Assembly: GCA_963815195.1 (NCBI GenBank)
Contig: CAWFGE010000008.1
Coordinates: 448,001-512,000 of the forward strand
Length of the DNA stretch: 64,000 bases
Origin: an uncultured Planctomycetaceae bacterium
GTDB taxonomy: Bacteria; Planctomycetota; Planctomycetia; Planctomycetales; Planctomycetaceae
Direction: 5' to 3'
In this document: piece by piece, positions 1-64,000 of the stretch
Layout: each line of letters begins with the position of its first letter
Numbering within the stretch: the stretch's first letter is position 1
The notes under the pieces: generated by a model
Database searches by the model: none
The model's input: only the letters and a program-made list of their open reading frames with translations
What the model was told of the DNA's origin: nothing
Program-made: the position numbers and the translations under genes

Positions 1-926
1 CAGTTCGAGTTGCCAGCCCTCCCGGAGAGAGAGTCGGCGTTGCGGAACAACCGAATGATAGTTGCCATCATAGAATAGTTCGCCGACGGGTGCGGCCAAG
101 GGACCATTGAGTCGGTACGTTTCGTTCAGCGGGAACTCGGAAGTGCCCGCGGACTTGAGAAAGGCATACAACGAACCGCCCAGCGCATGGCCGCTTGCGG
201 TCGTGGCGGCTGTGGTTGGCGTGACGGGCGGAAGTTGCCGATCGTCCCCCGCCACAATCACGCGGCCTCCTTCGGCAAGACCGGCCAGGGCCATGAGTCC
301 CTGACTGACGACCATCTGCGAAGCTTCATCGATGAGCACCAGATCGAAAACGTGCGCCGTGGGACCATTGCCTTGAGGACCCCTCCCTCAAGGATTTTGA
401 ATAACGACCAGACCGTCGAGCCGACGACAACCGCTTTGCGCTCTAACCAGCGGCCGACGGCGGGAAGATCGGCTTTGGCGAGAGAAACCGACGCAATCCC
501 GGACGCAAGTCCCTGGTCCGGGCGGTTTCCCAGGAACGCGAGCGACGTGCCCGGCAGGTGTTCGGCCGTGATGCGGGCGATCCCGTCGAGCAGGTTGCCA
601 ATGGCTTCGCGTGTGAAACCGGTTACGAGTATGCGGCATGGTCTGCCGGCACGGTGGGCAGCCCAGAGGAATCCTGCCGCCATCCATGACAATAGAAACG
701 TCTTGCCGGTCCCAGGCGGCCCCAACACAAGCGACGTCCGCAGTCCTGCCGATTCTTTCCATGCCCGGAGTTGTGCGGGGCACAAAGTTCGCCCCGGCGG
801 TTGCAACCGAGGCAGCGCAAACTCCTCCAGCCCTGCCCGCCACAGTTCGCTGGCTTCGCTGGGCAGTGTCGCTGAGAACTGCTCCGGGTCGTCCAGAAAA
901 CTCAGAATGTCGTTGCGAACCGTCAC
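1..926 (-). CDS. SF1 helicase, UPF1/DNA2-like (AAA_11/AAA_12 type); runs off window start; frameshift near 370
   Basis: GTG at 926 overlaps the upstream TGA. Walker A GPPGTGKT; after the frame switch DLVLIDEASQ, AGDDRQLPP and LNETYRL motifs. Confidence 0.85.
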
Positions 927-2933
927 GTGCCGGGGCCTCCTTGCTCGAGATGCTGCAAGAAATTCAGTACACGCGGACCATTGACGTCGAAGAATGCTCG
1001 ATCGAGATAAAAACCATCGGCCCCGGTCCGGGGAACCTCGATCAATTTGTGCAGGACGCCTGCTCTCCAAACATCGCGACGGACATCAACCTTCACCGCC
1101 ATGTCCCCATTTGTCGAGCCTTCGTCAATGCGGAAGATGGACACGGCAATATCCGGCCACCGCGCGGTGTCAAGCAGCATGTCAGGATCGCCGTCAGTCA
1201 GGACAACGCCAAACGTCGCGGGGCCGAGGTCCGTCCTCCGGCAATCCGCGGGAACGAGGAAGTGAAGCCGCACTGCAGCCCAACCGGCACCTGCAGGGGA
1301 ACTCTCGGTGCGAATAAATCGCATCGGGCCGATGCAGGCGGACCGCTCTTTGCGCTGATCCGCCGGTTCCGCCAGGGCGGTCAATGCAGCCAATTCAGCG
1401 ATACGGGTATTCAACAGTTCCTGGGCTTCCAAAAGTTGAAGGTTGGCCGCGTCGAGCGGATGGAATTTCATCTGCCAGCGGAACGGAGCCTTCTTCAGCC
1501 GCAGAAATGCCGGGGAAGCTTTCGCGTTATCCGCCAGGATCCAGCGTGCCAAATCCGCCAAGGTTCGCAGGCGCTCGCGCACATCATGTTCAACCAGCGC
1601 AGGGTCCGTGTCGCCTAATTTCAAGCCGCGACAGGCCTCGATGCTCAACCGGGAAGAAAAGGGCGCTCCAAGGACTCGGCAGGATGGTAGGGGTGCGCCA
1701 AGGGAGGATCGGCACTGGCCAACGCCTGGCTGACGCGGGCCAGGTCGAGGCTGACGCGCCGGCAAAGCGTACAGCGCATCGAACACACTTCGCAGACCCG
1801 TCGCCGGCAAGTGCCGGGGACCGCCGTACTCTGGTTCGCCTTGCAGCGGTTCGGGGGGGAACATCCGCACCATGTGCAGCAGTCCGCCACGGATCTCGGC
1901 ATCGCCCAAATGTCTCCCTAAGGCATTTGCCAGATCCGCTGCCTCTGAGGGTTCGTAAACCAAGATGTGAGCAATCCAAGGTTTCCCGGTGGCTTGGCGA
2001 TTGTGCGCGTCGACCTCGTCCAGACAATGACAAACGTCGGACAGCACTCGCCAGATTGCCTGGCGTTCCGCGTCCGCACCCGACTCCGCGATCACGGCGG
2101 TGGTAAATATTCCGTCTCGGTCGGGCAATTCGCACAAGCAGCCCAACGCAGCAAGTCTGTTTTCGACAGGATCATGGTCAACAAGGAGAGAGACGGTCGC
2201 ATCGATTTTCGGCGGCAAGAGGTAAGTCGACCGTTCCGGTTCCCGCGCGACGCTCCCTGTGAGCAGAGCCTTCGCCCGCTTCACGAATCTGCTGCCGCGC
2301 GTATTCAATCCCCAACCCGCTCCCGGCTTCGTCATGATCTCAGGGTTATCCGTCAGTTCGCCGAGCGTCCCGATGCCCACTTCCGCGAGCGCCTGCTTTG
2401 AGTATTGCGACATGCCGGGAATCGCAGAAATATCCCAATCTCTGCGAGGCACATGGTCGGCGATCTTCTTGACACAATGCGACAGATAGTTGCATTGCTC
2501 GCATTTAAAGTAGATGTGGAACCGAGATGCATCTCCATCGGGGCCAACCTGAGCCACGGCAATCCGGCCCAAATGTGACCGGAAGAAGTCAATCACCTGT
2601 CGGCGATACGCCATCAACCGGAACTCGGTCACATTCCAGAGTTGGGCTTCTTCCTCTCCGAAATGCCAGATTTCGCCGACGTCCTCGACCATTGCGCTGA
2701 CTCCCAACTCACGCAGCATCTCGGCGAGCAGGATCGCATAGAACGCGACTTGGACCTTATGAAACAGGGCCGGTTGTTGCACGGCTTTCACATCGATGAC
2801 CCGAAAGCGAACGCTACCCTCGTATTGTTCAGCCCGAACTAGGTCGGGCAGCGCTGTGGTGGACCCCGAAAACTGGACAGCCCAATAAGGTAGAATTTGC
2901 GATGTTCATTTGTCGCATTGGGAGGTTCCGATT

Positions 2934-3224
2934 ATGACCAGGAAGCGTCGAGTTTTGGGGTCCGCGTTCAAAGCCAAGGTGGCGTTGGCGGCGGTCAAAG
3001 GGGATAGGACGACGGCTCAGTTGGCGTCGGAATTTGGCGTCCACACGAGCCAAGTCACGGCTTGGAAAAAGCAGTTGTTGTCGGGAGCCACTGAGTTGTT
3101 CACGGATGGCCGACGTAAGCGATCCGACGATCAATCGGCCAATGAGCAAGAACTCTATGAACAAATCGGCCGGCTGAAAATGGAAGTCGAGTGGCTCAAA
3201 AAAAAGTCGCTGACGCTGGATTAA
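2934..3224 (+). CDS. IS3 transposase OrfA (HTH)
   Basis: AFKAKVALAA...LASEFGVH..QV..WKKQ...LYEQIGRLKMEVEWLKKK. A8G slippery run at 3198-3206 for -1 frameshifting. Confidence 0.93.
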   Translation: MTRKRRVLGSAFKAKVALAAVKGDRTTAQLASEFGVHTSQVTAWKKQLLSGATELFTDGRRKRSDDQSANEQELYEQIGRLKMEVEWLKKKSLTLD

Positions 3225-4039
3225 GCCACGAGGTTTTGCGGGCATGGATCGAACCGAAGCATTCCACGTTGAGCGTGTCGCGTCAGTGCGATCTGTTGGG
3301 ATTGGCGCGGAGCAGTTGGTACTACGAACCTGGCGGCGAGACCGCGGAAAATTTGGAACTGATGCGGCGAATCGACGAGGAATACACGCGGCATCCGTTT
3401 TATGGTTCTCGCAAGATGGCCGAGTTGTTCGGCGTGAATCGCAAGCGAGTGCAGCGGCTGATGCGGCAGATGGGAATCGAAGCGGTTGGACCGAAACGCC
3501 GCACGACCAAACCGGGGCGCGGACACAAGATTTACCCTTATTTACTGCGGAATGTGGAGGTTCTCCGGCCCAACCAGGTGTGGTCGAGCGACATCACTTA
3601 CATCCCGCTTCGCCACGGGTTTTTGTATCTCGTGGCAGTGATGGACTGGTTCAGTCGCTACGTGTTGAGTTGGCGATTGTCGAACACGTTGGAGGGGAGT
3701 TTTTGCTTGGAGGCGTTGGACGAAGCCTTGTCGATCTCGCGGCCGGAGGTCTTCAACAGCGACCAGGGCAGCCAATTCACGGCGATCAAGTTCACCGAGC
3801 GATTGGAACGATTGAATGTCGCGATCAGTATGGATGGAAAAGGACGGTGCTTGGACAACGTATTCATCGAGCGGCTGTGGCGGAGCGTGAAATACGAAGA
3901 GGTTTACTTGAAGGATTACACGGATGGTTGGGAGGCCGAGAGAAGCCTGCAGAGTTACTTTGAGTTCTATTGTGAGGAACGGATTCATCAGTCGCTGGGT
4001 TATCAAACGCCGGCGATGATCTACGAAGGAAAAGATTGA
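3191..4039 (+). CDS. IS3 transposase OrfB (DDE integrase core)
   Basis: WSSDITY, FNSDQGSQF, DNVFIERLWRSVKYE motifs; -1 frame relative to OrfA. Confidence 0.95.
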   Translation: MAQKKVADAGLSHEVLRAWIEPKHSTLSVSRQCDLLGLARSSWYYEPGGETAENLELMRRIDEEYTRHPFYGSRKMAELFGVNRKRVQRLMRQMGIEAVGPKRRTTKPGRGHKIYPYLLRNVEVLRPNQVWSSDITYIPLRHGFLYLVAVMDWFSRYVLSWRLSNTLEGSFCLEALDEALSISRPEVFNSDQGSQFTAIKFTERLERLNVAISMDGKGRCLDNVFIERLWRSVKYEEVYLKDYTDGWEAERSLQSYFEFYCEERIHQSLGYQTPAMIYEGKD

Positions 4040-5562
4040 AGCCTGCACAAAGTGATGGACGAAAAATGAAAACAAGTTTCGCGCAAAACCGGGAGGGAAC
4101 TGGTGAGGTCTCGTCCCGGGCCCCTTGTCATCGGCGGCAGACGACGAGGCCTATGAGGGGCCTCGTCTGCCGCTGACTCACACCACTAAACAACCCCGTT
4201 TGCTGTCCAAAGAATGGGGTCCACCTCACACCATCGCAAACTCCACGCCGGACGGTCCTCCCAGCGATTGAAGGAAGCGGGCAGAATCCCTCAAGTGCAA
4301 CTGGAGTTGTGAGGCGTACGTTTCCGCTGTTTCGTGCGCAAGAACGCAGCGGTAGTTTCGGGCGAGAGAACCTTCTCGGGCGACGTCGCGGCCAAAACAG
4401 ACTCGGTGGAAGCCAAGGCGTCAACGACCTGCTTCTCGAAATCGTCCCCTGCCTTGGCCCACTTGTCGCACATCGCATGCTCTTTGCCAGTGACGATGCC
4501 TTTGCGATCTTGCGACGTCATCAGGTTGTAGCGAGCCTGCCGATCGCAGCGGTATTGGAAGAAATATTTGACGGTGGTTGCTGATAGGCGCAGCACAATT
4601 ATGACCCCTGCGAACGCCCGAAATCGAGCGTTGAAATACCCAAAGCAGTCTGATGAGGTCTGCTATGCTAGCCGAAAGCGATAGACGTGACTAGGAATCC
4701 AGTTGCGGGCAAATTCCGGATTCTCGGGTCACTCTTTGGCAATTTGATTCTGTTGGCGCGCGATATGGAGATTCGTCCGCAAATGTCGTAGACGATGTTT
4801 TCAGCAATTCTGGCCGCCTGAATACACCTCCACGGAGCAGATATGTGCTTTGCAAGAACGGACCCAAATGCCAGAGTTGCATATCCTAAGTAAAGGGTTG
4901 GCGAAGCCGTGTCATGGGTTCTCCTGTGAAAGAGAGCAGAAACCCTGAAGTCGCCGAAAACTCCGCCCGCCCAACCCAGACCGATTTGTAAATGGTTCGC
5001 ACTCATTCCTTTAGGACAAAAAGCTCGAATCACACACGCGACAAATTCCAGAATTGTCTCTGCCTCATATCTTTCGCATTTATCCGTCATGCCGTGCGCG
5101 AGTTGGGCGACGAAAGTTCTGCGGAGTGGGGGTTCGCATGACGGAAAGATGAAGGTTGAGTTAAGCGGTGGGTCATGCCTGCACTGGTGTGGCGGGAATT
5201 CGTGTGACAATCGCTGAGCGGAACGCAAAGGAAACATTTGGCGAAGAGCAGACCGCCCAAATTAAATTGGCCAATTCCGGACATACCCGCCATGTCTCGC
5301 GCTCATAAAACGCGGCCCAGAAAGTTCGAATCTTTTCCCCTCAGCGAACAAATTCTCGAAACTTTTGTCTCTCCCCCATAACAGGAGGGTCAGTTCTCTC
5401 CCAAAATCGAGAGACTTTCCAAACAGACTTCGACCCCGCGCGAACCGCGTGTCTCTATTTGCAAACACGAGAGACAATCCGCCACGGGCGTACACCGCAA
5501 GTTCTTACGCGAACTTGGGATAAGTTCGGCAATTTGCGATTGTCTCTGCCCCAAAAAGAAAT

Positions 5563-5597
5563 AACCCCTGGGTCACGAATTTCGTAAACCAGGGGTT
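5563..5597 (-). terminator. Intrinsic terminator hairpin downstream of tRNA-fMet
   Basis: AACCCCTGG...CCAGGGGTT inverted repeat followed by a T-rich tract on the minus strand. Confidence 0.6.
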
Positions 5598-5600
5598 CAG

Positions 5601-5674
<74 letters not shown>

Positions 5675-6211
5675 GCATAGGGGAGGGATTTTTCCCTCCG
5701 CGTAGGGGAATGTTATCGGCGATCGGGTTTGATGACAACCATCAAAAGTGAGATTTTTCCGCTCACGCGATGCTTCCGCAAAGGAAGTTGCGGACAGGCA
5801 AATTGGTACGTGCCGATTGTGCCTCGCTTTCAACAATGAGTCGCGGACTATTCGCGAAGCTCGTCGAGTTCGCCGAGAAATCCCCGTTGGTGGCTCGCTT
5901 TCAAGAATGAGTCGCGGACTGAGGGAGTTTTGCGGGACACGGGAATTTGATAATTTCTCAAGCTGAAAGCGCCAAATACTTTGAACCGCGGATTGCGCGG
6001 AGTTTCGCGGAAAGGAAAATGGAGCGACGCCTCAACGGGCCACGCTTTTGTCGACAAGCGGCGGTAAAATTCGCTCGTTTTACCAGCAGCTCTCCGCGTT
6101 ATCCGGCGTCCGAGTCATTGTCGGCTTACTGTTTGACTTGAGATTCGATGTTGCAATCGTTGATGCCGGGGTTTGTTGTTTGGGTCAGCGGTGCTCGGCC
6201 GGTCGACGGCT

Positions 6212-7255
6212 TCAGGCACAGACGGGGTTGGGCTCGTCGATTTGGGGCGGGCGGCCGGGGAGGTCTTGGGCGTACCATTCGTTGAGGATGGTCCCCCAAT
6301 CTTCGGGAGTTTGGACTTTGATGAAGGCATCGCGGAGCGAGACGGGCTCTGGGTGGAGTTGGCCGTATCGGATGCCGAATTTCCGCATGTGCCGGGGTCC
6401 GCGGACGGGGCCGTAGTGTTCGAGGGCCAATCGAAAATGCTCGGCGAGGACTTCGCGCTGGTCGTGGAGGCTGGGATAGACGATGGGCAAACCGTCGGCG
6501 AGGGCTTGGGCCTGGCGGAAGACCCAGGGGTTGCCGATGGCACCGCGGGCGACGGTCACGCCGTCGACGCCGGTGTATTTCATCATCTCCACGCAGGCGG
6601 TCGCATCGAACAGATCGCCGCTGCCCAGGACCGTATGCGAACCGGCCCGCGATTTGATCTCGCGGAGCGTCTCCCAATTGCTGGGGCCGTCGTAGCGCTG
6701 GGTCACGGTGCGGCCGTGGACGGTCATCGCCGCGACGCCCAAGGACCACGCGGCATCGAAGATCTCGAAGAAGTGGTCGCGGCTTTCCGGCGTGTCGTCA
6801 ATGCCTCGCCGCATCTTGACGGTGACGGGAATTTCCGGCGGGACGTGCTCGCGAACGCGGGCGATGATTTCGATGGCGGTGTCCGGCTGGCCGAGATGAA
6901 ACCCGCCCCGGCAGCGGCCCAGGACTTTTTTCACGGGGCAGCCGAAGTTGATGTCGATGACATCGAAGCCGGCTTCGACGAGTTTGACGGCCGCCGGCCC
7001 GAACAGCTCGGGGTCGGCCCCCATCAACTGGCCGCCGACGGGATGTTCCTCATCGCCGACGCGGATCAAGTGCCGATTCTTGCGGCTCTTTTTGACTTCC
7101 ACGAGGAACTTGTCGAGCAGCACCTCGCAGAGCGTGTACGGGGCGCCGAGCCGGCGGGCGATGACCCGCATCGGCCAATCGCTATAACCGCTGAGGGCCG
7201 CCTGCACAAACGGCGACTCCAACCGGATCGGGCCGATCTGTAGCTGTGATGGCAT
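6212..7255 (-). CDS. dusB: tRNA-dihydrouridine synthase
   Basis: QAALSGYSD, IDINFGCP, VTVKMRRG, TVHGRT, GSGD, ARGAIGNPWVF. Confidence 0.9.
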   Translation of the reverse strand: MPSQLQIGPIRLESPFVQAALSGYSDWPMRVIARRLGAPYTLCEVLLDKFLVEVKKSRKNRHLIRVGDEEHPVGGQLMGADPELFGPAAVKLVEAGFDVIDINFGCPVKKVLGRCRGGFHLGQPDTAIEIIARVREHVPPEIPVTVKMRRGIDDTPESRDHFFEIFDAAWSLGVAAMTVHGRTVTQRYDGPSNWETLREIKSRAGSHTVLGSGDLFDATACVEMMKYTGVDGVTVARGAIGNPWVFRQAQALADGLPIVYPSLHDQREVLAEHFRLALEHYGPVRGPRHMRKFGIRYGQLHPEPVSLRDAFIKVQTPEDWGTILNEWYAQDLPGRPPQIDEPNPVCA

Positions 7256-7538
7256 AGAGCTTTTGTCGATAAGGACTGATGGCGAAGCGGCGTGGATGAT
7301 TGACCGCCCCACGCCGTGGTGGGGGAATCTCCGGATTGTCCTGCGCCGAAGCGTCCGCCTACAGTGGAAAGTTGGGGAAGGTTTTCTTCAGTTTATGTTT
7401 GGGGGCCAAGGATTCGCAAGAAGAGCCGGTTCGGGGGACGGATCGCCGTCGCTGGTCAGCCTCGGTTTGATATACTTAAGGGAAGCGAACCGAGTATCAG
7501 GGGGACCGATTAAGAACCAGTGCGAATGACACCATTCG

Positions 7539-7579
7539 GTCCCCTTACCCTGACCCTCTCCCCTAAGGGGAAAGGGGAC
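7539..7579. repeat. CCCT(C/T)ACCC..CCCTCTCCC..GGG(A)GAGGG palindromic element; second copy inverted at 10235-10273
   Basis: Two near-identical intergenic copies visible in the window. Confidence 0.75.
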
Positions 7580-7611
7580 CCGATGGTGTTGCAAGAGGAA
7601 TCCGCATCGGA

Positions 7612-8778
7612 ATGGCGAGTTGGAAAAAGAATCTTTCCCGCAGATTTCGCGGCTCGATTTACCGGCTGGAGCGCGGAATCGACCGCTGGAAGCACGGCAT
7701 CAAACATCGGCTGGGCTGGGTCGAGCCGGTGTGCATCCTGCCTTACCGCGGTTTCGGAACGCCCGAGTCGTTGTCGCTCCGCGGCCGGGTGCTCGAGGAC
7801 AAAGGGATCGGCAGCCCCAAGGTCAACGACTCCTGGTGGACCAACCTGTGCAACATGTATCGCCGGTTCGACAGCGATGAGATTCCCGGCGCCCGCATTC
7901 GCGCGACGTATCACGAGCAGACGCAAGAAACGGAGACGGACGAAGAGGGATATTTTGAGGTGCATTTCGAGCCTCTGGTTCCGCCCCACCCGGCAACGCT
8001 TTGGCACGATGTGCGTGTGGAACTCTTGGACGAAATCGTGCCCGGCCAGACCGGGGTGACGGCGACGGGGCAGGTGCTCGTGCCTCCGATCGATGCCCGG
8101 TTCGGCGTGATCAGCGACATGGACGACACGGTGCTCGAAACGCATGCCACGAGCTTTTGGCGAATGGCGAAGCTGACGTTCCTCCGCAACGCGCGGACGC
8201 GGATGCCTTTCCAAGGCGTGGGCGAGTTTTACCGGGCTCTGCAGCGCGGGCCGTCGGGCCGAAATCACAATCCGATCTTTTACGTCTCCAGCAGCGCCTG
8301 GAACATCTACGATCTGCTCGTGGATTTCTTGGAGATCAACGAAATCCCGGCCGGCCCTTTGCTGCTCAGGGATTTGCGCCTCGGCAAAAATTCTGAAAGC
8401 AATTTTTCGCACGAGCATAAGCTCGATAAAATCGAACGCATCTTAGAAACCTATCCCGATTTGCCTTTCGTGTTGATCGGAGATTCGGGGCAGGACGACC
8501 CGAAGATCTATCGGCAGGCCGTTTTGGATTTTCCCGGACGGATTGCCGCCATCTACATCCGCGACATCGTGCCCGCGCATCAAACGCAGGTGGAAGACAT
8601 CGCCAGGGAAGTCGAAGAGCACGGCGTGGATATGCTCCTGGTTCAAAACACCGCGGTGGCGGCGGTGCACGCGGCGGAGAAAGGCTTGATCGTTCCCGCC
8701 GTCGTTCCCAACATCCGCCGCGAAACCGAGATCGACCACGACGACAAGCCCTCCACCGGCCGGTTGGCTCCCGTGTGA
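7612..8778 (+). CDS. App1-family phosphatidate phosphatase (DUF2183)
   Basis: VISDMDDTV, FYVSSSAWNIY, FVLIGDSGQDD. Confidence 0.9.
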   Translation: MASWKKNLSRRFRGSIYRLERGIDRWKHGIKHRLGWVEPVCILPYRGFGTPESLSLRGRVLEDKGIGSPKVNDSWWTNLCNMYRRFDSDEIPGARIRATYHEQTQETETDEEGYFEVHFEPLVPPHPATLWHDVRVELLDEIVPGQTGVTATGQVLVPPIDARFGVISDMDDTVLETHATSFWRMAKLTFLRNARTRMPFQGVGEFYRALQRGPSGRNHNPIFYVSSSAWNIYDLLVDFLEINEIPAGPLLLRDLRLGKNSESNFSHEHKLDKIERILETYPDLPFVLIGDSGQDDPKIYRQAVLDFPGRIAAIYIRDIVPAHQTQVEDIAREVEEHGVDMLLVQNTAVAAVHAAEKGLIVPAVVPNIRRETEIDHDDKPSTGRLAPV

Positions 8779-8868
8779 GGCTTACCGTTCGTAGTCACTT
8801 GGCTTTTAACATCAGTCGAGAATGACAGCCTTCATTTTTGATGACGCGTGATATTGTTGCCCTGTCTT

Positions 8869-9094
8869 AGCCGCGTAGCGGCGGTAGCACTTAGCTGCAG
8901 GCGTCAGCCTGCAGATCCGAAATCCAAAAAGTCCCATGAGCCGCGAAGCGGCGACAGCAATTTTCGAAGAAGAAGAACAAACCCCCGCGTTATGATCGAT
9001 TGACTGCTGGCGCCGCTACGCGGCTTTCGATCTTTTTGATAACTTTCTCTGCGGGCTGACGCCCGCAGCTATATGCTGGCGCCGCTTCGCGGCT
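8869..9094. repeat. Composite REP/MITE-like palindromic element
   Basis: AGCCGCG(T/A)AGCGGC twice and inverted GCCGCT(A/T)CGCGGCT twice, plus CTGCAGGCGTCAGCCTGCAG / CTGCGGGCTGACGCCCGCAG. Confidence 0.8.
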
Positions 9095-9193
9095 ATTCCA
9101 TCACAGCGCGACTGTTTGATTTCCATGGGTCGGAGCCCAAAATCGTTTTCACCTGCCGCTCATCATTACAAATTGAAATTGATATCGACTTCA

Positions 9194-10219
9194 ATGACTC
9201 GCAAATTCCCTGTCAAAGTGATTGCGTCGCACAACGGCCTGGCCGCGACGCGGACGGCGTTTGAACTATTGCAGGCCGGGCGGGACACGCTCGATGCCGC
9301 GGTCGCCGGTGTCGTGTTGGTCGAGGATGATCCCGACGACACCTCCGTGGGCTACGGCGGCTTGCCCAACGAAGACGGCATCGTCGAGTTGGACGCCGCG
9401 GTGATGCACGGGCCGACGCATCGGGCCGGTTCGGTGGCGGCTCTGCAGAACATTCGGCATCCGTCCCGCGTGGCCCAGTTGGTGATGACGCGCTCGGACC
9501 ATGTGTGCCTCGTCGGGGATGGGGCCCTCAAGTTCGCCCGGGCCCACGGCTTCGCGGAGGAAAACCTGCTCACGGAGAAAGCCCGAAAGATTTGGCTGTA
9601 TTGGAAGGAGACGCTTTCGAGCCGGGACGATTGGCTCCCGCCGCCCGTGGAGGACATCGACGAGGATGTGGCGAAGTTTTTCAAGCTGGACACAAAACCG
9701 ATGACGCCGGAAGAAAAAGCCTTCGAGGAGACGAAGTTGCCTGGCCAAGAATTCCAGCGGCCCACGGGGACGGTGCATGTGTCGGCGATGAATGCCGGGG
9801 GCGACATTTCGTGCGTGACGAGCACCAGCGGCCTGGCGTTCAAACGGCCGGGGCGGGTCGGCGACAGCCCGATTCTGGGAGCGGGACTCTATGTGGATAA
9901 CGAAGTCGGATCCTGCGGCAGCACGGGGCGGGGCGAAGCGAACTTGCTGGAGGTCAGCAGCTTCGCCGCGGTGGAACTGATGCGCAGCGGCCGATCGCCC
10001 GCCGATGCCGGCCTGGAAGTTTTAAAGCGGATCGCGAAGCACACCGAACCCCGCCTGCGGAACGAGGCCGGCCAGCCGGACTTCGGGTTGAAGCTTTATC
10101 TCTTGGCCAAAGACGGCCGGCATGCGGGGGTGTCCCTTTGGGGACCTGCCGATTTCGCCGTCACCGACGAAGCCGGCACCCGCTTGGAATCCTGCCAGTG
10201 TCTCTTTGAACGCGAATGA
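9194..10219 (+). CDS. N(4)-(beta-N-acetylglucosaminyl)-L-asparaginase / isoaspartyl peptidase (Ntn hydrolase)
   Basis: SVGYGGLPN, ELDAAVM, GTV nucleophile site, TSTSG, PGRVGDSP, STGRGE. Confidence 0.9.
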   Translation: MTRKFPVKVIASHNGLAATRTAFELLQAGRDTLDAAVAGVVLVEDDPDDTSVGYGGLPNEDGIVELDAAVMHGPTHRAGSVAALQNIRHPSRVAQLVMTRSDHVCLVGDGALKFARAHGFAEENLLTEKARKIWLYWKETLSSRDDWLPPPVEDIDEDVAKFFKLDTKPMTPEEKAFEETKLPGQEFQRPTGTVHVSAMNAGGDISCVTSTSGLAFKRPGRVGDSPILGAGLYVDNEVGSCGSTGRGEANLLEVSSFAAVELMRSGRSPADAGLEVLKRIAKHTEPRLRNEAGQPDFGLKLYLLAKDGRHAGVSLWGPADFAVTDEAGTRLESCQCLFERE

Positions 10220-10329
10220 TTCTCATCTGGATTTGTCCCCTCTCCCCTTGGGGGAGAGGGTTAGGGTGAGGGGCCGGACGCAGAAACGCTTACGAACGCC
10301 CCTACGATCCCGCGTCACGCTTTGCGGAC

Positions 10330-10471
10330 GGGTGGCTGGGGCGCGAAAGAAAGTCCCGAAGACAACCGGGTTTTGAAGTCTGGGGCCGTGTGACAGTTTT
10401 CTAGCTCGTCCATCGCCCCAGTACTCGCAACGAAAGCCTGGCTCAGAAGGAAATTTGCGCCCCAGCCACCC
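10330..10471. repeat. MITE-like element with 15-bp terminal inverted repeats
   Basis: GGGTGGCTGGGGCGC ... GCGCCCCAGCCACCC. Confidence 0.7.
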
Positions 10472-10508
10472 CAACGGTTTGAGTTACACGCTCCGTTTGG
10501 ATCCCGCG

Positions 10509-11828
10509 TCACGCTTTGCGGATTTTTTCGCGGCCGTCTTGGACGTTTTTGGTTGCGTTTCTGGTGTCCACCACCAGCCGGGCGTGCTTGACGATCGTGT
10601 CGTAATCGTAGGCGGTGTGGTCCGTGGCGATCAACACGCAATCCTGCTCGGCGAGGAACTCCGGCGTGAGTTCCCGGCTGGACAGGTCCGGGACGACGTG
10701 ATGCCTCATCTTGGGCAGCTTAGGGATGTGCGGGTCGTTATAGCTGATGTTGGCACCGCGCTCCTGCAATAGTTCCATGAGCACGAACGACGGGCTTTCG
10801 CGGGGATCGTCCACATCCTTTTTGTAAGCCATGCCCAGAATGCAGATCTTGCTGCCTTTGATCGGCTTGCCTTCATCGTTCAGAAACTCGGCGACGCGGC
10901 GGATGACGTACTCGGGCATGCGGGAATTGACTTCCCCCGCCAGTTCGATAAACCGCGTCGCGAGGCCTTGCTTTCGCGCGAGCCAGGTGAGGTAAAACGG
11001 ATCGATCGGAATGCAGTGCCCGCCCAGGCCCGGCCCCGGATAAAACGCCTGGAACCCGAACGGCTTCGTCTTGGCGGCGTCGATCACTTCCCACACATCG
11101 AGGCCCATGCGGTCGAAGAGCAGTTTGAGTTCGTTGACCAAGGCGATGTTCACGGCACGGTAGGTGTTTTCGAGAATCTTGCAGGCCTCGGCCACTTCGG
11201 GGCTGGAAACGGGGATGACCTGCACGATGGCGTGCCGATAGAGAGCCGCCGCGAGTTCGCCGCTTTCCGGGTCGATCCCGCCGACGACTTTGGGGATCCC
11301 GGAGGCGGTGAAGTCGGGGTTGCCGGGGTCTTCGCGTTCGGGGCTGTAGGCCAGGTAAAAATCCTGGCCGACTTTGAGGCCGCTCGTTTCGAGAATCGGC
11401 AGCACCACGTCGCGCGTGGTGGAGGGATAGGTCGTGCTTTCCAGGATCACGAGTTGCCCGGGCCGGAGCGTTTTCGCGATCGCCCGCGCTGTCCCTTCGA
11501 CGTATTGCAAATCCGGGTCCCGGCTGTCGGTCAGCGGCGTGGGCACGCACACCAAGAGCACGTCCGCCTCGCCCAAGCGGGACATGTCGGCCGTGGGTTC
11601 CAACTCCTTTTTCTCGATCCAATTGGCGACGGTGGCGGAATGGATGTGCTTGATGTAGCTGCGGCCGGCGGCGAGGGCGTCGACCTTCGCCTGGTCCACA
11701 TCAAATCCCATGCAGCGAAACCCGGCCTGCGTGAAAGCGTGAATCAAAGGCAATCCCACATAGCCCAGCCCGATCACTCCGACCACGGCGGTCTTGTCCG
11801 CAATGGCTTTCGCCAGATCCTGCCCCAT
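10509..11828 (-). CDS. Nucleotide-sugar dehydrogenase (UDP-GlcNAc/ManNAc 6-dehydrogenase family)
   Basis: GLGYVGLP, CVPTP, ESTTYP, SPEREDPG, GPGLGGHCIPIDP, AYKKDVDDPRESP. Confidence 0.93.
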   Translation of the reverse strand: MGQDLAKAIADKTAVVGVIGLGYVGLPLIHAFTQAGFRCMGFDVDQAKVDALAAGRSYIKHIHSATVANWIEKKELEPTADMSRLGEADVLLVCVPTPLTDSRDPDLQYVEGTARAIAKTLRPGQLVILESTTYPSTTRDVVLPILETSGLKVGQDFYLAYSPEREDPGNPDFTASGIPKVVGGIDPESGELAAALYRHAIVQVIPVSSPEVAEACKILENTYRAVNIALVNELKLLFDRMGLDVWEVIDAAKTKPFGFQAFYPGPGLGGHCIPIDPFYLTWLARKQGLATRFIELAGEVNSRMPEYVIRRVAEFLNDEGKPIKGSKICILGMAYKKDVDDPRESPSFVLMELLQERGANISYNDPHIPKLPKMRHHVVPDLSSRELTPEFLAEQDCVLIATDHTAYDYDTIVKHARLVVDTRNATKNVQDGREKIRKA

Positions 11829-11984
11829 GATGTATTTCCTGAAACTGTGCGTTACGTGAAAACCACCATTTTTAACGCAAAGGCGCAACGAACGCAAAGA
11901 TTGGCAAAGGGAGAGAGGAATATCTTGGGACTCTGCTCTAATTGTTTTCGCCCCAGCCCCCGCAACGGAGGAACCTCTTACCTC

Positions 11985-12195
11985 TTTACGCCGAAGGCGT
12001 TCGATAACAAAGCCCAGGGTCAGCGGCGCAGCCGCGCCGCCCTGGGTTGTCGTTTGAGAAACTCTGATTCTTACGCCGAAGGCGTTAGACAAAATGGTTG
12101 TGTAACGCCTTCGGCGTATTGCCTTGACGGAATACCTCCGACCCAGCGTGCGCTTCGCGACTCTGGGCTTTGGGATTTAACCGCTTCGCGGTAAA
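11985..12195. repeat. Composite REP/MITE-like element
   Basis: TACGCCGAAGGCGTT twice, inverted AACGCCTTCGGCGTA and AACCGCTTCGCGGTA, with AGCCCAGGG/CTGGGCT arms. Confidence 0.8.
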
Positions 12196-12198
12196 AGC

Positions 12199-15100
12199 TC
12201 ACCGAAACAGCATCCCCGCGTAGCCCACGACGCGGGATTTTTCGCCCGAGACATCGGCGGACGTGGCGTAGGCCACGCGGCGGCTTTGGGTGAGTTTCCC
12301 CAAATGCGCGAGCGTTTTCAAGACAATCACCGCCGGCCGCATCCCGCACATGCTGATGTGGTTTTCGGTGCAGGTTTGATAGAGGGCATCGGGATCGAGT
12401 TTGTCCAACTCGGCGAGCGCCAATCCGTCCAACCGGCGGTTCTCGGCATCGGGGGCGAAGTGGTTCATGTCGCTGGAGATGATGAAGAGCGGCGGTTCGT
12501 CCGTCTCGGCGATGACTTCCGCGAGTTTCTCCGCGAATGTGTTTAATTGATCCAACCGCCCGCCGCCGATGGTGATCCCGACGATTTTCGTCTTGGGAGC
12601 CAGGCGGTGAATCAGCGGCAGTTCCACTTCGATTCCATGCTCGGCCTGATGGGCGGCGGCATCGAGCTTGAGGCCTGGAATCCTTTCGGCCAGACGCTTG
12701 GCAAGCCCCTGATCGGATTCCAACTCGCCGGTGGGCAGCGACCACTTGGCGTAGGGAGCCACCGCCCAGTCCACGCCGTGGGGCGTGTGTTTGGGGCCGA
12801 TGAGAATGACCGTTTTGGGAAACTCGATTTGCGCGAGCACGTCGCCCGCGATTTTTCCCGAATAGACCCAGCCCGCGTGGGGAACCATCGCGGCGGACCA
12901 CCCGGATCGTTCCGCGTTCGCGGGAAGCAGCTCGTCGAGCATTTGGTTCACATCGTCAGCCGAGGCCGGATAGAACGTGCCGGCGACGGCGGGCAGGCGA
13001 ATGTCGGGGCCGGTCACCGAGCGCGGACGGTCCACGACCTGCCCGCGCGGATGGGAGGACATGACGCGCAAGCTCATCACGAGCGTCAGGTCCGGCTCGT
13101 CGATTTCGGCAAGCTCCATCGCTTCTTTGAAGAGGATCTCGGCGTTTTTTTCATCATCGAAGACCCAGGCCCGGCGGTTGCCTTCCGCCACGAGAATCGC
13201 GCGGTCGCCATCAATGATGCCCGCCAGATTGGGGTCGCCCGCGGTGCCGTGCATGTTGGGATCGGTGAGCACCGTCATCGAGACTTTCACTTCGTTCGGC
13301 GGGATGCGGTGATTCGCGAGCGCCCGGGCCAGTTCCTCGCAGAGCGAAAACATCGTGGACTGGAGCGGCATCGTCTGCCGCAGGTTCAGCCGCGTGCTCA
13401 CGAGTTCCTGACCCGATCCGGGAAGGCTGACCCGCAGGCTGACGGCGTTGACGTTGCCGTCGGAGACCGAAGGACAATAGTAACGCGGCGTGGCACCTTG
13501 CATCAACGTTCGCAGCGTCTCGCCGCCGAACTGGGCATAGGCGGCCACGTCCCGCGGCGAGAACAACGGCGGAGCCAGCGGCCAGTTGGCGGTTTCTTCC
13601 TCGCTGAGCACTTGGCCCGCGTGCTCGCTGCCTTCGAAGCGGAACACCTGCGTCTCCTCATCCCGCCAGGCGGTCGCGGGCAGGCCGGCTTTGAGGCAGG
13701 TGCGGTTGAGAAACTCTTCCGCATCCCAGCCATGCTCGATCGCCACGCCCGGCAGCAACAAACCTCGCACAGAGCTGCGGACGACTTGCAAGCCATGCCG
13801 GCCGATGGTGACTGCGCCGATGCGGTCTTCGCCCTGTTCCGCGATTTCTTCGGGCGGCCCCAACAGCCAAACGTCCAAATCGAGATAAGGCAATTCGTTG
13901 CCGGAGATCCGCGGAAAGCGGGGATCGTCCGTGGCCGTGCGAACCGCCGCGAGCGTGAGGGACTGAAACAGCGGCATCACCACGCCGAGGTTCCCACAGC
14001 ACGACCGCAAATGCCCGCCGCGCTTGGCCGTGACGAAAACGCCCGACACCGGATGCTGGGCCAATTCGAGATGTTCCTCGCCGAACAACTCGGCCGGCGA
14101 GAATTGCAGGGAGCGTTCCAGGCTGGCCGCTTTGAGAACCCGCCCCGCCGCCTTGACGACCCGCGCGGATTGCTCGGCGGTCAAATTCGGCAAAGCCAAA
14201 GTGGAAGTCGTCATACCAGCACCTCCTTTTGTTTTGGTTTCAGCGTCTTTCGTCGATCGTTCTTGAACGGCCGATGCGGGCGAAGTCTCCCGGGGAGCCC
14301 GAGCGAACTGCCGCATGTCCACGGGCTGCCGCTGCCGGCCCCAGTCGCCGGGCTCCTCATCGAAATGCCCCGCGACGCGGGCCCCGCAAAACCGGCAGTG
14401 CGAGCCGTCGAGGTTGTATTCGCCGAGCTCGTACCAGTTGCGCTCGATGACAACTTTGTGACAATTCGGACAATACGTGCTCTGCCGCAAGGCGTCGTTC
14501 ACGTTCCCGGTATAAACATATTTGAGCCCCGTGGCCAGGGCGATTTCGCGGGCGGCGATTAGAGTCTCCGGCGGCGTGGGGCCTCGGTCCCGCATGCGGA
14601 AATCGGGATGAAACGCCGTGAAGTGCACCGGCACCTCGTCGCCTACGTTCTCCAGAATCCAATCGCACATCCGCTGGAACTCGTCCGCGTTGTCATTGGC
14701 CTGCGGGATGATCAGGTTCGTAATCTCAAACCACACGTCCGTTTCACGCTTGAGCCAGCGCAGCGTGTCGAGCACGGGCTGAATATGCGACAGCGTGAGC
14801 TTGTAATAGAATTCCTCCTCGAACGCTTTGAGATCCACGTTCGCGGCGTCCATTTCCGCGTAGAAATCCTCGCGGGCGGTTTCGGTGATGTAGCCCGCGG
14901 TCACGGCGACGGCTTTGACTCCCTCGGCCCGGCAAGCGCGGGCGGTCTCGATCGCATACTCGGCCCAAATCACCGGGTCGTTATAAGTAAAGGCCACGCT
15001 TTTGCAGCCGAGGGCTTTTGCGGCGCGGGCGATGTCCTCCGGGCCGGCCCGTTCGCTGAGGCGTGCGATCTCGCGGGATTTGGAGATGTCCCAGTTCTGG

Positions 15101-15435
15101 CAGAACTTGCAGCCCAAATTGCAGCCCGCCGTGCCGAAGGACAGCACACTCGTGCCGGGATAAAAATGGTTGAGCGGCTTCTTTTCGATGGGGTCGATGC
15201 AGAACCCGGTGCTGCGGCCGTAGGTGGTGAGCATCATCTGGCCGCCGATGTTCTGCCGGACAAAGCAGAACCCGCGGTCGCCGGGCTTGAGCACGCATTC
15301 GCGCGGGCAGAGGTCGCAGACGATTTTGCCGTCTTCCGCATGCCACCACTTGCCGGGGTACAAAAACGGCCGTTCGGCCGGGTCAATTTCCGAATTCGCC
15401 AAAATGGTCAGTTGTCGTTCTTCTGTTGTGGACAT
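12199..15435 (-). CDS. amrS: AmmeMemoRadiSam triple fusion: radical SAM (AmrS) + AMMECR1 (AmrA) + MEMO1 (AmrB)
   Basis: DPIEKKPL and CNLGCKFCQN (radical SAM); LRSCCG, DPRFP, GLLLPGVA (AMMECR1); PAVAGTFYP, PHAGWVYSG, EHGIEV, SSDMNH, VGYAG (MEMO). Confidence 0.92.
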   Translation of the reverse strand: MSTTEERQLTILANSEIDPAERPFLYPGKWWHAEDGKIVCDLCPRECVLKPGDRGFCFVRQNIGGQMMLTTYGRSTGFCIDPIEKKPLNHFYPGTSVLSFGTAGCNLGCKFCQNWDISKSREIARLSERAGPEDIARAAKALGCKSVAFTYNDPVIWAEYAIETARACRAEGVKAVAVTAGYITETAREDFYAEMDAANVDLKAFEEEFYYKLTLSHIQPVLDTLRWLKRETDVWFEITNLIIPQANDNADEFQRMCDWILENVGDEVPVHFTAFHPDFRMRDRGPTPPETLIAAREIALATGLKYVYTGNVNDALRQSTYCPNCHKVVIERNWYELGEYNLDGSHCRFCGARVAGHFDEEPGDWGRQRQPVDMRQFARAPRETSPASAVQERSTKDAETKTKGGAGMTTSTLALPNLTAEQSARVVKAAGRVLKAASLERSLQFSPAELFGEEHLELAQHPVSGVFVTAKRGGHLRSCCGNLGVVMPLFQSLTLAAVRTATDDPRFPRISGNELPYLDLDVWLLGPPEEIAEQGEDRIGAVTIGRHGLQVVRSSVRGLLLPGVAIEHGWDAEEFLNRTCLKAGLPATAWRDEETQVFRFEGSEHAGQVLSEEETANWPLAPPLFSPRDVAAYAQFGGETLRTLMQGATPRYYCPSVSDGNVNAVSLRVSLPGSGQELVSTRLNLRQTMPLQSTMFSLCEELARALANHRIPPNEVKVSMTVLTDPNMHGTAGDPNLAGIIDGDRAILVAEGNRRAWVFDDEKNAEILFKEAMELAEIDEPDLTLVMSLRVMSSHPRGQVVDRPRSVTGPDIRLPAVAGTFYPASADDVNQMLDELLPANAERSGWSAAMVPHAGWVYSGKIAGDVLAQIEFPKTVILIGPKHTPHGVDWAVAPYAKWSLPTGELESDQGLAKRLAERIPGLKLDAAAHQAEHGIEVELPLIHRLAPKTKIVGITIGGGRLDQLNTFAEKLAEVIAETDEPPLFIISSDMNHFAPDAENRRLDGLALAELDKLDPDALYQTCTENHISMCGMRPAVIVLKTLAHLGKLTQSRRVAYATSADVSGEKSRVVGYAGMLFR

Positions 15436-15649
15436 GTTGGGGAGGAGTGAATTGGGGGAAGGGGAAGGAATGCCGAGAGGCGAGGCGTCCGCGCGGTCCC
15501 GGCTTTGAAGAGAACCGCTTATGAAATGAGACAACATTCTCAGGAGAGAACCTGAAAACTGGGAGCGGAAGAATTCGAAGAGCGGACCAGAGGAAATGAC
15601 AGCTGGCCAAATGTTTCATTTATCGATTCAACGCGGTCTCGGGGAGCGG

Positions 15650-17056
15650 TCAACGTTCCGACGCGGGAATATGGATCGCGGCGAAACTGCACAAGCCGAA
15701 GCCGATCGGCTTCATGTGGCTGGGGCGGATTTCGTCCGCCGCGTGCCCGTTGAAGTTGACATACAGCGTCCCCCCGTCGGGGCTCAGCTTCACACCATAA
15801 CTCCCGCCGGGAACGTACCGGAAATGAGTCTCAAACGCCGGGGCGAGAAACGCGAGCACCTTGCGGGTGCCGGCGGCGATGTCGTACTGAACCACCGGTG
15901 TCCCGTATTTGAACGCCTGCCCGTGCGAGCCGGGCAGGTAATACAGGAACCGCTCATCGGGCGAGAGCACGGTGACGGTCGTGTATTGCCCGGTGCCCCA
16001 GGTCGGGCCGAGCCGTTCCAGTTTTCCATTCGCGGGGTCGAAGCGAAACAACTCATTGGTTTTGTGGGTCGTCCCGAAAATCACGCCGGCTTTGGTCGGC
16101 CGCGCGGAAGCCCGCATGCCGGGCGAATCGGGAAACGTGGCGCCGGTTTTCTGAACGCGGCCCGTCGCGGGATCGAGCTTCATCAATTTTCCCTCGGCTC
16201 CGTTGAAGTAGATCGCTCCGCCTGAGCCCAGCGCGAAACTGCGGTTGAACCCCACCTCGCCGTCTTGGCCCTGATAGATCGTCTTGCCGGTTTTCAGATT
16301 CAGTCCGAACAACGCGTCGCCGGTCCCGGCTTCCAGATTGCACCACCAGATGTTTCGCTTCGCATCGAACCGCGACGTGGCGGAACATCGCTTGGGCGGC
16401 AGGCTGGCGAACACCCGCGTCTTGCCCGAGTCGGGATCGAACTCGTAAAGCTGCCCGCCGGTCAGGTGCTCGTTCCAGTGGTATTGCTCCTGGCCCGCCC
16501 GGTTGCCTGCATTGAGCGTGCAGGAAAAATAGATCTTTCCTTGGGGCCCTTCGTCGATCTTCGCGTGCACCTTGGACCAGGCCGGCTGCCCTTCGCGGTG
16601 GGGGACGACCTGGTTCATGTCGACGATTTGCGAAAGCGTTTTCGTTTGGGGATCCCAGCGGTAGAGAAAGCAGCGGGCGTCGCCCTCGGCATCGTGGCCG
16701 TGATCGCCGATGCCCACATACACCCGCCCGTCCTTCGCCACACAGATGTCGCCCCACGAGGACCACAACCGCCGCTGGTCCGCCCCCTTTCCCAGGTGTT
16801 GATGGTACGCCAAATCCACCGTGGGGGCCTCTTTCGCCATCACGAACGCGGCAGCGCCTTTTTCATTCCGAGTCGCTGCGACAGCTTGCGGGACTTTTAA
16901 AAACTCATCCGTTTGTAGCGAAGCCGTTCCGTTGCGGCTGCCGGGAAGCGCGGGCGGCCAGCCGTCGCCTTCATCCGCCTGGAGATGCGGGACGATCGCG
17001 GCCAGAGTGAAACATGCCGCGACAACAATTCGAGATTGCATCGATCGAGAAATCAT
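15650..17056 (-). CDS. Secreted beta-propeller-like hypothetical protein
   Basis: Signal-peptide-like N-terminus; repeated DG.VY and LY.FDP..G blade-like motifs. Confidence 0.65.
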   Translation of the reverse strand: MISRSMQSRIVVAACFTLAAIVPHLQADEGDGWPPALPGSRNGTASLQTDEFLKVPQAVAATRNEKGAAAFVMAKEAPTVDLAYHQHLGKGADQRRLWSSWGDICVAKDGRVYVGIGDHGHDAEGDARCFLYRWDPQTKTLSQIVDMNQVVPHREGQPAWSKVHAKIDEGPQGKIYFSCTLNAGNRAGQEQYHWNEHLTGGQLYEFDPDSGKTRVFASLPPKRCSATSRFDAKRNIWWCNLEAGTGDALFGLNLKTGKTIYQGQDGEVGFNRSFALGSGGAIYFNGAEGKLMKLDPATGRVQKTGATFPDSPGMRASARPTKAGVIFGTTHKTNELFRFDPANGKLERLGPTWGTGQYTTVTVLSPDERFLYYLPGSHGQAFKYGTPVVQYDIAAGTRKVLAFLAPAFETHFRYVPGGSYGVKLSPDGGTLYVNFNGHAADEIRPSHMKPIGFGLCSFAAIHIPASER

Positions 17057-17184
17057 CCGAATATGTCCTTCCACGATTTCCAATGACCGCGGGTGTGGTT
17101 CGTTCCTGAATTGGACCGTTCCCATCACAATAACCGGGAACCGGCCGCACCGCCACGCCGCGTCCAGTTTCTGAAACCTGTTTG

Positions 17185-17386
17185 AAAACCTGAGCGGTAG
17201 GCGCTAGCCTCCGGTTTCGATGAAAGGATACTCACAGAATCAAGACCGGAGGCTAGCGCCTTGCCGCTCATGTTTGCAGAGACCGGAGGCTACGCCTTGC
17301 CGCTCATGTTTGCAGAGGCCGGAGGCTAGCGCCTTGCCGCTCATGTTTGCAGAGACCGGAGGCTAGCGCCTTGCCGCTCAGGTTTT
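17185..17386. repeat. REP-like element with one arm tandemly amplified (37-bp unit, about 4 copies)
   Basis: One left arm TGAGCGGTAGGCGCTAGCCTCCGGT and four inverted arms (A/G)CCGGAGGCTA(G)CGCCTTGCCGCTCA joined by constant TGTTTGCAGAG. Confidence 0.9.
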
Positions 17387-17438
17387 TAGAGGAATCTGTT
17401 TTGAAACACCTTGTGAGGCTTCCGCCGAGGAGCATTTG

Positions 17439-18710
17439 ATGAAAGCGATCGTCACCGTCGGCTTGGGGTTTGGCGACGAAGGCAAAGGGGCCACGGTGGA
17501 TTTTCTCACCCGGCGGTATCGGGCCGAGGTCGTGGTGCGGTATTGCGGTGGCTCGCAGGCGGGGCACAACGTCGAACTGCCCGACGGAAGCCGGCACACA
17601 TTTTCCCAGTTCGGAGCGGGCACCCTGGCCGGGGCGAAAACCTATCTGGGGCCGCGGATGATCATCAGTCCCGCCACGCTGCCCCCCGAAGCCGAGCATC
17701 TGAAGCGCCTGGGCGTCGAGAACCCCTATGCCCTTCTGACCGTGCATCCCGATTGCCTCGTTTCGACGTTTTACCACATCACGATGAACCGGCTCCGCGA
17801 GCTGTCGCGGGGCGAAGATCGGCACGGTTCATGCGGTTTGGGCATCGGCGAAACCAGGCATTATTGGCTCCGCTACGGACAAGACGCGGTGTTCGCCAAC
17901 GACCTTCGCGACCCGCGCACGCTCCGGGCGAAGCTCGCCCTGTTGCGGGACCGCGTCCTGCTCGAGATGCAGGAACTTCCGACGCTCGATGAAGAATCGA
18001 GCCGGGCAATTCATGAAACCCGGCCGGCCGAGGAAGCCGGCTCGCTGCAATCGGCGTTTCAAGGAGCGACTCTGTCCCCCCGTCTTCCCGAGGCTCAGAC
18101 GCTCGTTTTTGAAGGTGCGCAAGGCGTGCTCTTGGATGAATGGAAGGGCTTTCCTCCCTACACCACCTGGAGCACTGTCACCACGCATCACGCCTGGGAA
18201 TTGATTGCAGAGCACCAAATCGAGGAGGTGACGGTGCTAGGCCTCACGCGGGCCTATGCAACCCGCCACGGTTCGGGGCCGTTTCCGACGTTCGATCCAG
18301 AACTCACCGCGCGGACGTTGGATCCCGGAAACCCCGAAAACCCCTGGCAAGGCCGGCTCCGCTGCGGGGCGCTTGATCTGGTGTTGCTCAACTATGCCAT
18401 CTCCGCCTGCCCGATCGACGGGTTGGTTGTCAACAACCTCGATCAAGTTCCCAAAGCGATCCCCGTGTGCCGGCGGTATGCGCGAGCAAGTTCCTTCCCC
18501 GTCCCCAAGAGTCTCAAAGAACAATCCGAACTTACAGAACGACTTCTGTCCGCGCAGCCGGAGATCGAGCCTCGGTCCCCTTCCGAGTTGCTCGAAGATC
18601 TGAAACAGTTTGCCCCCGTCGTTCTCACGGCCGATGGGCCAACGCACCAACACCGGGAGATCCGCACGGATCAGACGATCCTCCCCGCGGACCCTCAGCC
18701 GTTGTGTTAG
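17439..18710 (+). CDS. Divergent adenylosuccinate synthetase-like protein
   Basis: GFGDEGKG, QAGHNV, GSCGLGIG, FEGAQGVLLD, RAYATRHGSGPFPT; non-canonical aspartate-binding loop. Confidence 0.88.
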   Translation: MKAIVTVGLGFGDEGKGATVDFLTRRYRAEVVVRYCGGSQAGHNVELPDGSRHTFSQFGAGTLAGAKTYLGPRMIISPATLPPEAEHLKRLGVENPYALLTVHPDCLVSTFYHITMNRLRELSRGEDRHGSCGLGIGETRHYWLRYGQDAVFANDLRDPRTLRAKLALLRDRVLLEMQELPTLDEESSRAIHETRPAEEAGSLQSAFQGATLSPRLPEAQTLVFEGAQGVLLDEWKGFPPYTTWSTVTTHHAWELIAEHQIEEVTVLGLTRAYATRHGSGPFPTFDPELTARTLDPGNPENPWQGRLRCGALDLVLLNYAISACPIDGLVVNNLDQVPKAIPVCRRYARASSFPVPKSLKEQSELTERLLSAQPEIEPRSPSELLEDLKQFAPVVLTADGPTHQHREIRTDQTILPADPQPLC

Positions 18711-19630
18711 AAGTCCGCGATCTTTCCGAGTTCGCTCAAGACTCGACGGGCGGCGGGGCTGATGAGCCGGCCGTCCAGGCAGCACTCGGCGCGGACTTCG
18801 TTCGCGGTGACCCAGCGGTTCGCCGCCGCATTGCTGACTCGCTGCTCGGCGTTGGGGTTCAGCGAGACCTCGAATGCAGTCATTTGATACCGGGTGTCCT
18901 GCCAGGCGCTCGCGGACCAGGCTGCAAAATCCAACAATCGATCGCCGCCGACGGCATAGTCGCTCGGAGCGAGATCGAGCTCTTCAGAGATCTCCCGCTG
19001 AAGGCAGTCCAGGGCAGGCTCCCCGGTTTTCGCGTGCCCGCCCACCAAAAAATATCGGCCCCAGCGTTCGTTGTATTGAACGAGCCATTGCGGGGAATTT
19101 TTGACCCGGCGTTCCATGATGGCGATTCTCGATTCGGAACTCCGCAACCCGCCCCGGACCGGCGGTGGGAACGAGCCGCCATGATCTTGGGACGCCTCGA
19201 TCAATCGGGCGACGACCCGGCGAGCGGTCGGCGAAATCGGCCGCCGGCCGGGATCGAGCACCTCGTCCCGAGCCAGCCATTCCGCGATCAGTCCCGGCGG
19301 GACCACGCCTTCCTCGACGGGAAAACCGAAGACCTCGAGATGGTAATGCTGCACCCGGCCGGAGCGGTCGCTTTGCTGCAATTCGGGCATGTCGCATAAC
19401 AGCCCCGCTTCTCTTTGCGTCGTCTTGCCGAGGACTTCGGCCACGTTGCGCAAAGCAGCATCCGAACCGGCCTCCCGGCGTTCGGCCCCGGCGTCGAGCC
19501 CCGCCGATTTTGTGCGAATTTTTGTCATCGGCAGCGTAAACGCTCCCCACGAGGGATTGTGAACCAAGAGCAACTGTTCGCCGTGATACACAACGGTCAC
19601 AGCCACATCGACGCGCGGGATCTCTGGCAT
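18707..19630 (-). CDS. Tandem Nudix-domain protein
   Basis: The C-terminal domain has the Nudix box GHAKTGEPALDCLQREISEELDL; the N-terminal domain has degenerate AALRNVAEVLG. Both domains end in ISP.ARRV. Confidence 0.8.
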   Translation of the reverse strand: MPEIPRVDVAVTVVYHGEQLLLVHNPSWGAFTLPMTKIRTKSAGLDAGAERREAGSDAALRNVAEVLGKTTQREAGLLCDMPELQQSDRSGRVQHYHLEVFGFPVEEGVVPPGLIAEWLARDEVLDPGRRPISPTARRVVARLIEASQDHGGSFPPPVRGGLRSSESRIAIMERRVKNSPQWLVQYNERWGRYFLVGGHAKTGEPALDCLQREISEELDLAPSDYAVGGDRLLDFAAWSASAWQDTRYQMTAFEVSLNPNAEQRVSNAAANRWVTANEVRAECCLDGRLISPAARRVLSELGKIADF

Positions 19631-19731
19631 GGCAAGGCTTCCTGAATGATCAACAGGTCTTGGAAAAGTGCTTGTGAGTATAACAATTCCCCCATCAACT
19701 TGGTCCGCAAAAATGGGCGGGACGGGAGGTG

Positions 19732-20718
19732 TCACGATTCTTGAAAAGTGTTCCGCAGTAACTGGAGGGCGTTGTTGAGCGACTCATCCCTCGAGTTCTT
19801 CCGCCAAATCAGGCGTTCGCTGATGGCAAATGCCTTTCCCAGCCGGCGGATCACAAAGGTTTTCCGGTCCGCCGAAGTGAGCAGCGCCTCGGGCAAAATC
19901 GCCACGCCCACCTGCAGGCGGGCATATTCGCGGGCCGCGTCCCAGCCGCCGCCTTCCACGGCAAAATACAACTCCGCCGAGGGACGGCACGCGGCTTCCA
20001 ATTGTTGCCGGATCCCGGAATCGCGGTCCAAGCCGATCAATTCCCATTGCGGCAGGTAGCTCTTCAATTCCCGCGCCTCCAGCGGCCGGTTCGGGGCATA
20101 GGTTTTCAGGTCAAGGCCGGCGGGCGTCTTTTGATGGGCAATCGCGGCCAGATCGTACTGGCGCAATTCCTCGACCGACAGGACCGAAGCGGGATGCTCG
20201 GCGTCTTTCAAGACGTTTCGGATCTGTTGGGGAGTATGGGTCACAACCGCCAGATCGAACGTCCCGTCGGCCGTTTTGAGGATTCGTCTCTTTCCCCGGT
20301 CGATCCGAATCTCCAGTTCCACGTCGGGATAATCGCGTTGAAACTGGACGACAAACTTCGGCAGGCCCTGGCTCGCCGTAAACGTCCCGCACCCCAAATG
20401 CAACACCTTCGACGTGGGGGCTTCGGCGGCGATGTATTCCAAGATGCGGTCGTATTGTCCGATCAGTTGCCGCATGGCCGGCAGGACCGCTTTGGCATCA
20501 TCCGTCAAAGCCAGCGTTTTTCCCGAGCCATGCAATAATTTTTTGCCGCAGACGCGTTCGGTTTTGAAGATTTTCAACCGGCGGGTGACTACGGGCTGGT
20601 GATCCCCCAATTCCCGGGCCGCGGCGCTCACGCCTCCGCAATCATGAAAGGCGAGCAGGTTGCGGATCGCTTCGAGCGAGGGGCCGCGACGTTTGGCGGG
20701 GCTTCGATTGGCCGTCAT
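19732..20718 (-). CDS. LysR-family transcriptional regulator
   Basis: GGVSAAARELG..QPVVTRRLK HTH, LALTDDA, FQRDYPDVEL, FDLAV, GVAILP. Alternative start at 20769. Confidence 0.9.
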   Translation of the reverse strand: MTANRSPAKRRGPSLEAIRNLLAFHDCGGVSAAARELGDHQPVVTRRLKIFKTERVCGKKLLHGSGKTLALTDDAKAVLPAMRQLIGQYDRILEYIAAEAPTSKVLHLGCGTFTASQGLPKFVVQFQRDYPDVELEIRIDRGKRRILKTADGTFDLAVVTHTPQQIRNVLKDAEHPASVLSVEELRQYDLAAIAHQKTPAGLDLKTYAPNRPLEARELKSYLPQWELIGLDRDSGIRQQLEAACRPSAELYFAVEGGGWDAAREYARLQVGVAILPEALLTSADRKTFVIRRLGKAFAISERLIWRKNSRDESLNNALQLLRNTFQES

Positions 20719-21297
20719 TCCGCGTTCCTTGTTTAAACCCACGAGACAGCCCGGCAACGGCTGTGTCATTTCAATATACGAAAAAGTATATCAAAACCAT
20801 TGTCTATTGCAATAAAGTATATTTCGTATTTATGCTTTTGAAAAAAGATCCCTCTCCAAAGGCCCAGCCGAAATGGAAGTGACCACGTCTCAAAGGCCCG
20901 GCAAATACCAACAGGAGAAGCGCCCATGAGAAGCCCACCGAAGAAAACTCCCGCGCTGTTTCGCGGCGGCGAGGTGCCCGCTCGCCCGGAGCGCGCTTGG
21001 AAAACTTCGGGAGAAAGGGCGGATTTCCAATGAATCCGGGACTGAAACGCTGTATTGTCGTTAGAAGACCCCCAGCAAACGGCCGCCCTGCTCCGACGGT
21101 TTATTAGGCTGTGTCCGGTAATCTCTCCCTGGCCCGAAGCGCAAGCGAGGGAAGCCACGTTCCGGGAAAAATCCTCGCTCGCGCTTCGGGCCAGGGAGAA
21201 TCATCCCAAAATCCGATTCACCGCATCCAGACGAACCCTTTTAACGAAAAGTGGCACAGACATTTTTTGCCGACTTCGAGTTGAAATCGAGTTTTCA

Positions 21298-21612
21298 ATG
21301 AATCCACAAGACTACCGGCCGAAGCCGATCGATACCTCGCACGTCGAGTTGTCCGAGACGATTGCCGCCTTGACGGAGCGACTGGCGGAAAATGCCCATG
21401 ACATCTGGGCCGCGGCCCGCATGGCGGACGGTTGGACGTACGGGACCGAGCGCAAGGACAAGGAGAAGAAACATCCGTGTCTCATCCCGTACGCCGACCT
21501 GCCGGAGAGCGAGAAGCAATACGACCGCAACGCCGCCTTGGAAACGCTCAAAGCGATTATCTCGCTGGGGTATCGCATCGAGCCTGGCGAATGTAACACG
21601 ATGAATCAATGA
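21298..21612 (+). CDS. Stand-alone RyR (ryanodine receptor repeat) domain protein
   Basis: YRPKPIDTSHVEL...ERLAENAHDIWA..R..DGWTYG..R....K.HPCLIPY.DLPESEK.YDR..A.ETLKAI..LGY.I matches the RyR repeat consensus. Confidence 0.93.
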   Translation: MNPQDYRPKPIDTSHVELSETIAALTERLAENAHDIWAAARMADGWTYGTERKDKEKKHPCLIPYADLPESEKQYDRNAALETLKAIISLGYRIEPGECNTMNQ

Positions 21613-23191
21613 ATGACGTCTTGCAAACTCAGGATCGAAATATGTCCGATGGCACAACTCCGCAACGTAAATTCGTGGTTTTTGTCAGTTCCGTGACAAC
21701 GGAATTCAGCAATCTCCGCGAAAAACTGTGGGAATCCATTTACAAGGCGGGGCACATCCCCGTGGTGCTCGAAAAATATTCGGCCGCGCTCGCCGACGTG
21801 CGAGAGTTCATTGCAAACGAAGTCGCCGATTCCGACATCTTTGTGTTTATTTTGGGGCGCGAATACGGACGCGGTTTTCAACCCGATCAGGCCTCGTTCA
21901 TCGATGCCGAGTTGCAACAAGCCGTTCGTTTGCAGATTCCGATCATTTTTTTGAAGGCGGATTACACAACTGCGCACGAAACGCCTTTGTCGCCCGAGCA
22001 ACAAAAAATCGAAGAACTCTATCATTCCCTGTTGGAGAAGGCGCAAAAGCATGCAACCCGAATCATTACGTTTTCGCCGGCAAAAGAGATCAACGCGGAA
22101 TTTGGCGATTTAAGGCAGAACTTTACGAACGCGCTTCACGACCTCGCAGGTTCGCTCCGGACCGGGGGGTGGGTTCCGGCTTCCTGGTTTGAACGAATGA
22201 GCGAACAGATCAGCCTCGGCTCAACCGTCAGCCAAAATCCGTTCTTCGAGCGTTTCGTGAGAAGGCTCGACTCGTTTCAGATTTTGTCTCGCCGCACAGT
22301 GACCTTCGGTGATCAAAAGGAAATGATTGCGAACTTCTTTTGGGACACGATGTTGCCGCGGCTGCCTGTATCCGGCGTGAGGCGGTTGTTTTTCGAGTCG
22401 GGTTCGACGATCGCTTATTTGTCGTATGAATTCGTCCAGCGTACGAAAAAGCCGTGGGTCCGGCATGGATCGACGAAACGGAGCTGGTCGTCAATACGAA
22501 TAACATCCTGACGTACCTGGATTTTGTGCTAGCCGACCCGTATGCCGATCCGATTGATTGCCGTTTGTGGCCTCCGGCACCCGCCGATACCTATTACGGC
22601 GCAACATTTGGGCGGTTGACCTCACTCATTGAGTTATGGCCCCCGGCGGAGCCGCGGGAATTGGCGAAGGATGCGGCCAAAGCGTTAAACGACATGGCCG
22701 ACGCCTTGGAATTTGGAGACGACACGTTGATCCTGATGACCGCATCGGGTTTGGACAACTCGACCGCGGGATTCCAAGGGCCGCATGTGGGAAGTTATTA
22801 CAATATGCTCATTAAGAAGTTCCTGTTGTCCAAAGACGTGCCGACAGCTCTTGTTTTGGAGGACGCCAAAGTCTTTAAGAGCTTCCATAAAGGAAAGTGT
22901 TTTGGCGTATGCGACGGTGGCGGACCCGATAACTGGGAAAGCATCTGCAAAACAAAGCCATTGGCGATCGTAACGTGCGCGTCGAAAGAGAATGCCGAGC
23001 AGCGCCAAGCGGACCTGCGGGACCTCACCTTTGAATTTCAGCATATCGAACCGTTGCCATCCATGCCGGATGATGTGGACGCTTCCGGGGATTTTTTTTG
23101 CATTCTGGCCGCGAATCAGCAGTTTGCGGAACGGTTCGAACTTGACGGAAAGATTAACACCGCGCCTCAAACAAACGCACGAAGAACGTGA
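21609..23191 (+). CDS. DUF4062 (TIR-like) domain fused to a DeoR C-terminal-like sugar-phosphate sensor domain; frameshift near 22462
   Basis: VFVSS..E..R...SDIFVFILGREYG...AELQQA. Then KEMIA, LFFESGST, VVNTNN, LMTASGLD, LEDAKV. One missing G joins ORFs 21609-22511 and 22454-23191. Confidence 0.7.
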
Positions 23192-23206
23192 AAGGGACGC
23201 ATCGAG

Positions 23207-24706
23207 ATGGTGACGTGGACTCTCAAGGCCCGCCGGCGATTGCGGAGCTTGATGGCGCGCCGGCTGTGCCCGCCTCGCGTGATCGGCGACTTAGAGGCCG
23301 AGGCGGCGGATCCCGATCCCGTTGTTCCAGAACGTGCCGCCCTGGCGGCTTTGATGAACGAGCGGCTGATGGAACTGGCACAGATCCTCGAAGAGGTCTT
23401 CGGGGAAGAGGCGCACGTCGTTGTGCAGGACGTGCTCTTGGGATACCGGCGGCACGAGGACCGCTACATTTTGCTCGTCGAGGTGTCGGGGGGAGATCGG
23501 CCGGGAGGGCACGTCGTCAAGATCGGCGCCTATCACGAACTCTTCCCGGAACTGGCCGCTTGGGAGTCGTGCAAGCCCGACGGCCTCGTCCACGATCTGG
23601 TGTTGTTGCCGCTCGAGTGCGGCTATGAGGCCGAGGGAGACGATCCAAATCGCCGAATGGCCCTCTTGTATGGAGCGGCTCATCAATTGATCGGCGTGGA
23701 GTCCATCACGACCTTCGAGGAAGCGGCCCTCACTTCGGTGCTCCACGGCTGGCCGATGTTGGAGTCGATCGGCGTCGTGTTGTGGGAATTGTACGAGCGG
23801 CTGGGGCATTTGCTGTATTACGTCCAATTCGAATACGACCCCGCCAAGGAATACGCGCGGGATCGCCGGAACCGCTATGTCCTTGAGATCGGGCACTTGG
23901 AAGAGAATCTTCGGCTGTGGCACACGGATCCGTTTCGCAACATTCAGCGGATCGTCAACGCGGCCCTCCAGAACCGAATGGGCGGCGGGCAGTTTATCAA
24001 CCCGGTGGATTATTTGGAGAAGACCGTTTTGCAGATCGTCAACTGGTTGAAGGAGGACGGCAAAGTTCACAGAAATGCCAGAGACAACGGACCCCGCCCC
24101 GAAGACCTTGTTCCCGGCATGATGCGCGGCTGCGCGCACGGCGACCTGCACGGGCGGAACATCCTCGTGGGACAGGTTCGCGGACGCGTGCTGTGGCCCA
24201 CGGTTTTCGATTACGAAGACATGGGACCGTGCAACTGGATCGGCTGGGATTTCGTCAAGATGGAAACCGAATTGAAAATCCGGGCCTATCCCAGTCTGTT
24301 CCTGGGGCCATTGTCGCTTCCCGAGAAAGACGGCCCCGAGGACGAGAGCGAAATTCACCCGCACTATGTCGAATCGATCGCGAACTTTGAACAGGAATTG
24401 GCGTCGGAAACCGAACGCTGCCATCAAAACAACCGCTGGCCGCGAGTCGCGGAAGCCGATTCCGCCGAGGCGAGGTTAAAGGCTGTGCTCTTGGAAATTC
24501 GGCACCGAGCCGCGATTCATCTCGGGGACAACTTCGGCCGCCCGAAACGCTGGTTGGAAGAGTATTACTTTTTGTTGGGCTGTTACGGGGTGTCCGTGGC
24601 CCGGTTCGGCAATTTGATCGACAAGCAAACCGCCGCGGCGATGATTTCCGCAGGCGTGGCGTTTGCCCGCCTCAACTGGCCGCGCACCTATTCGGGCGGC
24701 CGCTGA
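23207..24706 (+). CDS. APH/protein-kinase-fold phosphotransferase (TCAD9-like)
   Basis: HVVKIG....E, CAHGDLHGRNILV, VFDYE, WDFVKMETELK. Confidence 0.75.
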   Translation: MVTWTLKARRRLRSLMARRLCPPRVIGDLEAEAADPDPVVPERAALAALMNERLMELAQILEEVFGEEAHVVVQDVLLGYRRHEDRYILLVEVSGGDRPGGHVVKIGAYHELFPELAAWESCKPDGLVHDLVLLPLECGYEAEGDDPNRRMALLYGAAHQLIGVESITTFEEAALTSVLHGWPMLESIGVVLWELYERLGHLLYYVQFEYDPAKEYARDRRNRYVLEIGHLEENLRLWHTDPFRNIQRIVNAALQNRMGGGQFINPVDYLEKTVLQIVNWLKEDGKVHRNARDNGPRPEDLVPGMMRGCAHGDLHGRNILVGQVRGRVLWPTVFDYEDMGPCNWIGWDFVKMETELKIRAYPSLFLGPLSLPEKDGPEDESEIHPHYVESIANFEQELASETERCHQNNRWPRVAEADSAEARLKAVLLEIRHRAAIHLGDNFGRPKRWLEEYYFLLGCYGVSVARFGNLIDKQTAAAMISAGVAFARLNWPRTYSGGR

Positions 24707-25556
24707 TGGAATACGTTTTCAACGTGATCCCTTTCCCAAGTTTGATTTTGGAGAATCGATTGATGCCTGCGACCGCCGGCGAAGTGCTGGAGCATCTCTA
24801 TCCCGGATTTCAGTGGCCTTTGGAAATCGCCATCGGATGGTTGAGAGATGGCGATCCGCAAAAGTTGAAGGAAGCCATCGCGCTTTTGCGCGGCCTGAGG
24901 AAGAATTATCCCGATGCGCCGCAGGTCGGCCAGTGGCTGGTCCTGGCGCTGATTGAAAACCGCCAGCCCAAGGAGGCCGAAACGGTCCTCGATGAAACGG
25001 AGCGATTGTTTCGGTACCGCGATGAGGAACTCTTGTGCCGCTGGGGCCGGCTGTTTCGCGAGCAGGGGGATCAAAATCTCGCGGATGTGGCTGAGGATGA
25101 GACCAACCGCGAAACCGCGATCCTCCTTTACCGGAAGGCGCGGGACAAATACGAAGAGGCTGCGACAGTCCGGAAAGGGCATTACCCGCTGATCAACGTG
25201 GCCGAGTTGTCCCTCACCCTGGCCGGGCTCGTCGATGCCTCGCATCGCGAGGAAGAACTCGCCCGCGCGGAGACCGTCGCCCGCGCCTGCTCGAAACGCG
25301 GGACAAGTGGCCCGTGGACCTGCCCGACGACGAAGTCTGGCATTTGGCCACAGCGGCCCAATGCGAAATGATCCTCAAGGATTGGGAACGCGCCGCGGGG
25401 TTCTATCAACACGCCGCGCGCCACGTTCACTGCCGCGAACGAGACCGCAAGTCGATCCGCCAGGGATGCCGCCGCACGAAAGAAGCCTTCGGGCGGTTCG
25501 ATGTGACGGATTTCGGGCCGTTAAACGATGAGACGGCGGTGTTCGATTCCAATTGA
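24706..25556 (+). CDS. TPR protein, TPR-S/DUF4071-like; frameshift near 25290
   Basis: ELLCRWGRLFR, YRKA..KYEEA, HYPLINVAEL, DEVWHLATAAQ..MILKDWERAAGFYQHA. ATG overlaps the kinase stop (TGATG). Confidence 0.7.
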
Positions 25557-25619
25557 CCGTCAAGCAGCCGAACGAAACAGCCGCTTGATGGGATTCGGAT
25601 TTCGCGTGGCCGATTAAGA

Positions 25620-25922
25620 TCAAGCGACCGAGCGGTTGTCTTCGGGAAGCAAGCGGTGCCGGAGTCGGATTTTCGCGTAGCGCTCCCCCTGGGCATCGTA
25701 GAAATAAACCATGTTGTGGTCGGATGCCCAAATCGCCCCCAGTCGGACGCTCCGCGGTCCTTTGAGGGAAAATTGAATCCCACAATCCCGCCCCCGCCGA
25801 AACAAGGGCATCTCCGTCATCGCAAACTGATCGGGCAGCAGGTTTTCCTTCTCGCAGAGCGTTTGATGAATGTACGACCGCAGTTGGTCCAAGTTCCGAA
25901 TCTCGTCCAGCGATTCATTCAT
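25620..25922 (-). CDS. Conserved hypothetical protein (planctomycete-type)
   Basis: Clean 100-aa ORF with LCEKENL, CGIQFSLKGPR, FYDAQGER. Confidence 0.7.
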   Translation of the reverse strand: MNESLDEIRNLDQLRSYIHQTLCEKENLLPDQFAMTEMPLFRRGRDCGIQFSLKGPRSVRLGAIWASDHNMVYFYDAQGERYAKIRLRHRLLPEDNRSVA

Positions 25923-26080
25923 TGAGGGCCTCAACCTGTTCAATCACACAGAGGATTCACAGTCTGCCGACTTGGGACTCAACCTACCATCGGCGTGGGA
26001 GCACGCTCAATTTGGGGCAAAAACCCATCGGCGTCGCGAATCCTCCCAGCGGGCAAATCGGAGTAACCCGCACAAGCGGG

Positions 26081-26120
26081 AAAGTCGCCCTTCGCTCCGC
26101 GAAGGTAGCGCGAAATGGAG
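26081..26120. repeat. Dispersed repeat AAAGTCGCC.TTCGCTCCGCGAAGGT.GCGCGAAATGG; inverted copy at 44391-44428
   Basis: Two near-identical copies in the window. Confidence 0.8.
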
Positions 26121-26140
26121 GAGATCATCAGTCGAACCGC

Positions 26141-27247
26141 TCAATCGTTCTTGAGAGGCGATTCGTCGAAGTGGATCGTCGTCTCTTCCGAGAGGCCGCT
26201 GCGGTCGCTGGGGGAAACGAATTCCTGAACTTTGCCGTGGAAGCCGTCTTCGATCTCCACGGTCTCCTCGTCGGAATCAAACGCCGACGTGTTTTCGTCG
26301 AGCTTCAAATACACAATCCCCGTGTCGACGCGCTCGAATCCTGCGGACTGCAAAACGGCGAGCGCTCCCGGGTTCGTTTCCGAGGCGTGCGCTTCCACCC
26401 GCGTGACCATTTCCTCCCGCATTCGCCGGCAGACTTCCAACAAGAGTGCCTGCCCGTAACCCCGGCGGCGCTGGTCTTCCTCCACCTTCAAATCGGTGAG
26501 GCCGATGGCTCGTTCCTGCCATTTCTCCAGATACAAATCGAGCCCGAGCACCGTGACTTCGGCCACGGCGTCGCCCCGGTCCTTGGGGACCAGCTGAAAC
26601 CGCACGGAATCCAGCCGCCCGAACCGCGTGATCCACCACCAGGACATTTCGTCCCGCTGGTGGGCGATGGCGAGTTGCATCTTGCGGCGGATGCCCACCA
26701 GCCGCATGTTGACGGGATCGTTTTGCTGCGAGATGTCCTTTTGAAAGACGGCATGCCGTTCGAACGGTTCGTAGCCGATGGTGCGGAAGAATTTGTCCGC
26801 ATCGGGATCGGACAGCAGGAACCCCGAGGGCTGGCTGCCGCCGTAGATTCCAAAATAGAATGGATCGAGAGGCTCGGCGGGGCCGGCGAAGATGTTCGTC
26901 GCCCCGCGGTCTTTCATGTATTCCTCGGCCCGGTCCACCAGTTCCGTGCCGATGCCTTGCCGGCGGTATTGGGGATGCACGAGGACCATGCAAATCACGC
27001 CGGATTCGAGCATCAGCCCGGTTTCGGTGTCGTTGGTTCCAAACCCCGCATGCACGAGGCCCACGACTTTGTCGTCGTCACAGGCGAGGATCAATCCCTT
27101 GAAATCGAAATAGGGCTGGGCGTAGTTCAGCGTCTCAAACGCGTCGCACCTTAAGCCGCCGGCGGCTCCGCGACCGAGTTGGCAGTCCCTCCACAGCCGG
27201 GTGATGTGAGGGGGGTCGGTATTGTGAAAGTGCCGATATTGGATCAC
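26141..27247 (-). CDS. Tandem GNAT N-acetyltransferase
   Basis: VHPQYRRQGIGTEL and VEEDQRRRGYGQAL acetyl-CoA motifs. Confidence 0.88.
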   Translation of the reverse strand: MIQYRHFHNTDPPHITRLWRDCQLGRGAAGGLRCDAFETLNYAQPYFDFKGLILACDDDKVVGLVHAGFGTNDTETGLMLESGVICMVLVHPQYRRQGIGTELVDRAEEYMKDRGATNIFAGPAEPLDPFYFGIYGGSQPSGFLLSDPDADKFFRTIGYEPFERHAVFQKDISQQNDPVNMRLVGIRRKMQLAIAHQRDEMSWWWITRFGRLDSVRFQLVPKDRGDAVAEVTVLGLDLYLEKWQERAIGLTDLKVEEDQRRRGYGQALLLEVCRRMREEMVTRVEAHASETNPGALAVLQSAGFERVDTGIVYLKLDENTSAFDSDEETVEIEDGFHGKVQEFVSPSDRSGLSEETTIHFDESPLKND

Positions 27248-27486
27248 AAATCCGCTTCAGCCTGGGAACAAGGGATGAGAGTGGAGATTCGTTTGATGCG
27301 TGCGCCGACCTGAATCCATGAACCTCTCTGCCACGATACTGAATTTTTTTCGGGGGAGCTAGTGTTGTTTGCCGTTTTGGGGAAAACCCGCGGAGGAATT
27401 CCTGCGCAAACGGAATCGGCAAGATGGGGCGGTTGTTCCGCTCGTACTCCATCAGCGGGCTTACGCCGGCTGCTCGCCGGGACCCT

Positions 27487-28443
27487 TTACGGCAGCAAGG
27501 TTTTGGTGGCTTCGGCGACGGCTTCCGGGGTGAGGCCGTAGGTTTCGAGCAGACCGTCGGGATCCCCGCTCTCGGCGTAGCGGTCGCCCACGTTGACGAA
27601 CGCCATCGGCACCGGTCCCGTCTTGGCGGCGGACATCGCGACTGCCGCCCCCAAACCGCCCGCCGCCAGGTGCTCTTCCGCGACGACGATCCGCCCCGTT
27701 TCGCGGGCCGCCTTGGCGATCGCCTGGTCATCCAGGGGCTTGATGGTGTGCATGTCGATCACGCGGACCGAAACGCCTTGATCGGAGAGAAGTTTCGCCG
27801 CGTCGAGGGCCATCGAAACCATAATCCCGTTGGCGATGATCGTCACATCATCGCCTTCGCGAACGGTGTTGGCTTTGCCGATCTCGAAATTGCAGCCGTC
27901 GGGATAAATCACGGGCACCTTAGGCCGGCCCAGCCGGAGATAGCAGGGGCCTTCGTGGGCGAGCATGGCTTCGGTGGCTTTGCGGGTGGACTCGGCGTCG
28001 GCGGGGACCATTACGACCACGCCGGGCAGCGCACAGGCAAGGGCCACGTCTTCGATGCCCATCTGCGACGGCCCGTCTTCGCCGATGGAAATCCCCGCGT
28101 GCGAGCCGACGAGTTTGACGTTGAGGCCCGGAAACGCCACCGACATGCGAATCTGGTCAAAGGCGTTGCACATCAAAAAGCAGGCAAAGCTCGCGACCAC
28201 GGGGATCTTCCCCGAAGCGGCCAAACCGCCGGCCACGCTGACCATGTTGCTCTCCGCAATGCCCACATTGAACGCCCGGTCGGGATGGGCCAGCGCGAAC
28301 GGTTCGGTGCGGGTGGAGTTCCCCACGTCGCCGTCCACCGTCACCACATTGGGAAACTTGTCGCCCAACGCTTTGAGGGCATCTCCAAACGCATCGCGCG
28401 TGGCCTGCCCCATTTTCAATCCGCTCAATTCTCCGATGGCCAT
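27487..28443 (-). CDS. Transketolase, C-terminal subunit
   Basis: FNVGIAESNMV, GEDGPSQMGIED, DMHTIKPLD, AEEH. Confidence 0.93.
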   Translation of the reverse strand: MAIGELSGLKMGQATRDAFGDALKALGDKFPNVVTVDGDVGNSTRTEPFALAHPDRAFNVGIAESNMVSVAGGLAASGKIPVVASFACFLMCNAFDQIRMSVAFPGLNVKLVGSHAGISIGEDGPSQMGIEDVALACALPGVVVMVPADAESTRKATEAMLAHEGPCYLRLGRPKVPVIYPDGCNFEIGKANTVREGDDVTIIANGIMVSMALDAAKLLSDQGVSVRVIDMHTIKPLDDQAIAKAARETGRIVVAEEHLAAGGLGAAVAMSAAKTGPVPMAFVNVGDRYAESGDPDGLLETYGLTPEAVAEATKTLLP

Positions 28444-28547
28444 GATTCTGCTCTGTTTTATGGAAGGTGTGATGGTTTGAAATTGTCCCGTAGCGGCGGC
28501 TTTGAGCCGCCGAACGGTGGCAGGTTCGCGCCGCTACGATTTGTCCG

Positions 28548-29393
28548 CTACGAAGACAGCAACTGCAATGCTTTCTCCGCCATTTCGGGGGACAGGGGTT
28601 TGCCGTGGAAGTTAACGTCGCCGGCCGCTTCCAAAATGGGCAAAATGCCGAAGCCTTTTTTGGTTTGGGAAACGATGCACTTCGGGCGGTCTTTGACGCC
28701 CGCGGCGGTTTTGAGGGACTTCATCGCGGTTTCCATGTCGTTGCCGTTGACCGTTTGCGTATGCCAGCCGAAGGCTTCCAGCTTCGAGGCAAACGGCGTC
28801 AAATCCAGCACGTCCTTCGTGGCCCCGGTTTGCTGGTAGCCGTTCTGATCGATAATCGCGGTCAGATTGCCGAGTCGATATTTGTGGGCGGACGCGATGG
28901 CTTCCCAGACCTGGCCTTCGCCCATTTCGCCGTCGCCGATCATCACGTAAATCTGGGAATCCCGTTTGTCCAACCGGGCCGCAAGAGCCTGGCCTAAGCC
29001 GAGCGAAAGCCCTTGTCCCAACGATCCCGTGGAGGCTTCGATCCCCGGCAGCCGCTTCATGTTCGGATGCCCTTCCAAGGGGCTGCCCAGCTTGCGGAGC
29101 GTCATCAATTCTTCGGCGGAAAAATATCCGCGCTCGGCCATCGCGGCGTACAGCACAGGCACGGCGTGGCCTTTGCTGAGGATGAACCGGTCCCGCGCCG
29201 GGTCGGTCGGATTCTGGGGATCCAGCCGCAGAAAACCCCCGAAAAACAGCGAAGTGACCATTTCCGTGGCCGACAGGCTGCTGCTGGGGTGCCCGCTGCC
29301 GGCTTCGGTCGTCATGCGGATGATGTGCTTCCGGAGGGTGCGGGCTTTTTCCTTGAGTTCATCAATCGATAAGGTCGTCGCGGAAACTGACAC
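28548..29393 (-). CDS. Transketolase, N-terminal subunit
   Basis: GSGHPSSSLS, DRFILSKGH, STGSLGQG, GDGEMGEG..WE TPP-binding motif. Confidence 0.93.
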   Translation of the reverse strand: MSVSATTLSIDELKEKARTLRKHIIRMTTEAGSGHPSSSLSATEMVTSLFFGGFLRLDPQNPTDPARDRFILSKGHAVPVLYAAMAERGYFSAEELMTLRKLGSPLEGHPNMKRLPGIEASTGSLGQGLSLGLGQALAARLDKRDSQIYVMIGDGEMGEGQVWEAIASAHKYRLGNLTAIIDQNGYQQTGATKDVLDLTPFASKLEAFGWHTQTVNGNDMETAMKSLKTAAGVKDRPKCIVSQTKKGFGILPILEAAGDVNFHGKPLSPEMAEKALQLLSS

Positions 29394-29581
29394 GTCAAAG
29401 TCCTCTGAGGGGCTGCTACGAAAAATCTTTGCCAATCGGTGAACATGCTAACGATCTGGATTCCCGGTCGCAAGGAGCAGGCGTTTGGTTTATGATCCCA
29501 AATAGCGATCTGTGCGTTTCCTTCTTCGGGAGCTTCGCTCTTGACACTCCGCTTCCCCGTTGGCCGGTTTGAGGAGCCGCA

Positions 29582-29995
29582 ATGAACGACCAGCAGTTTA
29601 CACCCGCCCAGTTGTTGGGCTACGTCGACGAACTTTTGCCGGTGGAAATGATGACCGCCATCGAAACGGCGCTGCGGGAATCCGAAGCCCTCCGCCGGCA
29701 CGTGGGGCAGCTCATTCGCCGGCGAGACGCCGGGGAACATTCGGTGGGGCAAATCTGGCAGCGGCTCCGATTGAGCTGCCCAGACCGCGCGGAGTTGGGC
29801 AGTTACCTCTTGGGATCGTTGCCCGATGAGGAACTGGACTATATCGATTTCCACCTGCAAACCGCGGGCTGCCGATTTTGTGCCGCCAACCTGGAAGACT
29901 TGCGGGAATCCTCGCAATCGCCCGCCGGCTCAAAGCAACGGCGAAAGCGATTCTTCCAATCCTCCGCCGGCTATTTGCCCCGCGGCGAGGATTGA
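29582..29995 (+). CDS. Hypothetical protein with anti-sigma-like zinc-finger motif
   Basis: LSCP..LGSYLLG...FHL..GCRFC (HxxxxCxxC); GAGGAG RBS upstream. Confidence 0.65.
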
Positions 29996-30089
29996 ATCCT
30001 TTCCCCTGCGATCCTGTCGATTCGGAACGTTTCCCTATTTCGAAGATAAGATTCATCCCCCGCGATCCTCGTTGATCTCAAAATATCTG

Positions 30090-30691
30090 ATGACTTCTAA
30101 AATGAAACGGCTCGGGCGGGTTTGTGTGTTTTGCGGGTCCAAAGCCGGGGAGGACCCGGCGTTTCGCGATGCGGCCCTTGAGTTGGGGCGGCGGCTTGTG
30201 GCTTCCGGGCTTGAATTGGTCTTTGGCGGCGGGAGCGTGGGGTTGATGGGCACGGTAGCCGATGCCGTCTTGGACGCGGGCGGGCATGTCATCGGCGTGA
30301 TCCCCGAAATGCTGGCCACCGTGGAGCTCCTGCATCCCCGCGTGCCGGACATGCGGCAGGTCGACAGCATGCACACCCGCAAAGCGACGATGGCCGAACT
30401 CTCCGACGCCTTCATCGCGCTCCCCGGCGGCTTCGGCACGCTGGAAGAGCTGTTCGAGATCATCACCTGGCGCAGCTCGGCATCCATCACAAACCCATCG
30501 GTCTGTTGAACACGGCGGGCTATTACGATCCCCTCGTCCAAATGGTGGAGCACATGATCTCTGCCGGCTTCATCAAGCCCCATAACCGCGACCTGTTCCT
30601 CGTGGAAAGCGAGCCGCAACCGCTCCTCGACCACCTTGCCAAACATGTCATGCCCCAAACGCCGCGGACGCTCCGCCCCGAAGAGACGTAG
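30090..30691 (+). CDS. LOG-family (TIGR00730-type) nucleotide phosphoribohydrolase; frameshift near 30470
   Basis: [43 protein letters not shown]. Confidence 0.9.
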
Positions 30692-30919
30692 AATGGGCAG
30701 CGGTTGCTCTCGGGTGGCACGCCCTGAGTGCAGCGAAGGGCGTGGCGATCGGCACCGCGTGCTCTTGGTTCGTCAGATCCCCCGAAAACCGCAATGGTTG
30801 CAGCGCGGCGGGGGCGGGATTATCCTTGTCCCCGGATCCCTTCTTTTAAGCATCCCTTGCGAGCGCAGCCGCTCCTTTTCGACGTTCCGCCAAGTTTTTG
30901 ACTTTGACTGGAGAGCATC

Positions 30920-32118
30920 ATGGACACCACGAACGGCCCCTTGAATCGTAAACTTCGCATGGCTTTGGTCGGCGGCGGCCAGGGGGCGTTTATCGGACGC
31001 GTGCATGCGACCGCGGCGATTCTGGATAACCGCGCGGAACTCGTCGCCGGGCGCTCTCGTCCGATCCCGAAAAGGCCAAAGCCTCGGCCCCCGCTTACGA
31101 CATCAAACCCGGCCGGGCGTATGGCTCCTATCAGGAACTGATCGAAAAGGAATCGGCACTGCCGGAAGACGAGCGGATCGATTTCATCAGCGTCGCCACG
31201 CCGAACCACACGCATTTCCCGATCGCCAAAGCCGCGCTCGAAGCGGGCTTCAATGTGATCTGCGACAAGCCGATGACCTTCGATCTCGCCCAGGCGGAAG
31301 AACTGCAACGCCTCGTGGAGAAGTCAGGCGCGGTGTTCGCCCTCACGCACAATTACACCGGCTACCCGCTCGTGCGGGCGGCCCGGCAGATGATCCTAGA
31401 CGGCGAACTCGGCGAAATCCAGGCGATCCGCTCGAACTACATCCAAGGCTGGCTGCGGGCCAGATTGGAGCAGGACGACCAGAAACAAGCCGCCTGGCGA
31501 ACCGATCCCGCCAAGTCCGGGGCCGCCGGGGCCTTCGGCGACATCGGCACGCACGCTTACAACCTGTCCCGCTATATCACCGGTTTGATCCCGGCCGAGA
31601 TTTCCTGCAATCTGAAAATCTTCGCCCCGGGGCGGAAGCTCGACGACTACGGCCACGCCGTGATCCGCTTTGAGAACGGCGCCCTGGGCACCGTCACGGC
31701 CAGCCAGATTTCGCACGGGCGGGAGAACGACCTGTTCATCGAGATCGACGGCACCGAAGGGGCGATTTCCTGGCGGCAGGAAGAACCCAACAGCATGCTC
31801 CTCCGCAAGAACGGGAAGCCGCATCAACTCTACTCTCGCGATCCGAACGCCCCGTACCTCAACGAGTCCGGCTCCGCCGCCTGCCGCCTGCCCGCCGGCC
31901 ACCCGGAAGCCTTTTTTGAAGCCTTCGCCAACGTGTACCGCTCGGCATACGATGCCATCGTCAAGCGAACGAGTGGCGAATCGTTTGAAACAAAGGACAC
32001 GATCTATCCCAACGTGTACGACGGCGTCGACGGCATGCACTTCATCCAGCAATGCGTCGCCAGCAGCCACGAGAACGGGGCCTGGCTCACCATGAAGCAC
32101 GCCTCCGCAAGAAGATAG
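30920..32118 (+). CDS. Gfo/Idh/MocA oxidoreductase; frameshift near 31050
   Basis: LVGGGQGAFIGRVH, ATPNHTH, ICDKP, HNYTGYP, GDIGTH. Confidence 0.9.
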
Positions 32119-32246
32119 GGAGATATTGAGATTGGGAGATTGGTTCATCGTCAGCCTTTTCCGAAACACATCCCCCTCTCTTGGAATTCAAACACGGCCC
32201 GCAGCGCGATCCGTCGTCGCTGCGGGCTTTTCTTGTGGGGGCATTG

Positions 32247-32298
32247 GGATTTCGGATTTTGGATTTGTTTCGGATTTCGAGATTCGGATTTCGGATTT
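32247..32298. repeat. 7-nt-period GGATTTC tandem repeat; related copy at 36890-36922
   Basis: GGATTTCGGATTTTGGATTTGTTTCGGATTTCGAGATTCGGATTTCGGATTT. Other 7-mer tracts at 45186-45273 and 63061-63100. Confidence 0.75.
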
Positions 32299-32350
32299 GA
32301 CCCTGTAGAATCCGTGGCGGTGGTTCGGTTCTCGTGAAGGGAGTTTGCCG

Positions 32351-33985
<1,635 letters not shown>

Positions 33986-33991
33986 ACCCAT

Positions 33992-34072
33992 GCCGACCGC
34001 TTGCGGTCGGACCTGGAACATCGTCCCAAGCCGACCGCTTGCGGTCGGACCGACGCCCAAGGCGTCGGCTTG
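33992..34072. repeat. REP-like palindromes CCGACCGCTTGCGGTCGG (two copies) between convergent genes
   Basis: Seen directly in the sequence. Confidence 0.75.
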
Positions 34073-34093
34073 GGTTGAAGATCCTCTCGAAGT

Positions 34094-34891
34094 TTACGGC
34101 GTCCAAATCGCAGGAGCCGTGCGCGGCGTTTCCGTGCGCGGTTTGCGGCGGGCTTTCATGCGGAGGTACGGGGCCACGAAGCGGCCGCGGTGTTTGAAGT
34201 GTCCCACGGGAGCGGTCGCATCGGCGCGGCAGGGTTCGACCAGGTCTTCAATCACAAACCCCGCCCGGCAGAGGCCGCCCACAAGTTGCTCCCAGCGGTG
34301 CAGATATTCCGCCGTGCCCGCTTCGCGGTAGGACGTGTCTTCACAACCAGGCAGCGGCCCTTCATGGTAATACTCACGGCCGATAACGTATTGATTCCGT
34401 TCCGTCCGATGCGTGACTTGCAGGCTCGTCGGGGTTTTGTGCTGGCTGATGTAAAGTCCGCCGTCTTTAAGGACTCTCGCGATTTCCCGATAGACGGCTT
34501 CGACATTGGGAACGTAGCAGGTGCTGACCGGCTGATGCACGAGATCGAACATGGCCTCCTCCAGCATCGACAGATCGTCCATCGAGGTTTCGATCGTGCG
34601 GACGGAAAGCTTCCGGCGGTCGGCTTCGCGGGCATCCAACCTGAGCATGGCCGGGCTGAGATCGACGACCGTCACATTTGCCCCGGCACTGGCATACAGG
34701 ATCGATTGCCAACCCCCGCCCGCCGCCAGGCAGAGCACGTTCCAGCCGCGAACCTCCGCGGGCAGCCAGCCGCGTCCGTCGAGCACCGCGAGCGGCCGGG
34801 CGCATTCTTCGTCGCTGGCGACGCTTGCAAAGTTGCTGCCCTCGGCCAGCCGGTTCCACGCCGCGCGGTTTTTATCACGAAACGCCGACAA
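34094..34891 (-). CDS. Class I SAM-dependent methyltransferase
   Basis: VLCLAAGGG motif I, VVDLSPAML, FDLVHQP, RVLKDGG. TTG start inferred. Confidence 0.88.
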   Translation of the reverse strand: MSAFRDKNRAAWNRLAEGSNFASVASDEECARPLAVLDGRGWLPAEVRGWNVLCLAAGGGWQSILYASAGANVTVVDLSPAMLRLDAREADRRKLSVRTIETSMDDLSMLEEAMFDLVHQPVSTCYVPNVEAVYREIARVLKDGGLYISQHKTPTSLQVTHRTERNQYVIGREYYHEGPLPGCEDTSYREAGTAEYLHRWEQLVGGLCRAGFVIEDLVEPCRADATAPVGHFKHRGRFVAPYLRMKARRKPRTETPRTAPAIWTP

Positions 34892-34895
34892 CGCC

Positions 34896-36074
34896 TCACT
34901 TCCCCGCCTGCGTGGATTCTTGAATGACCGCCGCCGCGTAGCCCACGTAATCGCCCGCCTGTTCGCACGCCGACTGCCAGGCGTCGTACCGCCCCGCCTC
35001 TTGGCACAAGCGGGCATAGGAAAACCCGTTCTGCGAAAGATCGTTCACCTGGCACAGATAAGGCGTCGCGGCATCGACGGCTTCGTCCAACCGCTCCAAT
35101 CGCATCAACAAGTCCACCAGCACAATCGCCAGATAGGGCTTGTCTTGTTCGTCCGGCTCGGCCTCCAGGCGGTCGCGGAAATACTTCAAGTGCTCTTCCA
35201 CGTTCTCGCCCGCGAGCACTTTGAAGAAGTGCACATGGGCCGGATAGAAGTCGTCGAACGGCGGATCGCCGGGGTATTGGAACTGCTTGGAAAGTTTCGA
35301 ACCGTATTCGCAAAGCTGCATCACCTTGGAAAGCTCCGGCGTGTTCCGGTCAAACGCCCGCGCGAACCGCACCACCGAATTGAGATGCGAGACATCGACA
35401 TGATAGTTGTCGTTCTCGAACAGCCAATCCCGCCCGGCGATCAACTCGTGAATCGTTTGTCCCGGCGGCACCATCGCAATCCGCTGCTGGACTTCGTGCT
35501 GCAAGGTTTGGGTCAGGTCTTCATAGAGTTCGTTGACCAACATCGCCGCCGCCCGCTTTTGGTCTTCGGAAGAGAGCAACTGCTGTTGGAGAGCCTGATC
35601 GAACGTGGTGATGGTGTTACAAATCCCATAGGTCCGCAGCATCAACTCGAGCCCCTTGACGGGATGTGCCCCTTCGTGAAGGGCGATGGCGATGTATTGC
35701 TCGGTTTCCTCGTCCGCCTGGCGATTCGTGCTGAGGTTTTCGAGCGATTCGCGGACCTTGTCGCCTTCGCCGATGGTGCGAAGATAAGGCCAGGCCCGCG
35801 GGATATTGCCGTCGGCCAGAAACAAATCGCCCACCTCGCGGGCCGTTTCGATGTAGTGGTCTTCAAACTCTTTCCGCTTGTCGTCGGGCACATCCAGGGA
35901 AGTCGGCTGAGCCAAGGGCAGGCCCATTTCGTAGCGGTGCTTGAGGAGCGCCGCTTCAAACAGGCGGTCGTAGTTTTTCTCTTCGCGGAGCGTTTCGATC
36001 AATTGATGAATCGCCGACTCGGTGCCGGAGGTCTCCTGGATGTGCTTTAACTGCTCGAACAGGGATTCGCTCAT
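34896..36074 (-). CDS. Conserved hypothetical alpha-helical protein
   Basis: Long ORF with host-like codon use, in operon with its neighbours. Confidence 0.75.
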   Translation of the reverse strand: MSESLFEQLKHIQETSGTESAIHQLIETLREEKNYDRLFEAALLKHRYEMGLPLAQPTSLDVPDDKRKEFEDHYIETAREVGDLFLADGNIPRAWPYLRTIGEGDKVRESLENLSTNRQADEETEQYIAIALHEGAHPVKGLELMLRTYGICNTITTFDQALQQQLLSSEDQKRAAAMLVNELYEDLTQTLQHEVQQRIAMVPPGQTIHELIAGRDWLFENDNYHVDVSHLNSVVRFARAFDRNTPELSKVMQLCEYGSKLSKQFQYPGDPPFDDFYPAHVHFFKVLAGENVEEHLKYFRDRLEAEPDEQDKPYLAIVLVDLLMRLERLDEAVDAATPYLCQVNDLSQNGFSYARLCQEAGRYDAWQSACEQAGDYVGYAAAVIQESTQAGK

Positions 36075-36126
36075 GGGGATGACTGTCGGTCTGGGATACT
36101 GGAGGAATGATTCTTGAATTTCAAAG

Positions 36127-36666
36127 TCAATGGCAACCGCAGCCGCCGGTGCCGCAACCCCCGCCCGTGGATTCGAGTTGGACCAGTCCTTCCGCATTCA
36201 CGGGTTGGACTTCGATGATCCCGAGCCCCGCAGCGGCGGCTTGGAGGGCGAGCTTGGTGCAATCGGGGCCGCGCTCGTTCAATACATAAAGCACGAGTTT
36301 TTTGCGGTCGAGCATCCATTCCAGATCGACCAGTTCCAGGTTCAAAGTCCACTCGGCGATCCGCCGGCACCAGGCTTCAAACTGGCCTTCGCAATCCGCG
36401 CGGGCGGTGATGTATTGATCGAGGTCTTCGTCCGTCCCGGCCCTCAGGAGATGCGACGCATCTTCCCCGGCTTCTGTCGCCGGCATGCGCTCGAACCGCT
36501 CATCGACATCCTGGAGCAGCGTGCCCAACTCCACCCCGCGATGCGTCCGCACCACGACCGCGGCGTCTCGTCGCAAAGTTTCCGCGCAGGCGACCCGAAA
36601 CTTCGCCACCTCGGGGATCGCGCCGTAGCGGACCAAAACGGTTTCATGCACAACGAGTGGATTCAT
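36127..36666 (-). CDS. PSP1 C-terminal (RicT/YaaT-like) domain protein
   Basis: VVVRTHRGVELG, LELVDLEWMLD..KLVLY, C-terminal GGGCGTGGCGCH. Confidence 0.75.
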   Translation of the reverse strand: MNPLVVHETVLVRYGAIPEVAKFRVACAETLRRDAAVVVRTHRGVELGTLLQDVDERFERMPATEAGEDASHLLRAGTDEDLDQYITARADCEGQFEAWCRRIAEWTLNLELVDLEWMLDRKKLVLYVLNERGPDCTKLALQAAAAGLGIIEVQPVNAEGLVQLESTGGGCGTGGCGCH

Positions 36667-36944
36667 AATCTGTGGGTCAATCGAAGGAACCAAAAACCTG
36701 TGCGGGACATTTCATCATAACAACCAACCGCCCGCACCCAAAACGAGTACGCAAAATCGCACGATACGGTGAATTGGGTGGCTGGTCCCTGTGCGCAGCG
36801 ATCGCAAAAACCATGTCCCGCACTGGGCCTCTCGAAAACGGCAGAGTTGCACTTCAGCGGGTTTTTGTCATTCTGGTTTTTTGAGAATTGGGAGTTGTTT
36901 CGGATTTCGAGATTCGGATTTCCTTTAGCACCGAGGAGCCATCG

Positions 36945-37778
36945 ATGACACAAGCCGGCCGGTTGAGCGATCAAGTTGTGTGGATTACGGGGTCCTCCCG
37001 CGGATTGGGGCGGGTGATGGCGGAGGAACTCTGCCGGCGCGGGGCCAAGGTCGCGGTCCACGGCACCCGGGCCGACAGCCCCAAGACTTTCGACGAAGGC
37101 GGCACGATGCAGGAACTCGCCGATGAGCTGGCCGCGGAATTCTCCACCGAAACGATGGCGGTCTGGGGCGATGTGACGAAGGAGTCGGAAGTCCAAAGCA
37201 TCGCCCAGGAAATCCGCGCAAAGTGGGGGCGGATCGATCTTCTCGTCTGCTGCGCGGGCGGGGACATTGGAGCGGCCGGCACCGGCGTGGGACGCGGCGG
37301 CCGGCCCGACGACGATGACTGCCTGAATATCGCGATTTCCGATCTGCAAAGCGTGATGGACCGCAATCTCTTGAGCGTGATTCTCTGCTGCCGGGAGGTC
37401 GTCCCGGAGATGCAGGCCCGCAAGCGGGGGCGGATTGTGACCATCGGCAGCATCGCCGGCTGCGTGGGCCGGGCCGAGGGTTCGATTTACGCCGTCGCCA
37501 AAGCCGCGGTCCACGAATACACCCGCTGCCTCGCCGCCCAGCTTCGGCCGGACAACATCGCCGTCAACTGCGTGGCCCCCGGCGGCACGGTGACCGAACG
37601 CTTCCTCCGCATCCACGAAATCGACGAGAGCCGCCTCGTCACCGCAGGCACCCTCGACCGCTACGGCCGGCCGCACGAAGTCGCCACGGTCGTGGGTTTT
37701 CTCTGCTCCGAAGACTCCGCCTTCATCAGCGGCCAGGTGATTCGCGTGGACGGCGGCGGGCAGACGTTTCCGTGCTGA
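36945..37778 (+). CDS. SDR-family oxidoreductase
   Basis: TGSSRGLG, YAVAK, VNCVAPG, ISGQVIRVDGG. Confidence 0.92.
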   Translation: MTQAGRLSDQVVWITGSSRGLGRVMAEELCRRGAKVAVHGTRADSPKTFDEGGTMQELADELAAEFSTETMAVWGDVTKESEVQSIAQEIRAKWGRIDLLVCCAGGDIGAAGTGVGRGGRPDDDDCLNIAISDLQSVMDRNLLSVILCCREVVPEMQARKRGRIVTIGSIAGCVGRAEGSIYAVAKAAVHEYTRCLAAQLRPDNIAVNCVAPGGTVTERFLRIHEIDESRLVTAGTLDRYGRPHEVATVVGFLCSEDSAFISGQVIRVDGGGQTFPC

Positions 37779-37999
37779 ACGCGAGTTCTGCCAGCGCCCC
37801 GAATCGGGCGGGCAATTCCTTCGGTTGTCAGTGGTTCGCCTTTGTGACTTCGTGGTTATTTAACGAAAAGATGGGACAAATTGCCGGTCTCCGATGGATG
37901 CCCGGGCCGGCAGTTGGTAAAAAATGGCTGTCAGGACCCTCTCCCCCCGCGCTCGGATTGCGTCCCGCCTGGACCGAATCGGAAAACAAGCCAACTTAA

Positions 38000-39283
<1,284 letters not shown>

Positions 39284-39326
39284 GGTTCGAGCCGGGGGTT
39301 TGGGCCGGTCGATAGTGAAAGAAGGA

Positions 39327-39460
39327 AAGGCGAGCGGCCGGCGTCAGCCGGCTGATCACTCACGAACGCTCGTTTGGTTCTTGTTTTCCAGATCTCACAC
39401 GTTGGGGAGATGGATTTGCCCTTCCGTGAGATCAGGGGGCTGACGCCCCACGCTCGCCTT
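39327..39460. repeat. REP/MITE-like inverted repeat pair; related arm at about 27451-27478
   Basis: AAGGCGAGCGGCCGGCGTCAGCCGGCTGAT ... ATCAGGGGGCTGACGCCCCACGCTCGCCTT. Confidence 0.75.
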
Positions 39461-39501
39461 GTTCAGGGGGCTGACGCAGGGACCGACCCCGGGACGAATC
39501 A

Positions 39502-40149
39502 TTGACCAAGGACACCGCCGCCGCCGAGAATTTTGAATCGCCGGATTCCTCCGCTGGCGAAAGGCGGGAGGGATCTTGGGTGGTGGCGCTGTTGTTTTGG
39601 GGAACGATGCTGTCGGCGGGGATGTTGTATGCCCTGGTGGCGCTCTCGCCGAAGCTCGTGTTTTATCTCAAATTGCGGGACGATCGCTATCAGACTCAGG
39701 TCAAGCTGGTGACCTTGGAGCACCGGGTGCTGTATCTGAAAAAAGTGATGCACGCCCTGGAGAACGATCCCGAATTCGCCGCCGAGCACGCCCGCGTCGA
39801 CTTGGACGCCCAGCGGCCCGGCGACGAGACGATTCCTGTCGACGAGAGCCTCCACTACATCCCGGATGGGGAATTCGATCCGTCGGCGTTCAAGAAGAGC
39901 ATTCTGCCGTGGTACACGGATCTGCTGGAAGTGTTCGCCGCCGATCATAAAAAACGGCGGGCCTTGTTGATCGCGGCCGTATTGATGTCGCTGTTTGCGT
40001 TCACGTTCTTTCAAGAATCGCAAACCTCCCAGATCCTGGCGTTCGCCCGCGGCTGCAAAAACGGCTGGCTCCGCGCCACCGCCCGCTACCGGGCGCCGGG
40101 CGAGGCGGCGCCTGACGAAACCCCGGTGCCAAAGGATTCGTCGAGCTGA
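39502..40149 (+). CDS. FtsB/DivIC-like membrane protein with extra C-terminal TM helix
   Basis: TM helix, coiled coil, then ALENDPEFAAEHARVDL....PGDE; lies directly downstream of eno. Confidence 0.6.
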   Translation: MTKDTAAAENFESPDSSAGERREGSWVVALLFWGTMLSAGMLYALVALSPKLVFYLKLRDDRYQTQVKLVTLEHRVLYLKKVMHALENDPEFAAEHARVDLDAQRPGDETIPVDESLHYIPDGEFDPSAFKKSILPWYTDLLEVFAADHKKRRALLIAAVLMSLFAFTFFQESQTSQILAFARGCKNGWLRATARYRAPGEAAPDETPVPKDSSS

Positions 40150-40263
40150 ATTACGCGAACTTGCCGGAACGTCCGCCGCGATCCGTCCGGCTTTGAACCG
40201 CCCCCGCTCCCGATGCGAACCGCGCGCGTGCGACCGACTGTCCGGCTATGCGCCAATTCTGCC

Positions 40264-40321
40264 CGCATTTTGGACAAACTTGTCAAAATGCGTTTGACAT
40301 CTGCAAACGGGATGATACCTT
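40264..40321 (+). promoter_or_regulatory. Palindromic operator abutting a sigma70-like promoter
   Basis: CGCATTTT(G)GACAA-AC-TTGTCAAAATGCG, then TTGACA-16 nt-TACCTT with TGn extension. Confidence 0.5.
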
Positions 40322-40478
40322 GGTGTCAAGCTGGGAAGAATGGATAGTCTTTGCCGAAAAAGTAGACTTTTGAAACGCGCTGATTTGGCGGGTTCATTTC
40401 CGGCCTTCAAAGCGCGATGTGTGGGTGTTGCGAGTATTCGCAGTATGGTCAATGTTTTACTTTCTGGGAGGTAGAATC

Positions 40479-40993
40479 ATGAATCGAAAGTTTTTGGGAC
40501 TGTTGGCGTTGGGGATGTTGGCGGTTGGGGTGTCGATGGTGGCGGGCACCGAAGCGGAAGGCGGATTGTGCGATTGGTTGTTTGGCCGAAGCCATTGCGC
40601 GTGCGCTCCGGTCTGCCAACCCTACTGTGGTTCGATGTGCGACTTTGACGATGACGACTGGGAAAACATGCGGCGAGCCTGCCATCCGGTGTGTCTCCGG
40701 TGTGCCATCCCGTGTGTCACCCGGTTTACTACTCCGCTTGTCATCCGATGTGCCAACCCATGTGTCAACCGGTGTATCGTCCGATGTGTGCTCCGGTGTG
40801 CCATCCCGTCGTGAACTGCTGCACGCCGGCTCCGACGTGCTGCGCGCCGGCCCCGACCTGCTGCAGCCCCGTTCCTTCGATGGCTCCGTCCGCTACCCCG
40901 GCTGCCGCTCCCCCGGCTGCCAGCGAAGCCGAAGCCACCCCAGCCAAAGCCGGCGACACCGAAGCTCCCAAAACGACCGAAGAGAAAAAGTAA
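40479..40993 (+). CDS. Secreted Cys/Pro-rich repeat protein; frameshift near 40695
   Basis: Signal peptide, C[HQA]P[VM] tetrapeptide repeats, CCxPAPT repeats, Ala/Pro/Glu-rich tail. Confidence 0.75.
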
Positions 40994-41036
40994 TTAACGC
41001 TTGGGCTCGTTCACTCTGCGGCTCAACATTGAAAAT

Positions 41037-41078
41037 CAGCCGAGCTTCTTACTTAAGAAGCCCGGCTGTTTTCCTTTT
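41037..41078 (+). terminator. Intrinsic terminator
   Basis: CAGCCGAGCTTCTT..AAGAAGCCCGGCTG followed by TTTTCCTTTT. Confidence 0.7.
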
Positions 41079-41099
41079 CCGACGGCAGGAAGGATTCGG

Positions 41100-42085
41100 T
41101 CAGTTTTGCGAGGATTGCAACGAGGCGGCGAAACTGTGGTCGACTTGATGGCGGTCGATGGCCATCCGTGCCGTCAACCCATCTTTGAGGACCCCGCCCT
41201 GGTTGCTGACCTCGGCCCAGACTTTCACCGAATGCGTCACCGGTTCGACTTTGACGTCGATGTAGGCGATCCGGCCGGGAAACGTCAGGCGTTCGCTGGG
41301 CAGGTCCGCATCGGGGATGTCCAACTGCACGCGCACCACGGAGCCGGCCTGAATGCTGTCCAAATCCCGCAGATGCACTAAGCCCTCGACCTTGACGCGG
41401 CTGGTGTTGACCAGTTCCAGAATCGGCTCGCCCTCGGCGACGGCTTCCCCCCGTTTTTTGAAGACCGTGCGGACCTGGGCGTCCATCGGGGCGAGGATTC
41501 GGTGAAGCCGGAGCTGCTCGAGCGTCTCGTTCCGCTTGAGCTTTTCAATTTCCAAAGCCGTTTCAGCCTGCTCCAATTGCAAAAGCGCTTTCTCGGCGGC
41601 GAGGCGATGCGCGCGGAGCAGAGATCCGACACCGTGCCCGGCACCACGCTGTTCGCCTGGAGGTCCCGCTCGTATTCGACCTGCGCGAGTTCGCTGGCTT
41701 TTTTGGCGTAGCGGATTTCCACATCGTTTGCCGCCTGCTTTTCGGCGACGGCGAGCGTGGCCTTCACAACGTCGTCCCGCGTGTGGGCGAGCACCTCGCC
41801 TTCTTTGACCAACTGCCCTTCCGCGGCCACCATGTCCAAAACACCCGCTTTTTCCGCCGCGACTTGCATATCGTGGAAAAGTTTGATCTGGCAACCGCCC
41901 AGAATCACGTGCCCGACGCTCCCAGGGGAAGACGGCGGACGGACAGCCGGGTTCTGGGGCGGATTGTTCGCGGGAGGAGTTCCGCCTCCGCTTGCGGTCC
42001 GGGGCGATTCCGCCCGAATGACCGGATCAAATACCAACACGCCGCCCAAAACAGCCAGCGCCAGCACCGCGAAAGCTCGATTCAT
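41100..42085 (-). CDS. Membrane fusion protein (HlyD/RND periplasmic adaptor); frameshifted around 41600-41630
   Basis: EGQLVKEGEVLA, ILAPMDAQV....GEAVAEGEPILELV, GRIAYID..V, LKDGLTARM. Confidence 0.8.
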
Positions 42086-42193
42086 CGGCTTGTCTCCTAT
42101 GATTTCTTGTTCGTTGAAATGGGTGATCTGGGCACTTGTCCGCGACAGGGGCAGCATTTACGATGGAGAGGTTGAAATTGAATGTCGCATTCA

Positions 42194-42312
42194 TCAGCCG
42201 GCGCTAGCCCCGGTTCACTGGGACAACCGGACGCCAGCACAATGCGGCTGGTATTTGGTAAGTCGGATTGATTAGCCGCCGGGCGCTAGCCCCGGTTCAT
42301 TGGGACGACCGA
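42194..42312. repeat. Two copies of GCGCTAGCCCCGGTTCA.TGGGAC REP-like unit
   Basis: Direct repeats seen in the intergenic sequence. Confidence 0.65.
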
Positions 42313-42332
42313 AAACTAACTCCGAGGCAAAA

Positions 42333-42776
42333 ATGGCTTTGTCAAAAAGAATCCTGCTGATTGAGGACGATCGGGACATCTCCTCGACATTGCGGGGGGT
42401 GTTGGAGGCCGCGGGTCACAACGTGATCACGACTCCGAACGGTGTGGAAGGACAGAAACTGATCCAGGCCGAAAAGCCGGACCTGGTGATTACCGACATG
42501 ATGATGCCCCGCATGGGCGGGTTCCCTGTGTTGGAGTTTCTTCGCACGTTGGACGATCCGCCCAAGGTGATCATGATCACCGCGAACGAAGGCGGCCGGC
42601 ACAAAGCCTACGCCGAAATGCTGGGCGTGCACGAGTACCTCCGCAAGCCGTTTGCGATGGATGTCATGCTCGAAGCCGTCGAACGGATTTTTTCCGGCAC
42701 CGGCGACGAGAGCACCGGCGACAAAGACGAAAAGCCGTCCTCCCGCATGAAACGGGCTTCCAAAAAACGGTCCTGA
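42333..42776 (+). CDS. Single-domain response regulator
   Basis: [28 protein letters not shown]. Confidence 0.92.
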
Positions 42777-42782
42777 CCGGCG

Positions 42783-43076
42783 TCACTCAAATCCCAGATT
42801 GTGTTCGATGCTGCGGGCCTTTTCGGACATTATGTATTTCCTCCACCATTGATCGGGATCCTTTACGACGTGCTGGTCGGCGCGGCCTTCTTCGGCCATG
42901 TCCGTAATCCAAGCCTCGTCCTCTTCTTCGGTTGGATCGGTGTAGTCCGTTCCGTCGCCGCGAAAAATATCTTTGGCATAACGAACGACCGGCCGCATGG
43001 GTTCGGTGAGAACGCAGCCCGTCAGACCAAACACAACTCCTACACTGAGGGATAAGAAGATTCCACCGCGACGCAT
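42783..43076 (-). CDS. Small lipoprotein
   Basis: MRR + hydrophobic stretch + LTGC lipobox; C-terminal SEKARSIEHNLG. Confidence 0.7.
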   Translation of the reverse strand: MRRGGIFLSLSVGVVFGLTGCVLTEPMRPVVRYAKDIFRGDGTDYTDPTEEEDEAWITDMAEEGRADQHVVKDPDQWWRKYIMSEKARSIEHNLGFE

Positions 43077-43255
43077 AATCACGCTCCCCCGCCTCGCCGC
43101 CGGAAGGCGGGATGCGGCTGATGTCTCGAGTTGGCTAAAGGAGGCGGTGAGAGAGAGGGGCGGGCAATGTGGCAAAAATCGCCCGTGGCGTCCAGAGCAG
43201 TTTTTTCGTGACGGTTTTCCCATTACATGTTGAACTTACGGAAACCGAGGGCCGC

Positions 43256-43961
43256 ATGAGCGAAGAAACACTCGACGTTCTCGTGGTCGCTCCGCACCCC
43301 GACGATGCGGAAATCAGCGTGGGCGGGACGATCGCGGCCAGCCGGCGGCAGGGGCTCTCGGTCGGGGTTTTGGATTCTCACCAATGGAGAACCGACCCCC
43401 CACGGAAGCGTGGAAATCCGCGCACGCGAAACCGCGGCCGCCACCGAGGTTTTGAATCTCAACTGGCGGCAGAACCTGGGCCTCCCCAACCGCAGCCTGG
43501 AAGACACCCTCGAAGCCCGCCGGAAGTTGGCGGGCGTGTTTCGCGTCACCCGGCCGCGGATTGTGCTGGCCCCGTATTGGGAGGATGCCCACCCCGATCA
43601 CGTCGCCGCCAGCCGGCTCGCGGACGATGCCCGCTTCTGGGCGAAGCTCAGCCGCAGCGACCTGCCCGGCGAACCGTTTTGGCCGCCTGCGATTTATTAT
43701 TACTGGAGCATTCATCTGCGGATTCATCCCCGGCCCGCGTTTGTGCTCGACATCAGCGAGACGCTCGAAGCCAAAATGCAGGCCATCCGCTGTTACGAAA
43801 GCCAATTGCTCGTCGGCCGCCCCACGGACCATCCGACCGTGCTCGACGACATCCGCGACCGGGCCCGGTATTGGGGCTGGAGCATCGGCACCGCGTATGG
43901 CGAGCCCTTCGCCAGCCGGGAGGAACTGGGCGTCGGCAGTTTGAAGGCGCTTTGGTCATGA
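43256..43961 (+). CDS. PIG-L/BshB1-like N-acetyl-glucosaminyl deacetylase; frameshift near 43375
   Basis: [36 protein letters not shown]. Confidence 0.85.
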
Positions 43962-44239
43962 AAATCACGGTGGAGTTCTTCGGCATTCCCCGGCTCCGCG
44001 CGGGCCGGGCCGACTCGGTGCTCCACCTGGACGGCAACAGGCACTCCGCACCGCTTTCCGAGATTCTCACCGCTTTGGCCGAGGAGTTTCCCGCACTGGG
44101 CCGCGATTGCATTGACGGCGGCCGCTTGCGGCAAGGCTACATCGCCAACATCAACGGCAGCCGGTTCGTCTCCGATCCCGCCGCGAAAATCGCCGACGGC
44201 GAAAGCCTGCTGATCCTCTCCGCCGACGTCGGCGGCTGA
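43958..44239 (+). CDS. MoaD/ThiS-family sulfur carrier
   Basis: MKITVEFFG...[16 protein letters not shown] with C-terminal GG; ATGA overlap with the upstream gene. Confidence 0.85.
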
Positions 44240-44573
44240 TCGCAAAAAAACACCCGCGGATCGATCGAGGAACAACCGCCCGCCTTTGTGCGCCTTCGTT
44301 CAAAAGGGGCGTCACAGAATCATCGCGCACAAGATCATGGTTTTGTGAACCATGATTTTGTTGAATCGAACTTCGGTTGAGAATCTTCTCCCATTTCGCG
44401 CGACCTTCGCGGAGCGAAAGGCGACTTTCTCGATCAGTCCTCCGTTTGCACCCGCCGCGCGAACCCGGCCCCGGCTTCCGGCGTCCTTTCTAACAACAAC
44501 CGGCCAGCGTTTCGCTTGAAATGCAGCGAATACAGGCCGCGTCACAAACTTCAACGGACAAAGGACGTATCCC

Positions 44574-45169
44574 ATGACCCAGGCGGTGCTCAATCGGCCT
44601 ACGCTCGTTTTGAATCGGAATTGGCAGCCGGTGGGCGTGGCCACCGTCGCCCGATCGCTGGTGAAGGTCTGGAACGAAGTCGCCCGGATCGTGGACCCGG
44701 CGGACTATCGCCTTTACTCCTGGGAGGACTGGGCTCAGCTTACCCCGGCCGAGGGCGAAGCGTTCATTGCCACGGCCCGGCTGCGGCTGCGGGTGCCGGA
44801 GGTCGTCACGCTCACCAGCTACGACCGCCTGCCCGCGAACGCGGTGACCTTCAGCCGGCGGAACGTGTTCAAGCGGGACCGGTTTACGTGCCAGTATTGC
44901 GGCTGCCAGCCGGGGGGCGAGGAGCTGACGATCGACCACGTGATCCCGCGGCGCAGGGGGGAACCTCGACGTGGGGCAACTGCGTCCTGGCGTGCATCGA
45001 CTGCAACGCCAAGAAGGCCGACCGCACGCCGGACGAAGCCAGGATGCCGCTGAAGAAGACGCCGGTGCGTCCGCTCTGGAAGCCGCTCTACGCGGCCCAC
45101 GGCACGCGGATCGGCAGTTGGTCGAAGTTCCTCAGCGAAGCCTACTGGACCGTGGAACTGGACGCGTAG
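44574..45169 (+). CDS. HNH endonuclease; frameshift near 44952
   Basis: LVLNRNWQP, RD.FTCQYCG...LTIDHVIP, GG.STWGNCVLACIDCN.KK. Confidence 0.9.
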
Positions 45170-45365
45170 GCGGAAACGATGAATGAATGACCAATTCCCA
45201 AATCCCAATGATCAACGACTTGTCGAGCGTACACTCGATCGTTGTTGGTGATTGGGATTGGGTCATTGGTCATTGCGGCTTTGTAAAAATGCCTTGGTGA
45301 AATGGCGGAAGATTGATACATTTCCACCGCCTTTCACTTTTCTTTCATCGAATGAAGGCAGTGAG

Positions 45366-45941
45366 ATGAGCCGGATCCCATTGCGAAGGCTGCTTTTGCC
45401 TTTTTCCGCGGCGCTCGTATGTCTTGGCCTTTTCGCCGTAAACGCTCATGTTGCGGCCGGAAAGACGTCAGGTGCTGACGCGGCGCTGCCATTGATGAAT
45501 TATTACGACCTCGATGTCGAAGTCGTTATTAAGCAATGTAACCCTGCCGACCAGGCTGTTCGCAAAAAGGAATGGCACGTTCGAACGGACATTTGGCGGG
45601 ATGTGCCTTTTGATCTGACGGCGAAAGCACAGGGCGAAGACATCCTTGTTCGCGGAACTCTCTCCCAGGCAGAGAAAGGCCGTCTTCGTCTTGCGATTAC
45701 CGTGCGGCGGGCCGGCAGCGATTGGGGCTCGGAGGTAGAAACGTCGATTGAGCTCGTTCCCCGGGAGCGAGTAGAAATTGCAAGACTCTCAGATCTCTCA
45801 GAGGAAGGCGAGTTGCTCTCAGAGGAAGGCACATTTGTCACAATCAGGCCGCGAGCTCCTGGCGGACTCGTTCCGCGGACGCAAGCTCGCATCGCGACTG
45901 ATCCGAAATTAGCCCGCAGCGCAAGCAAGGGATTTGAATAA
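45366..45941 (+). CDS. Secreted hypothetical protein
   Basis: Signal-peptide-like N-terminus; open 191-codon frame. Confidence 0.55.
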   Translation: MSRIPLRRLLLPFSAALVCLGLFAVNAHVAAGKTSGADAALPLMNYYDLDVEVVIKQCNPADQAVRKKEWHVRTDIWRDVPFDLTAKAQGEDILVRGTLSQAEKGRLRLAITVRRAGSDWGSEVETSIELVPRERVEIARLSDLSEEGELLSEEGTFVTIRPRAPGGLVPRTQARIATDPKLARSASKGFE

Positions 45942-46040
45942 AAAATTCTTTCCCTTCCCTCAATTGCGCTTCGGGCGAATTCGAAAAAAACAGATTTCTT
46001 GATCGAAGCGAATCTCGCCGCCATCACAGGGACGGTAATT

Positions 46041-47124
46041 ATGGTGACGCTGCCCGGTCAGCACCGGCTGATACGAAAGCAAAACGGCCCCCAAACCGGG
46101 GGTCCGCATTTTCCCCCGCCGGAAACGCCCATCGAGATGGAATGCGTGCCCTGCCTGCTTTGCGGCGGGAACGATTTTGAGCCGGTGATCGAATCACCCG
46201 ATCCGCTCACCGGCTTGGGCGGCGTATTTCACGTCGTTCGCTGTCTGGACTGCGAACTCCACTTCACGAATCCCCGCCCGACGGAAAACTCCATCGGCCT
46301 GTTCTATCCGTCCAACTATGCCCCCTGGGGCGGCAAAGCCAAACGGCCCACGCTCCGCCAGAAGTGGCACGACGCTTTGGAACTCGCAGTGCTGCGAACG
46401 CGGTTCGGCTATCCGTCCGAAGCGGTTTCGGTTTGGGACCGTGTAAAATCCTCGTTGGGACGGCTGTGGATCCATCGCAGCGCCCAGCGGCAGAATTGGA
46501 TTCCCTGGCGGGCACCGGGCCGACTTTTGGATTTCGGTTGCGGGGGCGGGGATTTTTTGGTGGCAATGCAAAAATTCGGCTGGCAGGTGGAAGGCATGGA
46601 CAATGCCGCCACCTGCGCGGGATGTCACCGGGCGGACGGGGATTCCCGTGCACGTGGGCACGCTGCCGCACCCGGACGTTCCGCCGGAGTCCTTCGATGC
46701 CGTCACCATGTGGAACGCCCTGGAGCACGTGCATCAGCCGCGCGAAACCGTGCAAGCGGCGAACCGGGCGCTCCGGCCCGGCGGGATTCTCGTGGTGGGC
46801 GTGCCGAACATCGCGTCGTGGGCCTTCGAGCAATTCCGCGAGCGCTGGTATCCGCTCAAAGTGCCCCGGCATCTGACGCACTTCACGCCGAACACGCTCC
46901 GCGAAACCTTGAACGCCGAGGGCTTTCAGGTCCTCTCGGTCGATCACATCGCCCGGCCGAGCTTCTTACGAAAATCGGTCCGCCGGGTGATCAAGGAAAC
47001 CGGCGGCTCGCCACAGTTGCGCTGGCTGGCGACGCGGCAAGGGGCAACCTTCGCCGCGAGTTGGACCGAGCGGACCGGGCAGTCCGAATTCATCCGCGCC
47101 GTCGCCGAGAAACTCCCCGTCTGA
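46041..47124 (+). CDS. Class I SAM methyltransferase with N-terminal CxxC pairs; frameshift near 46615
   Basis: CLLCG, CLDC...NPRP, LLDFGCGGG, FDAVTMWNALEHV, PRHL.HF. Confidence 0.85.
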
Positions 47125-47137
47125 GGAGACCCCGCCC

Positions 47138-47359
47138 GTGGGGAATCGCGAATCCGAAACCATCCGGCTGGATCAATTCTTGAAACTGACCGGTTCGGTC
47201 CCCACCGGCGGCCACGCGAAACAGGCCATCCAAGCCGGCGAAGTCCAAGTCAACGGCGCGGTCGAAACCCGCCGCCGCCGGCAACTCAAAGACGGCGACG
47301 TGGTCGAATACGCCGGCGAAGAATACATCGTGGAATGGACCCCGGATGACGAATCTTGA
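47138..47359 (+). CDS. S4-domain RNA-binding protein (YaaA/YbcJ-like)
   Basis: IRLDQFLK...TGGHAK..IQ.GEV.VNG.VETRRRRQL..GD. Confidence 0.9.
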   Translation: MGNRESETIRLDQFLKLTGSVPTGGHAKQAIQAGEVQVNGAVETRRRRQLKDGDVVEYAGEEYIVEWTPDDES

Positions 47360-47372
47360 CCCTGGAACAGCC

Positions 47373-48692
47373 TCACCAAGGCAGCGCGGCGATTTGGGTG
47401 CCGGGGTAATAGCCGCGGAGGATCTCCGCGGCGGTTTTGCCGGCGAGGGCCTGGCCGCGGGCACCCCATTGGCAAAGGCCGACGCCGTGGCCGTGGCCTC
47501 GGCCTTGGAAGTGGAAATGCTGCGAGTCCTGCCAGACCTCAAACGTTGCGCTGGGCAATGACAGCCTGCGTCTCACGTCGGCGGCGGAGATCTCGGCAGT
47601 CTTTTGGCCGTTGGAGACTTGGAACAGGCTCGCCGGAATGACCGGGCTTTGATCGCGACGTTGGATCGCTGTGATCGGTCGGCGGGAGCCGCCCAACAGC
47701 GAAGCGAGTTTGCTCGCGGCGGCGCTCCGGCTGAGTTTTTCGGTCCAGCGGTAGTATTTCGCGTCCCGGCACCACTGGCAACGGACCGATTGAAGCGGCG
47801 GGGCGGCGTCGCGAAAAACCAGATCGCCCCGCGTCGTCCGGCCGCCGCACACGGCGGAGTAATACGTGCAAAAGAGTTGCCCCTCGTGCAGGCAGACCAG
47901 GCCCGCCGTCGCCTGGGCGATTTGCCGGCCAAGGGCGGTTTCGCCCGCAAGCCGGCGTCCGCCTGACATGTATTGATAGCCCAGATAGTTCTGGCTCCGG
48001 GGCGAGGCGTACACATCGAAATAGGGTTGGCTCCGCGACTGGGCCATTTGATAGAGAGCATACGTCCGCGAGCAGATCGCCTGCGCCTTCCGGGCTTCTT
48101 CGGGGAACGCCGCGGGCATTTCGCTGTCGATCACGCTGGCGAGATAATCCTCCACCGGCAATACGTTGACCGGCAGGATCTTTCCGCCCGGCTGGCGAAA
48201 CAGCCGCACCCGGCCGCGGTATTGATGCCCGTTGACCCAGATCGCGGGAGAATCCTGTGGCACGACTTCCAGCCGGGTCGTGGCGTAGCTTTGCTTGCCG
48301 ATCTTTAGTGCCGATCGGTCGCACTGCACCCGGCATTCCTCAAGGGATGGCCCTTGGCCGAGGGTTTGATCCGACCCCAAAACCCGCAAAGAATAAGGCC
48401 CATCGATTTGCAAGCGGACGGAACTCGCGGGCGAAGCCGACAGGCATACGCGGATGGTCGGGGATTCTCCGCTCGCGGGTCGCGGGAGACGGGCGGGCGT
48501 CCCGGACGTGGAAGGCGAACGCGCCGGCGGATCAGGCTCGATTTGTGCCGACGAGAGTCCCACGCCGTGGAGCGCATAATATCCCAGCGTGGAGATTGCC
48601 AGTCCCGCCAGCAGGGTGATCACGCCGCGCGCAAAATCAAAGCCCCTCCGCGTGAATGGCCTTTCGATCCGAACCGGCGAAGTGTCATCCAA
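47373..48692 (-). CDS. SpoIID/LytB-domain protein; start uncertain
   Basis: YRG, VNVLPVEDYL.SV..SEMP..FPEEA.KAQAI.SRTYA, G.G.GHGVGLCQWGA, EIL..YYPG. Confidence 0.88.
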   Translation of the reverse strand: MDDTSPVRIERPFTRRGFDFARGVITLLAGLAISTLGYYALHGVGLSSAQIEPDPPARSPSTSGTPARLPRPASGESPTIRVCLSASPASSVRLQIDGPYSLRVLGSDQTLGQGPSLEECRVQCDRSALKIGKQSYATTRLEVVPQDSPAIWVNGHQYRGRVRLFRQPGGKILPVNVLPVEDYLASVIDSEMPAAFPEEARKAQAICSRTYALYQMAQSRSQPYFDVYASPRSQNYLGYQYMSGGRRLAGETALGRQIAQATAGLVCLHEGQLFCTYYSAVCGGRTTRGDLVFRDAAPPLQSVRCQWCRDAKYYRWTEKLSRSAAASKLASLLGGSRRPITAIQRRDQSPVIPASLFQVSNGQKTAEISAADVRRRLSLPSATFEVWQDSQHFHFQGRGHGHGVGLCQWGARGQALAGKTAAEILRGYYPGTQIAALPW

Positions 48693-48729
48693 AACACCGC
48701 CGGCTGTCAATAGCCGCCGCCGATGATGT

Positions 48730-48999
48730 TCACATCGGAGACTGAAAGCCCATGACCTGGAAGCGGGCGAGTTCCTGGGTCGAGGTGAGTTTGAGGGCGC
48801 TGATGCCTTCGTAGGCGACGAAGACCTTGCGGGCCCCGTAGGAATCGGGCTTATCGCGTTCCACGAGGAGAATGCCGCCGGAAACCATGAAGTTGACAAA
48901 CGAAATGGTTTCCTGAAAGCTGGTGACGATCATGCCCTGGCGGGGGATGGCTTCGGGCCAGTTTTCGAACAGCGACCGCCAAGATTCCGAGTTTTCCAT
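48730..48999 (-). CDS. Conserved hypothetical protein
   Basis: Clean 89-aa ORF, W..LF.NWP..IPR.G...ERDKPD..GAR. Confidence 0.7.
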   Translation of the reverse strand: MENSESWRSLFENWPEAIPRQGMIVTSFQETISFVNFMVSGGILLVERDKPDSYGARKVFVAYEGISALKLTSTQELARFQVMGFQSPM

Positions 49000-49026
49000 T
49001 AGAGTCGTCCTTGATATGGGGCCAAC

Positions 49027-49056
49027 AAAAAACCGGATGGTAGCAACCATCCGGTT
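49027..49056 (-). terminator. Intrinsic terminator after tRNA-Glu
   Basis: AACCGGATGG-6 nt-CCATCCGGTT hairpin with a T run on the minus strand. Confidence 0.8.
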
Positions 49057-49062
49057 GAAACA

Positions 49063-49137
49063 TGACCCCAGGGGGATTTGAACCCCCGTTACCGGATCGA
49101 AAATCCGGTGTCCTGGGCCTGACTAGACGATGGGGCC
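49063..49137 (-). tRNA. tRNA-Glu (TTC)
   Basis: GGCCCCA..GTCTAG..AGGAC A CCGGA TTTTCGA TCCGG..GGGGG TTCAAAT CCCCC TGGGGTC A. Confidence 0.95.
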
Positions 49138-49287
49138 GAAGGATGCGTGCAATTTATACCATCTGTCGGCATTGTCAACCCACACGCGTGAAGAGAATCT
49201 GTGGGGACTCGAATTTCAATTTGAGCGTCCGCCGACACTTAAAGCGGGGCGGAAAAAGCAGCTACGCAAGCCACGGGCCGAAGGCGC

Positions 49288-49503
49288 TTAAAGTTCGGTC
49301 TGTGAAATGTGCGTGGACTCGTCTTTGGCCTGAGCCGCCTGTTCATTTTTGATGGCCGCATGGATTTCGCTGCGGTGAATGGGCACCTCGCGCGGTGCCT
49401 GAATTCCAAGTCGCACCTTGTCGCCCCGAATTTCGACCACGGTGATGACAATATTGTCATCGATGATGATGCTCTCATCCTTTTTGCGCGACAGAACCAA
49501 CAT
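49288..49503 (-). CDS. csrA: Carbon storage regulator
   Basis: MLVLSRK.DESI.I...VRLGI.APREVPIHR.E. Confidence 0.96.
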   Translation of the reverse strand: MLVLSRKKDESIIIDDNIVITVVEIRGDKVRLGIQAPREVPIHRSEIHAAIKNEQAAQAKDESTHISQTEL

Positions 49504-49857
49504 GTCCGCGTCTCCATTGATACTGACCGGTGATTGAACAGACCCGCCTTGGGGGTTTGGGCAAAGGGTAATAGAACGGTATTGCGTGAGCGCAAGGTAA
49601 ACCGGTCTTTATTAACCATTGCGATTGTAGGGGGTTATTGCGAATCGTCAAGTACCCGGACACCAAAGAAGAGGGAACGCTGCGGACAAGCCCGCAGAGA
49701 AAGATCCCCCTCCCTTGGCACGGAAAAGCTCGGATTGTTCTGTTCTTGCGGGGGATGGCAAAGCCGAAGAAAGCCCTGCTCCGTCGAGGCCGCCCGGTTC
49801 GGGTGCCCGTCATCGACACCCGAAAAAATCCCCAAGATGGGAAAAATCCCCGATTTC

Positions 49858-50193
49858 TTACTTCACCATGTCCTTGAGCGCCTTGAGCGGACGGGCCTTA
49901 ACCACGTCTTGAGCCGGCTTGGCTTTGTAAATCATCGGTTCGCCCGTGAAGCGATTGACGCCTTCGCGTTCCTTGGTCGCCGGCTTGTGCTGCACGTAGA
50001 GTTTCAACAGGCCCGGAAGATTGAAAACCCGCGCCCCCTTCTTGTTGGAGAGTTCTTCGCTGATGAGGTCGGTCAAGGACTCCATCACCGAACTGACTTC
50101 TTTTTTGCTGAGTTCCGTCCGCTCGGCCAACTGGTTCAGAATTTCGCTTTTGGTCATGGGTTTTGCTTTTGTGGCGGCTTTCTTTTTGGCCAT
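49858..50193 (-). CDS. HU-family DNA-binding protein
   Basis: MTKSEI...LAE...LSKKEV, GVNRFTGE, AKPA..VVK. Confidence 0.92.
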   Translation of the reverse strand: MAKKKAATKAKPMTKSEILNQLAERTELSKKEVSSVMESLTDLISEELSNKKGARVFNLPGLLKLYVQHKPATKEREGVNRFTGEPMIYKAKPAQDVVKARPLKALKDMVK

Positions 50194-50835
50194 TTACCAA
50201 CTCCCGATTGTGCAAGGTGTTGAGGGGATAACTGTCAACGCGTAGTTGCTTTTGAAGGTAGTTAACTGTTGACGTGGGAAATTGTCAATGAATGGGCCCG
50301 GTTTTCACGCAGAAAATCCTTATTTTCTAGGTTTTGGGAGTGAAACCCCCAGAAATCCCCGGCAAATCGCCCTTCGCGGCGGCCATCGGCCTATAAATCG
50401 GCTCCAAAACGCCCAAAGGCGGCCACGCCGCAAGCCACGCCGCAGCCGCATTTTGGCGGCGGCGATCGATCCGGGCGGCTGAAAGACGACGCTGCGAACA
50501 ATCCTTGTCGCCACTCGCCCCGCAACGCGATTTCCCATGCGGGAAAACGATTTTTAGAAACTTTCTTTCCCCCTGAAATCCGCCGGCTCAACCGGCCCCC
50601 TGGCCCGGCGTAAGGAAACACGCCCCTGGCGCGGCGCCAGGGCGTTTGGGTTTGGGCTAAAAAATCGCGATTCGTGCGCCTTTTTCTTCTCGCGAGACAT
50701 CTCCTAGAATGGAGGGGGCAAGAAATCAGAACTTTTCGCGGGCTGCGGGGTTAGATAGATGATAAACGTGCGCTTTTGTCATCATCTCGCCCCTTGGATC
50801 CAACCGAATCGGGATTAACCAAGATCGAGAACCGC

Positions 50836-51450
50836 GTGGTCAATCTAAGCGACGACCAACAAACAACTTACACGCACGACCCCGACGTGCAGTTGATGCT
50901 GCGCGTCAAGGAAGGGGACCAAGAGGCCTTTACCAATCTTGTGAAAACGTACGAAGATCGGCTCATCGGCGTGTTTGCGCACATGCTGCACGATGAAGAA
51001 TTGGCGGAGGATTTGGCCCAGGAAGTTTTCATGCGGGTTTATCGTTCGCGGGAACGCTACCAACCCACGGCGAAGTTTTCCACGTGGTTGTTTCGCATCG
51101 CGAACAACCTCGCGAGCAACACCCGCCGAAATCGGGGCCGGCGGAAAGAAGTGCCCCTCGAAGTGCGAGACACCGGACCTCTGGTGCCCGCCCCGAAGAA
51201 CAACTGCTCGCGGATGAATCGGGGATGATTCCCACCCGGCAGGCCGCGAAGCGGGAGATGCAAGATATCGTCCGGCAGGCCCTCGACACGTTGAACGACC
51301 GCCAGCGGATGGCGGTCTTGTTGCACAAATTTGAAGGCATGAGCTACGCGGACATCGGGCAAGCGATGGAAATGTCGGTCCCGGCCGTCAAATCCCTCCT
51401 GTCCCGCGCGGGAGAACCTGCGAGAAGCCCTCCAACAGCACGTTCGCTAG
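50836..51450 (+). CDS. ECF sigma-70 factor; frameshifts near 51180 and 51410
   Basis: GDQEAF, AEDLAQEVF, FSTWLFRIA.N, L..RQRMAVLL..FEGMSYADI...M..S..AVKSLLSRA(R). Confidence 0.88.
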
Positions 51451-51703
51451 AACCGGCAAAAATATCCGTTCCGCGTAACCTGAGACTGGAAATTGACAAC
51501 AGAATTAGGAACACTGGTATGGAGCACCTCTTACAATTCATGCGCCCTCGGGCGATTCTTGTTTGGCAAACCTCTTGACAATCCTTTGGGCCCGCCGCAA
51601 ATCGAGCGGCCGGCGAATTGAAGTTTGAAAGAGAACCAGCCGATTTCCCTAAACGGTCAATCCCGATAGTTTCCGCTCAACTTTTTTTGAAGCTCCCATA
51701 CCG

Positions 51704-52219
51704 ATGGAAGATTCATCACCTATCACACCGGATCTGCGTGCGAATCTGGTCGCCTATTTGGACGGCGAGTTGGACGAAGTCGCGACAATCGAGGTTGAAA
51801 AAAACCTTTCCGAGAGCGAGGAAATCCGCCTGGAGGTGGAAGCGCTCTCGAAAACGTGGGAGTTGTTGGACGCGTTGCCGCCCGTGCAGGCTTCAAGCGA
51901 ATTCACCGAGCGCACGCTGCAATCGATTCAAACGGAAAGTGTTCCGGGCGCGACTCGGACGCTTTTGAACCCCGCCCTCAGACGGAATCTTTGGGGAGGC
52001 CTGCTTTTGATCGGATTGACGTCCTGCGCCGTGTTGGGATTTTACGCGGCGAACCGGGCCGTTCCCCAGCGTTCAGAGAGCTTGCTCAAGGATTTGCCGG
52101 TGGTGCAGAACCTGGATTTGTACGAAGAGACGGGCGATGTGGAGTTCTTGCAGAATCTAGAAGGGATGGGAGCGTTGATCGATGAGCCATCCGCCGAGTT
52201 CCAAGATGAAAACGAATGA
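51704..52219 (+). CDS. Anti-sigma-factor-like membrane protein
   Basis: LVAYLDGELD N-terminus, single TM helix, downstream of the ECF gene. Confidence 0.75.
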   Translation: MEDSSPITPDLRANLVAYLDGELDEVATIEVEKNLSESEEIRLEVEALSKTWELLDALPPVQASSEFTERTLQSIQTESVPGATRTLLNPALRRNLWGGLLLIGLTSCAVLGFYAANRAVPQRSESLLKDLPVVQNLDLYEETGDVEFLQNLEGMGALIDEPSAEFQDENE

Positions 52220-53471
52220 TGCCCTCAAGACGGCCGCGCTGCCTCGAACCGCTCGGCCCGTCTGGCGTTCCTGGTGGTGGTTTGCCTTGGCGGGGCTGGT
52301 GCTCTTGGGCACGCCCTTTCTCTTCAGCAGTCCGCCGGACCCCGAACTCGAAGCCCGCCGCCGGCAGATCGAAAATCTCTCCGCCGCGGAGCGCGAACGG
52401 CTCCAGCGGAATTTCGAGCGGTTCGAAAAACTCCCCGCCGACCGCCAGGCCGAGCTCCGGGAATTGGACCAGGCCGTTCAGGACGATGAGAGCCTCAAGA
52501 ACACACTGCTGGAATACGAACGCTGGCTGACCACGCTGTCCCCCTGGCAGCGGGCGGAGTTGCGGAAGGCCCCCTCCAATGCCGAGAAGCTGAAGCTCGT
52601 CCAGTCCATCGTCGCCCAGCAGCGCCGGCAGGCGGAAGATCGGCGCCAGCAGGAACAAGAAATCCAAGAGCAGATCCGCATCAACCTGGCGAGGTTCCAA
52701 GGCCCCAAGCCGCAGGGGGTGGTGTTGACCGACGAGGAACTCGGCAAAATGCTCGCCGTCCTGGAAACCCATGCGCCGCCCGACTTTCATCAATCGAAGA
52801 CCAAACCGCCCGGCACACCGGCTTACCAGATGCAGCTGCTCGCCGCGGTGCTGGAAGACCGCTACTTCAATCAAAACGAAGAGGCGCAAGAGCAACCGCT
52901 GCCGGAGCCGCTCATCAAAGACATGATCGCCCAAGTTTCCGATGCCGAGGCGCGGCAGCAAGTGCAAAAGCTTTACGACGAGAAGCAATCGCGGGGGTTT
53001 GTGTGGTACTTGGCCTGGAAGCTCAACATGGCGTGGTGGAACGAAGCCCGGGAACACTACCCCAGCCGGGCGGAGTTGGACAAGACGGTTGAGACCCTCG
53101 GCGGAAAAGCTCTGGAAAAGTTCGAAAGCGAGAAGGAAGAGAATCCCGGCCTGGCTTATTTCCATCTTATCCAGGCCACCCGACAGGGTGAGTTTGATCT
53201 GGATACGCGGGACCTCAACGATGTGCTCGAAAAACTTGGCTTCCGCAATTTCAACCGCCGGCCCAGTGGCGGATCGAACGGCGGACGGTTCGGCGGCCGA
53301 GGCGGCGGTCCGCAGCGCCGCGACCACGGGCCCGAACGGAACGGCGAACGCGGACCCCGCAGACCTCCCGACCGCGAGCCAGACGGCCGCCCCGAGTTGC
53401 CGCGGCCCGAACCCAAAGATGACCCAACCCCTTCGCAAACCGGCGAAACCGAGACGCCGAGATGCGATTGA
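52206..53471 (+). CDS. Hypothetical protein with LSxxER/LPxxRQ helical repeats (DUF3106-like) and low-complexity tail
   Basis: TM helix, then LSAAERERL..FEKLPADRQ..LSPWQRAEL. Confidence 0.7.
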   Translation: MKTNDALKTAALPRTARPVWRSWWWFALAGLVLLGTPFLFSSPPDPELEARRRQIENLSAAERERLQRNFERFEKLPADRQAELRELDQAVQDDESLKNTLLEYERWLTTLSPWQRAELRKAPSNAEKLKLVQSIVAQQRRQAEDRRQQEQEIQEQIRINLARFQGPKPQGVVLTDEELGKMLAVLETHAPPDFHQSKTKPPGTPAYQMQLLAAVLEDRYFNQNEEAQEQPLPEPLIKDMIAQVSDAEARQQVQKLYDEKQSRGFVWYLAWKLNMAWWNEAREHYPSRAELDKTVETLGGKALEKFESEKEENPGLAYFHLIQATRQGEFDLDTRDLNDVLEKLGFRNFNRRPSGGSNGGRFGGRGGGPQRRDHGPERNGERGPRRPPDREPDGRPELPRPEPKDDPTPSQTGETETPRCD

Positions 53472-53635
53472 GCCTTGTCATCGCGGCCCATAATGAGGGA
53501 TCCTCTCTGTGGAAAACCGTGCAATCCTGCGTGGAAACCTGTGCGGGGTTGGATTACGAAATCGTGATCGCCGACGATGCTTCGTGGGACGGCTGCATTG
53601 ATGAGGTCCAAAAACGCTTTCCGCAAGTTCGCGTT
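53462..53635 (+). pseudogene. Truncated family-2 glycosyltransferase (first ~58 aa only)
   Basis: LSLVIAAHNEG..L...V.S...YEIVIADDASWDG...FPQVRV, then unrelated sequence and a stop at 53674. Confidence 0.75.
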
Positions 53636-53931
53636 GGCCCGGTGGCGACGGTTTATGGCACCCCATCAACATGACGGTGAACGGCGGCAAATATTCCGAC
53701 CCCGTGTTCCGATTTATTCCACGTCCCGGGAAGCAGATTTTTCTAAAGACCCAACCCGAAGCAATCGGCTGGCCTACGGCCCTAGTGCAGCCATCGGGGA
53801 ACCTCACCGTTACCCAGACTATCAGAGTGCAGATCGCCGGAGTTGAGTTGAACACCGGCGTCATAAACCGCAACGTTATCGCCCAACAGGTCACTGGCAC
53901 GCAGGCTAACATCACGATCGATTGGAAATAG
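53635..53931 (+). other. Orphan 3' gene fragment (possible toxin C-terminus)
   Basis: The frame of ORF 53671-53931 stays open back to the GT2 breakpoint (WPGGDGLWHPINM...). Confidence 0.4.
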
Positions 53932-53958
53932 AGAGATACCTTTTTCAAGGAGACATCC

Positions 53959-55335
53959 ATGATCCTTCGAATCCTGGTTTGGAGCACACTAATCATGATC
54001 GGATCGGGACAACTCGACACTCATGCGCGGGCGGACGATGCGTCGCCGGACCGCCCGACGAGTCCTTATACCTGGGAAATGTTCATCGGGGTGACGGCAG
54101 AAAACCTCGGCCTTCACGTAACCGTGGAGACGGCATGGCCGGATCCCGAAGGCCTCGATGGAAGCGTCAACTTCTGGCACGAGGCGCACCGGGAGTACGC
54201 GAACGCCGACGCTTTTCTGGCATTTCTCAAGCAGTCGAAGAAACTCGCCGCGCTTTCGTTCGAAAAGGACAAGCGGCAGCCGGACGTAATCCACGTCGTC
54301 GACCGCCGCCTCATCGGTCTGCGGGGCTACGCGCTCGACAAGAAACTCAACCTGGAGTTCGCGGGAGACGTCAGACAACTATGCTGGACCTTGCAGCGGC
54401 GGATCGGAAATCTCGCACCCGCCAGCGGCGGGAGCGGATCGGCCGAACTTGGTTGGTCGGACTTCGCGACGGAGATCTGTCTCTCTGAGAAGGACCGACA
54501 GGTTCGCGGCCTGCTGACCGATGCGGTAGCCGTCAAATGTTATAATTGGAGTCTTTGGAAGGCGACGACCGACCTAAATGAGCGTCACATGCCGACCACG
54601 GTGGTGTATCATGGGCTGAATGCATTTCACCTCCGTCCGATCCAACCGCACAACTCGCCTTGGTACATCCCGCTGCTCGAGCGGGCCGGCGAGCGGCTGG
54701 GGTGCCGCTTTACGGTGGAAACCGTCTTCCGCACGCCCAATGATCCGCACGGGTGCCCGCCCTCCGTGGACAAAGACGAAGACGACCAGAATTTTGCATC
54801 GGATCCCCGAGACCAGCGCGATGCAATTTTGCGGGCACTCGTGAGCAAAGACGAAGAGAAGGAGACGTTCAAATCGGTCGACGCGTTTCTTGAGAAATTC
54901 AGTAAGCTGATTCCCTGGATGGTTGCCGTCAAGGATGCCAAGCACCCCAAAATCGTCCATTTGGTCGATAAAAAACTGCTCAAGCTCAAGGATTATCCAC
55001 TGGATCGCCGGCTGAGCATCGAATACGCGGGGAGTCCGCACGGCCTCGTCATGGCGGTGGCGAAGCGAGTCGATTCCGTCGGTCCTCTTTGGTTCGGTGA
55101 GAAATTCACGCCTTATGGTGGAGAAGATTACCCGCGCATCGAGGTGCGGGACAAAAAGGAAACGCTGCGGAAGGTTCTGACGGATGCCGTCCCATCGCAG
55201 ACGGCTTGCCAGGTGGTGTGGCACGCGCGAACCTGGCTTCGCAAGAACGGCCCGGAGACGACGATAGAATACCATCCGCTCTATCCGCCGGAAAAACATC
55301 CCGGAAACACGGATCCGAAAAAACAGCCCGAATGA
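53959..55335 (+). CDS. Secreted hypothetical protein with two tandem homologous domains
   Basis: AGGAG RBS and signal peptide. Repeated LG..(V/F)TVE, DAFL, KD...P.(V/I)H.VD..L..L..Y.LD..L..E.AG, (V/L)R..LTDAV, W.A.T. Confidence 0.75.
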   Translation: MILRILVWSTLIMIGSGQLDTHARADDASPDRPTSPYTWEMFIGVTAENLGLHVTVETAWPDPEGLDGSVNFWHEAHREYANADAFLAFLKQSKKLAALSFEKDKRQPDVIHVVDRRLIGLRGYALDKKLNLEFAGDVRQLCWTLQRRIGNLAPASGGSGSAELGWSDFATEICLSEKDRQVRGLLTDAVAVKCYNWSLWKATTDLNERHMPTTVVYHGLNAFHLRPIQPHNSPWYIPLLERAGERLGCRFTVETVFRTPNDPHGCPPSVDKDEDDQNFASDPRDQRDAILRALVSKDEEKETFKSVDAFLEKFSKLIPWMVAVKDAKHPKIVHLVDKKLLKLKDYPLDRRLSIEYAGSPHGLVMAVAKRVDSVGPLWFGEKFTPYGGEDYPRIEVRDKKETLRKVLTDAVPSQTACQVVWHARTWLRKNGPETTIEYHPLYPPEKHPGNTDPKKQPE

Positions 55336-55470
55336 AGTTTTTTTGGCGCAGGCTTTCGCATTCAGCGCGACGAAAAAACCGAGGAATTTGTGAGGCTTTA
55401 TCAGAGCGGCTGACGCGGGCACGGACCGGAGGTTTGGTCCGATCGCCTCAGCACGGACAACCCACCAATC

Positions 55471-58400
55471 TCAATTCCGCGAGGGCCAGCTGGGGAATTT
55501 GGGGATTTGTTGGAGCAGTTTGAAGGGCGCGGTGAAGGGGCTTCGCGGGTCGGCGAGTTGCGGGGCGGGGGCGGCGGGGGACCCGGTCCGCGGGTCGTGG
55601 GGGATGATTTTCAGATCGTCGAATTGAATTTCGCCCAGGCCGCCTAATGTCATCGTGACGGTGAAGCTGCCGCTTTGCCGGACTTCGCGGATGATCGAAA
55701 ACCGCTGCCAATCGCTCGCCGCTTGCCAGCGCTGCGCGGAGACGGGGCCGGCGAGGTTGTCGAACAACAGCGCGCCGTCCAGGCTGTGCGAGATGGGCGA
55801 GGTCACGCGGACCCAGCCGCTCACCGAGACCACCTGCCCGCTTTGCACCATGACCGGGGGCGTGGTGACGGTGACCGGATTTTCCGGCAGCACGGCCGGG
55901 AGTTCCTTCCCGGGCACGGGGACCGCGATCAGCCGCAGCGAATAGTTGCCTTCCTTGGCCCCTGGATAAAGTTCCGCCGTGGCCCGCACGCCGTCGATGT
56001 GCTTTTGCGTGTGCTGGTACTTTTCGACGACCATCGTGTTGATGTCCTCGAAGTTGCCGGAACGGAGCAGGTTGTTGTCGTTGTCCATTCGGCTTTCGCC
56101 CAGGCGGGCGACGAGCCGCCAATGATCGGGCAGCGTCTGAAAACAGATCGTGTGCGGGCTGGAGACGGGCGAGGACATCCGCCGCACCGCATCGTTCCAA
56201 TGAGCCCGCTGGAGGATTCGCTGAAGCTGCATGGCGTCGGCGGCCATTTGCCTCGCTCCGTGGTAATCCCGCCGGCTCAGGGCTTGTTCGGCGAACTCCA
56301 CCAACTCCCGGGAGCGGGCAAGGATTTGCGGGGCGTCCGGCTGGCTGACGCCGAGCGTTTGGAGTTCCTCATCGACCTTGGTCACGCGTTCCAATTTCGC
56401 CTTGGCGAGCGCGACCGAGATTTTGGCGCTGGGTTCGGCGAGCGTATCGATCTTTTTGCGGAGTTGGGTGATGATGTCGCGGTCGGACGTCAAAATCACC
56501 GCCGCGGTTTGATCGAACTTTTTGAGAGTGATCAGCTTGCCGCCGGGCGTCGGCTTGTGCTGCAAGCTGCGAATGCCGGTGGGCGAAATCTCCCACGCCG
56601 ACGCCGTCGCATCGAACGGAGGCACGACGATGGAGGCGTCGTTCGCCGTCATCTGGCCCGGCACGAATTGCGCTTCGCGGTCGTACCACACGGGCAACAG
56701 CAGCGTGCCGTATTCGCTGCGGATTTGCGTCGCCTCCAAATCGCCCGCCAGACTCGCGGCCCGCTTGGCCTGGTTTTCGAGTTCCCGCAGCTTGGCTTGC
56801 GCCTCGCCCATTTCGGTGGAGCCGTTGCGGCCGTCAAACGACCGGCGGGTGAAGGCTTGCTGCGTCGGCGGGGTCGCTCCGAACGGGATGTGCGACACCA
56901 CCCGCCCCGTCGCCAGCCAAGGTTCCAGAAGTTCCAACTCCAGGTTGAGCTGGGCAATCGCCAGTTGGCGTTCCCAGTCTCCGGGAGCGTCGGGTTCCAG
57001 CGAAGTCGTCTTCCAATATCCGATCCCCCGGCAGCCCGCGGCGAGGGCCGCATAAACCTGGAGGCGGATCTGCTCGGGTTCGATGACCACCGGAGCGTGG
57101 TCGGCTTTGTCCCGGTGCGCGGTCCAAGCTTCCGAGGGTTCCGTTTGAATCCACGTCCACATGAACGTGCCGGGGCGGGCGAGCTTTTGTTTTTGCAGGA
57201 GCCAATTGCGGAACGTCTTCGGAGCGAAGGTTGTATGATTGAACGGCGTGTGATCGGCGAACCGGCTCATCCCCAGCATGGAGACGAACCTTGAAACGTT
57301 CTTTTCCTGTCGGCCGATGATGTCCACCATCGCCGGACGGCGAAACTCGCGGTCGGCATTGCGGATTTGCTCCAACCAGCTTCTGAGGGCCTCCTGGTTC
57401 TCCGGCGGGACGCGCGTGCCCAGGTTCCACAGCAAAATCGGATCGGTCTTGTGCGTAAACGGAATGATGCTCACATCTTCGGGGTCGATAATCTTGCCCG
57501 CCGCCGTCACCGCGGGGCGGCGTGGCCATCACCCATAAACCTTGCTCTCGGACCGCGGCCAGGGTTTCGACATCCTCGTAATTCGGTACCCAGACGACAT
57601 TCAGCCCCGCCAGCTTTAGCGAGTTGAAGGGCTCCCCATGATAGGCGGCAATCCGCGGGAAAAACGGACGCCCCTCCACCTGCAACTTGTCCAAGCGGAA
57701 TTCGACGGCCGGCTTTTGGGTCGGGCCTTCCGCGGTATCGGCCGCATCGGCGGCGGACGCGGACGTCGCCGGCACGGCTTGGGCCTCGTGATTGGTTTGC
57801 TCGACCGCCGGCTTGGTGGGGGAACCCACGGCGGCGGGGCTGACCACAGGGCCGAGCTTCAACTCGTCCAGCAGGATTTCCACTTTCCCCGCGGGCAGTT
57901 TGCCGGTGATGATCGCCCGATCGACGTAGGCATCGCGAAAATTGAGGTTGGGATTGTTAAGTGCCGACCGGAATTGCCTGGCCCGCGCTTGGAGCATCTT
58001 CTTCGTCGTGCGGCATTCCAGCTTTTGCCATTTGCCGGCTTCGGCGTATGTGTCGCCCCGCAAAAACGTTGTCAGCACCTCGCCCGTCCCCGGGTCGGTC
58101 TCGTTGGGAAACACGAGCCGAAGCCAAACCGCCGCGCCGGGAGCACTTGCCCGCATCCCGACCTGCAGCTTGAGTTCCTCGATGCTCCGGGCGGCGGGGA
58201 GTTCGTGGTCCAACTGAAAAGAGGCCCCTTGGGCCCGGCATTCCAGAACCAGACCTTCCGAACGATCGCCCCTCAGCCGATTCTCCGACTGCCCGGCGTG
58301 CTTCAGAATTTGGATCTGCGATTTGTCGTAATGACTCACGATCCAGTGGGGAGTTTCGTCATCGAACCCTTGCCGATACTCCTCCGCGCGCAAACCGCCC

Positions 58401-58474
58401 GCCAACAGCAGGACGAGGCACAATCCCCAGCCGGCCGCGAGAAGTCGGGTTTGATGAGGGAAGTATATCGGCAT
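55471..58474 (-). CDS. Large secreted hypothetical protein (~1000 aa); frameshift near 57510
   Basis: ORFs 56834-58477 and 55471-57510 join. Signal peptide, GH-like central part (LQVEGRPFF, ALAAGCRGIGYW) and CBM-like C-terminus (NLL..GNFE...FDDL). Confidence 0.7.
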
Positions 58475-58874
58475 CAAAGGAATTTATGAGATTCCATCCG
58501 GAGAAGCCTGAGAATCTGTAAAGCCGCGTTTGTCCGTGTCATCGGCTGGATTGGGAAGATGGGATGAGATTTTCGCGGAAAAATCGTTTCCGAACTCGTG
58601 GGGCGGGATTGTAACGATTTCCGCCGGCAGAGCCTATGCGACATGCGGCCGAGGGCATGGGTTTTTCCAAAGGCTTATATTGTAATAACTTACGGAAAAT
58701 CGCTCGCGCGCCGTCTCCCAAACGCGACGGGCGTTTGGTCCCGCCATCCCAAGCCGGTTGCGATAAACAATTTCCCCCAAAGAAGTTACGGCGGGGCCTT
58801 GTGTTCGGGCGTTACGCGGGGGCACAATCGGTTGGTGGAAATCGCTTGCCGCTTTCATCCTTCGGAACGACCCT

Positions 58875-59147
58875 ATGAACTCGCGACTCCCGGAAAATGG
58901 CCTCGACGAACTGCCCCGCGAAATTATCGATTTCGCGAAGCACATCGCTGCGCTCCCTGAGGAATATCAAGACGACATGGAAGCGGCGTATCTTCGCGTG
59001 GTGGATTCGGTGAAGCGGCGTCGGCGGATTTTGGGGCTGGTGCAAGAAGCGCTCGCCCAACTTCGGCTGGACATTAAGTATTTGATGTTCGATCTGGAAA
59101 TGACCCGCCGGGAACGCGACGAACTCCGCGAACGCCTGGACGATTGA
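58875..59147 (+). CDS. Small conserved coiled-coil protein
   Basis: RRRRIL.LVQEALAQLRLDIKYLMFDLEMTRRERD. Confidence 0.75.
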   Translation: MNSRLPENGLDELPREIIDFAKHIAALPEEYQDDMEAAYLRVVDSVKRRRRILGLVQEALAQLRLDIKYLMFDLEMTRRERDELRERLDD

Positions 59148-59180
59148 AGGTTTTGGATAGAAACCGTCACAGAAAGGAAA

Positions 59181-59207
59181 ATGGCACTGGCCATTTGCCA
59201 GTGCCAT
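59181..59207. terminator. Hairpin between convergent genes
   Basis: ATGGCACTGGC-CATTT-GCCAGTGCCAT. Confidence 0.6.
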
Positions 59208-59231
59208 CGTCAATTCAAAATACCAGTTGCC

Positions 59232-61286
59232 CTAATTCTTCACCGTTTTGAGTTCTTTCGCGAGGCCCATGTAGTCGCTCGTGATGTGGACGAGCTCCTT
59301 GTTGTAGTAGTTGTCCTCGAAGATGGGCGGTTCTTTGCCGTCCTCGTTCTTTTTGTCTTCTTGCTCCTCATCTTCGAGCTTCTTGTCGGCTTCCTGTTCC
59401 TTTTTGAGGGTCGCTTCGTTCAGCGAGACCGTTTCGCGGTTTTTGCGTTCCAGGAAGCTGGCGATCCGTTTTTCGACCTTTTGGAAGTCCTCGTCGGCTG
59501 TGATGCGCTTCTGGCTTTTTTGCTTGACTTCCTTGACCCAATCCTCTTTGGTCATGCCGTAGTTGTCGTGCTTGATCGGATCGACCTTGCTGGCTTTGAG
59601 GGCGTTGTCCAGGAAGGATTCCCCCAGATCCATGTGGTCGATCAGGGAAGGCAGGACGACATCGGAATGCACGCCGTCGTTTTGGGTGCTGCGGCCGTTG
59701 ACGCGGTAGAACTGGTTGATGGTGAGTTTCAAGGCGCCGCGGTTGTCGGGGCGAAGGAACTTGAAGAGTTGGCGGGTGACGGGCATCACATTTTGGACGG
59801 TGCCTTTCCCGTGGGTCGTGGTGTCGCCGACGATGATGCCCCGCCCGTAATCTTTGATTGCGCCGGCGAAGATTTCCGAAGCCGAGGCCGACAGCCGGTT
59901 GCAGACCACGACCAGGGGGCCGCCGTAGGCGACGCCGTCTTCGAGGTCGTCGTGCGAGATCGTTTTGCCGTTTTGTTCTTTGACCATCACCACAGGGCCA
60001 TCGTTAATGAACAGCCCGGAGACTTCGATGGCTTCGCTCAAGGCCCCGCCGCCGTTCATGCGGAGATCGACGATCACCGCGTCCACGCCGCCTTGTTTGC
60101 GGAAGTCATCGAGAACTTTTCGAACGTCGCGAGAGGTGCTCTTAAAATCTTTGTCGCCTTGGCGGGCCCCTTCAAAGTCGCGGTAGAACGAGGGAATGTT
60201 AATGACGCCGATCCGTCCGGTGCCGCCTTTGATCCAGTCCTTAGCGTCGATGATTTCGCCTTTGACCTCGGAGGATTTGAGTTCGATGACCTGCCGGGTG
60301 AGTTCGTAGACTTTGACTTCGTTGGGCGTGGCCTTGGGTTTGACTTGCAGGCGGACTTTGGAGCCGGCTTCGCCGCGGATCAGCCGGACGACGCGGGAGA
60401 GCTTCATCTCCACGATGTCGGTGATGTCGCCTTCAGCCTGGCCGACGCCGATGATCTTGTCGCCGACTTTGAGGCGTTTGTCCTTGTCGGCCGCTCCGCC
60501 GGGCACGACCTGGGCGACGACGGTGTAGCCGTCTTCCGAGCGGAGAGCCGCCCCGATGCCCTGAAGCCGGAGCCGCATCTGGATTTGGAAATCGTCGTTG
60601 GATTCGGGCGACATGTAGCTGGAGTGCGGATCGAAGCAGTGCGTCAGCGAGGAGAGATAGGTTTCCAGTTTTTCGCTGTCGTCGATCTGGTTCAGCATGG
60701 ACTCGATGTTGTCGTAGCGCTTGTTCAGACGCTTGCGAGCCTCATCGATTTTGGTGCCGTCGAGATTCAACAGGAGCATGTCGTATTTGATCCGCTTCCG
60801 CCAGCGGTCTTCGATTTCGGATTGGTTTTTCGCCCAGGCCAGCTTGTCCGCGTCGGTGACCATCGACTCGTCGCGGGTGAAATCGAAATCGGAATCGATC
60901 AGCTTGTGGGCCAGCTTCATGCGGTCCTGCATCAGCGCGTGGTAGCGGTCGTAGACGTCGTAAGCGAACTTCACATCGCCGTCTTTGATCTCATCATCGA
61001 GCTTCGTCTTGGATTTGTTGAACTCGTCGATGTCCGTTTGCGTGAAGTACAGCTTTTGCGGGTCCAATTGCTCCAGGAACCGGTTCAAAAGCTGCTCCGA
61101 CACCGCATCGTCGATGGGCTTTTGGCTGATGTGGAAGCGGGTAATCATGTCCGCCACGAGCTTGGTTGTTTCCGCGTCGGCGTCCGTCGGCCCGGAATAA
61201 GCATTGGCGATGAACCCGCAGGCGGCAAATGCCCCCATAATCAGCGTGAGAAATGCAGCGGTGCGTATGGGAGCTTTGATTCTCAT
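59232..61286 (-). CDS. prc: Carboxy-terminal processing protease (S41, tail-specific)
   Basis: LDPQKLYF, FDPHSSY, PDZ GIGAAL, DLRMNGGG, SASASEIFAGA, GKGTVQ. Confidence 0.93.
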   Translation of the reverse strand: MRIKAPIRTAAFLTLIMGAFAACGFIANAYSGPTDADAETTKLVADMITRFHISQKPIDDAVSEQLLNRFLEQLDPQKLYFTQTDIDEFNKSKTKLDDEIKDGDVKFAYDVYDRYHALMQDRMKLAHKLIDSDFDFTRDESMVTDADKLAWAKNQSEIEDRWRKRIKYDMLLLNLDGTKIDEARKRLNKRYDNIESMLNQIDDSEKLETYLSSLTHCFDPHSSYMSPESNDDFQIQMRLRLQGIGAALRSEDGYTVVAQVVPGGAADKDKRLKVGDKIIGVGQAEGDITDIVEMKLSRVVRLIRGEAGSKVRLQVKPKATPNEVKVYELTRQVIELKSSEVKGEIIDAKDWIKGGTGRIGVINIPSFYRDFEGARQGDKDFKSTSRDVRKVLDDFRKQGGVDAVIVDLRMNGGGALSEAIEVSGLFINDGPVVMVKEQNGKTISHDDLEDGVAYGGPLVVVCNRLSASASEIFAGAIKDYGRGIIVGDTTTHGKGTVQNVMPVTRQLFKFLRPDNRGALKLTINQFYRVNGRSTQNDGVHSDVVLPSLIDHMDLGESFLDNALKASKVDPIKHDNYGMTKEDWVKEVKQKSQKRITADEDFQKVEKRIASFLERKNRETVSLNEATLKKEQEADKKLEDEEQEDKKNEDGKEPPIFEDNYYNKELVHITSDYMGLAKELKTVKN

Positions 61287-61752
61287 GAGCCTGATCCGAT
61301 CTCTCGAAACGTAATCCAAAATGTAAATTCGGGATGAAATCCCCAAACTAACCAAGTTTATCCGATGCCCCCAGATGCGACAAGAGGCTTTGTTACAAGG
61401 CATTACAAAGGATGATTGCCGGGAGCGCCGGTCGCCATTCTGCCAACAGATGTGTTTGCCCGTTTATTTTTGCCGAAACTCCGAAGGTCCAAAATCCTCT
61501 CTTCGGCCGCATTCATCACAGAATCATGATTCTGGGAACCATAATTCTGCTCAACCCCCTTCGCCGCGACGGGCGGACACGCCTCGCCGTCAGAAGTGAA
61601 GATTTCCCTCGGGGGCGATTCGGAGTACGATAAACATATCCAAAGACACCTTTCCCCCGAAAAACCGGCTCGGCCAATGCCCGTTGACACGTTTCGGCGG
61701 ATTCCAGATACTCCAGCCTCCCAGGCGTCTCTGTTTTGACAAGCCCCGGCTT

Positions 61753-63012
61753 ATGAACGATTTAGTACAATACGCAAAAGACGTGGCCAACCGCGCCCGG
61801 CTTGCATCGCGGGAGTTGGGTTTGGCCACCGGCGAACAGAAATCGGCCTGGCTCAAACGCTCCGCGGACGCGATTCGCACGCAAACCGCCCGGCTCATCG
61901 AAGCCAACGCCTTGGACTTGGAGAAGGCCCCGGAATACGGTTTGACGAAAGCGGCGATCGATCGGCTGCGGTTGACCGAGTCCCGCTTGGAAGGCATCGC
62001 GAGCGCGCTCGAAGACGTCGCCCGGCTGCCCGAGCCGGTGGGGGAGATCATCGACAGCAACGTCCGCCCGAACGGCTTGCTCGTCACGCGGGTGCGCGTG
62101 CCTTTGGGCGTCGTGTTCTTCATTTATGAATCCCGGCCCAACGTCACCGCGGACGCAGCGGCTTTGTGCGTCAAGAGCGGCAATGCCGTGATTCTGCGAG
62201 GCGGCAAAGAGGCCTTTCACAGCAACCAGGCGATTTATCGGCTGCTCAGCGAAAATCTGGAGAACGCGGGCCTGCCCCGCTACGCCGTGCAGCTTGTGGA
62301 GACGACCGACCGCGAAGCCGTCGGCCATTTTCTGCGAATGAGGGATGACATCGATGTCACGATCCCCCGCGGTGGAAAGGGTTTGATCGAACGCGTCGCC
62401 GCCGAAGCCACGATGCCCGTCATCAAGCACTTCGACGGAATCTGCCACGTCTATGTGGACAAAGCCGCGAATCTCGAGATGGCCGAGAACATCACGATCA
62501 ACAGCAAATGCCAGCGGACGGGGGTCTGCAACGCCGCCGAGTCGCTTTTGATCCACCAGGACATCGCCGAGACGTTTCTGCCCCGGATCGGAAAATCCCT
62601 CCAAGCAGCCGGCGTGGAAATGCGGTGCTGCCCGCGGTCGCTGCCACTGGTGCCCGCCGGCAAGCCGGCGACGGAAGAAGATTTTCGGACCGAATATCTG
62701 GACCTGATTTTGTCGATCAAGATTGTGGACAGCCTGGACGAGGCCGTCCGGCACATTACGGAATATGGCTCGCAGCATACGGACAGCATTGTGACGAACG
62801 ATCTCCCCGCCGCCGAGGAATTTATGCGCCGCGTGGATTCCGCGGCCGTGATGGTCAACGCCAGCACGCGGTTCAACGATGGCGGGGAATTCGGACTGGG
62901 CGCGGAGATCGGCATCAGCACCGACAAATTCCACGCCCGAGGCCCCTGCGGACTCAAGGAACTGACGAGTTACAAATATGTGGTCCACGGCCGCGGCCAG
63001 ATTCGCGAGTGA
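61753..63012 (+). CDS. proA: Gamma-glutamyl phosphate reductase
   Basis: [42 protein letters not shown]. Confidence 0.97.
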
Positions 63013-63113
63013 GCCAGGAATACAAGATCGGGAGAAGGGGACATCGTTCAATGTGAAGCGGTTTCAACGTCAACATTAAACCTGAAACATTAAACTTGAA
63101 TTCGGAGCCACGG

Positions 63114-64000
63114 ATGGCGGATGTTCTCAGTCAAACCGAAGTGGAATCGTTGCTGTCCGCGCTCGACAGCGGGAACCAGCGCCCCAAGGCGGCGGTTCCC
63201 AAAAAGAAGGACACGGGACGCAGCTCGATCAGCGTTTACGATTTCAAACGCCCCGAGCGGGTCAGCAAAGAGCAGATGCGGGCGTTCCAGGCGCTGCACG
63301 ACGGCTTCAGCCGGGAATTCGGAGCCGCGCTCAGCAGCATGCTCCGCTCGATCATCGAGGTCAAGCTCATCAGCGTGGATCAATTGACCTACAGCGAGTT
63401 CGTGTTCAGCCTGGAAAACCCGACATGTTTTAACCTCCTCCAATCGTCGGGTTTGGACGGGCACATGATCCTGGACATCAACCCGGCCATTATTTTTCCC
63501 TTCGTGGATCGGCTTTTGGGCGGCGGCCGGGAACCTCGCCCGAACGTCCCCAATCGCCCGCTGACGGACATCGAAATCCGGCTTGTTTCGCGGGTCACGG
63601 ACTTGGCCATCGAGGGGCTCGAAAGCGCCTGGGGCAATCTGTGCGAGTTGGGGCTCAGCGTCCGCCAGGTCGAAAGCAACCCGCAGCTCATCCAAATCGT
63701 GCCCCCCAACGAAGTCATCGTGCTGATCAGTTTTGAGATCTGCATGGGCGAACTGCGGGGCATCATGAATTTGTGCATCCCCTTCAACACGATCGAGCCG
63801 CTCGCCGGCAAACTGTCGTCGGACACCTGGTCGGCTTACACGAAAAAAGTCGCCGCCCCGAGGCAGTCGGTCAATCTGCAAACGGGCTTGTCGCAGGCCC
63901 CGGTCGAGATGGTCGTCGAACTGGCCCGCACGACGATTTCGGCGGGGGAAATTATGGGGCTCGCGGTGGGGGATGTGATCATGACGGAAACCGGCCGGGA
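63114..64000 (+). CDS. fliM: Flagellar motor switch protein FliM (runs off window end; absent from the ORF track)
   Basis: Translated by hand: [65 protein letters not shown]. Confidence 0.96.

Follow-up and report, generated by a model that had tools for sequence, protein, structure and literature searches.

The domain TPR-S and nucleotide-centred conflict networks were reportedly defined by Burroughs (NAR, 2015) and by Burroughs and Aravind (J Bacteriol, 2020). NADases of the DUF4062 (NIR) family yield ADP-ribose (10.64898/2026.05.01.722283) and are found in the Swarożyc, Evangelion, Vulcan, Vesta and PsAvs2 systems (bioRxiv 2026.05.01.722283, 2026.06.25.731849, 2026.09.04.749371). Phage RyR domains, as in the RyDEP glycosidase and the RyR Tad sponge, bind or cleave cyclic ADP-ribose (PMC13232231; bioRxiv 10.64898/2026.06.04.730250). 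In the literature we found, prokaryote-side RyR domains are characterised only as phage weapons against this molecule, and no natural ligand is settled for the Repeat12 pocket of animals. TIR-type enzymes also operate in Thoeris (bioRxiv 2025.12.03.692087), and TCAD9/APH-kinase effectors are part of MoxR-vWA ternary systems (PMC7159879). Here we describe a locus in a 64,000-nucleotide stretch of an uncultured Planctomycetaceae genome (the window), in which six of seven genes represent a recurring, apparently undescribed bacterial cassette, with a purA-like gene as an unrelated neighbour.

Results

The original prediction had grouped seven genes or open reading frames between 17439 and 25556 into one system, and all seven are found there (Table 1). 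The predicted junctions are present as well: an ATGA overlap at 21609-21612, a TGATG overlap at 24704-24708, a 15-bp spacing at 23192-23206, overlapping stop codons of the purA-like and Nudix genes at 18707-18710, and an AT-rich divergent stretch at about 20770-20850. On its minus strand we located two sigma70-like sites (20844-20816 and 20812-20785), compared with a mean of 0.3 in shuffled sequence. The LysR gene likely starts at 20718, as judged from homologue starts, its longest ORF extending to 20769. A search upstream of 27 LysR genes yielded no shared operator motif and recovered only coding sequence. Pfam identifies Adenylsucc_synt, NUDIX, LysR, RyR, DUF4062 and TPR-S domains and, below the cut-off, TCAD9.

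Table 1. Features of the locus, in window coordinates
Feature	Position	Strand	Basis
PurA-like (adenylosuccinate synthetase family); neighbour outside cassette	17439..18710	+	Pfam Adenylsucc_synt, E 8e-57
Tandem Nudix, NudA + NudB; core	18707..19630	-	Pfam NUDIX; alignment to relatives
LysR-family regulator, cassette-specific subfamily; core	19732..20718	-	Pfam HTH_1 + LysR_substrate
AT-rich divergent promoter region	20770..20850	none	sequence; sigma70-like sites
Stand-alone RyR (Repeat12), 104 aa; core	21298..21612	+	Pfam RyR, E 6e-37
DUF4062 (NIR/TIR-like NADase family) + DeoR-C/RpiA-fold domain, single gene; variable slot	21609..23191	+	Pfam DUF4062, E 5e-16
APH/choline-kinase-fold kinase, TCAD9-related; core	23207..24706	+	conserved residues; structure model
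TPR-S protein, single gene broken at 25286; core	24706..25556	+	Pfam TPR-S, E 7e-12

Both frameshifts noted originally are present in the assembly. The one in the TPR-S gene is an assembly error; contigs of runs X1 and X2 (two runs from two studies, depth 7.2 and 2) carry an extra G at 25286. The break in the DUF4062-DeoR gene is probably also an assembly error, with one base lost around 22464-22465; 6/6 longer homologues read through this position, and no listed contig spans it. No RNA run was listed as containing the locus. The assembly error rate appears low but not nil: a genome-wide check of frameshift load found none of 16 orthologues split, yet two genes do look split, the canonical purA on contig C2 and, near window position 30500, a LOG/SLOG gene. 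A 37-bp repeat at 17243-17402, present in 55 copies across the genome, was rejected as a component of the system. A prophage origin was also rejected. In the window, a minority of whose called genes was scanned, we noted no known defence gene.

The core of the cassette consists of five families: a dedicated LysR, the Nudix pair, the APH-fold kinase, TPR-S and RyR. Loci were gathered via the kinase, and its constant presence is thus built in. Among the 14 genome loci with flanks of at least 5 kb, TPR-S is found in 14, NudB in 13, NudA in 12, RyR and LysR in 11 each, TIR/DUF4062 in 8 and the purA-like gene in none. The 62 non-redundant loci contain TPR-S in 53 cases, either Nudix in 26, RyR in 31, LysR in 13 and TIR/DUF4062 in 23. 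As background, 432 windows of the host genome hold NudB and LysR once each, TIR/DUF4062 six times, and TPR-S, NudA and RyR not at all. Conversely, the cassette Nudix occurs in three other genomes of 401, and the kinase is present in all three. LysR and the tandem Nudix on the left are thus linked to RyR, kinase and TPR-S on the right, as originally proposed, with co-occurrence far over background and some fusions (NudB-kinase-TPR-S, RyR-kinase-TPR-S, NudB-TIR-NB-ARC-TPR and NudB-DUF4062-ATPase-TPR). The kinase family comprises 336 representatives and is patchily distributed (22/351 class genomes, 1/3 genus relatives); a scan of genome contigs with the kinase alone gave one weak locus, and a search of viral contigs for kinase relatives gave none. 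The suggested PADLOC run matched no system, and PADLOC and NCBIfam together gave no named system. We found no published description of the cassette, although earlier conflict-network surveys or their supplements may already include the neighbourhood.

The DUF4062-DeoR gene occupies a variable slot, which is mostly filled by TIR/DUF4062-STAND-TPR proteins elsewhere. It is not a conserved member, DeoR-C being found in 0/86 and 0/20 kinase loci. Other partners are TIR/DUF4062-STAND-WD40, TrkA_N-RyR and RelA/SpoT-SLOG-RyR proteins, TPR-S-cyclases, SLATT, Roc-COR and caspase proteins. These are typical conflict domains. Profiles found no TIR/DUF4062 gene within about 10 kb in 6/14 long loci (5/14 if a Pfam match in locus L133 is counted), and the core therefore does not depend on one. 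Just one class genome shares this DUF4062-DeoR protein; it lacks the kinase, and the protein may thus act alone. Six intact homologues measure 507-665 aa. In a model of an intact homologue the DUF4062 domain matches TIR domains at Z 13.0-13.4, and the DeoR-C region, which has no Pfam match, resembles E. coli DeoR (7l6l, Z 11.9, rmsd 3.0, 171 aligned) and 1uj4 (Z 9.7). The candidate catalytic residue is E101 in the motif S-F-I-D-A-E, equated with KpSwz E97 by motif rather than by direct alignment; a Glu is found at or beside this column in 6/6 homologues. The gene has a GC content of 0.52-0.53 versus 0.59-0.63 in its neighbours.

The cassette RyR contains the PF02026 pattern H, W(+3), H(+25), D(+42) as H34, W37, H59 and D76, spaced like H75, W78, H100 and D117 of RyDEP and conserved in 26, 26, 23 and 26 of 26 cassette RyRs, respectively. 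We predict that it binds cyclic ADP-ribose or acts on it as a glycosidase, as the phage domains do with these residues. The residues do not prove such binding, because animal RyRs keep them too (PMC13232231). Sequence does not distinguish an RyR sponge from an RyR enzyme. A complex prediction for the kinase-TPR-S and RyR proteins, a cognate pair from genome G525, scored 0.00 and is uninformative either way.

Pfam detects only the C-terminal Nudix copy (E 1e-11), the N-terminal copy being seen by alignment to relatives. NudB has an intact Nudix box (G198-x5-E-x7-REISEEL) that fits GX5EX7REUXEEXGU except for a D replacing the last G, and its R, E, E and E are kept in 29/29 rows. The NudA box is degenerate, and NudA rows lack the box glutamates. 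A PDB sequence search did not settle the Nudix substrate (top Nudix match E 0.16). The kinase matches TCAD9 at E 2e-9 (37.9 bits, below the cut-off of 40), and an atlas search returned TCAD9/APH again and nothing further. It shows the fold, VAIK-type Lys, HxDxxxxN loop and Mg-binding Asp of the APH/choline kinase superfamily in a structure model with pLDDT 92. Its catalytic residues are intact (K105 in 99/101, H311 in 101/101, D313 in 100/101, N318 in 101/101, D335 in 101/101), and we infer that it is active. Among the closest folds are methylthioribose kinase (Z 13.9) and N-acetylhexosamine 1-kinase (Z 13.4), sugar kinases that act on the anomeric carbon. The matches are tied at Z 12-14.5, with peptide-modifying and aminoglycoside kinases among them, and the substrate can thus not be read off the folds.

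The purA-like gene does not belong to the system. It adjoins 0/20 further genome loci, and the one purA among 62 non-redundant loci is of canonical type (about 30% identity). Its product shares the fold family, the GDEGKG loop and the EGAQG motif with canonical PurA but differs by an altered loop at the aspartate-binding position; in canonical PurA this loop binds aspartate. It scores 164.6 bits against the NCBIfam equivalog (cut-off 402) and 38.7 against PurZ (cut-off 300), and the host genome has the canonical purA on C2. None of the genomes holding its six closest relatives in a 401-genome sample contains the cassette kinase, and no cassette gene lies in the 40 kb around its 71% identical orthologue in genus relative G002. 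Elsewhere the gene is the last of a kinase-vWA operon (6/6 loci). In the host genome, contig C12 carries the kinase-like and vWA-like genes, preceded by an NrtR gene. NrtR-type regulators are reported to sense ADP-ribose (PMC9503650), and with this home operon the purA-like protein may touch related chemistry.

Discussion

We see about an even chance that the locus is an NAD+/ADP-ribose defence cassette whose core (LysR, NudA/NudB, kinase, TPR-S, RyR) buffers, clears or modifies the signal. The nucleotide-centred conflict role proposed originally fits this reading, with NAD+/ADP-ribose favoured over a PurA-made purine. The core would serve for control and clean-up, and the sensor-effector genes attached to it are exchangeable; in the window their place is taken by a predicted DUF4062 NADase that carries a DeoR-type sugar-phosphate-binding domain. 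A trigger, probably infection, would switch on the NADase to convert NAD+ into ADP-ribose, as shown for the family. RyR may bind ADP-ribose-type products or open cyclic ones, as phage RyR domains do, and thereby set a threshold. Judging from the motifs, NudB would convert ADP-ribose to AMP and ribose-5-phosphate, with NudA as a putative non-catalytic binder. The TPR-S-gated kinase might phosphorylate a small-molecule pathway product (the substrate is a guess), and the DeoR domain and LysR may sense a breakdown product and feed back on the NADase and on transcription. The purA-like gene would have no role. Against this reading, the DUF4062 enzymes assayed produce linear, not cyclic, ADP-ribose, and G002 has LysR on one contig and kinase-TPR-S-RyR on another.

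It is possible, if tentative, that the kinase-TPR-S pair itself is the sensor and signal maker, phosphorylating a nucleotide or a ribose metabolite, such as ADP-ribose on the free anomeric carbon, to give a new second messenger upon a trigger, which RyR effectors read and the Nudix pair erases, with TIR/DUF4062 proteins as optional downstream effectors. The nearly constant pairing of kinase and TPR-S, mostly as fusions (74/120 long representatives), argues for it, as do the anomeric-carbon sugar kinases among the nearest folds, the RyR domains fused within these loci to TrkA_N proteins or RelA/SpoT-SLOG enzymes, the loci in which no TIR was found, and the nearby cyclases headed by TPR-S; the tie among kinase folds weakens the argument, as does the gathering of loci via the kinase. 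A broader form of the idea is doubtful: it would add a new class of immune signalling to bacteria, with a phosphorylated ADP-ribose-type messenger produced by a small-molecule kinase under TPR-S gating, recognised by host RyR domains and removed by the Nudix pair, and with TIR/DUF4062 enzymes as plug-in parts.

A dedicated LysR is commoner in metabolic operons. Together with a lone NudB-type gene in a metabolic setting on contig C22 and with several loci in which the core stands by itself among housekeeping genes, it would fit a planctomycete stress, metabolite-repair or developmental signalling unit that clears damaged NAD/ADP-ribose derivatives, alongside which TIR-STAND genes cluster as in a defence island. 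We consider this unlikely in view of the direct fusions of NudB to TIR/DUF4062-STAND and of RyR to RelA/SpoT-SLOG, the patchy distribution and the highly variable partner slot. The seven-gene system of the original prediction, in which a PurA-like enzyme would modify or recycle the signal, can point to the overlapping stop codons and to the NrtR-type regulator of the home operon. It is very improbable and largely refuted by the separate distributions of the purA-like gene and the kinase; its co-occurring core and conflict role stand, whereas the purA-like gene drops out and DUF4062-DeoR is swappable.

In the cassette, host RyR proteins have NADases and Nudix enzymes as neighbours, joined in relatives by channel-like TrkA_N-RyR proteins, and ligand sensing by cellular RyR domains becomes testable with a 100-residue protein. 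The cassette hints at a built-in off-switch or signal-editing unit in NAD-based immunity and gives an uncharacterised, predicted-active kinase family a defined context. If the kinase does make a messenger, bacteria would here have their first functional host-side RyR domains, from which the ligand pocket of animal ryanodine receptors could plausibly derive.

We compared the cassette to the described systems. With the DUF4062/NIR systems it shares an N-terminal TIR-like DUF4062 with a conserved Glu and an auxiliary domain, and its relatives carry similar DUF4062-STAND-TPR proteins. Those systems consist of one or two genes, and their auxiliary domains differ from the DeoR-C/RpiA fold found here. 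The partners in Swarożyc, Evangelion, Vulcan and Vesta (winged-HTH/short AUX, HEAT repeats, alkaline phosphatase) were not encountered, with no HEAT or phosphatase protein among the seven genes, and neither of the two papers searched for these terms mentions Nudix, RyR, a kinase or DeoR. As in Thoeris, TIR-type enzymes in related loci stand beside putative readers of ADP-ribose signals, SLATT proteins and effectors resembling ion channels; here, however, TIR is the variable part, and kinase, TPR-S, Nudix pair, RyR and LysR, of which RyR, Nudix, kinase and LysR do not appear in the main text of the Thoeris paper, are the conserved part. PADLOC ThsB matches the DUF4062-DeoR protein weakly (E 0.004 and 0.015; homologue P0151, 2e-5), Pfam favouring DUF4062, and ThsA has no match in PADLOC 2.0, a library older than Thoeris types V-XI. 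The MoxR-vWA ternary systems share an APH-superfamily kinase, a weak TCAD9 match and planctomycete spread. No MoxR, vWA or VMAP is present in the seven genes, nor MoxR, vWA or a third component in the four flanking genes scanned, and the kinase partners here are fixed (TPR-S, Nudix, RyR). RyDEP and RyR Tad have the same PF02026 domain with the same four ligand residues and spacing. These phage proteins act in anti-defence, whereas the cassette RyR is chromosomal, lies between housekeeping genes and shares an operon with a predicted NADase, and would thus be host-side.

Conservation of the Core Genes

The locus belongs to a real, conserved cassette of five core families (LysR, a Nudix pair termed NudA and NudB, an APH-fold kinase, TPR-S and RyR) with swappable TIR/DUF4062 partners. 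The window (C8:448001-512000) lies in a source genome of 8.87 Mb in 25 contigs, probably that of a planctomycete, as one relative of the kinase bears the label Thermoguttaceae. The sequence of the window establishes the anatomy as originally predicted: seven ORFs with the overlaps described, and an AT-rich gap between the divergent genes. All seven genes are single-copy in this genome, a canonical purA and a lone Nudix gene being the sole tblastn matches outside the locus. Pfam returned adenylosuccinate synthetase, NUDIX, LysR, RyR, DUF4062, TCAD9 and TPR-S domains, the TCAD9 match of the kinase scoring 37.9 bits, below its cut-off of 40. The Nudix box is intact in NudB, and its glutamates are missing in NudA. 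Residues H34, W37, H59 and D76 of the window RyR follow the spacing of characterized phage RyR ligand residues and are kept in 26/26, 26/26, 23/26 and 26/26 cassette RyRs. A structural model of the kinase (pLDDT 92) matches choline, sugar, methylthioribose, peptide and aminoglycoside kinases with tied Z scores of 12-14.5, and its catalytic residues are near-invariant across 101 sequences. Intact catalytic and ligand residues are established.

The kinase family comprises 336 representatives at E <= 0.001, and 29 were checked against Pfam. Among the 150 representatives listed of these 336, 120 reach a length of 400 aa or more; TPR-S is fused to 74 of the 120, and other fusions join the kinase to NudB in six (four of these also with TPR-S) and to RyR in one. 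A first set of 79 metagenome loci (from the 80 top-ranking matches among 113 that were confirmed) and seven genome loci formed 62 clusters, which contained TPR-S in 53, RyR in 31, Nudix in 26, TIR/DUF4062 in 23, LysR in 13, purA in one and DeoR-C in none. The 15 clusters from this set with at least 5 kb on both sides gave 14, 8, 10, 11, 5, 1 and 0, respectively. Because the profiles had been trained on these same loci, we retested them on new ones. The kinase is present in 22 of 351 class genomes, and 19 previously unused kinase genomes supplied 20 loci, 14 with flanks of at least 5 kb and six shorter ones that were set aside. Co-occurrence elsewhere, a check set by the original prediction, held for the core in the 14 long loci (TPR-S 14, NudB 13, NudA 12, RyR 11, LysR 11), with TIR/DUF4062 in 8, and failed for the purA-like gene and DeoR-C (0 each); all 20 loci yielded 19, 15, 12, 14, 12, 10, 0 and 0, these counts including kin that are not independent (L134 and L145 are close kin, and genome G525 shares its genus with a training genome). 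As background, 432 20-kb windows were taken from the rest of the source genome. None of them held kinase, TPR-S, RyR or NudA; NudB was found in one, LysR in one, TIR in five and DUF4062 in one. In a reverse test of 401 phylum genomes, the full kinase occurred in five and the Nudix pair in four, all four of which hold the kinase. One genome (G241) has kinase and Nudix pair on separate contigs, with the kinase at a contig end. The kinase was not seen in two of three genus relatives; in the relative G002, kinase-TPR-S-RyR, LysR and purA-like genes are spread over three contigs. Linkage and fusions of the core genes are established by these data.

Variable Partners and Neighboring Features

In the usual order, LysR diverges from a row of genes that opens with NudA and NudB, continues with a variable gene and then kinase, TPR-S and RyR, and closes with more variable genes. 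The window layout is rearranged, with the Nudix pair fused and moved behind LysR. Variable genes include TIR- or DUF4062-STAND-TPR/WD40 proteins, Roc-COR and caspase-like proteins, SLATT, TPR-S-cyclase, RelA/SpoT-SLOG-RyR, membrane-type TrkA_N-RyR proteins and several without assigned identity; L055, L088 and L130 carry fusions of NudB with TIR- or DUF4062-STAND proteins. The DUF4062-DeoR gene appears to have been plugged in recently: its GC content is below that of its neighbors, and we found it in one other of the 351 class genomes, one without the kinase. In a model of an intact homologue (P0151, pLDDT 71), the N-terminus adopts a TIR fold (Z 13.4) and the C-terminus a DeoR-C/RpiA fold (7l6l, Z 11.9, rmsd 3.0, 171 aligned; 1uj4, Z 9.7).

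TrkA_N (RCK)-domain proteins, candidate nucleotide-gated bacterial channels, adjoin the cassette in L012, L013, L067, L087, L120, L127, L129 and L139, and four of the eight end in a Pfam-detected RyR domain. L097 also carries an HD-domain gene behind TPR-S. The recurring ~370-aa protein, a candidate new effector, had no Pfam match at any of the three loci and no PADLOC/NCBIfam match in those searched.

Features in the window, elsewhere in the source genome (contigs C2, C12, C22) and at gathered kinase loci (L)
Feature	Location	Description
Transposase pair	window:2934-4036	HTH_Tnp_1 + rve; inferred IS3-type
Fusion protein	window:12199-15537	Radical SAM, AMMECR1 and Memo domains in a single 1,100-aa protein; AmmeMemoRadiSam-type
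Palindromic dispersed repeat	window:17183-17402	Four head-to-tail ~37-bp copies, inverted copy upstream; 55 matches of at least 25 bp in the source genome, many in genome G001; REP-like
purA-like gene	window:17439-18710	
Inverted repeat	window:21124-21199	Arms 27 nt, 96% complementary; between promoter and RyR
LOG/SLOG-cluster gene	window:29826-30658	Appears split across frames
Canonical purA	C2:31546-32821	Appears split across frames
NrtR operon	C12:914219-916937	L152; NrtR (Nudix + winged HTH), kinase-like and vWA-like genes, one operon
Lone NudB-type Nudix	C22:306842-307300	Box altered; directly after two large metabolic-looking genes
RelA/SpoT-SLOG-RyR fusions	L097:167-2701; L100:423-2942	Adjoin cassette
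~370-aa protein	L131:11025-12125; L133:11267-12400; L137:11429-12547	Directly after TPR-S; N-termini alike
~300-aa divergent protein	L056:6640-7839; L045:2652-3575; L047:12504-13364; L097:7628-8527	N-terminus weakly NudA-like; stands in for NudA at some loci; RyR-fused in L056

Sequences like the inverted repeat at several sites in genomes G001 and G002 make it probably a second dispersed repeat.

The original prediction noted two frameshifts. Contigs assembled from two runs, one in each of two studies (depth 7.2 and 2), carry an extra G after 25286 that restores TPR-S as one gene; one of the runs (X1) may be the source sample. None of the listed contigs spans the break at 22464-22465 in the DUF4062-DeoR gene; since all six longer homologues run uninterrupted across it, it is likely an assembly error, and a true pseudogene is less likely. 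The two other genes that appear split suggest more single-base assembly errors.

Displacement of the purA-like Gene

The purA-like protein scores 165 bits vs an NCBIfam cut-off of 402. Its six closest relatives in the 401-genome sample all occur in genomes without the kinase, and in all six the gene follows kinase-like and vWA-like genes, the latter assigned from a motif where Pfam gave no match. The source genome has such a pair behind an NrtR regulator on C12, with no purA-like gene there. Given this home operon in six relatives and the pair lacking its purA-like gene, the gene belongs to another operon and has been displaced from it. That operon looks like a separate, uncharacterized, ADP-ribose-regulated unit carrying a putative PurA-family ligase.

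Possible Functions

At even chances, we read the core as control and clean-up of an NAD+/ADP-ribose signal. DUF4062 is reported to hydrolyze NAD+, yielding ADP-ribose, and to act in defense through abortive infection (10.64898/2026.05.01.722283), in accord with 10.64898/2026.09.04.749371 and 10.64898/2026.06.25.731849. This NADase activity and cyclic ADP-ribose binding by RyR are transferred from papers on other proteins and would apply here by analogy. NudB would then clear ADP-ribose, RyR would buffer or open the signal, the DeoR domain and LysR would read a ribose-phosphate product, and the TPR-S-gated kinase would modify a small molecule of the ADP-ribose path.

Counting against control and clean-up, up to six of the 14 long loci are without a TIR-type gene, DUF4062 enzymes tested so far yield linear ADP-ribose, and the DUF4062-DeoR gene can stand alone. 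A kinase that makes a new messenger is unlikely, and a non-defense role of the cassette seems quite unlikely. The original prediction counted the purA-like gene as a member; a seven-gene system of this kind is highly improbable, the gene being found in none of the 20 new loci, a purA in one of 62 clusters, and its home operon elsewhere in 6/6 relatives, which establishes its exclusion.

Comparison with Known Systems

The cassette is apparently unnamed so far. PADLOC gives no system name; its weak matches are to ThsB (E 0.004 and 0.015), and PDC-S07 matches the Nudix protein (E 1e-4). We found no description of the cassette in the literature searched, in which coverage of subscription journals was poor, so its novelty is provisional. 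None of its terms occur in the text of PMC8195603. The available text of the DUF4062 papers 10.64898/2026.09.04.749371 and 10.64898/2026.06.25.731849 leaves Nudix, RyR, kinase and DeoR unmentioned, and the ARG-centered systems in the available part of PMC9503650 differ from the cassette. A paper listing 29 Thoeris types (10.64898/2025.12.03.692087) is, in its main text as available, without RyR, Nudix, kinase and LysR. APH kinases and Nudix enzymes appear as sporadic effectors of ternary systems in the accessible portion of PMC7159879. RyR-domain proteins of phages use H75, W78, H100 and D117, residues also conserved in animal RyRs, to cleave or sequester 2'/3'-cADPR (PMC13232231). The ligands of RyR Tad are gcADPR and cADPR, which it binds through H129, W132, H154 and D171 (10.64898/2026.06.04.730250). 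Both share with the window RyR four ligand residues at identical spacing. Judged from sequence, the cassette was not assigned to any of the named families tested and appears to work like NAD-based immunity.
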